A DNA stretch of 64,000 bases, from positions 124,001 to 188,000 of the IMG/VR virus record IMGVR_UViG_3300032242_002454; one strand, 5' to 3'. The notes below the pieces were generated by a model. The model was not told the origin of the DNA, did not search any database, and was given only the letters and a program-made list of their open reading frames with translations. Numbering within the stretch: position 1 is the stretch's first letter; each line of letters starts with the position of its first letter. Positions 1-64,000 of the stretch are shown piece after piece. The position numbers were made by a program, and so were the translations under genes.

Positions 1-1255
1 ACAATGTTATTAGTTGGGATTGGCAAAAACTTAAACTTACCAAAGATGAGATTGTGGGGCTGGCTAATTTTCTTAATCAGTTTGTGGAGGAAAACTAATG
101 GTAATTCAAAAAACTTGGACAGACCTTTTGGGAAAGCCTCAAGGTAATGAAAGTGTTGATGGGAAAGATATTGTGAGGGAAGTTAGTCCTCATCAATTTA
201 GAATACTGTGGTCATGCTGCACTAATAAAGAAGCTAATTGGATTTATACCTATTGGACAACTATGGAGAATAGCTAATGAAATGGAACATAGAACTTGTC
301 AAAGCAAAACACAGGTTTGAGACAGACCATTCATTAAACCAGCTATCATATTATGATACTATGTCAGATTGTTTGGTTCCTATGCTTGACGAGCCTTTGT
401 CTCCTAAATTAATTTTGCAAATGGAAGAATTTTCACAATCGGACAAGGGAATTGTATTCATGGATTATAAAACTCACAAAATAGGCTTAATAATTAATAA
501 CTGAAAAGATATACGGAGAAAACTAATGACTAGATTAAATTTGGATTTGACAACTAAACAGATCAATATTCTATTTAAGGCTTTGGAAAGTCTTGAGAAG
601 AATAATACTGTAGGAGATACTGAACTTAGTAGAGATATTGTTAAGTTGACAAGATATTTGGATAGTGTGGTGTTTGTTGAGAAATGGTATGTGGAGAATA
701 AATAATGACCTATAGTATAGTCTATGAATACGGAGAAGATCCAAATACTTCAATAAAATATATTAGAAATGAATATGGACTATTTTGCTCCAATGGTCGT
801 TTTTTAAGCAAATGGAGTAACCAAAATGGTTGGCTAGACATTACCACATTTATTGATTATACTCCTATTGAGCAAGTTGAGAGTATTACTAGAAAAATGT
901 TTGGAGAATAAATAATGGCTGGACTAGTATTGTTCGGTATATTAGGATATATGGCTTGTATACGAATTTATGATTGGTGGAATGGATATGGGGATTTATT
1001 TTAATGACTAAATCTGAATATAAGGCTTACCACTTTAAAGTTATCCAGTACATTTATGCAGAATATAGGGATTTTCATTTTAATAAGATGAAAAATGGAT
1101 CATTATTGATTCAATTAAATCCAATCGATAAACACCTATTTCATTTACTAATTAAAAATCTATACAATCCTAAAGATAGTATTAATAATATTGCTGGTAA
1201 TGTAATGGAAGAGATGTATCAACATTTATGGGGAATTTCTAAGATAAGGTCTTGA
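1..1255 (+). other. Run of small hypothetical early-type ORFs (277..504, 705..911, 1004..1255 and sub-60-aa ORFs between them)
   Basis: Tightly packed + strand ORFs with GGAG-type RBS and TAATG stop/start overlaps; no recognisable motifs. Confidence 0.7.
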
Positions 1256-1280
1256 CAACATCCGATAAGAATGGTATGCT
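1252..1280 (+). promoter_or_regulatory. sigma70-type promoter (class I)
   Basis: TTGACA-17-TATGCT, spacer contains CCGATA. Confidence 0.8.
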
Positions 1281-1300
1281 TACTGGCAAAGAGATAACTA

Positions 1301-1489
1301 ATGACTCTGCTAAGAACTCTGAATCTTGAATATGATACTATCGAGATTCATTATAATGAGCTTTTGAAAAATAAACCTTACTTGGTGAGGGTTTTCTCAT
1401 ATAATAATACTGATCCCAGCGAACTACGTCTGGACGAAAAAGAAGTAAAAAATCTATATCAAACCCTTAAAGAACATGAGCTATTATGA
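1301..1489 (+). CDS. hypothetical protein
   Basis: ORF directly after promoter. Confidence 0.7.
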   Translation: MTLLRTLNLEYDTIEIHYNELLKNKPYLVRVFSYNNTDPSELRLDEKEVKNLYQTLKEHELL

Positions 1490-1824
1490 AACCCATAATT
1501 CTAACGGATGAACAAGTGGCATCAATGCTGACTAGGGCATTTTACGAGGGTTTTAACTTCACTTGTGAAGGATTTAACGGAGAATGTGCATTTGACCATT
1601 TAGCCCCAGATGGATTGACGCTTGAGGAAAAGTCAGCTATTACCGTCAGAGAGATACTGTCAGATCATGATGCTAAACTAATGACTAAACCCATAATTTT
1701 AACGGATAAGGAAATTGAAGCAATTAAATGGTGTGTGGAGCAGTGGACGGGTATTAAACGAGCCGAAACTCTCCGTAATCTATTAGAAAGAATAAAGGAT
1801 AATGAAAACTTTAGTAGTAATTGA
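1486..1824 (+). CDS. hypothetical protein with shared LTDKEIEAI...TLRNLLER module
   Basis: KPIILTD occurs twice; C-terminal module shared with 2504..2734 and 3136..3492. Confidence 0.75.
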   Translation: MKPIILTDEQVASMLTRAFYEGFNFTCEGFNGECAFDHLAPDGLTLEEKSAITVREILSDHDAKLMTKPIILTDKEIEAIKWCVEQWTGIKRAETLRNLLERIKDNENFSSN

Positions 1825-2504
1825 AGTTGAAAACGAAATCGGCAACCCTTCTGCTCAAGATATAGAATTTTTTGTTAAACAAATCATAGAAAAAGGACTT
1901 GTTGGGAATTTTGACATACACAAGTATTGCCCAATGAGTGGTATATCGCTAAGAGTTTTAATAGCACTTCAAGCTGATAAAGATAGACTAAAGGGTCTTG
2001 CCGATTTTATCTATAAGTATTTGGTGAATAAATAATGAATAACCTACCAGAAATAGACAAAATATCAGTAATGAATCTGAAACCAGACGATATACTAGTT
2101 TTTAGTACCTATGATAAAATAGCTAGTAGTGTTTATTCAAGAATAGACCAAAAAATAACCGATTGGAAAGCCCAAAACAATATAAAAAACAAACATTTGA
2201 TACTAACTTCTCTAAAACTAGAAGTATTGTCAAAAGAACAAGTTGAAGGAGAAAAGAAATGACTGAACCTCTTAATGTTGGTCAAGAATTTATCAAAAGA
2301 CTCCGAAAATATAATGAGGGTACGATTCCTATTATGGGAGATATAGTAGGAATTGATGAATGGCGTAATGTTGCTATGAAAATTGGAGAAAAACTATCTT
2401 CAACAGGCCCGGATGATTACTATAATTTTACTCCACAACAATGGTTTGAGTGGGCAGATTCTCAGATAAATTCAAGATGGATTCCAAAAAGAAACAAAGG
2501 ATAA
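1802..2504 (+). other. three hypothetical ORFs (1802..2035, 2035..2262, 2259..2504)
   Basis: Overlapping start/stop coupling on + strand. Confidence 0.7.
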
Positions 2505-2734
2505 TGATGAATAAAAAATACGCCGTAACAGAGGGTGACACTCTGGCAAACATCCGAACTACAGATTCTTATCGTGAAATGCCAAATGGTCCGCCGCCTT
2601 CTTTATCTAAAAATGCAGAGATTAAGAGTTTGAAACTTACGGATAAAGAAATTGAGGCGATTGAGTGGTACGCAAATTTTCACGACGGGATACATCGTGA
2701 CACACTCCGCAATCTATTAGAAAGAACAAAGTAG
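2504..2734 (+). CDS. hypothetical protein with shared C-terminal module
   Basis: Ends LKLTDKEIEAIEW...DTLRNLLERTK; probable start ATG 2504 overlapping the upstream stop. Confidence 0.7.
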   Translation: MMNKKYAVTEGDTLANIRTTDSYREMPNGPPPSLSKNAEIKSLKLTDKEIEAIEWYANFHDGIHRDTLRNLLERTK

Positions 2735-2772
2735 ACCCAATGCTTACGGAACAGTTTCATTCAAGTTTGGTC

Positions 2773-2801
2773 TTGACAAGTGCCGATAAGTATGGTATAC
2801 T
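2773..2801 (+). promoter_or_regulatory. sigma70-type promoter (class I)
   Basis: TTGACA-17-TATACT, spacer GCCGATA. Confidence 0.85.
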
Positions 2802-2868
2802 AGATCAAATCTTAGAGATTTGATTGTATCAAAAAAATCAACAACGATAAATTGAGAGGAAAAAAAAT

Positions 2869-3129
2869 ATGTTCTCGCATAATGAAGCTAAAAACCTTAT
2901 TGTTAAAACTGTTGAAAATCTTCAAGGTTGCAAAGCTACTGAACTTGCAGCTAATCCCAAAATTGCAATTGAGGTTAGCAATCTTAATGAGCTTATTGAT
3001 GAGCTAATCCAAGAAGGAGATATAGTCGCCATAGAGTATGTTATCCCAAACCTGCCAGATAGAATTAAGATTTATTTGTTTCCACGAGGAACAAATTTTA
3101 AAAACTCAAAATCAGATTCAAAAATTTGA
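2869..3129 (+). CDS. hypothetical small protein, possibly winged-helix-like
   Basis: Pattern 'KATELA...LNELIDELIQEGDIV' suggests a wHTH; not confirmed. Confidence 0.5.
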   Translation: MFSHNEAKNLIVKTVENLQGCKATELAANPKIAIEVSNLNELIDELIQEGDIVAIEYVIPNLPDRIKIYLFPRGTNFKNSKSDSKI

Positions 3130-3135
3130 AGATAA

Positions 3136-3492
3136 ATGATGCACAAACACAGTATCTCTGCAATTAATACATTTGTTATTGAACCAATTGAAAACATTAC
3201 TATTTCATCCAATGAGATAGCTGGTGAAGGATATATTTTTACCATTAAGAATGGTTCATTTAATGAAAGTGTAACTTTTGGCTTAGATATAGAAGAAATA
3301 AAAACTTTTATTCATTATCTCAATAGTCTTATGCAAAAAATAACACCATCTAATAGTCTAGAAATTCTAACTTTGACAATTGACGAAAGACGAGCTATAG
3401 AGTATGCTAAAAAATGGGCATTAACGCTTCGTGATGGTGGTGTTATAGCAAAAACTCTTCAATCTTTATTAGAAAGAACAAAGGATAAATAA
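3136..3492 (+). CDS. hypothetical protein with shared C-terminal module
   Basis: Ends LTLTIDERRAIEY...KTLQSLLERTKDK. Confidence 0.75.
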   Translation: MMHKHSISAINTFVIEPIENITISSNEIAGEGYIFTIKNGSFNESVTFGLDIEEIKTFIHYLNSLMQKITPSNSLEILTLTIDERRAIEYAKKWALTLRDGGVIAKTLQSLLERTKDK

Positions 3493-4477
3493 TGGAAATT
3501 CAAAATAAGAAAGAGATTACTCTAAGTGTTAAAGATGTTCAAGATATTATTTTTGATCATTTAACAAGACAATATAGGCTTGATGGGGATTTTAATTTTG
3601 ACTTTGTTGTTATCAATAAACCATACCCATGCGGAATTCACGATGCTTGTGATCGTTATGAATTTGATGGGGTAAAGATTGTGGTGACTCATGAGTAAAT
3701 TTCTAGACAATCAAAAAGCACAAGATATGACTGTGACTCTAATACTTTTTGGAGTAGTGATAGTTCTCACAGCTTTTTCAATGTTTATTCTTAATCCTAT
3801 TCATAAAAAGAATATAGAAAAGCTAAAAAACAAACCAATAGACAGACAGAAGATTATTATTGACAATATTGCTGGTACTGTAGAAAGTATTCATCCTTGG
3901 GGACGCACAGAAGTTGTTCCTATAAATGGGATAGAATTAGAATACTTTGAATATTGTGATCAGTGGGTTATGTACGGAGATGTAGTTCAACCAATTGGTC
4001 GTAAAGGTTATTTTATGCCGGTCATGAGAGGCAGACTAAATCTTGACGTTAAAGATTTTACCCAAACATGGATTGAATATGGTGGTTACGAAACTGGTTC
4101 CTTAGAAAAACCAGAAACCTATGAGGACTTTAGATTAGCCCACATAAAAGTAAAACTAGGGGAAATTACCAAAGTAGAATATACTCACTACAGACTATTA
4201 CCAAATAATATTTGGAGTATAATCTCTTCGTGGGAGTCAAAATCTAATGAAACCAATTGAAGTTGGATTTGATGGAAGTTTTGATATAACTTCTGGTCAT
4301 GTAGGGCCACTAAAGATAAGACTAACTAGAAGTGGTTCAAATCCTAAAGATTGGATAAACCCACCTATTGACAACACATTCATCTGGTTGTATACTGACA
4401 AGGACAACCCAGAGTTGTTATACAAGAATAAAGATGGTAAACTTTATAGCGTCAATTTTGAACCTTTTGGGGAATAA
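3492..4477 (+). other. three hypothetical ORFs (3492..3698; 3691..4260 with an N-terminal TM helix; 4247..4477)
   Basis: Coupled ORFs; hydrophobic stretch VTLILFGVVIVLTAFSMFIL. Confidence 0.7.
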
Positions 4478-4480
4478 TTC

Positions 4481-4861
4481 GTGATCGGTTTAAATATACG
4501 GTCGCCTTGGTCTACCCTTTTAATTAATGGTCAGAAAACGGTCGAAACCCGCTCCTATCGACTTCCCACAAGATTAGAGGGAGTTGAGTTGGCACTTATT
4601 GAAACTCCGGGGAAATCGGCTAAGTTTAAGAGTAGAATTATCGGAACAATTACTTTTAGTGATTGTATTCAGTATTCCTCTAAAGAACAGTGGGAATCTG
4701 ATGAGAGTAGACATAAGGTGAGTATTGAGGATAGGACTTATGGTTGGAAAGATAAGCCTAAGTTTGGATGGATCGTACAATCAGTCAAAAAATTTAAAAA
4801 TCCCATTGACCCTCCTGCTAAACGTGGTATAATTTACGCTAGAGATTGTAACATTTCTTAG
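4481..4861 (+). CDS. ASCH-domain protein
   Basis: GLNIRSPWSTLLINGQKTVETR matches the ASCH (PUA-like) GxKxxExR motif. Confidence 0.85.
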   Translation: MIGLNIRSPWSTLLINGQKTVETRSYRLPTRLEGVELALIETPGKSAKFKSRIIGTITFSDCIQYSSKEQWESDESRHKVSIEDRTYGWKDKPKFGWIVQSVKKFKNPIDPPAKRGIIYARDCNIS

Positions 4862-4871
4862 GAGAAATAAA

Positions 4872-5489
4872 ATGGATAACTATAATCAAGACTTTATGAT
4901 TTCAGCTAATAAATGTGCTAAATTCATATATAATGATCCTATTCAAAAAGAATCATATGAATCCCATATTCATCTTGGACACAATCCAAGAGATCATATT
5001 TATTTTGATGCTGCCTATGTATTAAACAAAGATGATGAACTGGATATTGACATTAACTATTATCAAGAAATCACTAATAGCTAGGAGTTTAAATGAGTTG
5101 GGTTTTTATTGTGGCTAGAGGATCAACAGTTGAAAGAGTTAAAGTCTTTAATGACTATTTTGCAGGCGAGGCTTATACTAGCGAATATCTTAGGATAGAA
5201 TTTGGGGTCAATGAAGTTGATTTCCCAGAATATCGTAAGGGGGAATATTATCAAAATGCTGATTCTGGAGTAAGTGTGGGTCTTTATAAGGATAACTCCT
5301 AAAATGGAAAAGTTAATTAATCTGTTCCCTCTTTTCCTCATTATTTTTGTTGTAACATTTTTATCTTATCAATCTGAATACAAGTCAGAAAAATGTGAAG
5401 TAAGAATTAGACAGGATAAGTCGGTATGTTTTTGTAATGGATTAAGCGTTCAATCAGAGAAACAATGTCCTACCATGAATGATTTGTAA
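4872..5489 (+). other. hypothetical ORFs (4872..5084, 5093..5302, small membrane protein ending at 5489)
   Basis: ORF track, RBS-preceded. Confidence 0.65.
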
Positions 5490-5497
5490 AGTGCCTG

Positions 5498-5525
5498 TTG
5501 ACAAACGCCGATAACGTAGTATACT
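5498..5525 (+). promoter_or_regulatory. sigma70-type promoter (class I)
   Basis: TTGACA-16-TATACT, spacer GCCGATA. Confidence 0.8.
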
Positions 5526-5549
5526 TAGGGCATCCTTTGGAGAAACTTT

Positions 5550-5714
5550 ATGAGTCCAACAGTTCAACAAAAAGTTCAAGATTTAATTGATAAGTATTTC
5601 ATTGGTCAGAACAACTATGAATTGTCTATCAAACAAGACAACCTAGATAAATTCTTGTCAGAATACAACAAGATTATTATTACTCGTACTGTGGAAGTTT
5701 GCGGTCTACACTAA
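5550..5714 (+). CDS. small hypothetical protein (54 aa, below track cutoff)
   Basis: GGAG RBS, MSPTVQQKVQDLIDKY...VCGLH*. Confidence 0.65.
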   Translation: MSPTVQQKVQDLIDKYFIGQNNYELSIKQDNLDKFLSEYNKIIITRTVEVCGLH

Positions 5715-5728
5715 TTATTGGAGAAAAT

Positions 5729-6046
5729 ATGACAGTTCAAGAATTGCGTAATTGCGGATATAAGGTTAGGGTTCTTCATAATCGTCTTTACAATGGCTAT
5801 TATAAATGGCAAGTAGGCAGCAAGCCTGCGGAGGGTTATGGCTATGGGCCTATTGATCCAGATACTAAAGGTGGTTCAACTCAAATTATAATTGATAGTC
5901 CTCATGGCAGTCACTATGAGGGACTAGCTATTTGCAGTAAGAAAGAGAACTATAATAAGAAATTGGGCGTTAGAATTGCTCTTGGACGATGTAATGTCAA
6001 CCAAACTTTTTATACCCAATATTCTCAAATAAAGGAAGAAAAATGA
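5729..6046 (+). CDS. hypothetical phage protein
   Basis: AICSKKENYNKKLGVRIALGR resembles a common phage 'CS.KD.FNKK.G..IA..R' family. Confidence 0.6.
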   Translation: MTVQELRNCGYKVRVLHNRLYNGYYKWQVGSKPAEGYGYGPIDPDTKGGSTQIIIDSPHGSHYEGLAICSKKENYNKKLGVRIALGRCNVNQTFYTQYSQIKEEK

Positions 6047-6207
6047 GCAACGATCAGAAGATTATAGATATTAAAGATCTTTGTGAATCTATTTTGTCTC
6101 AATGGGGAGTAACTCCATCAGATAATGATGATCTTTATGGTAATGGTCAAACAGTAGGAAGATCAGTATTAGCACAAACTATTCTGGAGATTATTAATAA
6201 TGGCTAA
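6043..6207 (+). CDS. small hypothetical protein (54 aa), paralog of 7473..7655
   Basis: MSNDQKIIDIKDLCESI...DLYGNGQTVGRSVLAQTILEII. Confidence 0.65.
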   Translation: MSNDQKIIDIKDLCESILSQWGVTPSDNDDLYGNGQTVGRSVLAQTILEIINNG

Positions 6208-6729
6208 GAGTTTTGAAGATTTGATGAAAAAAACTTGTTCCAAAGATGTTATCATTGATGGATATAGAAGAACTATGAATTACTTATCTGAATATATTGG
6301 TATGCCCGATCTATTTAAAAGTAGCGATATAATTCTTCCTGCTGGTTTTAGCCCAAAGAAAACTACAAAGTTTTTCCAACCCTGTATTACTATTACAAAA
6401 ACAACCACACATTTTAGTCCACCCAAAAGGCGTGATCCTTCACGACGTTGGAAATGAGAACATTTAAAGAAGAAGTAAGAAAAGTCCTTGATGATATAAA
6501 TTGTGATGTTTGTGGGAAAAGTACAACCAACTATAAAGAAGTTGGGCCAGACTTTGCTACTCTTGAATCATATTGGGGATATGGTTCAACTAATGATGGA
6601 TCAAAATACGAGATTCATATTTGTGAAAATTGTTTTGATGAGACACTAGATTTCCTAAAACAAAAAAGAAAGAGCATCTTGGGGCCGTTCAGTTATCCTT
6701 TCGATAATGACCCTTTGGATGGAGTATGA
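6200..6729 (+). other. two hypothetical ORFs (6200..6457; 6448..6729 with CDVC/CENC zinc-binding pairs)
   Basis: ORF track; CxxC pairs. Confidence 0.65.
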
Positions 6730-7337
6730 ATAATAGTATTACTCTCATTGGTGATGTTCATGGTAAATATAAACATTATCATGAAATAATTAGAGAAAAA
6801 GATCGTCATCCATATACTATTCAGTTGGGTGATTTTGGTTTTAATTACGAAACATTAAAGAATGTAGACCCTACTAAACATAAAATTATTGGAGGTAATC
6901 ATGACAATTACAGTAGCATTAATGATAGCCCTAATTACCTTGGTAATTGTGGGTACTCATGTTTGAATGGTGTTAAATTTTTCTATTATAGAGGTGCTTA
7001 TAGCATTGATCGTGCAAATAGAACCATAGGTATAGACTGGTGGGAAGATGAACAGGTTACTATTGATCAATTTATGAAAGCTAGAGAGCTTTATAGAGAA
7101 GTAAAACCAGACATTGTTTTAACTCATGATTGTCCAGATGAAGTTAGCTTGAGAATACTAGATAGAAATCAAAGAAAATATGAGAACCTAACAGGATGGG
7201 CTTTGCAAGAGCTATTTAATATTCATCAACCTAAAATATGGCGATTTGGTCATTATCATAAGAGTTGGAACTTAAATATAAGTGGTACAGACTTTAAATG
7301 TTTAAACGAGTTGGAAACTGAGCTATTGACAGTTTAG
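6726..7337 (+). CDS. calcineurin-like metallophosphoesterase
   Basis: GDVHG, GDFG, GGNHD, THDCP, FGHYH motifs. Confidence 0.9.
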   Translation: MNNSITLIGDVHGKYKHYHEIIREKDRHPYTIQLGDFGFNYETLKNVDPTKHKIIGGNHDNYSSINDSPNYLGNCGYSCLNGVKFFYYRGAYSIDRANRTIGIDWWEDEQVTIDQFMKARELYREVKPDIVLTHDCPDEVSLRILDRNQRKYENLTGWALQELFNIHQPKIWRFGHYHKSWNLNISGTDFKCLNELETELLTV

Positions 7338-7354
7338 TTCTGACGAGGTATAAT
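7326..7354 (+). promoter_or_regulatory. sigma70-type promoter
   Basis: Perfect TTGACA-17-TATAAT. Confidence 0.85.
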
Positions 7355-7472
7355 AAACTTGTTGATGCCTCAATGGTAGGGATCGCGGGTATTCCCACAA
7401 TCAACTTCCGTAGATTTTTGGTATAGTTTTTTGTAAGACTAAAAACGATATTCTATTACTAGAAACTTTTAT

Positions 7473-8576
7473 ATGAATGAAATAGAAAAAGCTAATATAC
7501 TTGAAATCATAAAGTTATGTAATCGAAAGATTAAAGAACAAAAAGATCATGAGTCTACTTCTGGATATGGAGAAGATTATAATGATGGTAGGATTGTTGG
7601 TGGTGCGGCATTAGCAAGAAGAATTCTGACTATATTAAAATATGTTGAACTTTGATTATGACTGAATTACCAGATAGTAAAATTCCTTGGTGGGATAATC
7701 ATTACGAAGATATTTATAGTGAAGAAATAGAAGATGGATATCCTTATGATATGGGAACTAAAGTACAGGAATAAATTATGAACGAGTCAGTTAATCAAGC
7801 TATTTGTGATTTCTATAATAGCGTTTGGAATTACATGAAACAGGAATATAAACCAAAGTGGGCAAGAATGTATAATGCTCAAAAGACTTTGGATGAAATG
7901 ATTCAGATTACTGGGCAATATTATCTTGGTGGTAATACTGTTCCTAATACTGCTGGGGATATTATAGCCTTTTTGAAAAAGAAAAAGCAATGAGTTATTC
8001 TGAGTTTAGAAATAAAATTGATAATGACTTAAAGAAATATCAACTACGATATGGTCAAACTGTTATGAATTGTTTGGCTGAAGTTTGGCCTAAAAAACAT
8101 AAAGAGTTTGTTGCCACAGACCTTGATTGTTTTTATAATGACAAGAAGGCAGATAGACTATTGAATCATTTAGAAAAGATATGGGAACATGAATCAGACT
8201 GATAAAAATAATCCTTTCTTTGATATTGATACTTATATCAATCATCTAGAAAAAACAATAGAAGAGCAAAAGAAAAAGATAGAATCTCTTGAAATTCAAA
8301 TTGCTAGTTTGAATGTAGAATATTTATTAGATAGATAACTTAATGGAGAATTAAATCATGAAAGATAAGTTAGAAGTTTTTAGTATTGGAACTGATATTA
8401 AGTTGGCCGAAGATGTTTTTGGTAAAGTTACTGGAATCAATATTCGTGGAAATAATTCAGTTTCTTATGAGGTTGGTTGGTGGAATGGACGAAGTTATGA
8501 TTGCAAGTATTTTGCAGATCATGAGCTTGAGTCCACATTATCTACAACTAAGCAAAAAATTGGTTTTTCCTCATGA
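7473..8576 (+). other. hypothetical ORFs (7473..7655, 7778..7993, 7990..8202, 8358..8576 and shorter ones between)
   Basis: ORF track, coupled. Confidence 0.7.
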
Positions 8577-8664
8577 TTCGGTCATGGATGGTCGATATAT
8601 TGATAGTGATTGGTTTCTTTGCTATTGGTTATTTTATAGGAATATTATCTCAAGGAGGAGTTTT

Positions 8665-8979
8665 ATGAAGAAGATTGTAGTTTTGATGATGGCTCTTTGT
8701 GCTTGTTCAGTTTCTTATGGTAAGCCACCCAAGACTTACTCATATACTAGTAATTATTCAGCTAATACTGCTCAGAGTGTAGCTGATATTATGGCTAGTA
8801 GAAACTCTGTGGGACATTTCCTTCCAGTAACTTCAGGCTATGAAGGTTGTGGAAGCGGATCAACACAGCAACAGGCATATAATAATTGTTGTTATGCAAA
8901 TAGTAGACTGCAAACTGTCGATGTTGGTTATGCTCAGGGAGCAAATGGCAAGTGGTTTTGTTGCCGTAGGTATCGTTGA
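8665..8979 (+). CDS. secreted Cys-rich small protein (CAP/SCP-like)
   Basis: AGGAGG RBS before ATG 8665; signal peptide MKKIVVLMMALCACSVSYG; NNCCY...GANGKWFCCRRYR. Confidence 0.7.
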   Translation: MKKIVVLMMALCACSVSYGKPPKTYSYTSNYSANTAQSVADIMASRNSVGHFLPVTSGYEGCGSGSTQQQAYNNCCYANSRLQTVDVGYAQGANGKWFCCRRYR

Positions 8980-9031
8980 GATTAGTGTATTAATTAGTAC
9001 ATATTAATGACCAATTAAATAGGAACATACT

Positions 9032-9727
9032 ATGTACGATGCTGTTGTTATTAGTGATTTACATATTTCATCCAATATTTCACAGACCAGACAAATACTG
9101 CATTTTTTGCACAAAATCTACCAGAATGAAATTAAGACTAAATCACTCATCATAAATGGCGATCTATTTGATAATTTAGATTTTCGTAGACTAAAGAATG
9201 GACATTGGAAAGTTTTAGCATACATTAGAAAAATCTCTAACAAGACTAAGGTTATATACATTTCTGGTAATCATGATGGGCCAGCTAATATTATATCTCA
9301 TATTCTTGGTGCTAACTTTGTAGAGGAATATACTTTTTTTAGTGGACATAATAAAGTAGTAATACTTCATGGAGATAGATTTGATAATTTTATCAGTAAA
9401 CATCCTAGACTTACCAAACTAGCTGATAATATCTACAGAATGATACAAAGAATAGACCCAAGTTTTTATTGGGCCAGACTATTGAAACGTAGCAGTAAAA
9501 TCTTTTTAAGATGTTCTAATCAAATCAAAGACAGAGCAAAACAATATGCTAAATCCATCGGTGCTAATATTATTATTTGCTCTCATACCCATCACGCCTT
9601 GACAGATAAGTCTGATATGGTACACTATATCAACAGCGGTTCGTGGACAGAAAATCCTTGTCACTATGTATTAATAAAAAATGGTCGTGCAAAACTCAAA
9701 GAATTTGAATCCCCCATCACTGGCTGA
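9032..9727 (+). CDS. UDP-2,3-diacylglucosamine hydrolase (LpxH)-like metallophosphoesterase
   Basis: SDLH, NGDLFD, GNHD, LHGDRFD, SHTH, NSGSW motifs. Confidence 0.8.
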   Translation: MYDAVVISDLHISSNISQTRQILHFLHKIYQNEIKTKSLIINGDLFDNLDFRRLKNGHWKVLAYIRKISNKTKVIYISGNHDGPANIISHILGANFVEEYTFFSGHNKVVILHGDRFDNFISKHPRLTKLADNIYRMIQRIDPSFYWARLLKRSSKIFLRCSNQIKDRAKQYAKSIGANIIICSHTHHALTDKSDMVHYINSGSWTENPCHYVLIKNGRAKLKEFESPITG

Positions 9728-11158
9728 TTTTCATTCTCATATTCATACTTGGCTTGATGTTCTTGAGGAAAAAGCTAAGAAACAAACTTATGGAGATGAA
9801 CAAACAGTCTATTATTTTTTTAAGGAAAATAAGAAATATCACAAAATTACCCAAGTGTGGGAAGGAATTGAAACTATTCATGCTTTTGTGAACAAAACTA
9901 ATGGAGATATTTATAAGCCAGCAAGCTACTCCGCTCCGTACAAAGACACTAGATATAATCTGTTTACTGATTTTGACAAACTATTAGAGGAATGTGATTG
10001 GGCAGGTTCATACCTGTATAAAAAATGAAAGAAATTAAAAAAGAAGTCCGCTATCTAACAGATAAGCCAAAGATTAAAGCTTTGGTTGATGATGTGGGTG
10101 TTGAACATATTCTCAAATATTTGCTAGAATATCTTGATTCATTTGATATTGAATCAGATAGTGATCTATGGAAATTCAAGGTTGCTGATAGTATTGAGGA
10201 CGCTTATGATAATTATATCAACCGATTTAAGGAGACTGAACGAGCATGAGACTTGACCTAGCTATGGGATTAAAGGTTGGAGACAAGATTGTTAATGTAT
10301 TCATGGATGAACTTGTTATATCTCAAATAGAACATAATTATGATCCAAAACCACCAGTATTTATAGCATTGGATACTATGCTACAAAAACACTATTTGTG
10401 GTTTGATGAAATTTATTATCCAGATTTGTCCGATATTTGTGATGAAGAAAAAAGTTTTGTTCTTTGGGCTAGAGATAATAAACAATTGATTGGAGAAAAT
10501 TCCAGACTATCCAAAGAGATTTATATGCAAGGATATGCTAATGGTTTTAATTCTAAGCTGAAGTATTCGTATGAGGAACAGATGCAAAAATGAGCGACCA
10601 GAAATACGATCCAGACTGGAATCCAGATGATTATGATATGACGCTCAAGTATGAGCCAATGGACTTGTCCAAAGTAAATACTATACTAACAAAGTATAAA
10701 GGACAACCAGTATTAGATTATATTATTGAACTATATAAGTTAATTGAATATCAAAAACAAAGGATATTTCAACAGGAAAAAGAGATTATTGCTTTAAGAC
10801 ACGAAAAAGCATGGAAACACTATGACAATCCTATTGAGAATTATGATCCAGCTACAAGAAAGAATATAAATAGACCCCCAAAATCTGGTAATGCGAGTTG
10901 CTAATTATGATGATTTCAGAAATCAAGAAATGGGCTAAAGAAAAAGGTTATGAAATAATTAAAGACAAGGAGGATGGTCTTTATTATTGGGCCAAACTAA
11001 ATGCTGGGCCAGATGCTAGTGGTGTAGCAAAAAGCGTTAGTAAAGTAGCTACTGCAATTTTTAACCATATTACAGAAGATAAGTTTGTTGAATATCAACT
11101 TAAATATAAAGAAGAGAAAGAATATACTAAATTTACAGTGAGTGATTATGGCTCTTAA
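9681..11158 (+). other. five hypothetical ORFs (9681..10028, 10025..10249, 10246..10593, 10590..10904, 10898..11158)
   Basis: ATGA-coupled ORFs. Confidence 0.7.
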
Positions 11159-11639
11159 AAGTTTATATATTGATAGAGAATGGGAAACTAAGTGCATAGA
11201 TAAAATCTGTAATGAGATTAGAGATCGTTTTTCCTATGAAGATAAAGCGGCAATATTACAGTTAAGCTATGAATATTCTGGAATTATGGCTCAGTTAATG
11301 AGTCATAAATTATCTATAAAAGATGAACCATTAGATATTGAACCAGTTAATATCCCATACAAAAATGAATTTGAAGCATTTATTCATCCAGATCAACTTG
11401 ATCCTTATAACAAATTGATTATTGTAGATAGTGGATGTCTTAGCGGTAATAACTTTACAAAAATAGAAAAGAAATTATTAGACTATGGATTTGCTCGTTG
11501 GCAGTTATTTTTTACATGCGTAGCTTGTGATTTAAATAGTATTTTTCGACCAGACTTTTGCCCAATATATTTTGATGGTAATAATCAAATCTGTCACTTC
11601 TGGTGGGAGACAAGAACAGAAAAATTTAGGAGAGACTAA
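11148..11639 (+). CDS. phosphoribosyltransferase-fold protein
   Basis: LIIVDSGCLSGNNF resembles the PRPP-binding loop (hhhhDDxxxSGxT). Confidence 0.55.
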   Translation: MALKSLYIDREWETKCIDKICNEIRDRFSYEDKAAILQLSYEYSGIMAQLMSHKLSIKDEPLDIEPVNIPYKNEFEAFIHPDQLDPYNKLIIVDSGCLSGNNFTKIEKKLLDYGFARWQLFFTCVACDLNSIFRPDFCPIYFDGNNQICHFWWETRTEKFRRD

Positions 11640-12280
11640 TGAGTTCAGTAAAGCTAATTTCGGTAACTCCAGACGCAGAAAAACTTATGGCTTATTGTGC
11701 CAGAGTATCGAACCCAAATAATCAAGATAGCGAGAATTATTCAAAACTTCTAGCTTATTGCATTAAGAATCACCACTGGAGTATATTTGAACAAGCTTTT
11801 CTAACAGTAGAGATTAACACCACAAGAGGTTTGGCTGCACAAATTCTACGACACAGAAGTTTTACATTCCAAGAATTTAGTCAAAGATATGCTGATACTA
11901 CATTATTGTCTGAAGATATTCCAATGTTTGAACTACGAAGGCAGGACAATAAGAATAGACAGAATAGTATTGATGACATATCTAATGAAACTAAGGTGAA
12001 ATGGAATACTCAAATTCGTGAACATTTTTCTAAAGCAAAAGCTATTTATGATGGCATGATCGCAGACGGGATTGCTAAAGAATGTGCAAGATTTGTATTG
12101 CCACTAGCTACTCCGACCAGATTATATATGAGTGGATCAGTACGAAGCTTTATTCACTGGATTCAATTACGTTCTGCTCATGGAACTCAAAAAGAACACA
12201 TGCTTATTGTAGAAGAAACAAAGAGAATTTTTTCAGAACAATTTCCCACAGTATCAGAAGCATTAGGATGGAACAATTAA
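11639..12280 (+). CDS. thyX: FAD-dependent thymidylate synthase
   Basis: RHRSFTFQEFSQRY signature; HWSIFE; KECARFVLP. Confidence 0.97.
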   Translation: MSSVKLISVTPDAEKLMAYCARVSNPNNQDSENYSKLLAYCIKNHHWSIFEQAFLTVEINTTRGLAAQILRHRSFTFQEFSQRYADTTLLSEDIPMFELRRQDNKNRQNSIDDISNETKVKWNTQIREHFSKAKAIYDGMIADGIAKECARFVLPLATPTRLYMSGSVRSFIHWIQLRSAHGTQKEHMLIVEETKRIFSEQFPTVSEALGWNN

Positions 12281-12281
12281 T

Positions 12282-12464
12282 ATGTATAATGTAACAGCAC
12301 AAGTTTATGAGTTGCACGATCATTCTAGGCAGCATCTTTTGATTAATCAAGTTATGGATGCAGCATCAGAAGAAGATGCTATTTTTCAGTTTAAAGATCA
12401 GCACCGCATTAAGTTTCAAGTGGTTAAAATACATTCTGTAGAGCAATTTGAATATGGAAACTAA
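12282..12464 (+). CDS. hypothetical protein
   Basis: ORF track. Confidence 0.6.
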   Translation: MYNVTAQVYELHDHSRQHLLINQVMDAASEEDAIFQFKDQHRIKFQVVKIHSVEQFEYGN

Positions 12465-13089
12465 ATCTAATCTTACAATTAAAATAGTTAGAGAATTACT
12501 AGATTACGGATTCTCTGTGCTATTGTATAACAAAGAACAATTGCCAGATTCTTGTGGAGGATGGTGTTCTATTGATGAAGATGAAAGAGAATTTGCTGTT
12601 GCTATGAAACATCATATGGGTTTTGAAATTCTTATCCATGAATATTGTCATTTCTTACAATGGAAAGAAGATCGTAAACTATGGGATAGAAGTATGTCCA
12701 CCTACGATATTCTTTTTGACTGGATCAGTTTCCCATCATTAGTTCATAATGTTTTTATTAAAGATTGTAAGATTACTGATGAACAATTAAATCAAAGCTT
12801 ACATGATATTCTAGAGATAGAACATGATTGTGAAAAAAGAGTTTTGAAATTAGTTAAGAATTGTCCTATAGAAGATTTTGATGTAGATAAATACATTAGA
12901 GCGTCTAATGCTTACTTATGGTCTTATCATTTAAATAGAGAATTGAGGATTAGACCTAAAAATCCTATTTATTCACAAAGAGTATTAGAACATATGCCTA
13001 ATACTTTTAATCCCAATCTGTCTTTTTATCTAGATAGAGATAATTTAACTGATCCTATTCGACAAGCTTTATTGGCTGAATACGAATAA
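12454..13089 (+). CDS. HExxH zinc-metallopeptidase-like protein
   Basis: LIHEYCH plus downstream EIEHDCE. Confidence 0.55.
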   Translation: METKSNLTIKIVRELLDYGFSVLLYNKEQLPDSCGGWCSIDEDEREFAVAMKHHMGFEILIHEYCHFLQWKEDRKLWDRSMSTYDILFDWISFPSLVHNVFIKDCKITDEQLNQSLHDILEIEHDCEKRVLKLVKNCPIEDFDVDKYIRASNAYLWSYHLNRELRIRPKNPIYSQRVLEHMPNTFNPNLSFYLDRDNLTDPIRQALLAEYE

Positions 13090-13103
13090 TTCTCAAGTCT
13101 CAG

Positions 13104-13132
13104 TTGACAGTTGGACGATACTGTGATAGAAT
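13104..13132 (+). promoter_or_regulatory. sigma70-type promoter (class I)
   Basis: TTGACA-17-TAGAAT, spacer ACGATA. Confidence 0.8.
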
Positions 13133-13150
13133 CCTGTAAACGGAGGTATT

Positions 13151-14071
13151 ATGAGATTCGGACTGTGTTGCATTTCTCTCAAACTTAAAGATCAAGGTTT
13201 TGGTCATCAGACTATGACCTTTAAGCGTTTTAATTCTTTGCCAAGAGAAGAAGCATTAGAAACTCTTGGAGATAGAATTCTAAATAATCTAGTTACAACA
13301 AACAAGACTATTCAGTTTTGTGCAGAAAATAATTATACCTATCGCGTTAGTAGCGATATTTTTCCACTTATTACTTATGATGAAGCAAATGTTGAATTGG
13401 AAGATTTACCTAATCATGATGCTATCCAAGATGAGTTCGACAATATCTCAAACACTATTGCCCATACTAATGTTCGGGTTTCTGCTCATCCTAGTGAATT
13501 TAATAGTTTGGCAAGTCTCAACGAAAAAGTTGTCGAAAAAACAATCTCAGAACTCAACTTCTACAGTAGTTTCTTTGACAGAATAGGGTTGCCAGCAGAC
13601 CGTAGATCACCCATGAATTTTCATGTTCATAACAATAACGGAACCAGAGAAGAAATTGCCCACAGATTTTATAACAACTTCAAAAAACTGGACAAAAATT
13701 GTCAGGATCGTATAACAATAGAGAACGATGATAAACTAAATTGTTGGAGTGTTCAAGAATTGGTAGATATTTTCCATCCAATTACACGCATCCCGATCTG
13801 TTTCGATTATCTGCATCATAAATGTCACCCCAATAATTTGTCGGAAAGTGATGCTATTAATATGTGCTGGGAAACTTGGCAAACAAAACCTCTTTTTCAT
13901 TATAGCGAATCATCACTAGGAACTAATCCTCGTAAACACGCAGATTATGCAGTAAAACCCTTGAATACTTATGGACTAGAGTTTGATCTTGATATGGAAT
14001 TGAAAGCTAAAGACTTGGCTATTGCAGAGTACAGTGAACTTTTAACCAGAGAGATTTCAAATGTCAGCTAA
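13151..14071 (+). CDS. uvsE: UV DNA damage repair endonuclease
   Basis: RFGLCCI, YRVSSDIFP, SAHPSEF, IENDD, FDYLHH, HYSES, RKHADY, MELKAKD. Confidence 0.95.
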   Translation: MRFGLCCISLKLKDQGFGHQTMTFKRFNSLPREEALETLGDRILNNLVTTNKTIQFCAENNYTYRVSSDIFPLITYDEANVELEDLPNHDAIQDEFDNISNTIAHTNVRVSAHPSEFNSLASLNEKVVEKTISELNFYSSFFDRIGLPADRRSPMNFHVHNNNGTREEIAHRFYNNFKKLDKNCQDRITIENDDKLNCWSVQELVDIFHPITRIPICFDYLHHKCHPNNLSESDAINMCWETWQTKPLFHYSESSLGTNPRKHADYAVKPLNTYGLEFDLDMELKAKDLAIAEYSELLTREISNVS

Positions 14072-14210
14072 TCTTATTCTTATTACTGGCTTAATTTATG
14101 TTTACATAGCAATAGAACAAGGTTATTTACATAATAATTACGGTATGTTTATTGCTTATATGGGATATGCAGCGGCAAATGTGGGCTTATATATGTTAGC
14201 TTCTAAATGA
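14061..14210 (+). CDS. small membrane protein (49 aa)
   Basis: MSANLILITGLIYVYIAIEQ...GYAAANVGLYMLASK; two hydrophobic segments; not in track. Confidence 0.65.
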   Translation: MSANLILITGLIYVYIAIEQGYLHNNYGMFIAYMGYAAANVGLYMLASK

Positions 14211-14389
14211 TAGGAACTAAATTATGAAAGAACCAAAAAAAATTAAACTAAATCCAGAAACACCAGTAATAAAAGAACCTATAAGGTATAGACTACTACC
14301 AGTTGATAATAAAGAATTTGAGATTAGCGGTCAAGATAATGATGATACATATATTTCTTTGGACTTAACTACATTCAACAGATCATTAA

Positions 14390-14845
14390 ATGAAGATAAT
14401 TCAGAAAACAATTAAGAAAGCCTATCAACATTGGCAACCCGATCCTCTCATTCGTTGCTATCATTATGCTGCTGCTTTTGATGGAACCAAGATGATTGAA
14501 TTTGCACAGAATAACCCTATCAAGATGAGTACCAAAGCTTTTAGAATTGGTAAACGATTTAATATACCTAAGTATTTGGAGTATCCTTATGTTCATAGTG
14601 AATCTCATCTTATTTCTAAATTACTTGATCGCTATAATTCCATTGATCCTAATTGGAGCATATGTGTCCTTAGAATTAACAGACAAGGATTAATTCTTGG
14701 AAGTAAGCCGTGCGTTAACTGTTCTAAACTGTTAAATGCTGTTGGGTTAACTCAAGTATATCATAGTGATGATAATGGAGATTTCGTTTGTCCAACCAAA
14801 ACCATTAAGGTTGAAAGCTTGACAATGCCGATAGCTATGGTATAA
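14390..14845 (+). CDS. cytidine/deoxycytidylate deaminase-family protein
   Basis: HSE ... SKPCVNC zinc-binding motif. Confidence 0.8.
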   Translation: MKIIQKTIKKAYQHWQPDPLIRCYHYAAAFDGTKMIEFAQNNPIKMSTKAFRIGKRFNIPKYLEYPYVHSESHLISKLLDRYNSIDPNWSICVLRINRQGLILGSKPCVNCSKLLNAVGLTQVYHSDDNGDFVCPTKTIKVESLTMPIAMV

Positions 14846-14846
14846 A
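14819..14846 (+). promoter_or_regulatory. sigma70-type promoter (class I)
   Basis: TTGACA-16-TATAAA, spacer GCCGATA. Confidence 0.7.
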
Positions 14847-14881
14847 CACAGCGTTGGCTACTCTTTGTCATTGGAGACACG

Positions 14882-15100
14882 ATGAATTGTATCTATTGTA
14901 AGAATTGTGTTGGTGTTGAAAGATATGAATTTTTGGTCGAAACTAACCGCAATATAGTATGTAAAGAATGTTCAGCAGAGCAAAAGGCTGTTGGATATAT
15001 GGATTGGGGACATAAGACCGCACCAAGTTTAGTTATGGTGCCAAGTAATGCTAAAGAAACTATTAGGATTTTAGACCGAGCAAATAGGAGAGCTAGATGA
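14882..15100 (+). CDS. TraR/DksA-like C4 zinc finger protein
   Basis: CIYC-x-VGVER...CKEC spacing matches the DksA C4 finger. Confidence 0.6.
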   Translation: MNCIYCKNCVGVERYEFLVETNRNIVCKECSAEQKAVGYMDWGHKTAPSLVMVPSNAKETIRILDRANRRAR

Positions 15101-16019
15101 TTAGTGATTATGAAATTGAAAGTCTTTTGTTTGAACAAGTAAAAAAACCCAAACATCATTCTATGACTAAGGTAATAAATGTTTTTCATGACTATTATCG
15201 AATTAATGTTTATACTGAAATTGAAGAAGAAGGTTTGATTAAACGTAAAATTGCTCAAAGTTATATGACTACGTTTAGAAAGAATGTTCTGACTATTATT
15301 CCCGATCCAGATAAAAAACCAGAAGATCTAAAAAGGAAATTTTAATATGCCACTATTTGAAGTTAACACTGTTTCTCTTTTCAGACACAAGTATGTTATT
15401 GAGGCGAAAAGTCTTGAACACGCTTATGATACGGTTTATTGTGATAAGCCAGAAGAATTGACACAAAAGCATCTTGAAGAAACTATTGTTGATGGTCGAA
15501 AGATTGATAGAAAAGAATTTGAAAGACTTTGTAAAGAAGCTATAAATAATGAGGGGGAGCTTAGTAACGCTCATTTAGGAACAAAAATTATTCATAAAGT
15601 AAAATATAATGATGAATATTGATCTTCAAGATAAGCTAAGAGAAAAATATCCAGAACAATTTAAAAATCTCACATGGATTGAGTGTGATGAAGGTTGGTA
15701 TGATATACTATCTCGTCTTTTTTATATTGTGAATAATCATCTAGACCATAAAAAAAAGATTAATGAACCAGTAGAATCTTTTGGATGGACTCAAATTAAA
15801 GAAAAGTTTGGTGGATTACGAGCTTACTATTATGGTGGTGATGAATTTATTCGTGGAGCTATATGGATGGCAGAAAGTATGAGCTATACTATTTGTGAAC
15901 ATACTGGAGAAAAAGGCAAATTAAGAAAGCAAAAGAAAGACGAAGTAACTGGACAGATTATTCCAGCATGGATTAAAACTTTTTCTGATAAAGAAGCAGA
16001 GAGACAAGGGTATGTTTGA
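15097..16019 (+). other. three hypothetical ORFs (15097..15345, 15347..15622, 15609..16019)
   Basis: 15609 ORF has the widespread phage motif QIKEKFGGLRAYY. Confidence 0.7.
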
Positions 16020-16049
16020 AATTTTCAGAGAACCGCTAAAGATTTCCAC

Positions 16050-16077
16050 TTGACAGTGCCGATTACTGTGATATACT
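16050..16077 (+). promoter_or_regulatory. sigma70-type promoter (class I)
   Basis: TTGACA-16-TATACT, spacer GCCGATT. Confidence 0.8.
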
Positions 16078-16113
16078 TGGGAAGTAACGTCAACTAACAC
16101 AGGAGAAAAGAAG

Positions 16114-16518
16114 ATGGGTAAGGGTCAAAAAACTTGTGATAAATGTGGAGCTACCACAGGCCCAAGAGCTTATATGTGTCCTAAATGCAATGCTCCATTT
16201 GTTTTTAAGGCAAAGAGCAAAGAAGCAAAGAACACGAAGATTATTCGTGACTTTAATTGGAAAGAACTGGTAAAGGGAGATCGTATCAGAGTTGGTGGAG
16301 GCCCATACTTTGTATCCAAGGGAGATTTTGTTCCTATGGGTTATAGGGGTCGTTTTGTTGTGGAGGGTCTTGACCATGATGGAATTAAAGCATGGGGGCT
16401 AGACAAGCATCAAGGTTTTTGTCATATCTATATGGGGCCAGATATTCAGAACAAAGAAACTGGCGTATGGAAGATTAAACATAAGCTTATGAAACTCAAA
16501 CAAAAAGTGGAGGCGTAA
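16114..16518 (+). CDS. zinc-ribbon protein
   Basis: KTCDKCG...CPKC double CxxC; AGGAG RBS. Confidence 0.7.
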   Translation: MGKGQKTCDKCGATTGPRAYMCPKCNAPFVFKAKSKEAKNTKIIRDFNWKELVKGDRIRVGGGPYFVSKGDFVPMGYRGRFVVEGLDHDGIKAWGLDKHQGFCHIYMGPDIQNKETGVWKIKHKLMKLKQKVEA

Positions 16519-16802
16519 TGTCTCTTACACAGGAACAACGGGATCAGATTAATAGGCTCATAGATTACCGTGATGAGATGGTAAGTAGTTTATTTCATAT
16601 TGAGCGTATTCTTAAAACATATTTTCCAGAAGAATTTGAAAGAGCTATCCAGTTTTATCTGCCTCAAATTACCACTGCTCTTTATGAGGATAAAAAGTGG
16701 CTAAGTAGAGGCGAGTATAGTTTGCAGAACACTATTGACAATCTGATAGAGCGGTGTAAAACGATAGACAGTGGCGACAAGAATATCAATAAGTATCTCT
16801 AA
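16518..16802 (+). CDS. hypothetical protein
   Basis: ORF track. Confidence 0.65.
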   Translation: MSLTQEQRDQINRLIDYRDEMVSSLFHIERILKTYFPEEFERAIQFYLPQITTALYEDKKWLSRGEYSLQNTIDNLIERCKTIDSGDKNINKYL

Positions 16803-16817
16803 TTTGGAAAGACTATT

Positions 16818-17189
16818 ATGGAAACCTATAGTATTATTGATCTTGAGGGATATGCTAAGGCTATGAGAGATGGTGCCGCATCTTCTTTTGAAAAAGACTA
16901 CACAGAAAATCTTGATGATTTCATCACTATTGAGCAAGTAATCAATCTTATCAAGAAAAATAATCTTGGTTTGGATGAGGACGGGAACTACATTATTAAC
17001 TCTAATATTTTTGATGAAATGTTTGGGGAGATTAGGGACTGGCTTTATGGTGTTGGACTTTCTAAGTTGGCAGCAAAAGGCTTTGTAGATTGTGCATGGG
17101 ATGATGAAGCTAATGAGATGGTATTCTGGTTAGCTAATAAAGACAAGACTAATATTCCAGCAAAACCATCAGTAGATAATGATGACTGA
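16818..17189 (+). CDS. hypothetical protein, paralog family A
   Basis: C-terminal SKLAAKGFVDCAWDDEANEMVFW. Confidence 0.75.
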   Translation: METYSIIDLEGYAKAMRDGAASSFEKDYTENLDDFITIEQVINLIKKNNLGLDEDGNYIINSNIFDEMFGEIRDWLYGVGLSKLAAKGFVDCAWDDEANEMVFWLANKDKTNIPAKPSVDNDD

Positions 17190-17553
17190 ATACTACAAAG
17201 TTAAAAACATCAAATTGTTTGCTAAAAGTATCAGAAAGAATGTTGCCCTTTGTTTCCCCAAATCTTATTCTGCTCAAATAGATGAGTTGATTTCAGTTGG
17301 TCAAACAGAAAATCTAATAAGACAGTATGCTGAAATTTCTTCTAATGATGAATTTTTAATGAGTGAAGATAATTATAATCTGATATTTGACAATATTAAA
17401 GCTTGGCTATATAATAGTAGTCTAAGTAAGCTTGCATCTTCTGGAGAGATAGAGTGTGCATGGGATGATGAAATAAATGAAATGATCTTTTGGCACACAA
17501 AATCTTCAGAAAAATTCCATATTGCCTCTTGTTCTAGAAATAATTATGAGTAA
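17179..17553 (+). CDS. hypothetical protein, paralog family A
   Basis: C-terminal SKLASSGEIECAWDDEINEMIFW. Confidence 0.75.
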   Translation: MMTEYYKVKNIKLFAKSIRKNVALCFPKSYSAQIDELISVGQTENLIRQYAEISSNDEFLMSEDNYNLIFDNIKAWLYNSSLSKLASSGEIECAWDDEINEMIFWHTKSSEKFHIASCSRNNYE

Positions 17554-17709
17554 TCAAAACGAAATAAATGAACTAAAAAATCAAATACATGATTTAAAAG
17601 AATATCTATATTCTGATTTATGTAAGGCTTGTGGAGAGGCAGCATTATCTCTGGAGAAAATTAGCGAAAGATTAAATGAACTAGAGTCTCAACAAAATTC
17701 CTAAAGGTC

Positions 17710-17738
17710 TTGACAGTGGTTGGTCGATAGGATACAAT
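17710..17738 (+). promoter_or_regulatory. sigma70-type promoter (class I) driving the tRNA/tmRNA locus
   Basis: TTGACA-17-TACAAT, spacer TCGATA. Confidence 0.85.
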
Positions 17739-17751
17739 AGAAAGACAATAC

Positions 17752-17824
17752 GGGGCGTTCGTCTAATGGTCTAAGACGCTAGTCTTATTAACTAGCTAAG
17801 GGAGTTCGATTCTCTCACGCCCTA
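17752..17824 (+). tRNA. tRNA-Ile (anticodon UAU), atypical U37
   Basis: Acceptor GGGGCGT/ACGCCCT+A; D stem GTCT/AGAC; anticodon stem CTAGT/ACTAG with loop CT-TAT-TA; T arm GGGAG-TTCGATT-CTCTC. Confidence 0.8.
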
Positions 17825-17864
17825 CTTTTGCTTTAAGTATTCGATTCTTGATTGAAAGCAAGTA

Positions 17865-18065
17865 ATGAAACTACAGCCACTAACAGTAATTTTTGCTGGA
17901 TTATTTCTAGTATCACTAGGATTTAATATTCTATTGACTATACAGGTAAAAAAACTAGCTAATAAGCCTCCCAGAATTATTATAGAAAGAACACCAGAAA
18001 TTCATATCAAACCAAAAGTTTGGGGGTATACTAAAGAATGGGCTAGTAAAGGTATCGACAGGTAA
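17865..18065 (+). CDS. small single-TM protein whose 3' end overlaps tmRNA
   Basis: Hydrophobic helix LTVIFAGLFLVSLGFNILLTI; last 8 codons and stop lie inside tmRNA. Confidence 0.55.
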   Translation: MKLQPLTVIFAGLFLVSLGFNILLTIQVKKLANKPPRIIIERTPEIHIKPKVWGYTKEWASKGIDR

Positions 18066-18389
18066 AATAGATATAGATGGCATCGACTGGTTAATCGACC
18101 GGCCAGTTTAAAAGTCGATTAAAATTGTTAATTGGCGAAGTAACTCTCGCTCTCGCTGCCTAATTAATTAGGTAATGAGTGGGGCGGCATGAGCCTTATT
18201 ACCAAATCATGCTGACTCCGATATTCGGATATGGTAGTCTTACCAGACATAAATAAGACTGATGATTGTACTCAATCTGACGCAGATAATTCTGATAGCT
18301 TTGTTGGTAGTGTGATAACAACCAACTAACGATGTAGAAGTTTGTATTGATGTTTATTCTGGACGGCAGTTCGACTCTGCCCTAGTCCA
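18040..18389 (+). ncRNA. ssrA: tmRNA; tag peptide (A)GEVTLALAA
   Basis: Acceptor GGGCTAG/CTAGTCC+A with G3:U70 and A73; 5' GG-N-ATCGAC; T arm GGCAG-TTCGACT-CTGCC; internal ORF 18134..18163 ending LALAA-TAA. Confidence 0.93.
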
Positions 18390-18443
18390 CTTAATTTAGC
18401 TCTTGTTCATATTTTGGTGTAAAGATATGTACAGGAAATAACT

Positions 18444-18977
18444 ATGAAAACTAATACATCTGTTGATTGTGCATATTGTGGTAAAAAAGTAGTAAAATTA
18501 GCTTCAGAAGTAAAAAGACGAAGGAAAGTAGGAAAAGATAAGTTTTATTGTAATAATAATTGTTCTGGTAAGCATAAGGCTGTTTATGTTATGCCATATA
18601 AGGATAATTTCAAAAAAACAAAATATACTAGACAACCAGATAAGTTTGCTAATTTTAGATGGTATATAAAAAATGTCATCAAAAATTCTAAAAAACGTAA
18701 TCAGGAATATGATATAGATCTAGAATATTTGAATCAATTATGGGAAAACCAACTTGGAGTCTGTCCATTTACTAAACAGAAATTAGAACTCAGAACTCAC
18801 AGCTATAAAAATAAGAAACATCCATATTCAGCTTCTTTAGATAGAATAGATAATACAAAAGGCTATATCAAAGGGAATATAAGATTTGTTGCTTTGATAT
18901 TCAATTACGCAAAGAACACATTTAACGATCAACAAGTTTTAGATTTTTGTCAAAACACAGTTTTAAGTATATCATGA
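18444..18977 (+). mobile_element. free-standing HNH-type (His-Me finger) endonuclease
   Basis: N-terminal CAYC...YCNNNC; C-terminal CPFT...SLDRIDNTKGYIKGNIRFV. Confidence 0.7.
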
Positions 18978-19540
18978 TAAATCCTAATGACGTAATTTTA
19001 CATACTATAGATGCAAAATTTACACAACTTATAATCTCTAATGCTAAAAAAGCAGAGATTGGAGGAAAATCTCAAATTAGAAATTCTAGTAAAAGATTAT
19101 CTAATTTAGCAGAAGATCAGTTGGTCGGTCAAATATCTACATATTGTGGATCAATGATACTAACTGGTTCTCCAGAAGGATATATTCAAGCAAGAGATAA
19201 AGCAAATGCTACTCCTTTGGCTGGAGATAATGGACTAGATATAGTTGGTCTACCTAATGTGGATATTAAAGGTAGTTTGATGAGGTATTCTAATAATCCC
19301 CTAAATTACAGACTATTAGTTAGACCAAAAGAAAGACACGAAAACTGGATTTATGTATTAGCATTAGTTCCAAAAGAAAGACCGTATAAAACTTATCTTG
19401 TGGGATGGGCTAATGACAATGATCTTCCATCAGAACCATATAATGGAGAGATAATATCTTTACATGGTGCATATGTTATTGAGGCTAGAAACTTAAGAAA
19501 AATTGAAGAATTAATTTCTCTTCAACATAATTATGTCTAG
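18974..19540 (+). CDS. hypothetical protein, possible PD-(D/E)XK fold
   Basis: LDIVGLPNVDIKGS pattern; weak. Confidence 0.45.
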   Translation: MINPNDVILHTIDAKFTQLIISNAKKAEIGGKSQIRNSSKRLSNLAEDQLVGQISTYCGSMILTGSPEGYIQARDKANATPLAGDNGLDIVGLPNVDIKGSLMRYSNNPLNYRLLVRPKERHENWIYVLALVPKERPYKTYLVGWANDNDLPSEPYNGEIISLHGAYVIEARNLRKIEELISLQHNYV

Positions 19541-19958
19541 AAAAATTTGCATTTACTGTGGTAAAAGGAAAAATGCCAAGTCTTTTGCTAGACATATTGG
19601 ACATAAAGATAATCTGGACAGTAGATGCAGAAAGTGCGTTAAACAACATACTAAGATTAGAAATAAACTAAGGAAAAAGGCTCCTCAAAAGCCAGATGGT
19701 TGTGAGTGTTGTTTTTGTAGTCCAGATAAATGGCACCTAGATCATGACCATGTTTATCATACCTTTAGGGGATGGTTATGTGAAACTTGTAATATAGGGA
19801 TAGGAAAATTAGGAGATAATTTAGAAGGTATTGTTGCTGCTTTGAAATATTTATCAGTAAGAAGTAAGGTTGAAGATCAAGCTGTGCTAAATCACATTAT
19901 TCAAGGCGTGGTTTTTTCTTTAAACCATTTGCTAGAGAAAAGACGAAATGATGCTTGA
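19533..19958 (+). CDS. recombination endonuclease VII-like protein
   Basis: CECC...HLDHDH...RGWLCETCNIGIGKLGDN. Confidence 0.88.
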   Translation: MSRKICIYCGKRKNAKSFARHIGHKDNLDSRCRKCVKQHTKIRNKLRKKAPQKPDGCECCFCSPDKWHLDHDHVYHTFRGWLCETCNIGIGKLGDNLEGIVAALKYLSVRSKVEDQAVLNHIIQGVVFSLNHLLEKRRNDA

Positions 19959-20008
19959 CAACAGCATTACCGTATGCTATACTTGGGAAAACACAGGAGA
20001 AATTGGAA

Positions 20009-21307
20009 ATGTCATTTGAGCATCTTAATGGTTTTGTTCGTGATCTGAAAGCAACTAGTAGTACACTTGATAAAGTTGGAATTATTGAGGATTATACCTC
20101 TTCCAATCAGGCTGGAGCAGATTTTATCAAAAAGATTTTGCTCTATACTTATCATCCTCTTTGGCAGTATAATGTGACCAGCGATAATCTCAAAAAGAAA
20201 TCTTCACTCAGAGGACAATCTTTTAAGACTGTTTTTGATTTGCTAGATTCTTTGAAGAACAGAGAAATCACAGGTCACGATGCTATTGGAGCAGTTAATA
20301 CTTTTATTGACAATAATGGATACGAAGAACTCATCCACTGTATTATTGATAAGGATTTGAAAACCCGTGCTGGAGATAAGTTAATCAATAAGGCTATTCC
20401 AGATCACATTCCAACATTTAGCGTTGCATTAGCGGACAAGTATGTTCCTAAAATTGTAGACTGGAAGGATGGATGGTATGTTAGCAGGAAGATCGACGGT
20501 GCTAGATGTATTGCTATTGTTGACAGTAATGGTAATACTACCTTTTATTCCCGCACGGGAAAAAACTTTGATACTCTTGACGTTGTTAGCGGTGGGATTA
20601 AAGCTTTGGGACTTACTAATGTAATTCTTGATGGAGAACTTTGTCTTGTTGATGAAGATGGTAATGAGGATTTTCAAGGAGTAATGAAAGAACTTCGCAA
20701 GAAGGATCATACTATTCCTAATCCTTCATATAAGATTTTTGATATGATTACTCATGATGAATTTTATAGTCAGAAGGGAGAACATAATAGACCCTTTGGT
20801 ATCAGACTCAAGAATCTTACAGAAGTTATGAAAAAGAATGAATGTCCATGCCTAACACTATTGGATCAGTCCTTGATTAAGGACGAAAACCATTTTCAAG
20901 AATTTGTCAAAGAATCTACTCAGAATGGTTGGGAGGGACTTATGCTTCGTGCAGATACTCCTTATAAGGGTAAGCGATCAAAAGACCTTCTCAAATATAA
21001 ATCATTCTTTGATGACGAATATGAAGTTCTAGATACTGAAATGGGGCCGTTCCGCTATGTTAAAGATGGTGCAGAGTGCGAGGAGATTATGTTGAGTTGT
21101 GTTATGATTCAACATAAGGGTCATACTGTCAGGGTTGGTTCTGGTTTTAGTATTGATCAAAGACAAGAGTTTTATAAGAATCCTAAGAAGATTTTGGGCA
21201 AAATAATTACTGTCCAATACTTTGAAGAAACAGAAAATGAAAAGGGTGGTATTAGCCTAAGATTTCCGACATTTAAAATTTTGCATGGGGATGAGAGGGA
21301 TATTTGA
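20009..21307 (+). CDS. ATP-dependent DNA ligase
   Basis: SRKIDGARC (KxDG), LDGEL, EGLML, DLLKYK, SLRFP; AGGAG RBS favours ATG 20009. Confidence 0.95.
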   Translation: MSFEHLNGFVRDLKATSSTLDKVGIIEDYTSSNQAGADFIKKILLYTYHPLWQYNVTSDNLKKKSSLRGQSFKTVFDLLDSLKNREITGHDAIGAVNTFIDNNGYEELIHCIIDKDLKTRAGDKLINKAIPDHIPTFSVALADKYVPKIVDWKDGWYVSRKIDGARCIAIVDSNGNTTFYSRTGKNFDTLDVVSGGIKALGLTNVILDGELCLVDEDGNEDFQGVMKELRKKDHTIPNPSYKIFDMITHDEFYSQKGEHNRPFGIRLKNLTEVMKKNECPCLTLLDQSLIKDENHFQEFVKESTQNGWEGLMLRADTPYKGKRSKDLLKYKSFFDDEYEVLDTEMGPFRYVKDGAECEEIMLSCVMIQHKGHTVRVGSGFSIDQRQEFYKNPKKILGKIITVQYFEETENEKGGISLRFPTFKILHGDERDI

Positions 21308-21364
21308 TTATTGGTTCCAATTAAGAGCGGTGTATAAAAATGTCCCGCCTCAAAGGAGCCTACC

Positions 21365-21790
21365 ATGCACAAGATTGTTATACGGTCAATTTTTTATCAC
21401 TGGCTATTTTTATTTGTCGGTGTTGCTATAGGATTTATCTGCAACTCAGAATATGTTGGAGAAAAAGCTGTTGTTATAGAAAGATCAATTAATAATATCT
21501 TTTTCCCTATAGAATATAATGAGCAGATAGAAAATTATGTTAAATGGATGGGTAAAAATAGGATACATTCTGAATTAGGATATCCGCATGATTTTCAAAT
21601 TCTTGAAGATGTTGTAAAGGGCGAGGAATATTATTGGGCTATAGCGAAATATACAGATGTAAAAACTGGACAAGAAATTAAAACTATAGTTAGTACAAAA
21701 ATAAGATGGCGACCTTGGGAATATAATTATCATACCAAGAAATTTGATAGCATCGTGGAAGAAAAAAGGCTAAGTCAGGATAAAAACTAA
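21365..21790 (+). CDS. membrane-anchored hypothetical protein
   Basis: N-terminal TM helix. Confidence 0.65.
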   Translation: MHKIVIRSIFYHWLFLFVGVAIGFICNSEYVGEKAVVIERSINNIFFPIEYNEQIENYVKWMGKNRIHSELGYPHDFQILEDVVKGEEYYWAIAKYTDVKTGQEIKTIVSTKIRWRPWEYNYHTKKFDSIVEEKRLSQDKN

Positions 21791-21801
21791 AGAGCAGTGG
21801 C

Positions 21802-21830
21802 TTGACAAGACGATAGGACTAGTGTACAAT
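21802..21830 (+). promoter_or_regulatory. sigma70-type promoter (class I)
   Basis: TTGACA-17-TACAAT, spacer ACGATA. Confidence 0.85.
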
Positions 21831-21866
21831 CACAGCATACACTTTGGAAACAAACTTGGAGTTGAA

Positions 21867-22577
21867 ATGTCTGACCTAATCCAGCAAGATCGAATTGAAA
21901 AAAAGCCTGTTGTTATGAGTACCAGCAAGGCCGATGAATTTTTTAAGAATTTTCCCAAGGACAAGGTTGTTGCTTATAAAGATTATTGGGAAACTGTTCG
22001 TCCCAAGACTGATGAAGATATTTTTCGTCGCTATCTTTTTGCTTATTGCTCAGTTCACACCACTTGGCAAGGTAATGTCAAAGGATATAATGCTATTAAG
22101 AATTTTAGCGAATGGGTAGATAGCAAAGAAATTCTTTTGGAAAAACTTCATAAGAGTGGCGTCGGTCTACACAATAATCGCACCACTTATATCTGGGATT
22201 TTAGTACCAAGTTTTGGGCTAATCCTAAAGACTTTTATTTGACTACCAAGAAGTATCATGTTAAGAAACGAGACAGTATCCTTAATAAGATTAGTGGGAT
22301 TGGTCTGGCTAAAATTAGCTTTGCTCTTGAAATGATCCATCCTAATGAGGCAAGAGTATTGTGCGGAGATATTCACCAATTGAGACTTTACGATGTCGAG
22401 GCTCTTAAGTATAATAAAAGTAAGTCTGGCTCAGAGATTTATAAAAAGATGGAGCGTCACTGGATGGTGAATTGTGGAAAGCTTAAAGTTCCATCGTATG
22501 TTGCCCGATCAATCTATTGGGATGATCTGCAAAAGAAAGAAGATAGTCGTTACTGGAGTTATGTTCTGGAGAACTAA
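21867..22577 (+). CDS. putative helix-hairpin-helix DNA glycosylase-like protein
   Basis: ISGIGLAKISF (HhH-like) followed by GDIHQLR. Confidence 0.45.
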   Translation: MSDLIQQDRIEKKPVVMSTSKADEFFKNFPKDKVVAYKDYWETVRPKTDEDIFRRYLFAYCSVHTTWQGNVKGYNAIKNFSEWVDSKEILLEKLHKSGVGLHNNRTTYIWDFSTKFWANPKDFYLTTKKYHVKKRDSILNKISGIGLAKISFALEMIHPNEARVLCGDIHQLRLYDVEALKYNKSKSGSEIYKKMERHWMVNCGKLKVPSYVARSIYWDDLQKKEDSRYWSYVLEN

Positions 22578-22673
22578 TTATGCAGAATGGTAAAGGTTCT
22601 AAAAGACGAGTCAGTTTAGTTTCTCAAGAAACTTGGGATAAAAACTACGAAAGAATTTTTAGAAAGAAAAAAG

Positions 22674-23469
22674 ATGGGAAGCGTAACGAATCTAAAAGAA
22701 AATAAAACAATTTTCATTCCGTGTTCTTGTAAGAGTGAAATTTTAATGATCGAATATGATCATGAAATAGATATGGCTGATCTGGCAATATTTGAACATT
22801 ATACAAATTATAGCAATAAGATGTCATTATGGCAGAGACTACGATATTGTTTTCAGGTTTTGGTATATAAAAAACCCTATTCTGATCAGATGGTGCTAGA
22901 CAAAAAACAATTAAAAGATTTGCAAAAATTCCTGAGTGGACTTAGCCTTTAAGGTGTATATTATAAGGTTTCCTAACTTATAACAGGGAGGCTAATTATG
23001 GTCGTTAGAACAGCAGTAGAATTCATGAATGATCAATTAGCTGATAGAGTGAAGGTCTTACAAAAAGCTTTAAACCAAGCAGAAAATATTATAACCACTC
23101 TAGAAAAAGAAAACAACAATCTAAAAGACGTTCTTAATAATCTAACGTCAGAAAATAAGGAAGATTATATGCTTAATAGCGAGGCTTTTAATGAGCCAGT
23201 GTTTACGGTCTAAAAATAAAAGAGTAATAACACAAATTGGTGAGAATGAATATTTGGTTGAAGGCGAAAGTGATTGGGCTAGATTTGGTTGTCAATCAGA
23301 TATATCAATAATAACTTCCGCTAATTTAGAAGGTGGCCCATTTTTATTAGTGGGCGATTCTTTTTTGGGTAAAGGTAAAATCTCAGCAATACAAAATATT
23401 GACAGTGGCAGAGATGGCTATATAATAATCAAAGTTACCTTATTCTCTAAAAAGGAAAAACATGATTAA
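22674..23469 (+). other. three hypothetical ORFs (22674..22952; 22998..23213 coiled coil; 23191..23469)
   Basis: ORF track. Confidence 0.7.
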
Positions 23470-23561
23470 TGAATTGATTCCTATGATCGGATTTAATCAA
23501 GCTATGTTAATAGCTGGATATAATGAATATCAAACTCAACAAATAATTAAAGGGTCTACTT

Positions 23562-23747
23562 ATGAGCCAACTTCACAAGAGTAATAAGAATAGAGTTTTA
23601 TTTGGTGTTTGTGGAGGACTAGCAGAAAATCTAGGAGTAGATGCCGCCGTACTAAGAATAGGATTTGTTCTTGGAGCAATTTTTACTGGAAGTATTTTGT
23701 TTTGGGTTTACTTACTTTTTGCTTTAGTATTACCTACACAGGATTGA
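23562..23747 (+). CDS. PspC-domain membrane protein
   Basis: LHKSNKNRVLFGVCGGLAENLGVD...LR...YLLFALVLP is the PspC consensus. Confidence 0.9.
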   Translation: MSQLHKSNKNRVLFGVCGGLAENLGVDAAVLRIGFVLGAIFTGSILFWVYLLFALVLPTQD

Positions 23748-23751
23748 TTCA

Positions 23752-24318
23752 ATGGACAGGATAGAAGGTGGTCAGAAAATTTTCTTTATCTCTGATCTTC
23801 ACCTTGGACATAAAAATATCATAGGATATTGTAATCGTCCATTCTCCACTGGAGAAGAAATGGATTCTCAAATTCTTTCTTCCATAAACGAAAAAGTCTC
23901 CCAAAACGATATTCTTTATGTTCTAGGAGATTTTTGCCATAAAGGTGGAGTTGCTCAATCTTATAGAGAAAGAATAGCTTGTGAAAATATTCATATGATT
24001 CTAGGTAATCATGATGAACCAACTAAATTTTCCACAGGATTTTCTAGTGTTGGCTATCAGAAAATGATTCTATATAAAAATCAAAAAATATTTATGTGTC
24101 ACTATCCCATGCGAAGCTGGCCTAGTAGTCACAAAAAAAGCTGGATGCTTTATGGTCATGTTCATAGCAGATTCCATCGTGAGGACGTTGTTTCTGGTAG
24201 CCTCACGCTTGATGTAGGCGTGGATAATAAAAGAGATGGGGTGACATTCGGTACTCCTTGGAGTTTTAAAGACGTTCAACAACAATTTCTGGCGAGAGCG
24301 AAAAATTTTTCAAGGTAG
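23752..24318 (+). CDS. calcineurin-like phosphoesterase
   Basis: SDLHLGH, LGDF, GNHD, MCHYP, GHVH, DVGVD. Confidence 0.9.
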   Translation: MDRIEGGQKIFFISDLHLGHKNIIGYCNRPFSTGEEMDSQILSSINEKVSQNDILYVLGDFCHKGGVAQSYRERIACENIHMILGNHDEPTKFSTGFSSVGYQKMILYKNQKIFMCHYPMRSWPSSHKKSWMLYGHVHSRFHREDVVSGSLTLDVGVDNKRDGVTFGTPWSFKDVQQQFLARAKNFSR

Positions 24319-24322
24319 CCTG

Positions 24323-24351
24323 TTGACAATGCCGATACCATACTGTACAAT
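24323..24351 (+). promoter_or_regulatory. sigma70-type promoter (class I)
   Basis: TTGACA-17-TACAAT, spacer GCCGATA. Confidence 0.85.
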
Positions 24352-24430
24352 CAAAGGAACAACGAGGGTAAGATCAGTCGCCTGACTGAGCCTGTCGTTG
24401 AAAGATTGGTTAAGAATTTGGAGGTTGATT

Positions 24431-24715
24431 ATGGCTGAAGTTACTACTACTGATAAGCAGACCCGTGTTCGTTGCAGTGATGATCAGTTTCTTGAGGCGG
24501 TTTTTAACAGCAGGACTTATGCTGAGATTGCTACTAAGACAGGTCAGAAGGTTGCTAGTACGATGGCTCGTTATGCTCGTACAAAGGCTGCTCTGGCTAA
24601 GAAGGGAATTGAACTTCCTGCTATGGAACGAGCAAAGCCTATTAAGACTATTGATAATGTCGAAGCTATGGCTGAGACAGTTCGCCGTCTAAAGGCTGCT
24701 CATTCTAACGGCTGA
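24431..24715 (+). CDS. small basic protein, possibly HTH DNA-binding
   Basis: GGAGG RBS; TYAEIATKTG...; strongly biased codon usage. Confidence 0.7.
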   Translation: MAEVTTTDKQTRVRCSDDQFLEAVFNSRTYAEIATKTGQKVASTMARYARTKAALAKKGIELPAMERAKPIKTIDNVEAMAETVRRLKAAHSNG

Positions 24716-24822
24716 GTTTAGTTCAAACCAAATGCTTCCAACTACATCCCTCATAAATATTGTTAGAGACAACATAGACAAAATCTAACCAATCGTTATG
24801 ATATGTAGCTTGGAAGTATAAT

Positions 24823-24895
24823 GGCCCAGTAACCCAATGGCAGAGGTAGCGGACTTAAAATCCGTCAAGTATCAGTTCGAGTCTGATCTGGGCCA
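24823..24895 (+). tRNA. tRNA-Leu (anticodon UAA), short variable arm
   Basis: Acceptor GGCCCAG/CTGGGCC+A; anticodon stem GCGGA/TCCGT with loop CT-TAA-AA; T arm ATCAG-TTCGAGT-CTGAT. Confidence 0.92.
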
Positions 24896-24972
24896 CTTTA
24901 ATGTGGTGTAAAAAGTAGACAAAATATATCTATCTTGGTGTATGTAATTGTGGCACATACAAGGAGATAGTT

Positions 24973-25443
24973 ATGAAAAAATGTTTGAAATGCTCCAAAG
25001 AATTTAAGAACAGGGTTGTGATTGATGGTGTTGAAAGGAATATACATAAAAGAAGTTATTGTTTAGAATGTTCCCCATTTGGAAAACGTAATACTAAAAG
25101 ACTACATATTCCACCAAGAGATACGAATAGCACAAAACACTGTACAAAATGCAGTCGTAAGTTTAAATGGACAAAAAACAATGTATGTTCCACATGTAGG
25201 ACATTTAAAAGAAGAAATAATCAAAGAATAAAGTCAATAGAATATCTTGGTGGTAAATGTACTGGCTGTGGAAATAAAGATCATGATGTTTTGACTTTTC
25301 ACCATAAGAACCCTAAAAATAAAAAATTTACCTTATGCCAAAGTTGGCACAGAGCTTGGAAAATACTTTTGTCAGAGATTAAAAAGTGCGAGCTACTTTG
25401 TGCTAATTGTCACATGAAACATCACAGAAAAGAAATGCTATGA
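24973..25443 (+). mobile_element. free-standing HNH endonuclease
   Basis: Several CxxC pairs; CTGCG...LTFHHKNP...KCELLCANCH. Confidence 0.85.
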
Positions 25444-26711
25444 CATTCGACCACTGGCTAAATGAAATTGAAGGATATAGCGTTAGACACGAAAGAGCTA
25501 TGACCGACATAAGAAACTGTGTTGCAAAAGGAGAAACTGACGATATAATTAAGTGGCTGATGGCAGCTTATGCTATGGGCCATGAACAGGGTTATGATGT
25601 TGGTCATTATGATGGTAAGAAAAACTGCAAACAACATTTTGATGAATATGGATGGGTATAATTATGGAAATCCACAACAAAAAACATATCACAATGACTC
25701 CTGACGATGTTAAAAAAGCTATTGAGAGATATATTGATGATGAAATCGTTAGTACTGAAACTGGTTGTGATATTAAGTTTATTGTACATGATATTTATCA
25801 GAAAGATAGTTTGACCGGATATTATAAGTCAGAATTTGTTGGTGCTGAAGTTGTGGTGCGTCCTAATGAGAGCTGAATTTTTAATGGGCAAAGCATCTAA
25901 AGATAGCCCATATATTCCAAAAAGAGGAGAAACTATCCAGTATGATAGACTGGGTGATGGAACTTGGCTAACTATTCATGTTGGTGATGGTAAAACTCCA
26001 GTTAAAGATCTCCCTGCAATAGCTGATTATGATATTCGTGAACGAGTTAGGATCTTGGAAGAAAAAATAGCAAAATTAGAAAATGATCGAAGAATATGAA
26101 AACTGGGAAGATAGTATAAGAAGAACTTTTATAGAATTGGCAAATTATATGGAACAACATTCTAATCCTATTGAATATTTAATTGAATTTGCTTGGGCAA
26201 ATGGTGCTGATCGTTTTGTTGTAAATAATGCCAAGGATGAATTGAAAAAACTTCAAGAAAATAATATTGCTAATCCTGTTGCTTGGGCTAGAATAAATAA
26301 ACGTGGGGATTTGTTTGATCCTCGTTTATGTAATAATATTCATGTTGATCAAAGTTCTGTGGTTCCACTATACAGGAAGTAAAAATGAGACCAAGAGGAA
26401 ATAGATTGTGTCGAGCAGAAGTAAAAAATCATAATCCAAAATCTCCAATAGATACTTTTGTTCTTGTTACAGTAAGAGAATGTAATGATTGCGATGGAGG
26501 TACATACATTGATGAGATCAACACTGCTGCTCAATTTTTAGCAACTGAAAATGAATCATGTGATGAGCCTTTCTATCAGATTTATGGAAGAAGATACATG
26601 GACGATATAATGTCTGGTCCGATGTTTCTTGCAGAGTTTTATGACTTGGATAAAGCTCTCAATTTTCTATATTATTTAACTGGTGAAGAAGCCAAAGTTG
26701 TTTCTTACTAA
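25440..26711 (+). other. five hypothetical ORFs (25440..25661, 25652..25876, ~25866..26099, 26083..26382, 26385..26711)
   Basis: Coupled ORFs. Confidence 0.65.
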
Positions 26712-26712
26712 T

Positions 26713-27234
26713 ATGATTAATAGTAAATACAAAATTGATTTATCTGATTTTTATAGTGATGACGGTGGGTATTGTACACTATTTAAATTGCTTAATGAGC
26801 CATCACTAGGATTCAAAGAATTCATTTCCAAATCTAGAGCAAAATATGCTAGGAGAATTCAGATAAGACTAAGTAAACTTAATCTTGCACCAAAAGTATA
26901 TTCTAGAGTATGCAAGATGACTTATAATGGATTTTTTCCGGGCAAAAAAAGTGGTTGGGGATATGTCACAGAATTAGCTAAAACTGGAAATAAAAAAGTT
27001 AGATTATGCAATATACAGAGATTGGTTGATGTTATTTACGATAGAACAAAATTAAAATTTTGGGACTGTCATTGGGCTAATCTTGGATATATTATAAGAA
27101 AAGGCAAAAGAAAATTGGTTTGTATTGATACTGGTAAAGAAACTTGGGATGGTTATGCTAATTATTTTGGAAATATTGATCCTGGCCCAAAGTGTTCGTA
27201 TTGTTTAAAATATAAATGTAGGTGTGTAGAATAA
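26713..27234 (+). CDS. protein kinase-like / APH-fold phosphotransferase
   Basis: GFKEF (Lys), DCHWAN (DxHxxN catalytic loop), CIDTG (DFG-like). Confidence 0.65.
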   Translation: MINSKYKIDLSDFYSDDGGYCTLFKLLNEPSLGFKEFISKSRAKYARRIQIRLSKLNLAPKVYSRVCKMTYNGFFPGKKSGWGYVTELAKTGNKKVRLCNIQRLVDVIYDRTKLKFWDCHWANLGYIIRKGKRKLVCIDTGKETWDGYANYFGNIDPGPKCSYCLKYKCRCVE

Positions 27235-28121
27235 TGAAATATCTTATAGCTGGTGGTGCTGGTTTTATAGGTAGTCATATTGCAGATACTCTTTTAGATA
27301 TGGGTCATGATGTTATAATTATTGATAATCTATCTACAGGAAAAAAAAGTAACATACCTAATAGAGCTACTTTTGTAGAATTAGATATAGCTAAATCTCC
27401 TATAGAAATTTTATCATCTTTTTTTGATGGAGTAACCGCAGTATTCCATTGTGCCGCATTACCCAATGTTCAGTTTTCTATAGAACAACCTTTGGATTCT
27501 AATAAAGCTAATGTAGATACTACTATTAAAATTTTAGAGTCTATGAGAATCAAAAAAATTAAGAAGATTATATACAGCAGTTCTTGTTCTATATATGGAG
27601 ATGCTATACAGATACCTACTACTGAAAATGAAACTATTAAACCATTAAGCCCATACGCTTTACAGAAATATATTGGAGAAGAATACTGTTCCCTTTATTA
27701 TAGGCTTTACAATATAGAATATGTTGCTTTGCGTTATTTTAATGTATATGGTGAACGAATGACTGATACTGGAGCTTATGTTAGTGTATTGAGTCACTTT
27801 TTAAGAGCTTACAAAAATAATCAGCCGTTAAATATTACTAATACTGGAGAACAAAAAAGAGATTTTGTATATGTAAAAGACATAGCCAAAGCAAATGTTT
27901 TGGCTGCATTAAAAAATATTGGTGGTGAAACTATATTAAACTTAGGATCAGGTAATAACTATTCTATAAATTCTATTGCTAGTTGGTTTAATCATAATAT
28001 TGTTTATGGAGAATCTAGAATAGAACCATTTGAAACTTTAGCTGACATAAATAAAGCTAAAAATATATTGAATTGGTTACCAAAAGTAAATTTAAAATCA
28101 TGGGTAATGCAAAATATTTAA
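27234..28121 (+). CDS. NAD-dependent epimerase/dehydratase (UDP-glucose 4-epimerase-like)
   Basis: GGAGFIG, SSSCSIYG, YALQK (YxxxK), LRYFNVYG. Confidence 0.93.
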   Translation: MKYLIAGGAGFIGSHIADTLLDMGHDVIIIDNLSTGKKSNIPNRATFVELDIAKSPIEILSSFFDGVTAVFHCAALPNVQFSIEQPLDSNKANVDTTIKILESMRIKKIKKIIYSSSCSIYGDAIQIPTTENETIKPLSPYALQKYIGEEYCSLYYRLYNIEYVALRYFNVYGERMTDTGAYVSVLSHFLRAYKNNQPLNITNTGEQKRDFVYVKDIAKANVLAALKNIGGETILNLGSGNNYSINSIASWFNHNIVYGESRIEPFETLADINKAKNILNWLPKVNLKSWVMQNI

Positions 28122-28131
28122 GGAAATTATA

Positions 28132-28482
28132 ATGCCATATATTAAAGAAGAAAATAGACTTACTCTTGATGAATGTATTGATCATATGGTGGTTTGTTTG
28201 AAAAATAGTGCTTTCAGAGCATCATTTGATCCAAATAAAAATAATTATATGAAGGAAGAACTAAGTAATGAAGATGTTTTAGCTATAGTTGGAGATATTA
28301 ATTACTGTATTTCTCGTGTTGTTTCTAAGCTAATGGGCAAGGTATCGTATTCTAAAATAGCAATGATTACAGGAGTATTAGAAAATATAAAGCAAGAGTT
28401 TTATCGTAGAATTGGTGTATCTTTAGAAGATAAGAAAATTATAGAAAATGGAGATATACCAGAATACAAAAGGTTATGCTAA
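28132..28482 (+). CDS. conserved phage hypothetical protein
   Basis: MPYIKEE...GDINY...EFYRR...NGDI pattern typical of a widespread phage family. Confidence 0.75.
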   Translation: MPYIKEENRLTLDECIDHMVVCLKNSAFRASFDPNKNNYMKEELSNEDVLAIVGDINYCISRVVSKLMGKVSYSKIAMITGVLENIKQEFYRRIGVSLEDKKIIENGDIPEYKRLC

Positions 28483-29195
28483 AAAACACAAAAAAGAATG
28501 ATTATTCATTAATCTCAAAAAAAGAACTAGAAAAATTATTAAATGAAGGATTGAATTTTACAGAAATAGGTTCTCTTTATGGTAGAAATCTGCACTATAT
28601 TAGAACGATATGTAAAAAATACAATCTTAAAATTAAATCAAAGGCGACTGTCTGTTTAAACTGTCAAAAAAAGTTTAAGCATAAAGCAACCATCCCAGCC
28701 AAATACTGTTCCACAAAATGTCGATCTGCACATTGGCCAAAAATAAATAAAGAAAAGCATAAAGAATTAGTTAAAAAATCTAGATTTAAGTGTCATCCAG
28801 TAAAATGCAGAAAATGTAACAATAATATATCAGATAATAATAGAAAATCTGGTTTGGTTTACTGTAGTGATTTATGTAGAAAACAGAATAAGACGATATC
28901 TGATAAACAAAGTCGAGATAAAAAATATAAACAATTTGGTCTTTACAAAATATCTATAGGATGTCAAAATTGCGGATATAATAAATGTTCTGGTTCTTTA
29001 GATTTTCATCATGTCAATCCACAAACAAAATCGACTAGAATAAGCTGTGGACTCTGGAAAGCTAATACTGAAGTATTTCAAAAAGAACTGTTAAAATGTA
29101 TATTACTATGTAAAAATTGTCATTATGAAGCACATAATCAGATTCTTATTATAGAAGGAAATGAAGGACAATGGAATTGTATATACCAAAATTAA
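28476..29195 (+). mobile_element. free-standing HNH endonuclease
   Basis: HTH-like N-terminus, CxxC...YCSxxC repeats, CQNCG...LDFHHVNP...KCILLCKNCH. Confidence 0.85.
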
Positions 29196-29205
29196 AGGTG
29201 TATAA

Positions 29206-29250
29206 ATTATTAAGAATGGCGATATTAAAGAGTATAAACGCCTAAAATAA
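29206..29250 (+). pseudogene. orphan duplicate of the last 14 codons of gene 28132..28482
   Basis: Reads IIKNGDIKEYKRLK* versus IIENGDIPEYKRLC*. Confidence 0.75.
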
Positions 29251-29260
29251 AGAGGCCAAA

Positions 29261-29572
29261 ATGTCTAAAAATATTGATGATGTAATTAAAGAGGTAATGA
29301 AAAGCAATAAGGAGATTCATACTATGGACGCTCATATCTCTAAAGACATTACCGATCTAAAAAAGAGCATCAAAAATATTGAGAATAAGATCAAAATGAT
29401 AGATAATAAAATGGATCAAACCATAGATCTATTAAATACTTTCATTACTCTTATTACTGAACAGGATGATATAGATCTTGATGATGAAGAAGAGAATGAG
29501 GATTGGACTCCTTATGATCAACAAGAAGATTATCAAGCTGATGATGAAGATGAGGAAGAAGAACAATACTAA
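29261..29572 (+). CDS. coiled-coil protein with acidic tail
   Basis: Heptad pattern then D/E-rich C-terminus. Confidence 0.7.
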   Translation: MSKNIDDVIKEVMKSNKEIHTMDAHISKDITDLKKSIKNIENKIKMIDNKMDQTIDLLNTFITLITEQDDIDLDDEEENEDWTPYDQQEDYQADDEDEEEEQY

Positions 29573-29823
29573 TGGCTAGTTTAGCTCTACTAGTAACAAT
29601 AATTTTTTTATCTGTGCTAATAATAGGTCCAATTAGTTATATTCTATCATTATTTTCTTGGATGCCAAATTTAATCAAATGGATAATGGCAATAGTTTGT
29701 ATTTTTGTTGGGGGTTGGGTTTGTTTTCTACCTATACCCTTTTTAAGAGCTTTGGGATTAATTGATATAGCAATAGGATTAAAGATCATATCGGATAGCA
29801 CACAAAAGAAAAGTGATGCTTGA
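29572..29823 (+). CDS. small multi-TM membrane protein
   Basis: Three hydrophobic segments. Confidence 0.7.
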   Translation: MASLALLVTIIFLSVLIIGPISYILSLFSWMPNLIKWIMAIVCIFVGGWVCFLPIPFLRALGLIDIAIGLKIISDSTQKKSDA

Positions 29824-29848
29824 CAAGACCGTATGCCGATGGTATACT
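29820..29848 (+). promoter_or_regulatory. sigma70-type promoter (class I) for rIIA
   Basis: TTGACA-17-TATACT, spacer GCCGATG. Confidence 0.85.
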
Positions 29849-29888
29849 TGAGCCATCACAGGAACGATAACACTTTTGGAGAATAAAG

Positions 29889-32579
29889 ATGAAGTTGGCA
29901 GATAGGACGATTGAGACTCACAGCGTTGGTGTTGCAAGTAGGAACCAATTCAATATCGCTCAGACGAGCAAGATGTTTAAAATCCTTTCAGACTCTCTTT
30001 ATTCTGATAAGGTAATGGCAGCAATTCGTGAGCTTTCTACTAATGCTTATGATAGTCATATCTCTGCTGGGAATAGGAATCCTTTTAAGGTTACTCTGCC
30101 CACCGCTGCTAATCCTACCTTTATGGTGAGAGATTATGGTACTGGTCTTAGTCAGGCCGATATGGAGGACTTGTATACAACTTATGGTGCCTCAAACAAA
30201 AATGATAGCAATGATTTTGTTGGTTGTCTTGGTCTAGGGTCTAAGAGTCCGTTTGCCTACACCAAGAGCTTCACCACTGCATCATATTACAATGGTAAGA
30301 AATATACCTATATTGCAGCAATTGATGAGAGTGGTGTTCCTACTCTGAATCTTTTTAATACTGCCGAAACATCTGAGCCTAATGGTCTTGAGATTAGTTT
30401 TGCTGTTAAGCAGCATGACTTTCAAGAGTTCACCGATAAGGCTAAGAGAATTTTCCACTACTTCCGAATGAAACCCATCATTGAGGGTGGTGTTGGTGGT
30501 AATCTTATGGATCATAAGTATAGCAATACCAATATCGTTATTAGTGGTGAGGGTTGGAGAGTTTGCCGACTCAATAATGATAACAGTTATTTTCCCAGCA
30601 ATTATCATCGAATTGATAGTGGTATCATCGCTATCATGGGAAATATTGCGTATCCTGTTCAAACCGCACAGATTGTTGGTCAAGAAAAGGAAGAAATGCC
30701 CGACCATATTCAGAAGTGGAATAGGGCTTTCCAGAAAGCAGATATTGATTCTTGGAAGAGTTTTGTGGGAGAGATTCTTAACTCTGGTCTTTATCTTGAA
30801 CTGGATTTTGGTATCGGTGAACTTGAGATGGACGTTAGCCGCGAAGGTTTGCAGTATACCAAGGATGTAATTAAGGCTCTTCGTAAAAAGACCCAAGAAA
30901 TTTACATGGAGATGAAGGAAGAATTCTCCAAGAAAATTCAAGCATCCAAGACCAAGGTAGAAGCAATTACTTCATATTATACTATGAATGAATTGGCTGG
31001 CGGCTGGGGTGTTGGTGCCACTTGGACTGATCCCAAGGGTAAAGATCATCCGATCAATTCTGGAAATGATTTGGAATATAAAATTCCGGCTGGCAAGAGT
31101 CTGTATGTTTTTAACTATAAGACTGCTGGCTATCGTTCTCGTCGTCAAGTTGCTTTGACAGATAAGATTCATCACGAAACTCTTACTGGTAAAGGTTCTT
31201 ACTATTGGAATAACCAGAGGAAGAAAGGCACGATGGCTTTCTTTATCTGTGACGTTAAGGGTGAAGAAACAGCAAAGAAGATCATCACAAAGTATTGCAA
31301 TAGTAATGATTGTTTTGCCTACTTGATGCTTGATACTAAGGACTATACCAAGAGTGGAGAAGGTTTTGATAAGCTGATCGAAGATGTTGGATCTGAAAAT
31401 CTGCTCAAGGTTTCAGACTACAAACATCTTACTCAAAGTTCTGGCCCAAGAAAGTCTTACAATAGAAATTCTAATGGTAGTGTTAGTGATCAAGACGTAT
31501 TCTTTATTCATGGCTATGATGATGATAGTAAGCAGATTACTAATCCTTATAACGATGCTACTTGTCTAAGAATTCTTTCAGAAGAACAACTGGAAGATTT
31601 TCTAGAGCAGGATGAGATAGTGTACGTTCCTATGCTTCGATATAAGACTGAGGCTGAATCCGGTCATCCTGAGATTAGTGATATTACCACTACTCTTGGT
31701 GATGATAGCTTGAAGTTTATAGTCAAGGATTTGCTGGGAGATAGTAAGATTTATGCTATCAAAAACGCTTTTGTTAAAAAGCTTCAAAATGATGGGTATA
31801 ATCTTGTCAGTTTTAATGAATTCTTTAAGCGTCAGTTGAAGATTGTTGCTCAGAAACATTTTTCAAGTTTGGCTTCTTTCAATGATCTTGTTGAGTTCTG
31901 TAAGAAAGAATATGCAAGCGAAGAACATAAGAACAACCAATATAGATATTATAATCATGGAACTATGGATAAACAGTTCATGTTTCATATGTTGAATATC
32001 TTTGGGTTGAATTATGAAAAGTTTATTGGTAGTAAGACTCTGGTTGAGTGCATAGACACTACTATGCTTATGGAATTCTTTGCTAATACTGTTCATGATA
32101 ATAACTTTAGGATTGAAAGATTTTCTCAATCAGATTATTTCTCTCATATCTCAAGGTTAATGGACAAGGTTAATATCCGATCAGTAGACAGTAAAGATAT
32201 TCGTAAGGCTAGTTTGGCTTACAATGTCTTGACTAGTCTGATTAGTGGATCACTTTATACTGGATCTAATTCTCATAAAGCTGAAACTTATCTGAAAATT
32301 ATTAAGGGTGAGTCTAAGGAAAACTTTAAACTACCAGCAATCTCTAAGATTAGAGAGAGTGTCAGAACTGAACTTGATAAGAACCCTATGCTAAAGTATA
32401 TTCTTGGTAGTCATCAAGTTACTGGAACTCTTACTGATCTAAGAGCTAAGAAGAATCCTATTAATCAGCTTGATGAACGTCATTCCTATTATAATAATGA
32501 TGGTAAGGATTGGATCATGCAGATGAGCCAAGAGAATATTGACCTATTTAGAATTCAGTTGAGTAGTTTAGTCAAGTAG
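29889..32579 (+). CDS. rIIA: RIIA-like protein (GHKL/HSP90-type ATPase N-terminus)
   Basis: LSDSLYSDK...IRELSTNAYD, VRDYGTG, GCLGLGSKSPF; adjacent rIIB. Confidence 0.88.
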   Translation: MKLADRTIETHSVGVASRNQFNIAQTSKMFKILSDSLYSDKVMAAIRELSTNAYDSHISAGNRNPFKVTLPTAANPTFMVRDYGTGLSQADMEDLYTTYGASNKNDSNDFVGCLGLGSKSPFAYTKSFTTASYYNGKKYTYIAAIDESGVPTLNLFNTAETSEPNGLEISFAVKQHDFQEFTDKAKRIFHYFRMKPIIEGGVGGNLMDHKYSNTNIVISGEGWRVCRLNNDNSYFPSNYHRIDSGIIAIMGNIAYPVQTAQIVGQEKEEMPDHIQKWNRAFQKADIDSWKSFVGEILNSGLYLELDFGIGELEMDVSREGLQYTKDVIKALRKKTQEIYMEMKEEFSKKIQASKTKVEAITSYYTMNELAGGWGVGATWTDPKGKDHPINSGNDLEYKIPAGKSLYVFNYKTAGYRSRRQVALTDKIHHETLTGKGSYYWNNQRKKGTMAFFICDVKGEETAKKIITKYCNSNDCFAYLMLDTKDYTKSGEGFDKLIEDVGSENLLKVSDYKHLTQSSGPRKSYNRNSNGSVSDQDVFFIHGYDDDSKQITNPYNDATCLRILSEEQLEDFLEQDEIVYVPMLRYKTEAESGHPEISDITTTLGDDSLKFIVKDLLGDSKIYAIKNAFVKKLQNDGYNLVSFNEFFKRQLKIVAQKHFSSLASFNDLVEFCKKEYASEEHKNNQYRYYNHGTMDKQFMFHMLNIFGLNYEKFIGSKTLVECIDTTMLMEFFANTVHDNNFRIERFSQSDYFSHISRLMDKVNIRSVDSKDIRKASLAYNVLTSLISGSLYTGSNSHKAETYLKIIKGESKENFKLPAISKIRESVRTELDKNPMLKYILGSHQVTGTLTDLRAKKNPINQLDERHSYYNNDGKDWIMQMSQENIDLFRIQLSSLVK

Positions 32580-32600
32580 TCAGAAATTTCTCAAGACCCC

Positions 32601-32628
32601 TTGACAAGCTTGCCGATTAGTGTAAAAT
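32601..32628 (+). promoter_or_regulatory. sigma70-type promoter (class I) for rIIB
   Basis: TTGACA-16-TAAAAT, spacer GCCGATT. Confidence 0.8.
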
Positions 32629-32672
32629 GAGAGTATCACAGGTATCGTAACTAAAAACTAGGAGTTTGGATT

Positions 32673-33566
32673 ATGGCTGTTCCGTTTATGTTTGTGGATG
32701 GTAATTTGACGCTGGTTCTTAATAATCAGAGTTATCAGGTGTTGCCAGATCATATCAACTATAAGTTGATTCTGGAAAGACTTCCATCTGCTACGGCAGA
32801 TGAACTACTGGAAGTTGTTGATGTTCAAAAGGCTGTTGCTACTTTTAGCGATGGTCTTGTGGAGATCAAGAATGGACAGGTTCTCTACGAGGGTGAGGAA
32901 GTTCATGGTAGTATCAGTAAGCGTATTCTGGAGTTTATGAGTAAGGGATTGCCTTTTCAACCCCTTGTTAATTTCCTGAATAATCTCATGGAAAATCCAA
33001 GTATGCAGAGTCAAAAGGAGTTGTATGACTTCTTGGAACATGAACATCTTCCCATTACTGAGGATGGTTTCTTCCTCGCTTATAAGGCTGTTCGTTCAGA
33101 CTTTAAGGATAAGTATAGGGGAGTTTTTGACAATAGAGTTGGTAAGGTCTGTGAAATGCAAAGAGCAAAGGTTGATGATGATCGTGGTCGTGGTTGCTCT
33201 AATGGACTTCATGCTGGTGCATTGAATTATGTTGCCAACTATGGAAGTCTTGAGTCTGGAGACAAGATTGTTATTGTCAAGATTAATCCCAAGGATGTTG
33301 TGAGCGTTCCTAGTGACTGCAATTATGAAAAGCTTCGCACTTGTCGCTATGAAGTAGTTGGACAGTATGAGGGTGAATTGCTCAAGCCTCTCTACAAGGC
33401 CGATTTTAGTCAGGATGATTACGAGGACGATGAGGATGATTATCTGAATGACTATGATGAGAGCTATTGGGATCAGTTTGATGATGAAGATGAAGATGAG
33501 GACGATGATCTTGTTGGTGATGAAGATGATTCAGATTTTGATAATGGACTCTACGGAACTCATTGA
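32673..33566 (+). CDS. rIIB: RIIB-like protein
   Basis: NLMENPS...ELYDFL...ITEDGFFLAYKAV...CSNGLHAG...INPKDVVSVP...KLRTCRYEV; acidic tail. Confidence 0.92.
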   Translation: MAVPFMFVDGNLTLVLNNQSYQVLPDHINYKLILERLPSATADELLEVVDVQKAVATFSDGLVEIKNGQVLYEGEEVHGSISKRILEFMSKGLPFQPLVNFLNNLMENPSMQSQKELYDFLEHEHLPITEDGFFLAYKAVRSDFKDKYRGVFDNRVGKVCEMQRAKVDDDRGRGCSNGLHAGALNYVANYGSLESGDKIVIVKINPKDVVSVPSDCNYEKLRTCRYEVVGQYEGELLKPLYKADFSQDDYEDDEDDYLNDYDESYWDQFDDEDEDEDDDLVGDEDDSDFDNGLYGTH

Positions 33567-33579
33567 AATTAATTAGTTA

Positions 33580-33660
33580 AGGTGGTGTTTGGTAACTTGT
33601 AAGGTAGCACCTATATAGTTTCTGCTATCGTGCAATAACGGTTCGATTCCGTTACCATCT
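33580..33660 (+). ncRNA. tRNA-like element (pseudo or atypical tRNA)
   Basis: Acceptor AGGTGGT/ACCATCT; canonical T arm AACGG-TTCGATT-CCGTT; non-canonical D and anticodon regions. Confidence 0.45.
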
Positions 33661-33739
33661 TTTAGATATTGCTCTTGATAATGATGTTCATTATCCCAAT
33701 ATCAAAAATGTAGGTAGGAAGTTGGAAAAAGGAAAACAA

Positions 33740-34900
33740 ATGTTTAGTGATACTTTGGCTTTTAATCCATTCGATAAGACTCATAGTGCTATTGGAACAA
33801 GAGATCAAATTACTTTGAGGAATAAGTTTTTTGATTCTTTTGGTGGTCAGCAGATTTTCTGTTACAACGGTGATCCTCGTAAGAAGATCAGTAGTATGAA
33901 TCATACGGATCATCTTACCACTGTTGCTATTGCTAATGATAGTCAAGGTGCTGATGCTTACTTCTATGTTAATGGTGGACGTAAACAATATGCTATTAGT
34001 AGAATTCGTGCTTGTTTTGTTGATATGGATGCTGGGCGAGATGATCAGGGTAGCTATTTAAAGCCTAGCATTGTTATGCAAAAGAAGCGGGAGTTCTTAA
34101 ATAAGATCAATAACTTTCCAGTAAAACCAAGCTGGGTTGTTGATACTCGTAATGGCTATCAGTGCTATTGGATTCTAAACCAAAACAATATAAATCCTCA
34201 CAAGACTTATTGGAATGGTATTCAAAAGAAACTTGTGAACCATTTTGGTGGTGATGCCAGAGCTATCAAAATCAATCAGATTTATAGAATCCCTTATACT
34301 TGGTGGAGGAAGGGTTGGGAAGGAAAGCAACCTTATTTTACCAGTATTTTGTCGGGATCGACTGGTGACTGGGTAAATATTGAACAACTTAAAGAAGCTC
34401 TTGATGGCGTTTCTGCTGTGGTCAATGTTATTGCAAATAAGACTAGTGATGAATGGTTTAAGGAATATGCTAAGGCTTATAAGAGGTCTGATGTTACTGG
34501 AGTTCCAGTATCAGTCAATGTTGCTGCAACTATTGCTGATCAGATGAAGTCTCTTAACCTTAAGAACAGCACTGTATTCTGTAATACATATACCAATAGT
34601 ACAGATGATATCAAGAATAAGTATGTATATTCTGGTCATGGTGTTTTCAATAAGGCTTATGGTGATCCTACTCCAGTATCTCCTGTGGTTGAGGACGATA
34701 CAGATTCTCTTGAGACGCTTCCTGCTGACGCTGGGGGCGAGGATTTAGATCTTGACGGTTCCCAGACCAAGCTTTTAAAGACGGTTGTGGAGTTCCTTAA
34801 TCAAGTCTCAACGCCGCTCTACTTTAGCAACAATAGATTCTTGTCTAACTCTGCTAAAGACCTTGCTTCTCAAATTAGTGACAAGTTTTGTATAGGGTGA
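33740..34900 (+). CDS. RepB-like DNA primase domain protein
   Basis: YFYVN, CFVDMD, PSWVVDTRNGYQCYW, GD...INQIYRIP. Confidence 0.7.
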   Translation: MFSDTLAFNPFDKTHSAIGTRDQITLRNKFFDSFGGQQIFCYNGDPRKKISSMNHTDHLTTVAIANDSQGADAYFYVNGGRKQYAISRIRACFVDMDAGRDDQGSYLKPSIVMQKKREFLNKINNFPVKPSWVVDTRNGYQCYWILNQNNINPHKTYWNGIQKKLVNHFGGDARAIKINQIYRIPYTWWRKGWEGKQPYFTSILSGSTGDWVNIEQLKEALDGVSAVVNVIANKTSDEWFKEYAKAYKRSDVTGVPVSVNVAATIADQMKSLNLKNSTVFCNTYTNSTDDIKNKYVYSGHGVFNKAYGDPTPVSPVVEDDTDSLETLPADAGGEDLDLDGSQTKLLKTVVEFLNQVSTPLYFSNNRFLSNSAKDLASQISDKFCIG

Positions 34901-34907
34901 GGGTTTT

Positions 34908-35818
34908 ATGGGACAACAAGATGAAGATTACAACTACGATGATGACTATGAAGATAGTCAGGATAATTTAGACAGTCAGCATAAAAATTATTTCAAGTTT
35001 GATCCTAGTGCATGGGATGCTTGGGGTAAAATGCTATACGAAGCTCTAAATGACATAGTTGAATATCCTTCTAATGTTTGGTATATTGGACATGGATTCG
35101 ATAAAGGTTCGTTACCTGTGAATGATTACTTCTCCAAATCAGGGAACTTTAAAAACTCCCTGTTTTTGGGGAACAATCATTATAAAGAACCAGTCTATAA
35201 AACCAAATACTTTATACATAACAAGTTAGATGTGGCGTATAGAAATCACTTAGTATCACACGCGGTTCATTTTCTTTCGCAACCAAACTATTATATGGGT
35301 ATGTTCGACATACTTAATTAGAGGACAAGGATGTTACCAGCAGCACTATTGTATGTGGCTATGTTCTTCAGTTCATTAACTGAAACTCCTTTTGTTGCAT
35401 ATGATCTAGCAACTCATATGAGCAAAGCACAAAGAGTAGAATGGACAAAAATGACAGATGATGATAATAATGTTAGGTTCACTATTACATTTTATAAGAT
35501 GCCTATATTGGCAGAGCTAGGTTTTGAAAGAACTTTTGTGGATAAACACAATAACTGTCAAACGGAGCTTAATAAAAAATAATGAACACATATTTTGAAA
35601 TTTATTTTAATGAATCATCAGTCAGCAAAGTGTGCGACGCAATGGCTGAAGTTATAATCTTTATTGAAAATTGCACCAATCAAGATAGACGCATACCTGT
35701 CAAGATAGTAGAAAAAGATAAGAAAACAGATAGGATCGTAGTGGTGTACAAACCCGTCCTGTCTGCTAAACTGGAATGGGTCAGCATCCCAAAGTACGAA
35801 GGGGAAACAATAGTATAA
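34908..35818 (+). other. three hypothetical ORFs (34908..35321, 35331..35582, 35582..35818)
   Basis: ORF track. Confidence 0.65.
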
Positions 35819-36252
35819 TGAAGAACGAAAAATGGTTTTTTATAAGTAACTTTGAAGAATTTGTTGACCACTCAAGAGCTTTAGTTTTTAATTTATTTGG
35901 ACAAGTTAATGAGATAGCCGCAGATTCTTTAACTGCTTCTTTATCAACAATGAGTAAAGAAGAAATAGAAGAAATGGATACTACTCTTAGTCATGAAGAA
36001 GCGTCAGTTATAGTAAAGAATCATGCTAGAAAACAAATCAATAGAAATACTAAAGAAATTAGATATTCATTGACAGATAAAATTTTAGAAGAAATTATTG
36101 AAGATCTGAATGGAAGAATGGTTAGTAATATTTTGAATACCTTGGTTAACAAGGGAGTTTTGGATAGTGGATACGACAGTGAAAAAAACGATTTCATTTT
36201 TTGGGTGAAAGAAGATGCCAACAATCAAAAAGAAACTCCTGAGACCGATTGA
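35776..36252 (+). CDS. hypothetical protein, paralog family A (start probably near 35818)
   Basis: C-terminal NTLVNKGVLDSGYDSEKNDFIFW. Confidence 0.7.
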   Translation: MGQHPKVRRGNNSIMKNEKWFFISNFEEFVDHSRALVFNLFGQVNEIAADSLTASLSTMSKEEIEEMDTTLSHEEASVIVKNHARKQINRNTKEIRYSLTDKILEEIIEDLNGRMVSNILNTLVNKGVLDSGYDSEKNDFIFWVKEDANNQKETPETD

Positions 36253-36643
36253 TCAAGATATTCATTTCAAATATAGATGTTATGAATGTTCTTTAGATCA
36301 TTGGTTATCAATTAGGGAAACTCAAACAAAGGGTTTTAAAATAGTATGTGATTGTGGACAAATCCTAAAGGTAAAACTTATAGAAAAAATTGAGATAGTT
36401 TATCAGAAAGTTATCAAGAAAGAAATTCCTCCTGAGCCAGATAAGCCAGAAGAATTACCAAAAAAATCAGAAACTATTCCAATAGATTTACTGTCACAAT
36501 GTTGTACAATATTACTTGGTTATGGGTTTGATATTACTGAAGGTGAAGACTTAATAGTATCAACTTTTAATGAAAACCCTACTTATATTTGTGTAGATTT
36601 AATAAAACAAGCTTTGAAAAAATTTGGAGAAAAGAATGGCTAA
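36215..36643 (+). CDS. zinc-ribbon protein with RuvA C-terminal-like helical end
   Basis: CYEC...CDCG; ends LLGYGFDITEGEDLI...DLIKQALK, reminiscent of RuvA domain III; lies immediately upstream of ruvB. Confidence 0.45.
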   Translation: MPTIKKKLLRPIDQDIHFKYRCYECSLDHWLSIRETQTKGFKIVCDCGQILKVKLIEKIEIVYQKVIKKEIPPEPDKPEELPKKSETIPIDLLSQCCTILLGYGFDITEGEDLIVSTFNENPTYICVDLIKQALKKFGEKNG

Positions 36644-37553
36644 TGCAATCAGACCTACTCGTTTTAGTGAAATTATTGGACAATCAGAAGTTGTCACCAG
36701 ACTCAACATCGTGGTTGCCGGTTGTAAAAACTCTGGTGGTGTGATGCCTCATCTTTTAATAGACGGCCCACCGGGGCTAGGAAAGACCACCATAGCGAGT
36801 GCTATAGCTACTGAGATGGGAGTGAACCTATATACCATCAATGCGGCGACTATCCGTGGTATTAAAAATATTTTGCCATACATCATGGGTATGGAAAAAA
36901 AATCTGTTCTTTTTATTGATGAAATTCATCGCCTGCCAAAAATTGTGGAAGAATTTCTCTATCCAGTAATGGAAGATTTTGTTCTTAATATTACTGTCAA
37001 AGATGAACAGGATAAAGAAAAGCCAGAAACCATTGAGTTGCCAATATTCACTTTAGTTGGAGCAACAACCAGCGGAGGATCTTTGAGTCAGCCATTTTAT
37101 GATAGATTTCAAATCAAGGAACATTTGTCATTCTATAGTGAAAGTGATCTAGCTAAACTAGCAGGGTTAAATGCGCAAAAGCTCGGACTAATGATAAGCG
37201 ATGATGATCTGGTTGAAATTGCCAAAAGAAGTAAAGGTACTCCAAGAATCTTAAATGGTAGGTTGCAATGGTATAAGAATTGTATAGCCTATTATACAGA
37301 GAAAAAAATGAGTGTGGATGAGATCTTTAATAGTCAGGGTATTGATAAGGACGGTTTGGATGTGTATGATAAGATGTATCTGAAGGTTCTTGCTAAGTCT
37401 AAGGGTGCTGGATTAGGTCTAAAGAGTATTTCTGCTTTAACTGGAATTGCTATGGATACTATTGAGAATAGCATTGAACCATATCTAGTACGAAAAGGTT
37501 TTGCCATAAGAACCCAAAAGGGACGAGTGATAGGCTCATATAAACATGAATGA
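36636..37553 (+). CDS. ruvB: Holliday junction branch-migration ATPase
   Basis: IRPTRFSEIIGQ, GPPGLGKTT, FIDEIH, LYPVMEDF, GATT, DRF, GTPR, EPYL, RTQKGR. Confidence 0.95.
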   Translation: MANAIRPTRFSEIIGQSEVVTRLNIVVAGCKNSGGVMPHLLIDGPPGLGKTTIASAIATEMGVNLYTINAATIRGIKNILPYIMGMEKKSVLFIDEIHRLPKIVEEFLYPVMEDFVLNITVKDEQDKEKPETIELPIFTLVGATTSGGSLSQPFYDRFQIKEHLSFYSESDLAKLAGLNAQKLGLMISDDDLVEIAKRSKGTPRILNGRLQWYKNCIAYYTEKKMSVDEIFNSQGIDKDGLDVYDKMYLKVLAKSKGAGLGLKSISALTGIAMDTIENSIEPYLVRKGFAIRTQKGRVIGSYKHE

Positions 37554-37878
37554 AATATCAGTATCAATAAACTTACCCACCATTATTTTCTTCTCAAGCA
37601 CACTCCTAATCTTAGGGGTGTGTTTGTTTTTAATCGGCTATTTTGTTGGTAAGCAGTCTAGTGCTGGTGTATGTAATACTGTTGGTTATACAAAACCCAC
37701 GAGCTTTTTTCAAGAACAGAAAAAGGATAAAACAGTTGTCTCTATTGATGACACTAAATATGTGGTTGATATTAAGACATCTGAAATGGAAAAAAAATAT
37801 GAATCTTTGGGCGAAATAAAAGAATCTGAAGAAGATATAATCAGTTCTATAAATAAACTTAAAAATATGAAAAGGTGA
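37546..37878 (+). CDS. single-TM membrane protein
   Basis: IIFFSSTLLILGVCLFLIGYFVG. Confidence 0.7.
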   Translation: MNEISVSINLPTIIFFSSTLLILGVCLFLIGYFVGKQSSAGVCNTVGYTKPTSFFQEQKKDKTVVSIDDTKYVVDIKTSEMEKKYESLGEIKESEEDIISSINKLKNMKR

Positions 37879-37881
37879 AAT

Positions 37882-38883
37882 ATGGCAGCTGGATTAGACG
37901 TTGGCACAAGTTATATAGTGTTGTCAAAAGAAAACAAAAATAGTATCATCTATAAAGATTTTAGAGATGCTTTTTATGTTATCAAACCAACCACACCAGT
38001 CGCCACAAAGATGATAGAGAAAGGATTAGCGGGGAAAGTTTTTATTAAAGATGCTGATGGATCATTTATTCTATTAGGTAAAGATGCTATTGAAAAAGCT
38101 ATAGAAAGAAATGATACTGCAAAAAGACCAATGTATAAAGGCGTAGTATCTGCAAAAGAAAAAGATGCTAAGAAGATATTGGCTTTTATCTTGAAAGAAG
38201 TAGCTGGTAAGGCTAAGGAAGAAAATGAAAAACTAGTATTCTGCGTTCCTGCTCAACCAGTAGATCAAGAAGATGAAGATTTCGATGTTGGATACCATGA
38301 AGATGTGGTAAAGACTATTCTAGCTGAATGTGGATATAGTGCCAAAGCTATTAATGAAGCAGAGGCGCTTTGTTATGCCGAACTGGAAGTTGAAGATTAT
38401 ACTGGTATCGCAGTTAGCTGTGGTGCTGGAATGACCAATGTTTGCGTGATGTTAAATGGTGAACCCACTGTAGTATTCAGTACAACTAAAAGCGGAGACT
38501 GGATTGATCGTATGAGTGCTGTTGCTACAGGAGAACCAGACAGTGTTGTACAGGCAGAGAAGGAGGCTGGTGGTTTTACTATAGGTGAACCAAATGATAA
38601 TCCAGTTTTAGGTGCAGTGTCAGCATATTATGAGAGACTAATAGACTATACTACAAAACAATTAGCTCATGCTTTATCAAATCATAAATCATTACCAAAA
38701 TTTAAAAATCCTTTAGTTATTGTCGTAGCTGGTGGTACTTCTCAGGCTAATGGATATATCAAGGAGTTTGCTAAAAAACTAGAAGAAAATGGATTTCCAT
38801 TACAAATTAAAGAAGTCAGACATGCGGCAGACCCCTTACATTCTGTCGCCAAAGGATGTTTGATTGCTGCAAAGGTATTATAA
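37882..38883 (+). CDS. actin-like ATPase (MreB/ParM/FtsA superfamily)
   Basis: GLDVGTS (phosphate 1), INEAEA (connect 1), SCGAGMT (phosphate 2), VAGGTS (adenosine). Confidence 0.8.
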   Translation: MAAGLDVGTSYIVLSKENKNSIIYKDFRDAFYVIKPTTPVATKMIEKGLAGKVFIKDADGSFILLGKDAIEKAIERNDTAKRPMYKGVVSAKEKDAKKILAFILKEVAGKAKEENEKLVFCVPAQPVDQEDEDFDVGYHEDVVKTILAECGYSAKAINEAEALCYAELEVEDYTGIAVSCGAGMTNVCVMLNGEPTVVFSTTKSGDWIDRMSAVATGEPDSVVQAEKEAGGFTIGEPNDNPVLGAVSAYYERLIDYTTKQLAHALSNHKSLPKFKNPLVIVVAGGTSQANGYIKEFAKKLEENGFPLQIKEVRHAADPLHSVAKGCLIAAKVL

Positions 38884-39188
38884 TGTTTAATTTTCTGAAT
38901 AAAATCAGGTTTGCAGTAAGATCTCCAAAATGGAGTACTGTAAGAAAACAACATCTAAAAGAAAATCCATTTTGTATAGCCTGTGGTAGAAATAAAAAAT
39001 TAGAAGTTCACCATAAAACTCCAGTACATATTAGTCCAGAACTTGAATTAGATCCTTCAAATCTTGTTACTTTATGTGCTGATCCGTGTCATATTTTGTT
39101 TGGTCATTTGATGAATTTTAAGAGTTATAATAAATCGGTCATAGAAGATTGTTCGGTGTATTTAAGTAAGGTAAAAAATAGACCCTAA
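38883..39188 (+). CDS. small HNH endonuclease
   Basis: CIACG...LEVHH...NLVTLC...CH. Confidence 0.88.
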   Translation: MFNFLNKIRFAVRSPKWSTVRKQHLKENPFCIACGRNKKLEVHHKTPVHISPELELDPSNLVTLCADPCHILFGHLMNFKSYNKSVIEDCSVYLSKVKNRP

Positions 39189-39216
39189 TTTTACATATCC
39201 GTCAAAGGAATGACCC

Positions 39217-39957
39217 ATGAAAAGCTTAATTTTTCTTCTGGGTATCTTTTTATTTTTTTCAAATTCTCTTGCTGGGACAATTGATCCCAATGTTGAAGAT
39301 TCTAAGTATGTGGAGTATGGAAACAAATTTAAACATACTGTCAGGATAATTTGTTATGACGATAATGGACAGGCGGCAGGTTCTGCTGTGATAGTTGATA
39401 ATAATTGGATAATAACAGCAGCTCATGTTGTAAAAAATATGAAAGATCATCACATTATTGTTGATGGTAAACAATATAATTTAGATTTTATTGTGTGTCA
39501 TGAAAAATATAGCGATAATGTTTTTGGATATTATGATATTGCAATAGGTCATATAGCTGAACAGGTGGATATGTCTCCTTATCCAGATCTTTATGAAGAA
39601 GAGGACGAAGTAGGAAAAGTGGCAGCTATTGCTGGTGTTGGGCTTACTGGAAATTTTAATACTGGAGTGACCATTTCTGATGGTAAAAAAAGAGCTGGTT
39701 CAAACTATATTAAAAAAATAGAAAGAGGAACACTAGTATGCGATGCTTCCAGGCCCAGTCAAAAAATAACAGAACTTGAGTATCTTATTTGTAGTGGAGA
39801 TAGTGGTGGAGGTCTTTTTATAGATGGAAAACTTGCTGGAATAAATTCTTCTGTATTGGGGTATGATGGTAAGCCAGACTCAACGTATGGAGATGAAAGT
39901 TGTCATACAAGAATTAGTATGTATATTCCATGGATTAGAAACATTATTAAGAAATAA
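39217..39957 (+). CDS. secreted trypsin-like serine protease (S1)
   Basis: Signal peptide; ITAAHV, DIAI, GDSGGG triad. Confidence 0.93.
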   Translation: MKSLIFLLGIFLFFSNSLAGTIDPNVEDSKYVEYGNKFKHTVRIICYDDNGQAAGSAVIVDNNWIITAAHVVKNMKDHHIIVDGKQYNLDFIVCHEKYSDNVFGYYDIAIGHIAEQVDMSPYPDLYEEEDEVGKVAAIAGVGLTGNFNTGVTISDGKKRAGSNYIKKIERGTLVCDASRPSQKITELEYLICSGDSGGGLFIDGKLAGINSSVLGYDGKPDSTYGDESCHTRISMYIPWIRNIIKK

Positions 39958-39959
39958 TT

Positions 39960-40889
39960 ATGTTAAAAAAGAAACAATGCAAGCTTTTACCGCACACAAG
40001 AAAAGATATTTATGGTTTATCGGTAGGATCTAGTCAGTTCCATAGCTGGCCCATTGATAAATTCTCAGTTCCTCAACAATGGAGACATTCTCAAGGAGAA
40101 GGTGTAACTGTAGCAGTAATAGATACTGGATGCGATTTAAATCACGAAGATATTAAAGACAATATTGTAGATGGTTATAATTTCATAAATCCAGATCAAC
40201 CCCCACAAGATGATAATGGTCACGGAACTCACGTTGCTGGTACAATAGCTGCCGTGAACAATGGTGTAGGCATGGTAGGAGTCGCTCCACAAGCCAAGAT
40301 CATGCCTATTAAAGCACTTGGAGCCGATGGGTCAGGAATTAATAAAAACGTCGCTGAAGCGATTGTGTGGGCTGCTGACCACGGAGCAGATTTGATAACT
40401 ATGTCTCTAGGTTCAGAATATCCATCCATTCAGATAGAAAAAGCTATAGAGTATGCTAAATATAAAAATGTAATTATATTTTGTGCGGCAGGCAATAGTG
40501 GAATAGAGTCTGGCATCCAATATCCTGCTAAGTATAATAATACTATTAGTGTTGGAGCAATAGATGAAAAATTAAATATTTGTACATTTAGTTGTTGTGG
40601 AGAAGAGCTTGACTTTTTAGCTCCGGGAGCAGATATTATTAGTGCTGTACCTGGAAATGCTTATGCTTCTATGTCTGGAACAAGCATGGCAACACCATTT
40701 GCCGTAGGTTGTGCTGCGTTGTTTCTATCTTTTGCCAAAAAAATTAAGTTCGCTATGCTAGAGAATATGCTTAAATCATCAGACGACTATGTGTCTGTTT
40801 TTGCTAAAAAAGCCATGAAGCTACATCAGCAAAATTATACAGGAATAAAGAAATATGAAGGCTATGGTATCATTAGACCCATACTCTAA
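39960..40889 (+). CDS. subtilisin-like serine protease (S8)
   Basis: VAVIDTG, NGHGTHVAG, AAGN, GTSMATP. Confidence 0.96.
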   Translation: MLKKKQCKLLPHTRKDIYGLSVGSSQFHSWPIDKFSVPQQWRHSQGEGVTVAVIDTGCDLNHEDIKDNIVDGYNFINPDQPPQDDNGHGTHVAGTIAAVNNGVGMVGVAPQAKIMPIKALGADGSGINKNVAEAIVWAADHGADLITMSLGSEYPSIQIEKAIEYAKYKNVIIFCAAGNSGIESGIQYPAKYNNTISVGAIDEKLNICTFSCCGEELDFLAPGADIISAVPGNAYASMSGTSMATPFAVGCAALFLSFAKKIKFAMLENMLKSSDDYVSVFAKKAMKLHQQNYTGIKKYEGYGIIRPIL

Positions 40890-40965
40890 CTTAATCACCC
40901 TCTGCATAAGATATAGTTTTTTCTGGGTGTTGTGTCAAGCAGAAAAACTTTTTATCCGTAACCAC

Positions 40966-40994
40966 TTGACTTGTTTCACGTTGTCTCGTATCAT
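40966..40994 (+). promoter_or_regulatory. probable sigma70-type promoter
   Basis: TTGACT-17-TATCAT upstream of 41020. Confidence 0.55.
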
Positions 40995-41019
40995 AAACTC
41001 TGAAAGGTGAGCAAAAGAA

Positions 41020-41651
41020 ATGAACGATTTTGATTTTGAAAAGCGAAAAGTAAATAGACGACAGAATATTGAGAAGAAAACTACTGATAAAAAATCTGAT
41101 CAATATCAAAATAGAGATTTGAATAAGGTTAAAAAGGAATTCAAGAAAGCCAAAGAAGAAATCAGACAGGATGAACTTTGGGATTATTGGGAAGATGAAA
41201 TATCTTGAAGAAATAAAACCTGGTCAATTATTTTCATATAAAGAGAATAGGTTTATTTTAACCTCTGACTTTACAAAGTCCAATAAGAGATCTTGTATAA
41301 GTTTGAATAATGGTTTTGTTAGCTGGTTGCCCGATAATACTGTGGTAGATCTTTTAGATCTCTACTATAGAGATCACGATGGAAATATTGTCGCGGTAAA
41401 GGAATATAAAAATGAGTATACTGAAAAAACTGAAAAATTTCATTAAGGCTTTATGGTTCCATATCGGTGCTGGATTACCAAAGTCATCTCAAGAAGAAAT
41501 CAATAAAAGATTTGCCATTTGCCAAAAGTGTGATTTGTTTGATAATAAGTCTAGTCAATGTCTAGCTTGTGGTTGCAATCTGAGTCAGAAAAGTATTTTT
41601 TTAAATAAGCTAGCATGGGCAGACCAGAAATGTCCAATTAATAAATGGTAA
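41020..41651 (+). other. three small ORFs (41020..41208; ~41197..41446; 41412..41651 Cys-rich zinc-binding)
   Basis: CQKC...CLACGC...CP in the last. Confidence 0.7.
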
Positions 41652-41655
41652 AATA

Positions 41656-42204
41656 ATGACAATCAAAACACACATTAATACCACATCTAATTTATATACC
41701 TTAGTTAAAAGACATAACCTCTTTGATGTTATCGACGAGAGAATTATGGCTGGGGTTAATGGTGGTACAGTTATTGTTCCACACGTTTGTAATAATGTTA
41801 ATGCTTTTGGCGCTGGGTTTGCAGGTCAAGTAGCAGATATTTATCCACAAGTAAAAGCTAACTTTCATATGCTTGGTCAGCAAGCTAAATTAGGACACAC
41901 CCAGTTCATTAATGTTAAATCAGACCAGAAATATCGTCATAGCATCATCTTTGGAAATATGATCGCTCAAAACAAACTGATCAATACAAATAATAAAAGA
42001 CCATTAAATTATGGAGCTTTAGTTTATTGTATGAATCAAGTCAGATCTTATGTAAAAGAATTGCAGAAAAATTCAGAAAACTCTAGAGTAGAAATACATG
42101 CTCCTAAATTTGGGAGTGGTTTAGCTGGGGGTAACTGGAATTTTATTGAAGAACTAATTAGAGATATTTGGTACGATTGCGAGGTCTTTGTTTATTCAAA
42201 GTGA
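41656..42204 (+). CDS. macro-domain (ADP-ribose-binding/processing) protein
   Basis: HVCNNVNAFGAGFA, NMIAQ, PKFGSGLAGGNW. Confidence 0.88.
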   Translation: MTIKTHINTTSNLYTLVKRHNLFDVIDERIMAGVNGGTVIVPHVCNNVNAFGAGFAGQVADIYPQVKANFHMLGQQAKLGHTQFINVKSDQKYRHSIIFGNMIAQNKLINTNNKRPLNYGALVYCMNQVRSYVKELQKNSENSRVEIHAPKFGSGLAGGNWNFIEELIRDIWYDCEVFVYSK

Positions 42205-42363
42205 AACTATGGACAATAATCAATATTTGTATTTTTTATATCTAGCATGTGGAATCTATGGATTATGTCAGGGTCTATTTACCCCTGACCGTTCTTCATC
42301 AGGTTCTAAACCAGATAATATACTTGAGTACTTATTTCCACCCGGTTCAAAAAAGTAATATTT

Positions 42364-42903
42364 ATGTCTTCTTTTGGCAGATTAAATGGACAAAGAGTTT
42401 ATCTGGCTGGTGCTATGGATAGAGTACCAGATAGAGGTGCAACTTGGAGAGATAATATAACTCCATTTTTACAAAATCTAGGAATAGAAGTCTTTAATCC
42501 TATTAGTAAGCCATCTAATATAGGATTAGAAGATTGTGATGTTCATCAAATTAAGACTAAACTAAAAGAAAAAGAAAATTATGATGAACTATCATCTATG
42601 ATGAAAACTATTAGGGCAGTTGATTTACGTCTAGTAGACATCAGTGATTTTTTAGTAGTTAATATGAATTTAGATATTCATCCTTGTGGAACATATGAAG
42701 AAATATTCTGGGCTAATAGACAAAAGAAACCCATACTTATTCATATGGAACAGGGGAAAAAATATTCTCCTGACTGGTTGTTTGGAACCATTCCACATCA
42801 AATGATTTTCTCTGCATGGGATGAAATAAAATCTTATCTATTGCATATTAATGTATCAGAAAATATAGATACTCATAAAAGATGGTATTTCTTTAACACA
42901 TAG
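42364..42903 (+). CDS. nucleoside 2-deoxyribosyltransferase-like protein
   Basis: VYLAGAM, VFNP, DLRLVDISD, GTYEEIFWA. Confidence 0.8.
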   Translation: MSSFGRLNGQRVYLAGAMDRVPDRGATWRDNITPFLQNLGIEVFNPISKPSNIGLEDCDVHQIKTKLKEKENYDELSSMMKTIRAVDLRLVDISDFLVVNMNLDIHPCGTYEEIFWANRQKKPILIHMEQGKKYSPDWLFGTIPHQMIFSAWDEIKSYLLHINVSENIDTHKRWYFFNT

Positions 42904-42910
42904 GCTAACA

Positions 42911-43117
42911 ATGCCAAAATATTATGTGCAAACTGGACAAATGAAATATGTTGTTGATAAGCCAAACTCTGATGAGGCAATAATATGTACGTTGAAACAC
43001 TTTAAAGGTAAAGGACTAGTTACTCACTCAAAAATATGCATTAGTGAATTTGGGTGGGGAAAAAGATTAAAGTGTTATGATACCGATGAATTTTTGAAAG
43101 AAATCAATAATGAATAA
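42911..43117 (+). CDS. hypothetical protein
   Basis: ORF track. Confidence 0.6.
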   Translation: MPKYYVQTGQMKYVVDKPNSDEAIICTLKHFKGKGLVTHSKICISEFGWGKRLKCYDTDEFLKEINNE

Positions 43118-43574
43118 ACATACTATTAGACCAGATGATCCAGAAAAACTAAACTACTTACCTCCTACTAAAATTATAGTCGGAGATTCGCTTGTTCATG
43201 GTAGGGGAGTTTTCGCTACCAGCAAAATCTATAAAGGAGAAATAATTGAACGATGTCCTTTGATAGAAATGGAATATAGATCTAAATACCAATTAGATCC
43301 TATTATTTTTGGTTATATGTATGCACAACCACCATGTAATTGTGAAGATTGTGAAAAACATGGATTCGTTTTCCACATGGTTCTTGGTTATGGTATGATA
43401 TATAATCATCAAGACCAACCTAATGCCTTGTGGAAATTTAATTATTCTCAATTACTATCAGATGTTATTGCTACAAAAGATATTAATAAAGATGATGAAA
43501 TTTTTGTAAGTTATGGTAATTGTTATTTTGATTCAGAAGGTATAGAGACAGGAAAAACTAAGGTTATCAAATGA
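43110..43574 (+). CDS. SET-domain protein (copy 1)
   Basis: HGRGVFA, YNHQDQPN, EIFVSY. Confidence 0.9.
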   Translation: MNKHTIRPDDPEKLNYLPPTKIIVGDSLVHGRGVFATSKIYKGEIIERCPLIEMEYRSKYQLDPIIFGYMYAQPPCNCEDCEKHGFVFHMVLGYGMIYNHQDQPNALWKFNYSQLLSDVIATKDINKDDEIFVSYGNCYFDSEGIETGKTKVIK

Positions 43575-44005
43575 GTATAGATTTTTTACAAGATTTTCCT
43601 ATTAAAGTAGGACTATCTGCCATAGAGGGTAGAGGTATCTTTTCTACTAAAGAAATTAAAGAAGGAGATCTTATAGAAAGATGCCCTATGGTTCCTTTGG
43701 CTTTTAGATCTAGATATCATTCAGATCCTCAAATATATAAGTATTTGTATTCTCAACCAACTTGTCCATGTAATGAATGCAAGGTTCATGGTTTTAAATT
43801 TTATATGGTATTAGGATATGGAATGCTTTATAATCATCAAGATGATCCTAACACAGAATGGCAATTTGATTTTCCTAATCTAGTAGCAGACATTATGGCT
43901 ATAAAAAATATTCCAGCAGGAAATGAAATTTTTGTAGATTATGGCACCAAATATTTTAATGATCAACCAAAAATAGAAAATAAAGATAATGCAAAAAATA
44001 ATTAA
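43571..44005 (+). CDS. SET-domain protein (copy 2)
   Basis: EGRGIFS, YNHQDDPN, EIFVDY. Confidence 0.9.
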   Translation: MSIDFLQDFPIKVGLSAIEGRGIFSTKEIKEGDLIERCPMVPLAFRSRYHSDPQIYKYLYSQPTCPCNECKVHGFKFYMVLGYGMLYNHQDDPNTEWQFDFPNLVADIMAIKNIPAGNEIFVDYGTKYFNDQPKIENKDNAKNN

Positions 44006-45113
44006 TGAAATTAAGCTTGATTTTGATGATGTTCTTATCAAACCCAAAAGATCAGCTTTAAATAGTAGATCTGAGGTAACTTTAGTTAGAGAATTTAATT
44101 TTTCTAATTCAACAAGAAAATTGTCTTGTGTGCCAATTATGGTGGCTAATATGGATACTACTGGAACTTTTAGTATGACTGATCCAGTCTGTTCAGCACA
44201 GAGCATAGTGTGTTTACACAAGCATTATTCTATAGAACAGTTGACATCTTTTTATTCTACTGATACTAATATAGATAAAGATCTTGTTTTTTATTCTACG
44301 GGAACGTCTGCAAAAGATCTTGAAAAACTAAAAGAGGTTTTTAACTCATTACTTTATATAGGCAAAAAAGTTCCTAATGTTTGTATTGATGTTGCAAATG
44401 GTTATAGTGAAAAATTTGTAAAAATAACCAGTCATATTCGTGGACTATATCCAGATATTGTAATTATGGCTGGCAATGTAGTAACCCCAGAAATGGTTGA
44501 AGAATTAATACTCCATGGCAGAGTGGATATTGTTAAAGTAGGAATAGGATCAGGCTCAGTCTGCACTACTAGACTAAAAACTGGAATAGGCTATCCTCAA
44601 TTGGCAGCAGTAATGGAATGTACCGATGCTGCTCATGGATTAGGTGGTCATATTTGTTCTGATGGTGGATGCAAGATAGTTGGAGATGTTTGTAAAGCAT
44701 TTGGTGCTAATGCAGATTTTGTAATGCTAGGTAGTATGTTTGCTGGTACTGATGAATGTGAAGGAGAATGGGAATATGAGTTTAAATGTAAAAGAGCTGG
44801 CTTAACATCTGAATTTTGGCAACCATTTAACCCCGGTTATGAAACAGAAAAGAAAAAAACTAAACTTAAGTTCTATGGTATGAGTTCTAAAAACGCTATG
44901 GATAAATATCATAATGGGATTGCAAACTATAGAACTAGCGAGGGAAAATGCGTTACTATTCCTTACAAAGACAAAGCAGAAGTAATCCTACAAGATATTC
45001 TTGGTGGTATTAGAAGCGCTTGCACTTACGTAGGAGCTTCTAAAATTAAGGATTTTGGCAAAAAAACTACTTTTATTCAGGTTAACAATACTCATAATAG
45101 GATTTTTGAATGA
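43989..45113 (+). CDS. guaC: GMP reductase
   Basis: LDFDDVLIKP, ANMD, DVANG, AGNV, GIGSGSVCTTR, SDGG, GSMFAG, FYGMSS. Confidence 0.93.
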   Translation: MQKIINEIKLDFDDVLIKPKRSALNSRSEVTLVREFNFSNSTRKLSCVPIMVANMDTTGTFSMTDPVCSAQSIVCLHKHYSIEQLTSFYSTDTNIDKDLVFYSTGTSAKDLEKLKEVFNSLLYIGKKVPNVCIDVANGYSEKFVKITSHIRGLYPDIVIMAGNVVTPEMVEELILHGRVDIVKVGIGSGSVCTTRLKTGIGYPQLAAVMECTDAAHGLGGHICSDGGCKIVGDVCKAFGANADFVMLGSMFAGTDECEGEWEYEFKCKRAGLTSEFWQPFNPGYETEKKKTKLKFYGMSSKNAMDKYHNGIANYRTSEGKCVTIPYKDKAEVILQDILGGIRSACTYVGASKIKDFGKKTTFIQVNNTHNRIFE

Positions 45114-46174
45114 ATATTAATTTATATGCTCCAATAGGAGTAACAGGCTATGGTAATGTGGCCTTTAATTTACTGAAACAGCTTGTTAAACAAGATCATA
45201 ATGTTTGCTTAACTCCAATGGGCAATCCAAAAGTAGAATCAGAGGAAGATTTAAATTTAATCCACCACGCTGTTGGTTTGGGCTCAAGTATTGATTATAA
45301 TGCTGCTTGTATTAAAATTTGGCATCAATTCGATTTACTAACTAGATCTGGTAATGGAAAATATTTAGCATATCCTTTTTTTGAAATAGACACTTTTAAT
45401 ACTCTAGAAAAGCATCATTTAGGATTTCCAGATCAATTAATAGCTAGTAGTGAATGGGCTAAGAATGTTTTATTAGATAATGGCATTAAACAAGAAATTG
45501 GTATTGTACATTTGGGTGTTGATAATACTATTTTTTATCCTAGAGAATTGACAACAAAAAGACCTCAAAATTTTATTTTTATCACAATAGGAAAGTGGGA
45601 AGTTCGCAAGTCGCACGATGTTATTATAGAATGTTTTAATAAAGCATTTTCTAATCAAGATAATGTTGAGCTTTGGATGGTCACACATAATCCATTTTTG
45701 AATGAAACACAAGAAAAAGAATGGTTATCATTAGTTAATATCTCAAATCTTAAAAACAAAATTAAAGTTTTCCCAAGATTACCTAGTCAAGAAAATTTAG
45801 CAGAAGTTTTGTCCTACGCTGACTGTGGATTATATGTTTCCAGAGCGGAAGGATGGAATTTAGAAATACTTGAAACTATGGCAATGAATAAACCAGTTAT
45901 AGTAACAAATTATTCTGCCCATACAGAATATTGTAATTCAAAAAATTCTTATTTGGTCGATATATCAGATAAAGAATTAGCTAATGATGGTAAATGGTTT
46001 CATGGAGAGGGTAATTGGGCTAAGATTGGCGAAAAAGAAAAAGATCAAATTATTGAACACATGAGATATGTGTATTCCAATAAAATTAACACCAATCCAG
46101 AAGGTATACAAACAGCACAAAATTTTACTTGGGAAAATTCGGCCAAGCAATTAGTTAGGTGTATAGAAAAATAA
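45110..46174 (+). CDS. glycosyltransferase, GT-B fold (GT4-like)
   Basis: GKWEVRK, SRAEGWNLEILETMAMNKPVI. Confidence 0.88.
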   Translation: MNINLYAPIGVTGYGNVAFNLLKQLVKQDHNVCLTPMGNPKVESEEDLNLIHHAVGLGSSIDYNAACIKIWHQFDLLTRSGNGKYLAYPFFEIDTFNTLEKHHLGFPDQLIASSEWAKNVLLDNGIKQEIGIVHLGVDNTIFYPRELTTKRPQNFIFITIGKWEVRKSHDVIIECFNKAFSNQDNVELWMVTHNPFLNETQEKEWLSLVNISNLKNKIKVFPRLPSQENLAEVLSYADCGLYVSRAEGWNLEILETMAMNKPVIVTNYSAHTEYCNSKNSYLVDISDKELANDGKWFHGEGNWAKIGEKEKDQIIEHMRYVYSNKINTNPEGIQTAQNFTWENSAKQLVRCIEK

Positions 46175-46185
46175 GGAGAAATACT

Positions 46186-46752
46186 ATGCCAATTCCTGAT
46201 CCACATCAAAATGAAGATAAAGATAAATTTGTATCTCGCTGTATGTCTAGTGAGATAATGAAAAAAGAGTATCCTGATAGCAAGCAAAGAGTTGCTATTT
46301 GTTTATCTCAAACTAAAAAAGATAAACATGCTAAAAATCAATTACTAGAAGATGTTCAAGACAATTTAGCTTATCTAAGAGCTGAATATGATAATGAATG
46401 GGATGAATTTACTCAAGAAATTGTTCCAGAAATAATCTATGAAGATAATGATGAACAGATCATAGCTAAAGAAAATAATAAAAACAATAAAAACAATAAA
46501 AAAGTAACATTGAATAAACCTTTTCGCACCCCAAGTGGTCCCAAAAAGTTTTCTGTGTATGTTAAAAATGAAAAAGGTAATGTTGTAAAAGTAAACTTCG
46601 GTGATCCAAATATGGAAATTAAAAGAGACGATCCAGAAAGAAGGAAGTCTTATAGAGCAAGGCATAACTGTGATAATCCTGGACCAAAATGGAAAGCAGA
46701 ATATTGGTCTTGTAAAATGTGGTCAAAAACTAATGTCTCAGATTTAACATAA
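46186..46752 (+). CDS. hypothetical protein with conserved phage modules
   Basis: PIPDPHQNEDKDKFVSRCM and KVNFGDPNM...RRKSYRARHNC...YWSC modules. Confidence 0.7.
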   Translation: MPIPDPHQNEDKDKFVSRCMSSEIMKKEYPDSKQRVAICLSQTKKDKHAKNQLLEDVQDNLAYLRAEYDNEWDEFTQEIVPEIIYEDNDEQIIAKENNKNNKNNKKVTLNKPFRTPSGPKKFSVYVKNEKGNVVKVNFGDPNMEIKRDDPERRKSYRARHNCDNPGPKWKAEYWSCKMWSKTNVSDLT

Positions 46753-46761
46753 GGAATCAAT

Positions 46762-47352
46762 ATGTCAAAAGATCATCATAGTATTTCAGAACTATTAAAA
46801 GAACAAGAATCTAAGTTATCCATCAAAGAAAAGGCAAAAATTATGGCAGATCATATAGAATTATTATCCGATAAAGATGCACAAAATTATATCAATGATA
46901 ATGTAGTAGATCTACTAAAAAAGTCTTTAAATATTCATTGGCAACAGACTACCGCTTTATCCGCACAAGCTGTTCATCTTGAAAGATGGGGATATGCTAA
47001 ATTAGCCGAAGTTGTTAAAGCAGATGCTTTACAAGAACATCAACACGCCATGATTAATCTTACAAGATTAGAATTTTTTGATGCAGACTATCAACCGCTC
47101 ATTGTTCAACCAAAGACATGGAAAAGACACGATATGATAGATATGATAAAATATAATCTAGAGTCTGTCCAAGAGGCATCAAAAGCTGAACGAGCAACTA
47201 TTTCTGCTGCTAGAGCAGTTGGTGATGAAATTACTGCTAATATAATGATACCTCTACTTCAAGGCAGCGAAGATGGCATTATACTATATAGTGGTTTCTT
47301 AAAACTTATTGAACAAATGGGGCTAGACAACTTCCTCTCTATTCAAGCATAA
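46762..47352 (+). CDS. bacterioferritin-like protein, degenerate ferroxidase centre
   Basis: HLERWGYAKLA...QEHQHA...RLEFFD; LIEQMGLDNFL C-terminus matches Bfr. Confidence 0.8.
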   Translation: MSKDHHSISELLKEQESKLSIKEKAKIMADHIELLSDKDAQNYINDNVVDLLKKSLNIHWQQTTALSAQAVHLERWGYAKLAEVVKADALQEHQHAMINLTRLEFFDADYQPLIVQPKTWKRHDMIDMIKYNLESVQEASKAERATISAARAVGDEITANIMIPLLQGSEDGIILYSGFLKLIEQMGLDNFLSIQA

Positions 47353-47361
47353 AGATTAATA

Positions 47362-48288
47362 ATGAATAATTTTCATAAAATATTACTAAATATAGAGCAA
47401 GCAATAGCTGCACAAAAAACATATGATGGCAAAAAAAGAAGTGATCTGAAAGACAGTGATTTCCTTTTTCCAGAAACACAATCATTTCCAATCGTATCTC
47501 CAACAGATGTAAAAGATGCTATTAGTAATTATGGAAGAATGAGTGAAAAAATAACTTATGATGCTTTTTTAAGGAAACTTTATAATTTTTGTAAGAAAAA
47601 AGGTTCAGAATTTGTAGCAGCACTACCTGATGCTAGTAAAGAAAAATTAGGCATTAAAAGTAATGCTGATGATGTTTTTGATTTAATAACATCTCCACCA
47701 GAAAATTTATCTGAGGATGAAGAAAATTCTTCTATAGTAGAAAATGAAGAAACTATAAAAGAATTATATGATATGTCTCTTTCTTCCATAAAGTCCATCA
47801 ATGTACATGTACAGGGAATTTTAAATGCTATTGACAATAACAACATGGACGTAAAAGACAATTTGACAGAAGCTTGGCTTCAGGGTAAAATCGCCATAGT
47901 TGCTGACTATGTTAGACAAATACATGATTTTCTCATGTTTTCTCAGGATTCTGACGATATTGAAAATAGCGATACTACAGCGAATAAAGCTATTAAGAAA
48001 AAAAAGAAAATCCAACCATCATTTTTACATAATTTTCCATTTTTACATTTTAGCGCACCCATTACAACTAATGAAGAATCTCAAGAAAATGAGAATAATG
48101 AAACAGAAGAAATGCCTGAAACCTCAGAACCATCCACCATTTCTAAAACAGGACTATGGGATAATATTCGTAAAAAGAAAGAAAGAGAAGGCAAGAATTA
48201 TAAACCAGCTAAACCTGGAGATAAAGATAGACCAGATCCAAAAACTTGGAAAAAGTTAATCGACGAAGAAAATAAGAAGAAGAACTAA
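47362..48288 (+). CDS. multi-module hypothetical protein
   Basis: SDLKDSDFLFP module; GLWDNIRKKKER...RPD module; acidic linkers. Confidence 0.7.
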   Translation: MNNFHKILLNIEQAIAAQKTYDGKKRSDLKDSDFLFPETQSFPIVSPTDVKDAISNYGRMSEKITYDAFLRKLYNFCKKKGSEFVAALPDASKEKLGIKSNADDVFDLITSPPENLSEDEENSSIVENEETIKELYDMSLSSIKSINVHVQGILNAIDNNNMDVKDNLTEAWLQGKIAIVADYVRQIHDFLMFSQDSDDIENSDTTANKAIKKKKKIQPSFLHNFPFLHFSAPITTNEESQENENNETEEMPETSEPSTISKTGLWDNIRKKKEREGKNYKPAKPGDKDRPDPKTWKKLIDEENKKKN

Positions 48289-48333
48289 TTAAATAGTTCG
48301 GATATTAGGAATCTAACTTAAAGGAAATAAATA

Positions 48334-48915
48334 ATGGAAAAAGAATTCGACAGTCTGTCTGCGTATATTACTTTAGCTAAAAAAATTATATCCAAGTTTG
48401 CTCCAACATTTTATAGTAATCTTCGTCAAGAATTACTATCTAATGAGGATGCTATAGCAGATATAGCTTCTGCTATTATGATTGGAGATTGGAGATGGGA
48501 TGAAAATAGATCAGGCTTTAATGGCAAGTCCAAGACTAAATATTCCTATAGAAATCAATGTGGTATTTGGGCGATTAAAACCTATCTTTCTAATAAATAT
48601 AGAAAGTGCAATACTCATTATTCTATAGATGCCACAGATGTCAATGATGTTAATTTTTCAGATAATATTAGTGATAAAGAAGAGTATGATCCTTCTCTTT
48701 TGGCTGAGAAAGAAGAATACAATGATGCTCTAAAATCTAATATAAATAACATTCTTAGTTGTGGTATTATTTCTGATAAGCAAAGAGATCAGATTAAACA
48801 GTATTATTTTGAAGAAAAAACACTGTCAGAGATCGGTAGAGATTTTGGAGTAACAAGAGAAGCAGTTAGACAAAATATTCAGAAGGGTCTTTCTAAAATC
48901 AGAGAATATGTATAA
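48334..48915 (+). CDS. RNA polymerase sigma factor (sigma70 family, regions 2+4)
   Basis: Region 4 HTH KTLSEIGRDFGVTREAVRQNIQKGLSKIR; region-2-like WDENR...KYSYRNQCGIWAI. Confidence 0.82.
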   Translation: MEKEFDSLSAYITLAKKIISKFAPTFYSNLRQELLSNEDAIADIASAIMIGDWRWDENRSGFNGKSKTKYSYRNQCGIWAIKTYLSNKYRKCNTHYSIDATDVNDVNFSDNISDKEEYDPSLLAEKEEYNDALKSNINNILSCGIISDKQRDQIKQYYFEEKTLSEIGRDFGVTREAVRQNIQKGLSKIREYV

Positions 48916-50089
48916 AACTAATGTCTGTTTATTTATTAGTTCTTTTGATCTAGAGAAAAATGAAAGATTTATTCTTTCAACTACAGAAGAAAAATATATT
49001 CCTTTGTCAATTGAACTTCAGGATTATCATAAAACAGTTCGTGATGCTTTGAGAGAATTATTTGAATCCACAGTTGTGATAGATTTTGAATGGATTAATC
49101 CTCTTTTGGTTGATGTTCTTAAAGAAGATGATTCCGTTAATATTCACTATGCTTGTACTATTCCTCCAGAAACAGAAATTAAACAGGGTTCTCGTATAAG
49201 TGTGCATTTGGCCATTATAAATAAAATTGCTAGAAAGTCATTATCATATGTTTAGTTTTTTAAAATCCATATTTCATTCTCGTAAGAAAGAAGAGACAAA
49301 AGAAAACTATTTATGTAGTATAAAAATAGAATTAAACCATGATAGTTCTATTAATATAGTGTGTTATTGGCCTGATTTAACAAATTTAGATGAAGATGTT
49401 ATTGATAATGTTGCCAATCCCTATGCTGGTTTATTATATCTATTAAATGGGGGCTCATTAAATCAAGATATTATTAAGGCTTTGTCTAATTTTCAAGAAA
49501 ATAATATTGAAGATTCTTATTTTGTAAATAAAGTTTTAACCAAATGGCTAGAATTAGCCACTCCTAAAATTGATTCAAAAAAATATAATATAGATCCGAT
49601 GATCAGACCATCTAGTGTATTTAAAAACTATACTAAGTAGATATTCTCGTATTTAAATAGGACAATATGAAAAACGTATATAATGAGGATAATCTAGTAG
49701 TTTGGCAAAAATGGTTTGATCCTTTTGGAGATGACGATACTCCAGAGCTAGGGCTTCATCGCACTAATGATGAAGAGTCCGATGATGTAGAAGGTAATTA
49801 CGAAGAAGTTAGAGAGATACAAAAACCTATGAGAGCTATTGCTACTCCTATGGGTTTGATACCTTATACAGAAAATACTGCATCTGGTAAGATTTTTAAT
49901 TTTTGGGTAGGCCATACCAACTTCAATGTTAATAATGATATTGTGGATATAATTGAAAATACTGATGGAGTAGAAACACTAGATGTTTTTACTAGATATA
50001 GGTTTCGTATTGCTATTGGCAAAGTATTTGATGACGCTAAGGTTATGAAAGAAATTAATGATCAAGTATATTATCACCTAGGTAATTAA
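48908..50089 (+). other. three hypothetical ORFs (48908..49255, ~49248..49640, 49667..50089)
   Basis: ORF track. Confidence 0.7.
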
Positions 50090-50090
50090 T

Positions 50091-50768
50091 ATGGTAATAG
50101 CCTCTCCTAATGATAGTGAAATCAATGATATCCATAATTTTAATATAGATATCAAAAATAGAGAGGTATATCTACACTCATATATAGATGGTGCAGATGA
50201 AGGTGGTGTTGATTATAGGTCAGCTGTTGTATTTGAAAAAAATATCAGATATCTAAATACACTATCTTCCGAACCCATATTAGTTCATATGCACTTGCCG
50301 GGAGGAGAATGGCAAGACTGCTTAGGAATATATGATACTATTAGATTTTCTAAATCTAGAATTGTTGTACTAGCTTATGCAAAAGTAGAGTCCTCAAGTA
50401 GCGTCATATTCCAAGCTGCACCACTAAGGATTCTAACTCCAAATGCTACTATGCTAATTCATTATGGTTCATTTAGTATGGATAGTGAACACTCTAAGGC
50501 TGCTGCTAGTTCTATCAAATGGAATGAACAAGAGTGTGATAAGATGATTGAAATTTTTACCGACAGATGTATGGAAAGTGAACTAGCTAAACAAAAGAAT
50601 TGGAAGAAAATGATGGCCAGAAAACACATCACTTCCCAATTGGCTAATAAGTGTGATTGGATTTTAACTTCTAACGAAGCAGTAGAGTATGGGTTTGCAG
50701 ACGGTGTATTAGGTAGTAAGAAATACCCCAGTATTGAACTACTTAAAACACACAGAATTAAAAAATGA
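50091..50768 (+). CDS. ClpP-like protease subunit
   Basis: HLPGG...GIYDTI; Ser (KVESS), His (LIHYG), Asp (CDWILT); EAVEYGFAD. Confidence 0.82.
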   Translation: MVIASPNDSEINDIHNFNIDIKNREVYLHSYIDGADEGGVDYRSAVVFEKNIRYLNTLSSEPILVHMHLPGGEWQDCLGIYDTIRFSKSRIVVLAYAKVESSSSVIFQAAPLRILTPNATMLIHYGSFSMDSEHSKAAASSIKWNEQECDKMIEIFTDRCMESELAKQKNWKKMMARKHITSQLANKCDWILTSNEAVEYGFADGVLGSKKYPSIELLKTHRIKK

Positions 50769-51409
50769 TAATTGAATATTCAATATATGATATTTCTTTA
50801 TCTGATGAAGAAATAAAAAAACTATTAGCTGAAGCAGTTCAGTATAAACCAAATACAATTTCTGTATTATTACCACACATTAAAGTAGCTAAAAACATTT
50901 TAGCCAGTACTGGTATTAGTATTTCTACTCCAATAGATTATCCATTTGGTATCTTAGATACTAAAAATAGAGCAACTATTGTGGAGACAGCTATTAAATC
51001 TGGTGCTAACATCGTAAGCCTAGTTGCTCAACCATCTTTTTTTTGTAATCGTAAATACGATAAATTTAGAGAAGATATTAAAATCAATTTAGAAATATGC
51101 ACCCAAGCCTCTGTAGAACTAAGATACATGTTAGAGTATAGAGTATTCACATATGAGTTATTATACAAAGTTTCTCAAATCTTGATGGATTTTGGAATAG
51201 ATACCATATATCCTTCAACAGGACATTCTTTAGATGATATTAATGACAATATCCTCGCTGCTGCTCTAATCAATAAAAAAGTGCCAATTAATATCATTTG
51301 TAATGGTAATGTTTGGAATATTGGCCACATTAATAATATCAAGAAGATCGATCTTTATGGTATTAAGGTCAACTCTATTAATGCTTTACAACTATTATCA
51401 CAAAAATAA
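50765..51409 (+). CDS. deoxyribose-phosphate aldolase (DeoC)-like protein lacking catalytic lysines
   Basis: IDYPFG, AIKSGA, YMLE, YPSTG (vs KTSTG), ICNG (vs KASGG). Confidence 0.7.
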   Translation: MIIEYSIYDISLSDEEIKKLLAEAVQYKPNTISVLLPHIKVAKNILASTGISISTPIDYPFGILDTKNRATIVETAIKSGANIVSLVAQPSFFCNRKYDKFREDIKINLEICTQASVELRYMLEYRVFTYELLYKVSQILMDFGIDTIYPSTGHSLDDINDNILAAALINKKVPINIICNGNVWNIGHINNIKKIDLYGIKVNSINALQLLSQK

Positions 51410-51473
51410 TAGACCTTCTTTTAGTTTTAGGGTATAGTATAATTAGCATTTCCGTCAACCATGGGAGAATAAA

Positions 51474-52028
51474 ATGGCTATAGCAAAAACATCTGGTTCT
51501 GATTATACAGTACCTCCAAACGTAAAGTCCAGTGGCTCAGTTAATAACAGAGGCACAGTAGCTCGTGGTGGCTCAGTTGCTTCTGGTAAGCTCACAAACG
51601 TAGGCGTTAGTAGATATAACACAACAGTATTTGCTTCAACAGTTCTTGATAATAGTTGGGCTGATAAAGCTCTAAGTGCTGGCACTTTTGCTTATAATGA
51701 TAAGAATGGTGTTGCTATGAGAACCACATCAGATATAGCTGGTGTTGCTAATACTTCATTGTTAACTGGAGCTAATGTTCCAGGTATCACTCGTAGTATC
51801 CACAAACTTGAAACCCTTAGAACTCGTAGATTCACAACAGCTATCAGAGCTAACAAGTACAACCTTTATACAGGAACATTCGATAATGGTTATCCTGTTG
51901 TAGCTGTTGATACATTAGCCACAGATAATGCTGCAAATCCAACTCGTTCTGCTCCTGGTCAGCTTACTTATAAGCTTGGTGGCGTAGTACCAGTTATAAA
52001 TAATGATTACAAGGCTAAGACTGGCTGA
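51474..52028 (+). CDS. G/S/T-rich protein, possibly a virion structural protein
   Basis: Own promoter-like motif upstream and terminator downstream; biased codon usage. Confidence 0.55.
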   Translation: MAIAKTSGSDYTVPPNVKSSGSVNNRGTVARGGSVASGKLTNVGVSRYNTTVFASTVLDNSWADKALSAGTFAYNDKNGVAMRTTSDIAGVANTSLLTGANVPGITRSIHKLETLRTRRFTTAIRANKYNLYTGTFDNGYPVVAVDTLATDNAANPTRSAPGQLTYKLGGVVPVINNDYKAKTG

Positions 52029-52057
52029 GTATAACTAATCAATTTTACTATACAACT

Positions 52058-52091
52058 AAAGCCAGCGATGCCTTGAGTGTCGTTGGCTTTT
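52058..52091 (+). terminator. intrinsic terminator
   Basis: AAAGCCAGCGATGC-CTTGA-GTGTCGTTGGCTTT then a T-rich tract. Confidence 0.75.
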
Positions 52092-52116
52092 AGTTATTAC
52101 TTAGAAGGTAAATTTC

Positions 52117-52434
52117 ATGAGCGAAACAATTATTCATTTCTGGGAAAATATTGCTACAACCAGTATTGGCATTATTGTTACTATGGTAGGGTTTTGGGTG
52201 GCTATAGGACGAAATATGGCTACTAAATCAGAAGTTTTAGTAATGATTGAGACACAATCTCCATATGTACATGATCGTCAATTTATTATGGAAAGATTAA
52301 ATACTAATAAAGAAACCCAAGCGGCTTTTGCTAATGCTTTACAAAGAAACACTGAAGTTATGACAGAATTAAAAATTCAAATAGCAACACTTGGTAAAAC
52401 TCTAGAGGCTCTAGAAGACCGCATCGAAAAATAG
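52117..52434 (+). CDS. TM plus coiled-coil protein
   Basis: SIGIIVTMVGFWVAIG followed by heptads. Confidence 0.7.
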   Translation: MSETIIHFWENIATTSIGIIVTMVGFWVAIGRNMATKSEVLVMIETQSPYVHDRQFIMERLNTNKETQAAFANALQRNTEVMTELKIQIATLGKTLEALEDRIEK

Positions 52435-52473
52435 TGTATATAATTACAACCCCTTATTCTGGAGAATCAAACA

Positions 52474-52683
52474 ATGGCTAGACCATATACAGACGTTCAA
52501 GCTGCAATCAGTGGTAATGTGGTTAAAAATGGCACAGCAGTCGTATCAACAACATTTACTGGTAAATATTCAACAAATAACAATTACGTCAAGAACACAC
52601 CAGCAATCAGTACCATTTACAATAAATATGGCAATAAGTTCTATAATGGTATATTTGTTAAAGTATTACCTAGCGGCACATGA
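52474..52683 (+). CDS. hypothetical protein
   Basis: GGAG RBS. Confidence 0.6.
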   Translation: MARPYTDVQAAISGNVVKNGTAVVSTTFTGKYSTNNNYVKNTPAISTIYNKYGNKFYNGIFVKVLPSGT

Positions 52684-52719
52684 TATTTTTTGGCAATTTA
52701 AAATGGGAGTTTAACATTC

Positions 52720-53064
52720 ATGGTCAAACCCGGCTATAGAACTAGCGAATTTTGGTTCACTATGGTCAGCTTTGTTTTTAGTGGACTATATTTAATGGGA
52801 ATCATTGGAGAGAATAGTCAGAAAGAAGATTTGATTCAAGAAACAAGTAGAGGTCTAGAAGCTACAATACTTATTATAGGACAATTAACAGTTCTATTTA
52901 AGTATGTATCAAGTAGAGCTGAACTAAAGAAAACTTGGTGGAGCACAGCTAATCCAGAAGAAAGAAAAGTAGCAAATAGAGCTAATAGTAGAAAAAAGAA
53001 AAAACCCAAAAACACCACAGGAAAAACCAATGCCAAATCCGATAGTCCTATTACAGATCAATAA
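52720..53064 (+). CDS. holin-like two-TM protein
   Basis: KPGYRTSEFW N-terminus, two TM helices, strongly basic C-tail. Confidence 0.5.
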   Translation: MVKPGYRTSEFWFTMVSFVFSGLYLMGIIGENSQKEDLIQETSRGLEATILIIGQLTVLFKYVSSRAELKKTWWSTANPEERKVANRANSRKKKKPKNTTGKTNAKSDSPITDQ

Positions 53065-54339
53065 CATCGTTGACTCTGCTAAAGCTATGCTTAAACAAGC
53101 AGAATCAGTAGCAGTTCCTCAAGCATGGAATTTATTACAGTTAGCAATAGCAGATATAGTCCAACAAATTCAATTAACTCATCCAGAACTAAAAGGATCT
53201 AATAAAAAAGAAATAGCTATGAATGCCGTTTCTAGTTTTTATGATCAGGTTTTTTTAGTAGTAGAATTTCCCTTTCTACCACACTTGCTACAACCTATTA
53301 TACAAAAGTACGTTAAACAGCTGTTAATGATTTTAGTTGGCGCTTCTATAGATGCTATGGTTACTACCTTTAAAAATACTGGTGTTTTCAGTACTCCAAC
53401 AGTTGATAATACAGTCGATAATACCCCTAAAGTTTCAGATAAATGAGAAAGAGAGATTCCAATGAATTTCACAGAAAGTTTCCAAGAGTTTAGTAGTCGT
53501 TTGAGCACAATGGATTTGGCTCTTTATGCTGGTGCTGGTCTTGTACTATGGGTTTTATTTAAGGATAAGTTGAGTCCCGTACAAACATTCTTGGGTGGTC
53601 TATTAGCTAAAATGAAAGGCTCCACTCCTTCTTCTGTTGTACCAATTGTTGTACCATCAGTTGATGCTGTTGTTGTTCCAAAGTTAGCAGCTAATCAACC
53701 AGATGATACTTTTTTTAAGCTAGTTGTATCATGGAAGCAAACCAGAGATTTGGCTGTTCAAAGCGGTTGCGGCGAAGCAGTTAAGGTTGCTGACCAAATG
53801 TTTCCTTTCCTAAGTCCCAATGTTTGCAAAAAAGAGGATAAAGTATCATGAGCATGGATAAAAAAGTATTATTAGCACTAGGTGGTTTACTCATTTTAGT
53901 AGGTCTACTTAAGCCAGAGTTTTCTGATATGTTTAAGCCTAGACCAACTGTAGTAGATGTTCTTGAATTATCAGTACCAACAGATGAAGCTGTAAAAAAA
54001 GAAGCTGATGATGTTGTAATAGTTCTAAAAGAAGCTGGTATCAAGTCAGAAGCTAGGAAGCTAAGAGATTTATATATTGATTTAGCAAAGCTAGTTGAAC
54101 TTGACGGTGAAGACGAAGTAATTAAAAGTACTGAAGAAATTCGTCAAGCTAATAGTCTAGCTGGTATTATGCTCAGATTGGATATGAAAGGTAAATATCC
54201 AAATCTAGCTAAAGAAGCAAAAGAAGTAGTAGTTGCTTCTATTGGTGATGATCAAATTCTTTTATCAAAAGAGCTAAGAGTTAAAGCTGTAGAAGGTCTT
54301 AATGCTTTAGCTTGGGCTTGCAATGAAGGGTCAAAATAA
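53030..54339 (+). other. three membrane-associated hypothetical ORFs (53030..53446, 53462..53851, 53848..54339)
   Basis: Hydrophobic or N-terminal TM segments; coupled. Confidence 0.7.
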
Positions 54340-55265
54340 TGCCACGTTATTCTCCAAAAGAGCTTTACGATAACTATCGTCAAGGATTTAGTGGTTGCAT
54401 ATGGGAGCAACACGTATACGACCATTTTATGGAGAATGCAAAATATCCATTGTTTGGTGATGCTAGTAAAAAAATTAAAAATTCTGGTAAAGGGAAACTT
54501 TCAACACCGTATAAGAGTGTGTTAAGGTTTGAGAAGAATCCTTATAATGAAAGACAAACTGTCGGAGATTGTGTCAGTCATGGAACACGAAATGCTTGTG
54601 ATGTTACTAGAGCGGTAGAAATAGATGTAAATCACGAAAGAGAAGATTGGGTAACAAAAGGTGCAACGGAAGCTATTTATGGTGCTAGGGGTTTTTCTGG
54701 TGAAGGCATGAGTTGTGCTAGAGCCGCTGAATTTGTTAGTAAGATTGGTGGTATAGTTCTTAGAAAGAATTATCCCGGCATTGCTGACTTTAGTAAATAC
54801 AATGGCAATCTAGGTGCTGGCTGGGGAGGTCGAGGACTTCCAGATAAAGTATTAGACTTAGCCAATGATCATCAGATCAAAACTGCTTCATTAATTAGAA
54901 CAGTAGAAGAGGCTCGTGATGCTCTATCTAATGGCTATGGTATAGCAGTATGTTCTAATTATGGTTTTAGTAATACAAGAGATAAAAGGGGATTTGCTAA
55001 ACAATCTGGTAGCTGGGGGCATTGTATGGCTTGGATAGCATGTGATGATACTGGTAGTGAGCCAGCCTTTTTAGTCCAAAATAGCTGGGGAAAGTGGAAT
55101 GATGGTGGACATCCCGAATGGGGTCCAATTCCAGATGGTTCATTTTTAATTCATGTTGATGTAGCTGCTGGTATGCTTGCTATGAATGGCTCATATACAT
55201 TTAGCAGTTTTGACGGTTTTCCTCTCCAAAAGCTACCAAGCTACGGGTTTGAAGACTATCTCTAA
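54339..55265 (+). CDS. papain-like (C1A) cysteine peptidase
   Basis: Q-TVGDC (oxyanion Gln, catalytic Cys), GHCMA (His), QNSWG (Asn). Confidence 0.88.
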   Translation: MPRYSPKELYDNYRQGFSGCIWEQHVYDHFMENAKYPLFGDASKKIKNSGKGKLSTPYKSVLRFEKNPYNERQTVGDCVSHGTRNACDVTRAVEIDVNHEREDWVTKGATEAIYGARGFSGEGMSCARAAEFVSKIGGIVLRKNYPGIADFSKYNGNLGAGWGGRGLPDKVLDLANDHQIKTASLIRTVEEARDALSNGYGIAVCSNYGFSNTRDKRGFAKQSGSWGHCMAWIACDDTGSEPAFLVQNSWGKWNDGGHPEWGPIPDGSFLIHVDVAAGMLAMNGSYTFSSFDGFPLQKLPSYGFEDYL

Positions 55266-55343
55266 AATTCGCAATTAGCTATTTTAAACCATCATCTCTA
55301 TTAGGTGTATATATTTATATATCTAAATTCCTAGGAATATTTT

Positions 55344-55571
55344 ATGAACCTAAGAGAAAGATTAGAACTCCGCGCTGTCATTAACATGATCATTGGCATG
55401 ATTGAAACTTTGGCAAAACTATTTACCAAAGCTCAAAAAAAGTTTGGACCAAAACCTAAAATTGATAATCCAGACTCTCCAGTGAAACCCAATAGGCCAC
55501 GACCCTTGAAAAGAGTTGTGGATACTATTGATAATATTATACCTCTTCCATGGAGAGATAAAAATGAATAA
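55344..55571 (+). CDS. hypothetical protein
   Basis: ORF after GGTGTAT motif. Confidence 0.65.
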   Translation: MNLRERLELRAVINMIIGMIETLAKLFTKAQKKFGPKPKIDNPDSPVKPNRPRPLKRVVDTIDNIIPLPWRDKNE

Positions 55572-55920
55572 ATTATTCGTTGGTTTATTTTGCGTTAGTT
55601 TGTTATTTACTCAGTCTCATTACTATGGCTCAACAACGGCCCCGGTGACTCTTGCTGGAGGCATTATTAAAGCCAAGCATGTACAGGAAGTATCACAAAA
55701 GTATAAAAGAAAAGATTGTCCCGTTTGCAAGGGTAAGGGTTGGTATATGAGTGGTGATGGTATTCTTAAAATTGATTGCACATACTGTGAAGCAGATAAA
55801 GGATCGATTTCTGTAGGTCCAATTCAATCATTTAATCCAAAAGCCCCAACTCCAAAAGTATATTCAACATCACCAAATTGTCCTGATGGCAGTTGTCCTC
55901 TTAAATCCGTCAAAAAATAA
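55564..55920 (+). CDS. secreted protein with CxxCxGxG zinc motif
   Basis: Signal-like N-terminus; CPVCKGKG...CTYC; CPDGSCP. Confidence 0.7.
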   Translation: MNKLFVGLFCVSLLFTQSHYYGSTTAPVTLAGGIIKAKHVQEVSQKYKRKDCPVCKGKGWYMSGDGILKIDCTYCEADKGSISVGPIQSFNPKAPTPKVYSTSPNCPDGSCPLKSVKK

Positions 55921-55938
55921 TCAAGGTGGTTGAATCAT

Positions 55939-58170
55939 ATGTCTGATCCAAATACACCACCACCATTTAAGATAGTAGATGATGATTTAATTTATGTTAT
56001 TACTGGATACAATAAAATCAATTGTTTGCCAGACTCTAGAGAATCATCAATAGCTAATCTCAGAAAATATATCATAGATATGATTGGTGTTTCCGGAGTA
56101 GGCTTTTCCAGAGAAGGACCAGCAACAGTATTCTCTACTGCACAAGAAGATAATTTAATAGATATCAATTATTCTAGTTCCTATCCATATACTCAGAAAA
56201 TAGCAACTACTGGATTAAATAGTAAAACAGAAAATTTAATAGTAAAAGACTATGATACTATTTGGCCATATAGTGGAATACTCTATAATACTGGATTAAA
56301 TGCTGTTGTTGGAAATAATGTAGAAATACAATTTTCCACAGGAACACCGGCAGCAAATAAGTATGGTGGGGTTGGAGGAAAATATTTTAGTGGAATTATC
56401 TCTACAACAGGACTTAATTCTCGTACAGAGAATTTAATTGTTAGAGATTTTGAAACTTCCTGGCCTTATAGTGGTATTATCTACAATACTGGATTGAATG
56501 CCAGAATTGGAAATAATATGGAGATTCAATTCTCAACATCAACTCCGGCTGCTAATAAATACGGTGGTGTTGGAGGAAAATATACTAGCGGTATTATTTC
56601 TACTACTGGACTTAATTCTCGCACAGAAAATCTAATAGTAAGAGATTTTGAAACCGATTGGCCCTATAGCGGTGTTATCTATAATACTGGTTTGAATGCT
56701 GTTGTTGGAAATAATATGGAAATCCAATTTTCAACATCCACACCAGCAGCTAACAAATATGGTAGAGTTGGAGGTAAATATACTAGTGGCATAGTTTCAA
56801 CTACAGGATTAAATGCAAGAAGTGAAAATTTAATAGTAAGAGATTTTGAAAGAGCTTGGCCTTATAGTGGAGTAATTTACAATACTGGTTTGAATGCTAG
56901 AGTTGGTAATAATATGGAAATTCAATTTTCCACAGATACTCCCGCAGATGATAAATATGGTGGAGTTGGAGGTAAATATACCAGCGGTATTATTTCCACT
57001 ACTGGATTAAATTCCAGAACGGAAAACCTAATAGTCCGAGACTTTGAAACTGATTGGCCATATAGTGGTGTGATATATAATACAGGATTAAATGCTAGAG
57101 CTGGTAATTTAATACAAATTCAATATCAATCATCTTCTCCGGCTGGTGGTATTTATGGTGGAACCGAAGGAAAATATAAATCAGGTATTATTTCTACAAC
57201 CGGTTTAAATATGATAGATGGATCTAATATAGGTTATACTATAGGAACTTCTTTTCCTCATAAATATACTATTTTTACAGTTGACCAAGCTAGAACATCT
57301 ACTGACCCAATAACATTTATTAATAATAGCGCTAATACTATCAGTACTACATCTGGATATATAGATCCAGCAATGGTTATAGATTATAGTCCATTATATA
57401 CTTCAAAACCTGGTGAAAATATTAATTTGATTTCTTCTTTTAAATTTTTGACAGATGATAGTGGAGATAATGATTGGTATGTCTCATTTACTATGCCATT
57501 AGCTTCTACAATGAAAATAAAAGAATTGATCCCAGTATCAGGAGTATCATATTCAACTACTGCTAACTCATGTTATATGACAACAAGAAGCGTATATAAT
57601 CCAGAAACTGATGATTATATTAATGTTCCTTATTGTCAAACAACATTTAAAACTATTACAGACCCTAATCCTTCGGACTTAAGTGGTTGGACACCAGTAT
57701 CAGCAGCTATAACAGCAAAATCATTCTATTTTTCTATTCTATGTAGTGGAGGATCATCGTCTGAATTTGCAAAAGGAACATTAACATTTACTAATCCTAG
57801 TGGTGCGGCTTGTTATACTGCAAATGGTGGAGAGACATATAATTTTGGCGCAAGTTTTATTAAAGAAGCATATAGACCAAGTGGTTATGAGCTTGATCGT
57901 TTAAATCCTATGGAGATAGAATTTTTCCAACAATTATCAATTAATAGCAACACAATAAATAACTACAATGCTACCTCTCCTAAATTTAATATTTCTAATT
58001 TTGGATATACTAGAACATACAGAAAACTTATAGGATATGGTGATTTATGTATTGGAGATGCTTGTACCTATAATGCAACACCCGTATATAGGTATTATAC
58101 AGCAACTGCATATGGCCCAGCTTCATTCACAATAGGTAAAAGATCCTTTAGAACAACAAATGTATCATAA
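55939..58170 (+). CDS. large protein with five 66-aa tandem repeats
   Basis: Repeat TTGLNSRTENLIVRDFETDWPYSG...GKYTSGIIS. Confidence 0.85.
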   Translation: MSDPNTPPPFKIVDDDLIYVITGYNKINCLPDSRESSIANLRKYIIDMIGVSGVGFSREGPATVFSTAQEDNLIDINYSSSYPYTQKIATTGLNSKTENLIVKDYDTIWPYSGILYNTGLNAVVGNNVEIQFSTGTPAANKYGGVGGKYFSGIISTTGLNSRTENLIVRDFETSWPYSGIIYNTGLNARIGNNMEIQFSTSTPAANKYGGVGGKYTSGIISTTGLNSRTENLIVRDFETDWPYSGVIYNTGLNAVVGNNMEIQFSTSTPAANKYGRVGGKYTSGIVSTTGLNARSENLIVRDFERAWPYSGVIYNTGLNARVGNNMEIQFSTDTPADDKYGGVGGKYTSGIISTTGLNSRTENLIVRDFETDWPYSGVIYNTGLNARAGNLIQIQYQSSSPAGGIYGGTEGKYKSGIISTTGLNMIDGSNIGYTIGTSFPHKYTIFTVDQARTSTDPITFINNSANTISTTSGYIDPAMVIDYSPLYTSKPGENINLISSFKFLTDDSGDNDWYVSFTMPLASTMKIKELIPVSGVSYSTTANSCYMTTRSVYNPETDDYINVPYCQTTFKTITDPNPSDLSGWTPVSAAITAKSFYFSILCSGGSSSEFAKGTLTFTNPSGAACYTANGGETYNFGASFIKEAYRPSGYELDRLNPMEIEFFQQLSINSNTINNYNATSPKFNISNFGYTRTYRKLIGYGDLCIGDACTYNATPVYRYYTATAYGPASFTIGKRSFRTTNVS
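56206..57210 (+). repeat. 5.1 x 198-bp coding tandem repeat
   Basis: Unit starts at 56206, 56404, 56602, 56800, 56998, 57196. Confidence 0.92.
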
Positions 58171-58214
58171 GGTGTATCAAATTAAGATTCAATCATTTTA
58201 ATAAGGTGATAATT

Positions 58215-58619
58215 ATGACAACTCCAGATAATGCAAAACTCAAAGCTATAGCTATTAAAATTTTAGAAAAATCTAATGTTAAAAAAGACGAAGTATATGG
58301 ATTTGCTATTGTTACTATCCTAATGATCATTAGTATCATTCTCACCTGTGTAAGAATTTTACAAGAATGCAATAAAAATAAACTATCAGCTAGTTCTACA
58401 ACAGAAGATAAATATGCTATGTATGGTGAGCAGTTACATACTTTTAGTGAGCGTAGAGGCTGGTTTACAAAAATGAGAATTAAGAAAATTTTACGAAGAG
58501 AAATGAATAGAGAAGATTATGAAAAATATTCATTAAGTATTTTGAATGCTTTGTTAGAGACAGGAGAAGTTCTCACGGATGATGAGATTCAAACCCTAGT
58601 GGAGAATGCCAATGTTTAA
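58215..58619 (+). CDS. single-TM hypothetical protein
   Basis: FAIVTILMIISIILTCV. Confidence 0.7.
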   Translation: MTTPDNAKLKAIAIKILEKSNVKKDEVYGFAIVTILMIISIILTCVRILQECNKNKLSASSTTEDKYAMYGEQLHTFSERRGWFTKMRIKKILRREMNREDYEKYSLSILNALLETGEVLTDDEIQTLVENANV

Positions 58620-58863
58620 TATTTTAGTATGGTGTGTTTATGGTCTATTTGTGGGGTCTATTGCCAAAAGTTTAGTTCCCGGCGAAGAAAATTTTGGCTT
58701 TGTTAAAACCGTTGCTCTTGGAGTAGCTGGTTCTTATTTAGGTGGAGCTATAATGTATTTAATGGGACAATATAGTAGCATGAGTCCAGCGGGTATATTT
58801 ATGGGTGTTGCCGGTGGCACTCTTGCTCTTGTGCTTTATAATAAGGTTAATCAAATTAAGTGA
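58612..58863 (+). CDS. GlsB/YeaQ/YmgE (transglycosylase-associated) membrane protein
   Basis: GLFVGSIAKSLVPG...TVALGVAGSYLGG...GVAGG. Confidence 0.85.
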   Translation: MFNILVWCVYGLFVGSIAKSLVPGEENFGFVKTVALGVAGSYLGGAIMYLMGQYSSMSPAGIFMGVAGGTLALVLYNKVNQIK

Positions 58864-58898
58864 TTTTGATCTTATTACTTTAAAGTGACTGTGATACT

Positions 58899-60479
58899 AT
58901 GCTTACTCCTAGAGAATTATACAACCAATATACCTCTCAGATATATAATGATATTCATGGAAAAGGAACGCCATATGATCTAGTAAGATTAGTATATTTT
59001 CTGAAACATCTTAAAACACCTTGTTACAGAAGAACTCTCAATTCTATTGTAACTAATCCAAATGGGACAACATCTGAACAAAAAGATACTTGGAATACTA
59101 TTACTGATACTGGATTAGGAAAGCTTGGTATACCATTTAAATTTTTAACCAGAATAGATGCCGAAGCTTTTGAAGAAATTCAACCATCTATGGATAGTGG
59201 AACAGCTTTTGCTGTTAGAAATTCTTGTGATCTTACTAGAGCTTGTGATACAGAAATCAAAAAAGCTTATGATTTATGGGAAGCTAGGATGGCAACAGAG
59301 TATTTACAGCGTTTTGCTGGTAATTCTTTACCTGATTGTTTATTAATGCTGGGGCCTGATTTAGTATCAGAAGATACTGCTCTTAATAGATCAACAGGTT
59401 GTGGAGACCTATCCTGCATAACTAATACTAAGTTTGAAGACGAAGTAGTGGGTGCTATTGGTGCTCCTCATTCGTGTATGCGAAATAAAACTGGCAAAAG
59501 ATATTGTGGTAGCTGTGGTACTTGTGATATAGACCCAGAAGAAGATCCAGTAGGATTTGCTAATAATCCTTGCTGTACCTCACCAACTTGCGAAGATAAA
59601 ATTAATAAATGTTGTCATGGACCATTAACTTTAAGGTTTGATTTTACATATTTGCAGAGATCTGATGATAGCTTATTTGGTGGTACAGTTAATGCTGGAT
59701 GGGTGGATTCAATATTTAAACATATTGGTATTATTAAAAGAAAAAGTTATGGTGGTTATGCTAATTTCATAGATAGCAGTGGATCTAATTTTTATGCTAG
59801 TCCTGATAATGTATTTTTAAGATATATGCAATCTCAAAATGGATATGATTATACTAAAGATACGTCAACTTCTGGAACTATTGACAGAATCAAAACTATT
59901 TGTGGATTATTTGGTGATACAGAGACAATTGTTAAGAATATTAAAGATTTATTATTTAATGGATATGGGGTAGTACTATTTACTAATGTCGGTTTTCCTG
60001 ATATTAGAGATTCTACTGGATTAAGTTATCCAGATCGTAATTGGTATCATACCTACTCTATCATAGCTTACGATGATAGAAAAACTGAATTTAAAGAATG
60101 TGTATTTTTATTAGCAAACAGTTGGGGAGAATGGAATTCTGGAGGTAATCCTACTTGGGGACCAATACCTCCCGGAAGTTTTTTGGTAACTGAAAGTCAT
60201 TTAAAATGTATGTTAGATTTCAATAGAGCCCCAGACTATAAGGGTTGTAAATCTCAATTTTGTCCACCTCCATGTCCTACACCAGAAGATTTTGCTGCTT
60301 GCACAGATGAAGGGACATGTGTTCCTTTTGAGTGTACCGATAAACAAAAGGCTTTTGGTTTAGCTTTTGCTCTTTCTATGAAAGAAGGATTTCTTCTTCA
60401 AAAGTTAGATTATGATCAATTTACTAAGCCTATTTTACCAGTGCTCGACGGATCTATAGTTTACTTTAATCCAAATTAA
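58899..60479 (+). CDS. papain-fold protein with Cys-rich insertion, catalytic Cys apparently lost
   Basis: Paralog of 54339 (PRELY, RACD, EARMATE, WYH, ANSWG, PIPPGSFL); Q-PSMDSGTAF at the Cys site. Confidence 0.7.
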   Translation: MLTPRELYNQYTSQIYNDIHGKGTPYDLVRLVYFLKHLKTPCYRRTLNSIVTNPNGTTSEQKDTWNTITDTGLGKLGIPFKFLTRIDAEAFEEIQPSMDSGTAFAVRNSCDLTRACDTEIKKAYDLWEARMATEYLQRFAGNSLPDCLLMLGPDLVSEDTALNRSTGCGDLSCITNTKFEDEVVGAIGAPHSCMRNKTGKRYCGSCGTCDIDPEEDPVGFANNPCCTSPTCEDKINKCCHGPLTLRFDFTYLQRSDDSLFGGTVNAGWVDSIFKHIGIIKRKSYGGYANFIDSSGSNFYASPDNVFLRYMQSQNGYDYTKDTSTSGTIDRIKTICGLFGDTETIVKNIKDLLFNGYGVVLFTNVGFPDIRDSTGLSYPDRNWYHTYSIIAYDDRKTEFKECVFLLANSWGEWNSGGNPTWGPIPPGSFLVTESHLKCMLDFNRAPDYKGCKSQFCPPPCPTPEDFAACTDEGTCVPFECTDKQKAFGLAFALSMKEGFLLQKLDYDQFTKPILPVLDGSIVYFNPN

Positions 60480-60490
60480 TAAAGGCTATT

Positions 60491-63400
60491 ATGTCTCCAT
60501 CAACATGGTGCGATAAAGATCATTGGTATTCTGATCAAAATTTAACAGAAAAAAATAATAGTATACCTAAAAATGAAATAGATGACGTTGAAATAGAAGG
60601 AACTGGATATACTTATTCTATCATAGATAGTACATGTTTTGGAAGAATGCCATTTTTAAAATGTCATAATCTTAATGTTGTGATAGCAACAGGTGTTATT
60701 ATAGGTGAAGGAGGTTTACAATTTTCTTGTGCTAATTTAGCAGCAGACACAGTTTTCCTAGGTCCACAGAATATTACATGTCAACATTGGAATATTAATG
60801 AGTTTTGCAATTGGGATATTTCTACATTAATTACTTATCCTGGTCATAAATCTACTTTTTTAAATCAAATTATTTTTAGTAATCTGAATTCAGGATCTTT
60901 AGATCATACTTATATCAATGAATGCTATGTCAAATCTAATATATTAAATTTAGACCATTGTTATTTTCATGGAACCGATGATATAACAACATACATATCT
61001 TGTTCTAGTGGATTATTAATAAATTCACAAGCAAATAATAATAAAATATATTGGGAGGGTAATTTTTGGATTTCAGGTACCACGATTGATGACCAGTCAG
61101 GATTCAATAATGAATCTAAATTAAGAGGTAGTGGTCAGGGAACTTTTGATTTTACTCGATCTACTAATTTTGCGGCACTAGATGGTGATATTAAATTTGG
61201 GCATAACTCTAAGAATTATGGTAATCTGTATGGAAATCCTATTTTTTCTGGTGGTTCTCGTAACTATGGAATAATAGTTGGTGATTGTATTTTTAGTGGA
61301 GAAAATAGTGCTAATTACGGAACTATTTCTGGAACTAGCATTTTTGTTAGCGGAGCTTTAAATAGTGGAATTATTACTCAACCTTGTATTTTTTATTCTG
61401 GTACAAATAATTTTGGAACTTTAAAAGATTTTTCTCTTTTTTATTATGCTTATAATGGTGGATCATTAAATAATGGTTCTAAATTTATTTGTTCGGAAAA
61501 TATGAGTATTGGCTTGATTCCTAGTGGTGATGTTATTTTTATAAGCGGAATAAATCGGGGTAACCTAGCTACATCTGGTAAGATTTCTTTTAGTAGTGGA
61601 TGTCAAAATTTTGGTAATCTAACGTCACCTTCTGCCGAAATTAGTTTTGATTTTTATTCAAATAACATGGATCAATCAGAGATTAAAACTAGTGGTTTTG
61701 TTACATTCGGTACAGGGTGTGCTAACTTAGGCTTAATAAAAAATGGTATTTTTAATAGTTCATCTCAAAACTATGGAACTATTTCAAATACTGGTATTTT
61801 TAAAGATTTTTCAATTAATACCGGAATAATAACAACTGGAATTTTCTATAATTTATCTGTGAACGGAGGAAAGATTATAGATTTGGGTCAGTTTTATGGT
61901 TCATCTACGAATACCTATTATGATATTACAGTTAACACAACAGGCATCTTCAATGATTCCTCCATAAATAATGGATTTTTAAAAAATGGATCTTTCTATA
62001 ATAACAGTATAAATAATTCAGGATCAACTGCAAGAATTAAAACTTCTGGTATGTTTTATAATTCTTCAAAAAATTATGGATCTGGTTCAAATATTTTCTT
62101 TTATGATAATAGTCGTAATGGAGTTAGTGGTATTGTAGAGAGTGGTAGGTTTTTATCTCATTCTATTAACTCTAGTGGGGCTATAATTCAAAGTTTGGCT
62201 TATTTTAGTGGTAACAGTATCAATTGTGGAAATATTTTTCTTAGTGGTAATTGTGATATAGTTTTTAATGAAAATTCTATTAATAGCGGTATTATTAATA
62301 AAGATTTGGTTGTTCTTTTTTCTGGTTACTCTTCCAACAATAATTATGTAAAAAATGCTGAATTTTATAATTCTGGACAAAACGCTGTTATGGGTACTGG
62401 ATATAAATTGAGTTTTTTTAATGAATCATTCAATAAAGGATATATTGATCCTACTGGATTATTTTATGATAAATCTATGAATTTAAATAATGGAATTATA
62501 ATTAATGCTATTTTTTATGATAAGTCTAGTAATAGTAGTTCCATGAGACGACCTTTGGTATCCGGCTATGAGTTTTTAACATCTGGTAATCGTATATTAA
62601 AAATAACAGATACAGCAATAAATTTTGGAGAACTAAATAATGTTGATGTTAGTTTTTCTGGTGCTAGTATTAATCAAGGGACTATAACATGGAAATTCAA
62701 TCCATTATTTATTTATACTTCATCAGGTATATTTAACACTGGCACCACTCCCTATAGTTTTGTTGCGACAGGAATATTTTTACAAAATTATAGTGGAGCA
62801 AGTATTCCTACAGTTAATTTTAATGAATATTCAACTAATCAAGCAAATATAGTTGGATACAGAGATGTTTTATTCAATGGTACTACCATAATAGATTATA
62901 GTGGGGGTGTTACAAACTACGGATCTATTTCGACATATCCTCCAGTGCCTAAGGATAGTTTTTGTGTTAGTTTTATAAATGGAACTAATTATGGGCCAAT
63001 TCAAAATTTGTCTATTTTCTATAAGTCCATTAATTATGATGTTTTATTTATAGCTGAATTTGATCAAAGTATTAATTCTGGAACAATTATTGATTATGGG
63101 TCGTTTTATAAATCCATAAATTATGGTAATGTTAATTATGGATTTTTTCAATCAAAAAGTATTAATAGTGGAATTGTTAATATTGGTAATTTTCAACAAT
63201 CATATAATTTTAATCGTATAAATATTGGAGATTTTTATCAAGGTTCAATAAATACTCTTTCTGGAATTATTTCAAATTCAGGAAGCTTTTTTTCAAATAA
63301 TCCTCCATCTATCAATTATAGTACAATTATAACTCCTATAATATGTTTTTCTGGCGATTCAAAAAATATGGGAAGGGTAATGGAAGCATATTTTTCTGGT

Positions 63401-64000
63401 ACAGCTATTAATGATGTATCTGGGAATATACTAGGACATGGAATTTTTACAGATAAATCTACTAACAATAGTAATCAAGTGTCTTTATTAGACTTTTATG
63501 ATTCCTCTGCTAATCAAGCTAACTCAACAGGAATTTTTCAATTTCATGATCGGTCTCAAAATAGTGGAATTTTAACAGGTCAAACAATATTTTTGAATGA
63601 TAGTAAAATCTATGGGGAATGTTTTGGAAAAATATTTCTATATGATTCATCAATCAATAGTGGACTATTGTCAGGGACAATACTTCTCCAAGGATCAGGA
63701 TCTAATCCTCCTTCTAATCGTTCTTTAATAATAGGAGATAGTGATACTGTATTAGTATTAGCTGAAAACAATGGACAAATAGTAGGAAATAGTATATTTA
63801 CTTCTGGTATTAATAAGGGATTTATTGAAAAAGGATCATTTTTTAATAGTACTAATGATAGTAATGGAATAGTTTCTGGTGAAGGTAAATTTTATGATAG
63901 CGCAAATCTTGGAAATGTTAAAACAACCGCTCTTTTTTATGGAAGTGGTTATAATCTAGGTAGTGGGTCTGTGGGTATATTTAATAATCAATCAACTAAT
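60491..64000 (+). CDS. very large Asn/Gly/Ser-rich beta-helix-like repeat protein (partial, >1170 aa; tail fibre/adhesin candidate)
   Basis: ATG 60491; the first ~380 codons read open and the last codons at 64000 are in the same frame; recurring F-x-x-x-S-x-N-x-G-x-I units; absent from the track, consistent with no stop before the end. Confidence 0.8.
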   Translation, partial: MSPSTWCDKDHWYSDQNLTEKNNSIPKNEIDDVEIEGTGYTYSIIDSTCFGRMPFLKCHNLNVVIATGVIIGEGGLQFSCANLAADTVFLGPQNITCQHWNINEFCNWDISTLITYPGHKSTFLNQIIFSNLNSGSLDHTYINECYVKSNILNLDHCYFHGTDDITTYISCSSGLLINSQANNNKIYWEGNFWISGTTIDDQSGFNNESKLRGSGQGTFDFTRSTNFAALDGDIKFGHNSKNYGNLYGNPIFSGGSRNYGIIVGDCIFSGENSANYGTISGTSIFVSGALNSGIITQPCIFYSGTNNFGTLKDFSLFYYAYNGGSLNNGSKFICSENMSIGLIPSGDVIFISGINRGNLATSGKISFSSGCQNFGNLTSPSAEISFDFYSNNMDQSEIKTSGFVTFGTGCANLGLIKNGIFNSSSQNYGTISNTGIFKDFSINTGIITTGIFYNLSVNGGKIIDLGQFYGSSTNTYYDITVNTTGIFNDSSINNGFLKNGSFYNNSINNSGSTARIKTSGMFYNSSKNYGSGSNIFFYDNSRNGVSGIVESGRFLSHSINSSGAIIQSLAYFSGNSINCGNIFLSGNCDIVFNENSINSGIINKDLVVLFSGYSSNNNYVKNAEFYNSGQNAVMGTGYKLSFFNESFNKGYIDPTGLFYDKSMNLNNGIIINAIFYDKSSNSSSMRRPLVSGYEFLTSGNRILKITDTAINFGELNNVDVSFSGASINQGTITWKFNPLFIYTSSGIFNTGTTPYSFVATGIFLQNYSGASIPTVNFNEYSTNQANIVGYRDVLFNGTTIIDYSGGVTNYGSISTYPPVPKDSFCVSFINGTNYGPIQNLSIFYKSINYDVLFIAEFDQSINSGTIIDYGSFYKSINYGNVNYGFFQSKSINSGIVNIGNFQQSYNFNRINIGDFYQGSINTLSGIISNSGSFFSNNPPSINYSTIITPIICFSGDSKNMGRVMEAYFSGTAINDVSGNILGHGIFTDKSTNNSNQVSLLDFYDSSANQANSTGIFQFHDRSQNSGILTGQTIFLNDSKIYGECFGKIFLYDSSINSGLLSGTILLQGSGSNPPSNRSLIIGDSDTVLVLAENNGQIVGNSIFTSGINKGFIEKGSFFNSTNDSNGIVSGEGKFYDSANLGNVKTTALFYGSGYNLGSGSVGIFNNQSTN

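Follow-up and report, generated by a model that had tools for sequence, protein, structure and literature searches.

Two adjacent minimal SET-domain proteins, predicted to be lysine methyltransferases, in a freshwater tailed phage

The complete 204.6-kb genome of a freshwater tailed phage, obtained from lake metagenomes, carries two adjacent genes, SET1 and SET2. Sequence analysis confirmed that their products are paralogous SET enzymes with intact cofactor-binding and catalytic motifs. The genes lie in the window, the 64,000-nt stretch of DNA that was analysed (positions 124,001 to 188,000 of IMG/VR record IMGVR_UViG_3300032242_002454) and to which all coordinates refer (Table 1). In eukaryotes, the methylation of protein lysines by SET enzymes is central to chromatin, and it is exploited by giant viruses as well as by intracellular bacteria; to our knowledge, it is essentially unexplored in phage biology. 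We consider it rather probable that SET1 and SET2 are active, SAM-dependent lysine methyltransferases of the minimal type exemplified by vSET, that the neighbouring genes for a macro domain protein, a nucleoside 2-deoxyribosyltransferase-like (NDT-like) protein and GMP reductase are separate from them, and that basic DNA-binding proteins of the host are their likeliest targets.

Table 1. Features of the SET locus, in window coordinates
Feature	Coordinates	Strand	Description
Macro domain protein	41656..42204	+	182 aa; ALC1/TARG1/DarG/BT1257-like class; phrog_335 'phosphatase' E=1.3e-21
NDT-like	42364..42903	+	Nucleoside 2-deoxyribosyltransferase-like; PF05014 E=1.3e-5, PF15891 E=4.8e-5, both below gathering score
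orf68	42911..43117	+	68 aa; small conserved ORF overlapping the SET1 start
SET1	43110..43574	+	154-aa minimal SET-domain protein lysine methyltransferase (predicted), derived paralogue; PF00856 E=5.9e-13, 49.6 bits
SET1 CxCxxCxxH insert	43335..43361	+	C76, C78, C81, H84; probable structural zinc knuckle in the I-SET region
ATGA overlap	43571..43574	+	SET1 stop/SET2 start, read from the sequence; translational-coupling signature
SET2	43571..44005	+	144-aa minimal SET-domain protein lysine methyltransferase (predicted), ancestral-type copy; PF00856 E=6.8e-13, 49.4 bits
SET2 CxCxxCxxH insert	43763..43789	+	C65, C67, C70, H73; from the translation, aligns with the SET1 motif
GMP reductase	43989..45113	+	NF003470 E=8e-144, PF00478 E=4e-60; auxiliary nucleotide metabolism; immediately 3' of SET2 in the same tight gene run

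Sequence, motifs and predicted fold of SET1 and SET2

A six-frame search of the genome for SET domains returned exactly two, SET1 and SET2, both above the PF00856 gathering score of 22.4. The Pfam match covers residues 31-136 of SET1 and 20-125 of SET2, with no further domains. Pre-SET and post-SET domains and zinc clusters are absent from both, such that SET1 and SET2 are stand-alone minimal SET proteins of 154 and 144 aa, respectively. The two align without gaps over 130 aa at 48% identity (E=2e-52). The original prediction of adjacent SET paralogues retaining the GxG, NH and catalytic Tyr motifs was borne out at the positions that it gave, with PF00856 E-values of ~6e-13 for each. These motifs correspond to G31-R-G33, N99-H100 and Y135 in SET1 and to G20-R-G22, N88-H89 and Y124 in SET2, and are invariant or nearly so among 120 homologues. 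The longer signatures Y98-N99-H100-x3-P-N105 and E130...Y135 of SET1, with their SET2 equivalents, show complete or at least 90% conservation among the homologues. Among 68-122 homologues of both paralogue types, the invariant or near-invariant columns are G33, E47-R48-C49-P50, Y60, H84-G85, G93-Y94-G95, Y98-N99-H100, E130, Y135-G136 and Y139-F140.

The AF2 model of SET1 adopted a SET fold (pLDDT 80.8, pTM 0.73), although residues 138-151, the C-terminal segment expected to close the lysine channel, were modelled with a pLDDT below 50. Foldseek matched the model to 351 PDB entries at E<=1e-3 and, among the matches listed, all were SET-domain methyltransferases. The best matches were 4rz0, 3kma and 5h6z; SETD8 was matched too. 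The best PDB match in both sequence and fold was PFL0690c of Plasmodium falciparum (PDB 4rz0; sequence E=1.6e-10, Foldseek E=7e-10, 35% identity over ~120 columns). PFL0690c is likewise minimal and comparable in length but is a eukaryotic 'putative histone methyltransferase' with a different insertion in place of CxCxxCxxH. Set7 of Schizosaccharomyces pombe (PDB 5h6z; sequence E=1.5e-5, Foldseek E=3e-8) is likewise a small stand-alone SET of the same fold. However, Set7 is a eukaryotic histone methyltransferase, lacks the zinc insert and is only 20-22% identical to the phage proteins.

Among viral proteins, vSET (A612L of Paramecium bursaria chlorella virus 1; PDB 1n3j/3kma) resembles SET1 and SET2 in being a virus-encoded minimal SET without pre-SET or post-SET domains, and has the same layout: GxG; NH..PN; E-I-x-[IV]-S-Y-G-x-x-Y-[FW]. 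The similarity extends to sequence (1n3j, E=2.8e-8; ~27% identity) and fold (Foldseek E=2.2e-9, TM 0.86 on the target). By contrast, vSET has 119 aa, lacks the Cys3-His insert, belongs to a eukaryotic giant virus and methylates Lys27 of histone H3, whereas SET1 and SET2 are tandem paralogues of a tailed phage whose host is probably a bacterium without histone H3. The best BFVD match was UniProt A0A6J5L8Y2 (8e-13, 36% identity). This protein, LR756501 and ORF62 of Stenotrophomonas phage Ps15 are SETs that are phage-encoded too, the megaphage copies being 28-34% identical to those described here. Unlike SET1 and SET2, these SETs of uncultured phages and megaphages occur as single copies, in other gene contexts and without the Cys3-His insert (L009).

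The Cys3-His insert

The insertion found in both SETs, a CxCxxC-x2-H motif originally proposed as a probable zinc site, held up on comparison. Comparison with vSET, with cellular relatives and with remoter viral SETs shows the region to be a true insertion of ~9 residues, placed between the two halves of the SET fold. It is present in 104 of 120 homologues; in the remaining 16, the three cysteines are jointly missing. They are gone from SET1 of L107, L108, L110 and L111 and from L124, L141 and L146, the exceptions to all-or-none loss being L132, in which the loss is partial, and L134, in which the cysteines are respaced. His84 of SET1 is invariant among the homologues. In the alignments, the insert is confined to the phage clade and displays all-or-none loss in several independent branches. 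The joint loss of the cysteines in several lineages supports the view that the insert behaves like a metal site. In the SET1 model, a loop carries the CxC, whereas a short helix (residues 79-84) holds C81 and H84.

Genome and probable host

The genome encodes a terminase, tail fibres and a phage-type split DNA polymerase, on which grounds a giant-virus origin was rejected. A search of the genome for an NCLDV capsid gave no match, and the same search was silent in every control genome too. The phage also encodes a Toprim primase and a bacterial-type RecA with RecA_C, and SD-like motifs precede 44% of its ORFs versus 14% in the background. Together, these features indicate a bacterial host and the phage probably infects a bacterium. 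An archaeal host was considered because the phage actin homologue, encoded 5 kb upstream of the SETs, matches Pfam Volactin, which among the control genomes exceeded the cut-off only in Haloferax, and because family searches of the genome found no SLT, phage-lysozyme or Amidase_2 proteins. In light of the RecA, the primase and the frequency of SD-like motifs, this appears less likely.

The structural genes of the phage lie on the strand opposite to the SETs, which places the latter in the replication/accessory (non-structural) arm. The ORFs read without any alternative genetic code. The genome was also searched for an HU-type protein, a built-in substrate candidate, and none was found. Similarly, searches revealed no GenBank phages close to this one at the DNA level and no RNA runs containing the SET locus.

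Gene neighbourhood

The SET genes are tightly packed. The overlap of the SET1 stop and SET2 start codons predicts coupled translation. The stop of orf68 and the start of SET1 overlap in ATGAATAA (43110-43117), and the 3' end of SET2 overlaps the start of the GMP reductase gene by 17 nt. The orf68 product had no match in Pfam, PHROG or NCBIfam, and its look-alikes in the Atlas are phage hypotheticals with sub-threshold scores (below 0.9); the gene is kept upstream of SET in most close relatives at 53-67% identity. The most conserved neighbour of the SETs is the NDT-like gene, which is directly upstream of SET in all of ~30 related phage loci, with 67-89% identity. Within one phage family, the order trypsin-subtilisin-...-macro-NDT-orf68-SET-GMP reductase-glycosyltransferase is syntenic. 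A secreted trypsin-like protease and a subtilisin are among the products of this block. A promoter and terminator scan of 40800-46800 yielded counts equal to the shuffled expectation, and terminator-like sites within the gene run were not above chance.

The macro domain protein

The gene proposed to encode a macro domain 0.9 kb upstream of the SETs ends 906 nt before SET1, with the NDT-like and orf68 genes in between. Its product had no match to Pfam Macro (PF01661) at E<=0.1, the sole Pfam match being a weak one to YcbB below the cut-off. The assignment was nevertheless confirmed by PDB sequence matches and by the AF2 fold. More specifically, phmmer matched the protein to BT1257 (2fg1, E=4.4e-13; 2afc, E=5.9e-13) and to SCO6735, a 'Macrodomain protein' (5e3b, E=6.6e-11), and Foldseek matched its model (pLDDT 83.7) to the macro domains of BT1257, SCO6735, DarG, ALC1, TARG1 and Poa1p with E-values of 6e-13 to 1e-7. 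By sequence and modelled fold, the product of 41656-42204 is thus a real macro domain. Its closest sequences, of the same fold, are the ALC1/TARG1/DarG-like macros (BT1257, 2fg1; SCO6735, 5e3b; DarG, 5m3e; TARG1, 4j5q; Poa1p, 6lfr). The family is common in phages, with the annotation 'phosphatase'. A difference from the class is that the protein misses the Pfam Macro model.

A homologue of this protein is present in 1212 phage records, and hardly any of these has a SET. Synteny of macro and SET is confined to one phage family, and the SETs of more distant phages, including megaphages, have no macro within 4-6 kb. The macro is thus a common, separate phage gene, and a functional link to the SETs is not supported.

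Distribution, duplication and selection

A tblastn search with the SETs matched only 2-3 of 50,697 GenBank phage records, all of them uncultured megaphages, and SETs are nearly absent from PHROGs and from sequenced or cultured phages. By contrast, homologues were found among metagenomic proteins (330 at E<=1e-3) and on at least 76 IMG/VR contigs. The rarity of phage SETs that had been claimed therefore stands for cultured phages but not for nature. A SET ORF was recovered from 75 of the contigs, only 10 of which carry the tandem pair. UniProt already lists auto-named 'SET domain containing protein [uncultured Caudovirales phage]' entries. In the literature, our search turned up no work on the function of any phage SET, and the sole mention found of one was an unannotated 'SET domain protein' of Stenotrophomonas phage Ps15 (PMC9025141). 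A large survey of jumbo phages treats Macro, not SET (PMC7824862).

In the tree, the SET1 orthologues form a clade with 99/97 support and SET2 clusters with the SETs that syntenic phages have in single copy; by this phylogeny, SET1 is the derived paralogue and SET2 the ancestral-type copy. A SET1-type gene occurs without SET2 in L104-L106, including one complete 186.5-kb genome, and complete related phages with only one SET exist. The dN/dS ratios were 0.06-0.22 for SET1 and 0.04-0.35 for SET2 (0.059 and 0.092 in the least saturated pair). These comparisons show the duplication to be ancient and both copies to be under purifying selection. The closest cell-encoded relatives, from SAR116/Puniceispirillales, Solirubrobacteraceae and Myxococcus, are 27-40% identical and lack the insert. 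Their chromosomal contexts were uninformative; those of the SAR116 SETs contain ordinary, varied metabolic genes and gave no substrate clue.

Predicted SET1-SET2 complex

The original prediction had proposed a check for heterodimer formation. Complex prediction for SET1 and SET2 scored 0.56 (0.55-0.57 in three runs) versus 0.00 for the best control, a value that lies in the low-score band of the calibration. The runs shared at least 84% of contacts, with a partner pLDDT of at least 67. In the calibration, 51 of 78 solved complexes and 2 of 108 mismatched pairs attained the mark; with scores <=0.60, only 5 of those 78 complexes did so, as did every one of the 4 passing mismatches (of 180). Passes in the band of the SET1-SET2 score are wrong more often than not, and the score may echo solved vSET dimers. 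vSET itself is a dimer according to Manzur 2003, as cited in PMC10117894. The margin over the controls weakly favours a heterodimer, but the complete single-SET relatives and the SET1-type genes without SET2 indicate that it is no general requirement.

Discussion

In the mechanism that we propose, SAM would bind on one face of the enzyme, and the substrate lysine would enter through a channel closed by Y135, Y139 and F140 (in SET2, Y124 and the residues that follow). The position that we take to be the Phe/Tyr switch is Val in the phage SETs and Ile in vSET; under the switch rules, the likely product would be di- or tri-methyl-lysine. The Cys3-His knuckle may bind zinc, stiffen the I-SET wall of the peptide groove and tune substrate choice, but would be dispensable, as some lineages have dropped it. 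The SETs may act as vSET-like dimers, possibly as a SET1/SET2 heterodimer, and would methylate abundant non-histone proteins of the infected bacterium. The likeliest targets would be small, basic nucleoid-associated proteins, followed by translation factors or ribosomal proteins; in broad terms, our best guess is proteins of the infected cell that are abundant and that bind DNA or serve translation. The substrates originally suggested (host nucleoid, ribosomal or defence proteins, or proteins of the phage) and the suggested activity of the macro against DarT are speculative. Since the host is probably bacterial, histone (H3 Lys27) is an unlikely substrate. The macro, NDT-like and GMP reductase genes would share the early/middle block with the SETs as accessory genes in their own right, without forming a joint machine with them. 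Precedents for such methylation are vSET on H3K27, Go1-SET of Methanosarcina on MC1-alpha and cpnSET of Chlamydia on Hc1 (PMC10117894). By their description in that source, Go1-SET and cpnSET are small, cell-encoded SETs that act on non-histone chromatin proteins in prokaryotes. In a bolder version, which we regard as quite improbable, a SET1/SET2 heterodimer of a lytic jumbo phage methylates host nucleoid proteins, shutting down or remodelling the chromosome, and the zinc knuckle recognises a bacterial DNA-binding protein. If true, this would be the phage counterpart of the silencing of host chromatin by chlorella virus.

Several other readings bear on how the two proteins work and on what they modify. 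That SET1 and SET2 are subfunctionalised, independent enzymes, monomers or homodimers that do not bind each other and that differ in substrate, lysine or methylation state, seems to us quite possible without being probable. They are only 48% identical, the SET1 of some tandem phages has no Cys3 insert while SET2 retains it, and SET1-type genes without SET2 (L104-L106, one of them in a complete 186.5-kb genome) and complete single-SET phages exist. The heterodimer score of 0.56 also lends the alternative of a pair little weight. However, vSET, the closest solved relative, is reported to be dimeric (Manzur 2003, as listed in PMC10117894). Moreover, the ATGA coupling and the strict side-by-side retention of the genes in 10 loci fit a stoichiometric pair, and the complex score is over the mark with controls at 0.00. 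We find it unlikely that the substrates are virion, replication or cytoskeletal proteins of the phage itself, such as the volactin-like actin, methylated for protection from proteolysis or to tune assembly. A trypsin-like protease, a subtilisin and the actin homologue are encoded in the SET block and conserved jointly with the SETs, and the eukaryotic SET enzyme SETD3 modifies actin. Nevertheless, the whole block is syntenic, hence the association is not specific, and more distant phages carry related SETs in other contexts. SETD3 is also a large SET of an unrelated subtype, whereas the nearest relatives here are vSET-like.

Very unlikely, in our estimation, is that one or both SETs are pseudoenzymes serving as scaffolds or as proteins that bind or sequester SAM. 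Phages deplete SAM through other enzymes, and the C-terminal channel-closing segment is poorly modelled. Yet the catalytic and cofactor residues, including the catalytic Tyr and NH, are invariant in both paralogue lineages, which are under purifying selection; this argues against a pseudoenzyme, as a mere binder needs none of the catalytic residues. The original notion of a single macro-SET modification toolkit fared worst. In such a module, the macro might reverse defensive ADP-ribosylation while the SETs methylate the same targets. The macro, NDT-like and SET genes are indeed syntenic in ~30 related loci, and some enzymes of the TARG1/DarG-like class, to which the macro belongs, undo ADP-ribosylation. 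However, the entire 9-kb block is syntenic, so the adjacency of macro and SET gives no specific signal, and two genes intervene between the macro and SET1. With distant phages and megaphages carrying SETs that have no macro nearby, and with the 1212 macro-bearing records almost devoid of SETs, we hold a single module to be hardly likely at all. The macros of jumbo phages have, in addition, already been explained as counter-NAD+/ADPr enzymes (PMC7824862).

Overall, we favour minimal, vSET-like lysine methyltransferases that act apart from their neighbours. Across a whole clade of large freshwater phages, purifying selection maintains one SET gene or two, which points to a real role in infection. 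With proteins of 144-154 aa, a natural paralogue pair and natural Cys-less variants, the phage SETs would be an easy system for biochemical and structural work. Their substrate would reveal the use to which phages put lysine methylation, be it host takeover, protection of their own proteins or counter-defence.

Conserved minimal SET proteins encoded in tandem

Five ORFs, all on the + strand, occupy window positions 41656-44005. Two of these, SET1 and SET2, scored above the PF00856 gathering score of 22.4 bits, and a six-frame search of the whole genome found exactly these two SET genes. The proteins shared 48% identity across 130 residues without gaps (E=2e-52). The SAM-binding GxG, NH and catalytic Tyr motifs that the original prediction had read in both were present and conserved: G31-R-G33, Y98-N99-H100...P-N105 and E130...Y135-G136 of SET1, and the SET2 equivalents, were invariant or nearly so among 68-122 homologues of both paralogue types.

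Features of the SET locus and the surrounding genome arm
Feature	Window position	Strand	Remarks
UvdE UV-damage endonuclease	13151-14071		E=8e-43; SET-bearing arm
tRNA-Ile(TAT)	17752-17825	+	SET-bearing arm
ATP-dependent DNA ligase	19955-21307		SET-bearing arm
tRNA-Leu(TAA)	24823-24896	+	SET-bearing arm
Actin homologue, 333 aa	37882-38883	+	Full-length match to Pfam Volactin (E=1e-63; 216 bits, cut-off 35)
Trypsin-like serine protease	39217-39957	+	N-terminal hydrophobic leader; sequence reading and tblastn conservation
Subtilisin-like protease	39960-40889	+	Adjoins trypsin-like protease; sequence reading and tblastn conservation
Cys-rich ORF, 79 aa	41412-41651	+	Just before macro gene; weak DUF6171 match; phrog_13558 E=1e-10; kept in relatives
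Macro domain protein, 182 aa	41656-42204	+	
Nucleoside 2-deoxyribosyltransferase-like (NDT-like) protein, 179 aa	42364-42903	+	Pfam matches just below cut-off
orf68, 68 aa	42911-43117	+	
SET1, 154 aa	43110-43574	+	PF00856 49.6 bits
SET2, 144 aa	43571-44005	+	PF00856 49.4 bits
GMP reductase	43989-45113	+	NF003470 E=8e-144; overlaps upstream neighbour; kept in relatives
Family-4 glycosyltransferase	45110-46174	+	After GMP reductase; overlaps upstream neighbour; kept in relatives

The closest solved proteins by sequence were Plasmodium PFL0690c (1.6e-10), vSET, the minimal SET protein of Paramecium bursaria chlorella virus 1 (2.8e-8), and S. pombe Set7 (1.5e-5). The fold of the SET1 model (pLDDT 80.8; last 15 residues poorly modelled) ranked these proteins in the same order, with SETD8 and the MLL family next. 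SET1 and SET2 are minimal stand-alone SETs, lacking pre- and post-SET zinc clusters. In a sequence alignment, the C-terminal vSET motif E-I-T-I-S-Y-G-D-D-Y-W corresponded to E-I-F-V-S-Y-G-x-x-Y-F in the phage proteins. The residue two positions ahead of the catalytic Tyr, the Phe/Tyr switch, bears on methylation state, and the aliphatic residue found there suggests a di- or tri-methylating enzyme. Pairwise dN/dS values for both copies were 0.04-0.35, most dS being saturated; the least saturated pair gave 0.059 and 0.092. Purifying selection acts on both genes.

The Cys3-His insert

Both proteins contain a CxCxxCxxH motif (C76/C78/C81/H84 in SET1, C65/C67/C70/H73 in SET2) that aligned to a gap in vSET and was absent from all cell-encoded relatives and all more distant viral SETs examined. 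On these alignments, the motif is a real insertion. It occurred in 104 of 120 homologues; the other 16 lacked all three cysteines and retained His84. According to the tree and alignment, the whole set of three was lost several times independently: in SET1 of L107/L108/L110/L111 and also in L124, L141 and L146 (L-numbers denote extracted loci, mostly IMG/VR viral contigs with SET relatives). The exceptions were a partial loss in L132 and a respaced variant in L134. All-or-none loss fits the prediction of a cooperative metal site, and the initial reading of the motif as a probable metal site was upheld. Since some lineages have lost whole cysteine sets, the site appears dispensable for catalysis. 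In the tandem subclade comprising L107, L108, L110 and L111 (SET1 at ~3974-4462 per locus), SET1 lacks all three insert cysteines and the neighbouring SET2 has kept its own; such SET1 copies offer experimenters naturally occurring 'zinc-less' variants.

In the SET1 model, a loop carries the CxC and a short helix (residues 79-84) carries C81 and H84, between the halves of the SET fold. We take this position to be the I-SET region; known SET enzymes have this region as a wall of their peptide groove.

Duplication history and distribution

A tandem pair was present in 10 of 75 viral loci with a SET ORF and a single copy in 65. In the ML tree, the insert-bearing phage SETs and their derivatives formed a clade of 49 rows (support 96/86), and the SET1 orthologues a subclade of 13 rows (99/97). 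The SET2 orthologues grouped, less firmly (83/77), with single-copy SETs of phages having the same gene order. SET2 is therefore read as the ancestral type and SET1 as a derived duplicate just upstream. In loci L104-L106, a SET1-type gene stands alone at the SET position, and the complete 186.5-kb genome among them, G001, has no SET2 orthologue. G001 encodes a second, unrelated SET of 127 aa (L176:1978-2361, − strand) that lies 37 kb from the SET1-type gene, lacks the insert and shows canonical NHS..PN and ELTIDY motifs; this phage group has therefore acquired SET genes on more than one occasion. Single-SET phages with complete genomes measured 149.5 and 199.8 kb.

In a tblastn search of 50,697 GenBank phage records, E<=1e-3 was reached by two megaphage records of 735 kb and one further record gave E=0.02; there were no others, in keeping with the earlier statement that SETs are seldom reported in phages. 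PHROGs held no real SET family, the best match (E=1e-3) being an unannotated family. Metagenomes yielded 330 related proteins (E<=1e-3), many of them encoded by contigs of 150-230 kb; two narrow peptide patterns retrieved 76 IMG/VR contigs with relatives; and Atlas clusters of 54-165 members were mostly from tailed phages. The best BFVD fold matches were UniProt entries named 'SET domain containing protein [uncultured Caudovirales phage]', ahead of giant-virus SETs. The family is near-absent in GenBank phages and common in metagenomes. A full-text literature search turned up no work on phage SET enzymes; the sole direct mention was an uncharacterised 'SET domain protein (ORF62)' of Stenotrophomonas phage Ps15 (PMC9025141).

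We also considered whether the family is a common one whose housekeeping substrate is already known. Among 185,579 prokaryotes, one genome per species, the nearest relatives were distant (27-40% identity), all lacked the insert, and came from SAR116/Puniceispirillales, Actinomycetota, Solirubrobacteraceae, Myxococcus/Corallococcus and some CPR. The SAR116 SET genes were flanked by ordinary, variable metabolic genes. These relatives do not bear out a housekeeping family.

The macro domain and the gene neighbourhood

The 182-aa protein, whose gene ends 906 nt before SET1, had no match to the Pfam Macro model. It matched the solved macro-fold protein BT1257 (E ~5e-13) and Streptomyces SCO6735, a 'Macrodomain protein' (7e-11), and its AlphaFold model (pLDDT 83.7) superposed on BT1257, SCO6735, DarG, ALC1, TARG1 and Poa1p. 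Judged by sequence and model, it is a macro domain of the ALC1/TARG1/DarG-like class. A survey of jumbo phages read phage Macro domains as degrading ADP-ribose-derived signals or toxins (PMC7824862).

The macro and SET genes belong to a block ordered trypsin-like protease, subtilisin, orf91, zinc-finger ORF, macro, NDT-like, orf68, SET(s), GMP reductase and glycosyltransferase. The block is collinear in the closest relatives and present with small changes in ~30 loci, the two proteases being kept together with it. More distant phages with insert-bearing SETs (e.g. L112, L118, L121, L125 and L135-L140) had none of these neighbours, nor did the megaphage loci L009/L010. Macro homologues occurred in 1212 phage records, where they are annotated 'phosphatase'. 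The shared block is family-wide synteny, not a specific macro-SET linkage. The original prediction stood as regards the enzymes and their motifs, the probable metal site, the presence of a macro domain and the scarcity of SETs in cultured phages. Its proposal that the SETs and macro domain form one post-translational modification toolkit was not sustained, and the substrates it named gained no support. The tightest and most conserved SET associate was the NDT-like protein (67-89% identity in ~30 phage loci), always encoded directly upstream of the SET gene(s), followed by GMP reductase. This association suggests that the neighbourhood serves accessory nucleotide metabolism and is not an operon for protein modification.

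Probable translational coupling and a possible SET1-SET2 complex

SET1 overlaps orf68 by ATGAATAA (43110-43117) and SET2 by ATGA (43571-43574), and SET2 overlaps the GMP reductase gene by 17 nt (43989-44005). An AAGG lies 8 nt ahead of the SET2 start. Promoter- and terminator-like sites around the locus were no more frequent than in shuffled sequence. The simplest reading is that translation of SET1 and SET2 is coupled, as would be compatible with, though no proof of, a stoichiometric pair.

Complex prediction for SET1 and SET2 gave a score of 0.56 (runs 0.55, 0.57 and 0.56) versus 0.00 for the best control, graded 'weak support'; the runs shared at least 84% of contacts, with a partner pLDDT of at least 67. 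Among solved complexes, 51 of 78 attained the mark, as did 2 of 108 mismatched pairs, and passing scores of 0.60 or below came from only 5 of the 78 solved complexes, yet included all four passing mismatches (of 180). Because vSET dimers have been solved, resemblance to them, and not binding, may account for the pass. We put the chance that the predicted complex forms at about even.

The phage and its host

The source record, an IMG/VR virus entry of 204,625 bp with a 123-bp terminal repeat, is rated complete; the window corresponds to its bases 124001-188000. It is a tailed phage, encoding a large terminase subunit, tail-fibre and head-decoration proteins, and a DNA polymerase split in two ORFs. 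A search of the genome for NCLDV capsid proteins found nothing, the same search having also detected none in the control genomes. The G+C content is ~33%. Nearly all window genes are on the + strand and the structural genes are on the opposite strand (genome positions 17-99 kb); the SET locus therefore sits in the replication/accessory arm. The structural arm contains giant − strand ORFs of 5022, 4023 and 2679 aa (G000:C1, this genome, 37321-52389, 63019-75090 and 17642-25681), outside the window. The two polymerase ORFs match the N- and C-terminal halves of the phrog_405 profile (L011, part of this genome, 3437-5311 and 6201-7832; genome 3437-7832) and are separated by a 233-aa ORF (genome 5507-6208); a mobile element may have inserted here, or the gene may be genuinely split.

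The genome encodes a bacterial-type RecA with its C-terminal domain, a Toprim primase and a ribonucleotide reductase, and Shine-Dalgarno-like motifs precede 44% of ORFs versus 14% background. These features point to a bacterial host. Sequencing runs holding parts of the locus were labelled freshwater, lake-water and wastewater metagenomes. Whole-genome searches for the SLT, Phage_lysozyme and Amidase_2 families gave no match. Among control genomes, the Volactin family exceeded its cut-off only in Haloferax volcanii; relatives of the actin homologue (33-35% identity) occurred in two uncultured megaphages (LR745208 and LR756511), of which LR745208 also has a weak SET match.

Proposed function

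SET1 and SET2 are intact minimal SET enzymes, encoded together, maintained by selection and bearing a Cys3-His insert specific to their clade. They belong to a known kind, the minimal SET lysine methyltransferases of viruses; in this case the virus is a phage, the gene is duplicated and the insert is present. Each would use SAM to methylate protein lysines, the insert would be a structural zinc knuckle shaping the substrate groove, and the enzymes would act as dimers. A search of the genome for a phage-encoded HU found none. The targets would be abundant non-histone proteins of the infected bacterium. By analogy with vSET acting on H3K27, Methanosarcina Go1-SET on MC1-alpha and Chlamydia cpnSET on Hc1 (PMC10117894), small basic DNA-binding proteins of the host would rank first, followed by translation factors and ribosomal proteins, and then phage proteins.
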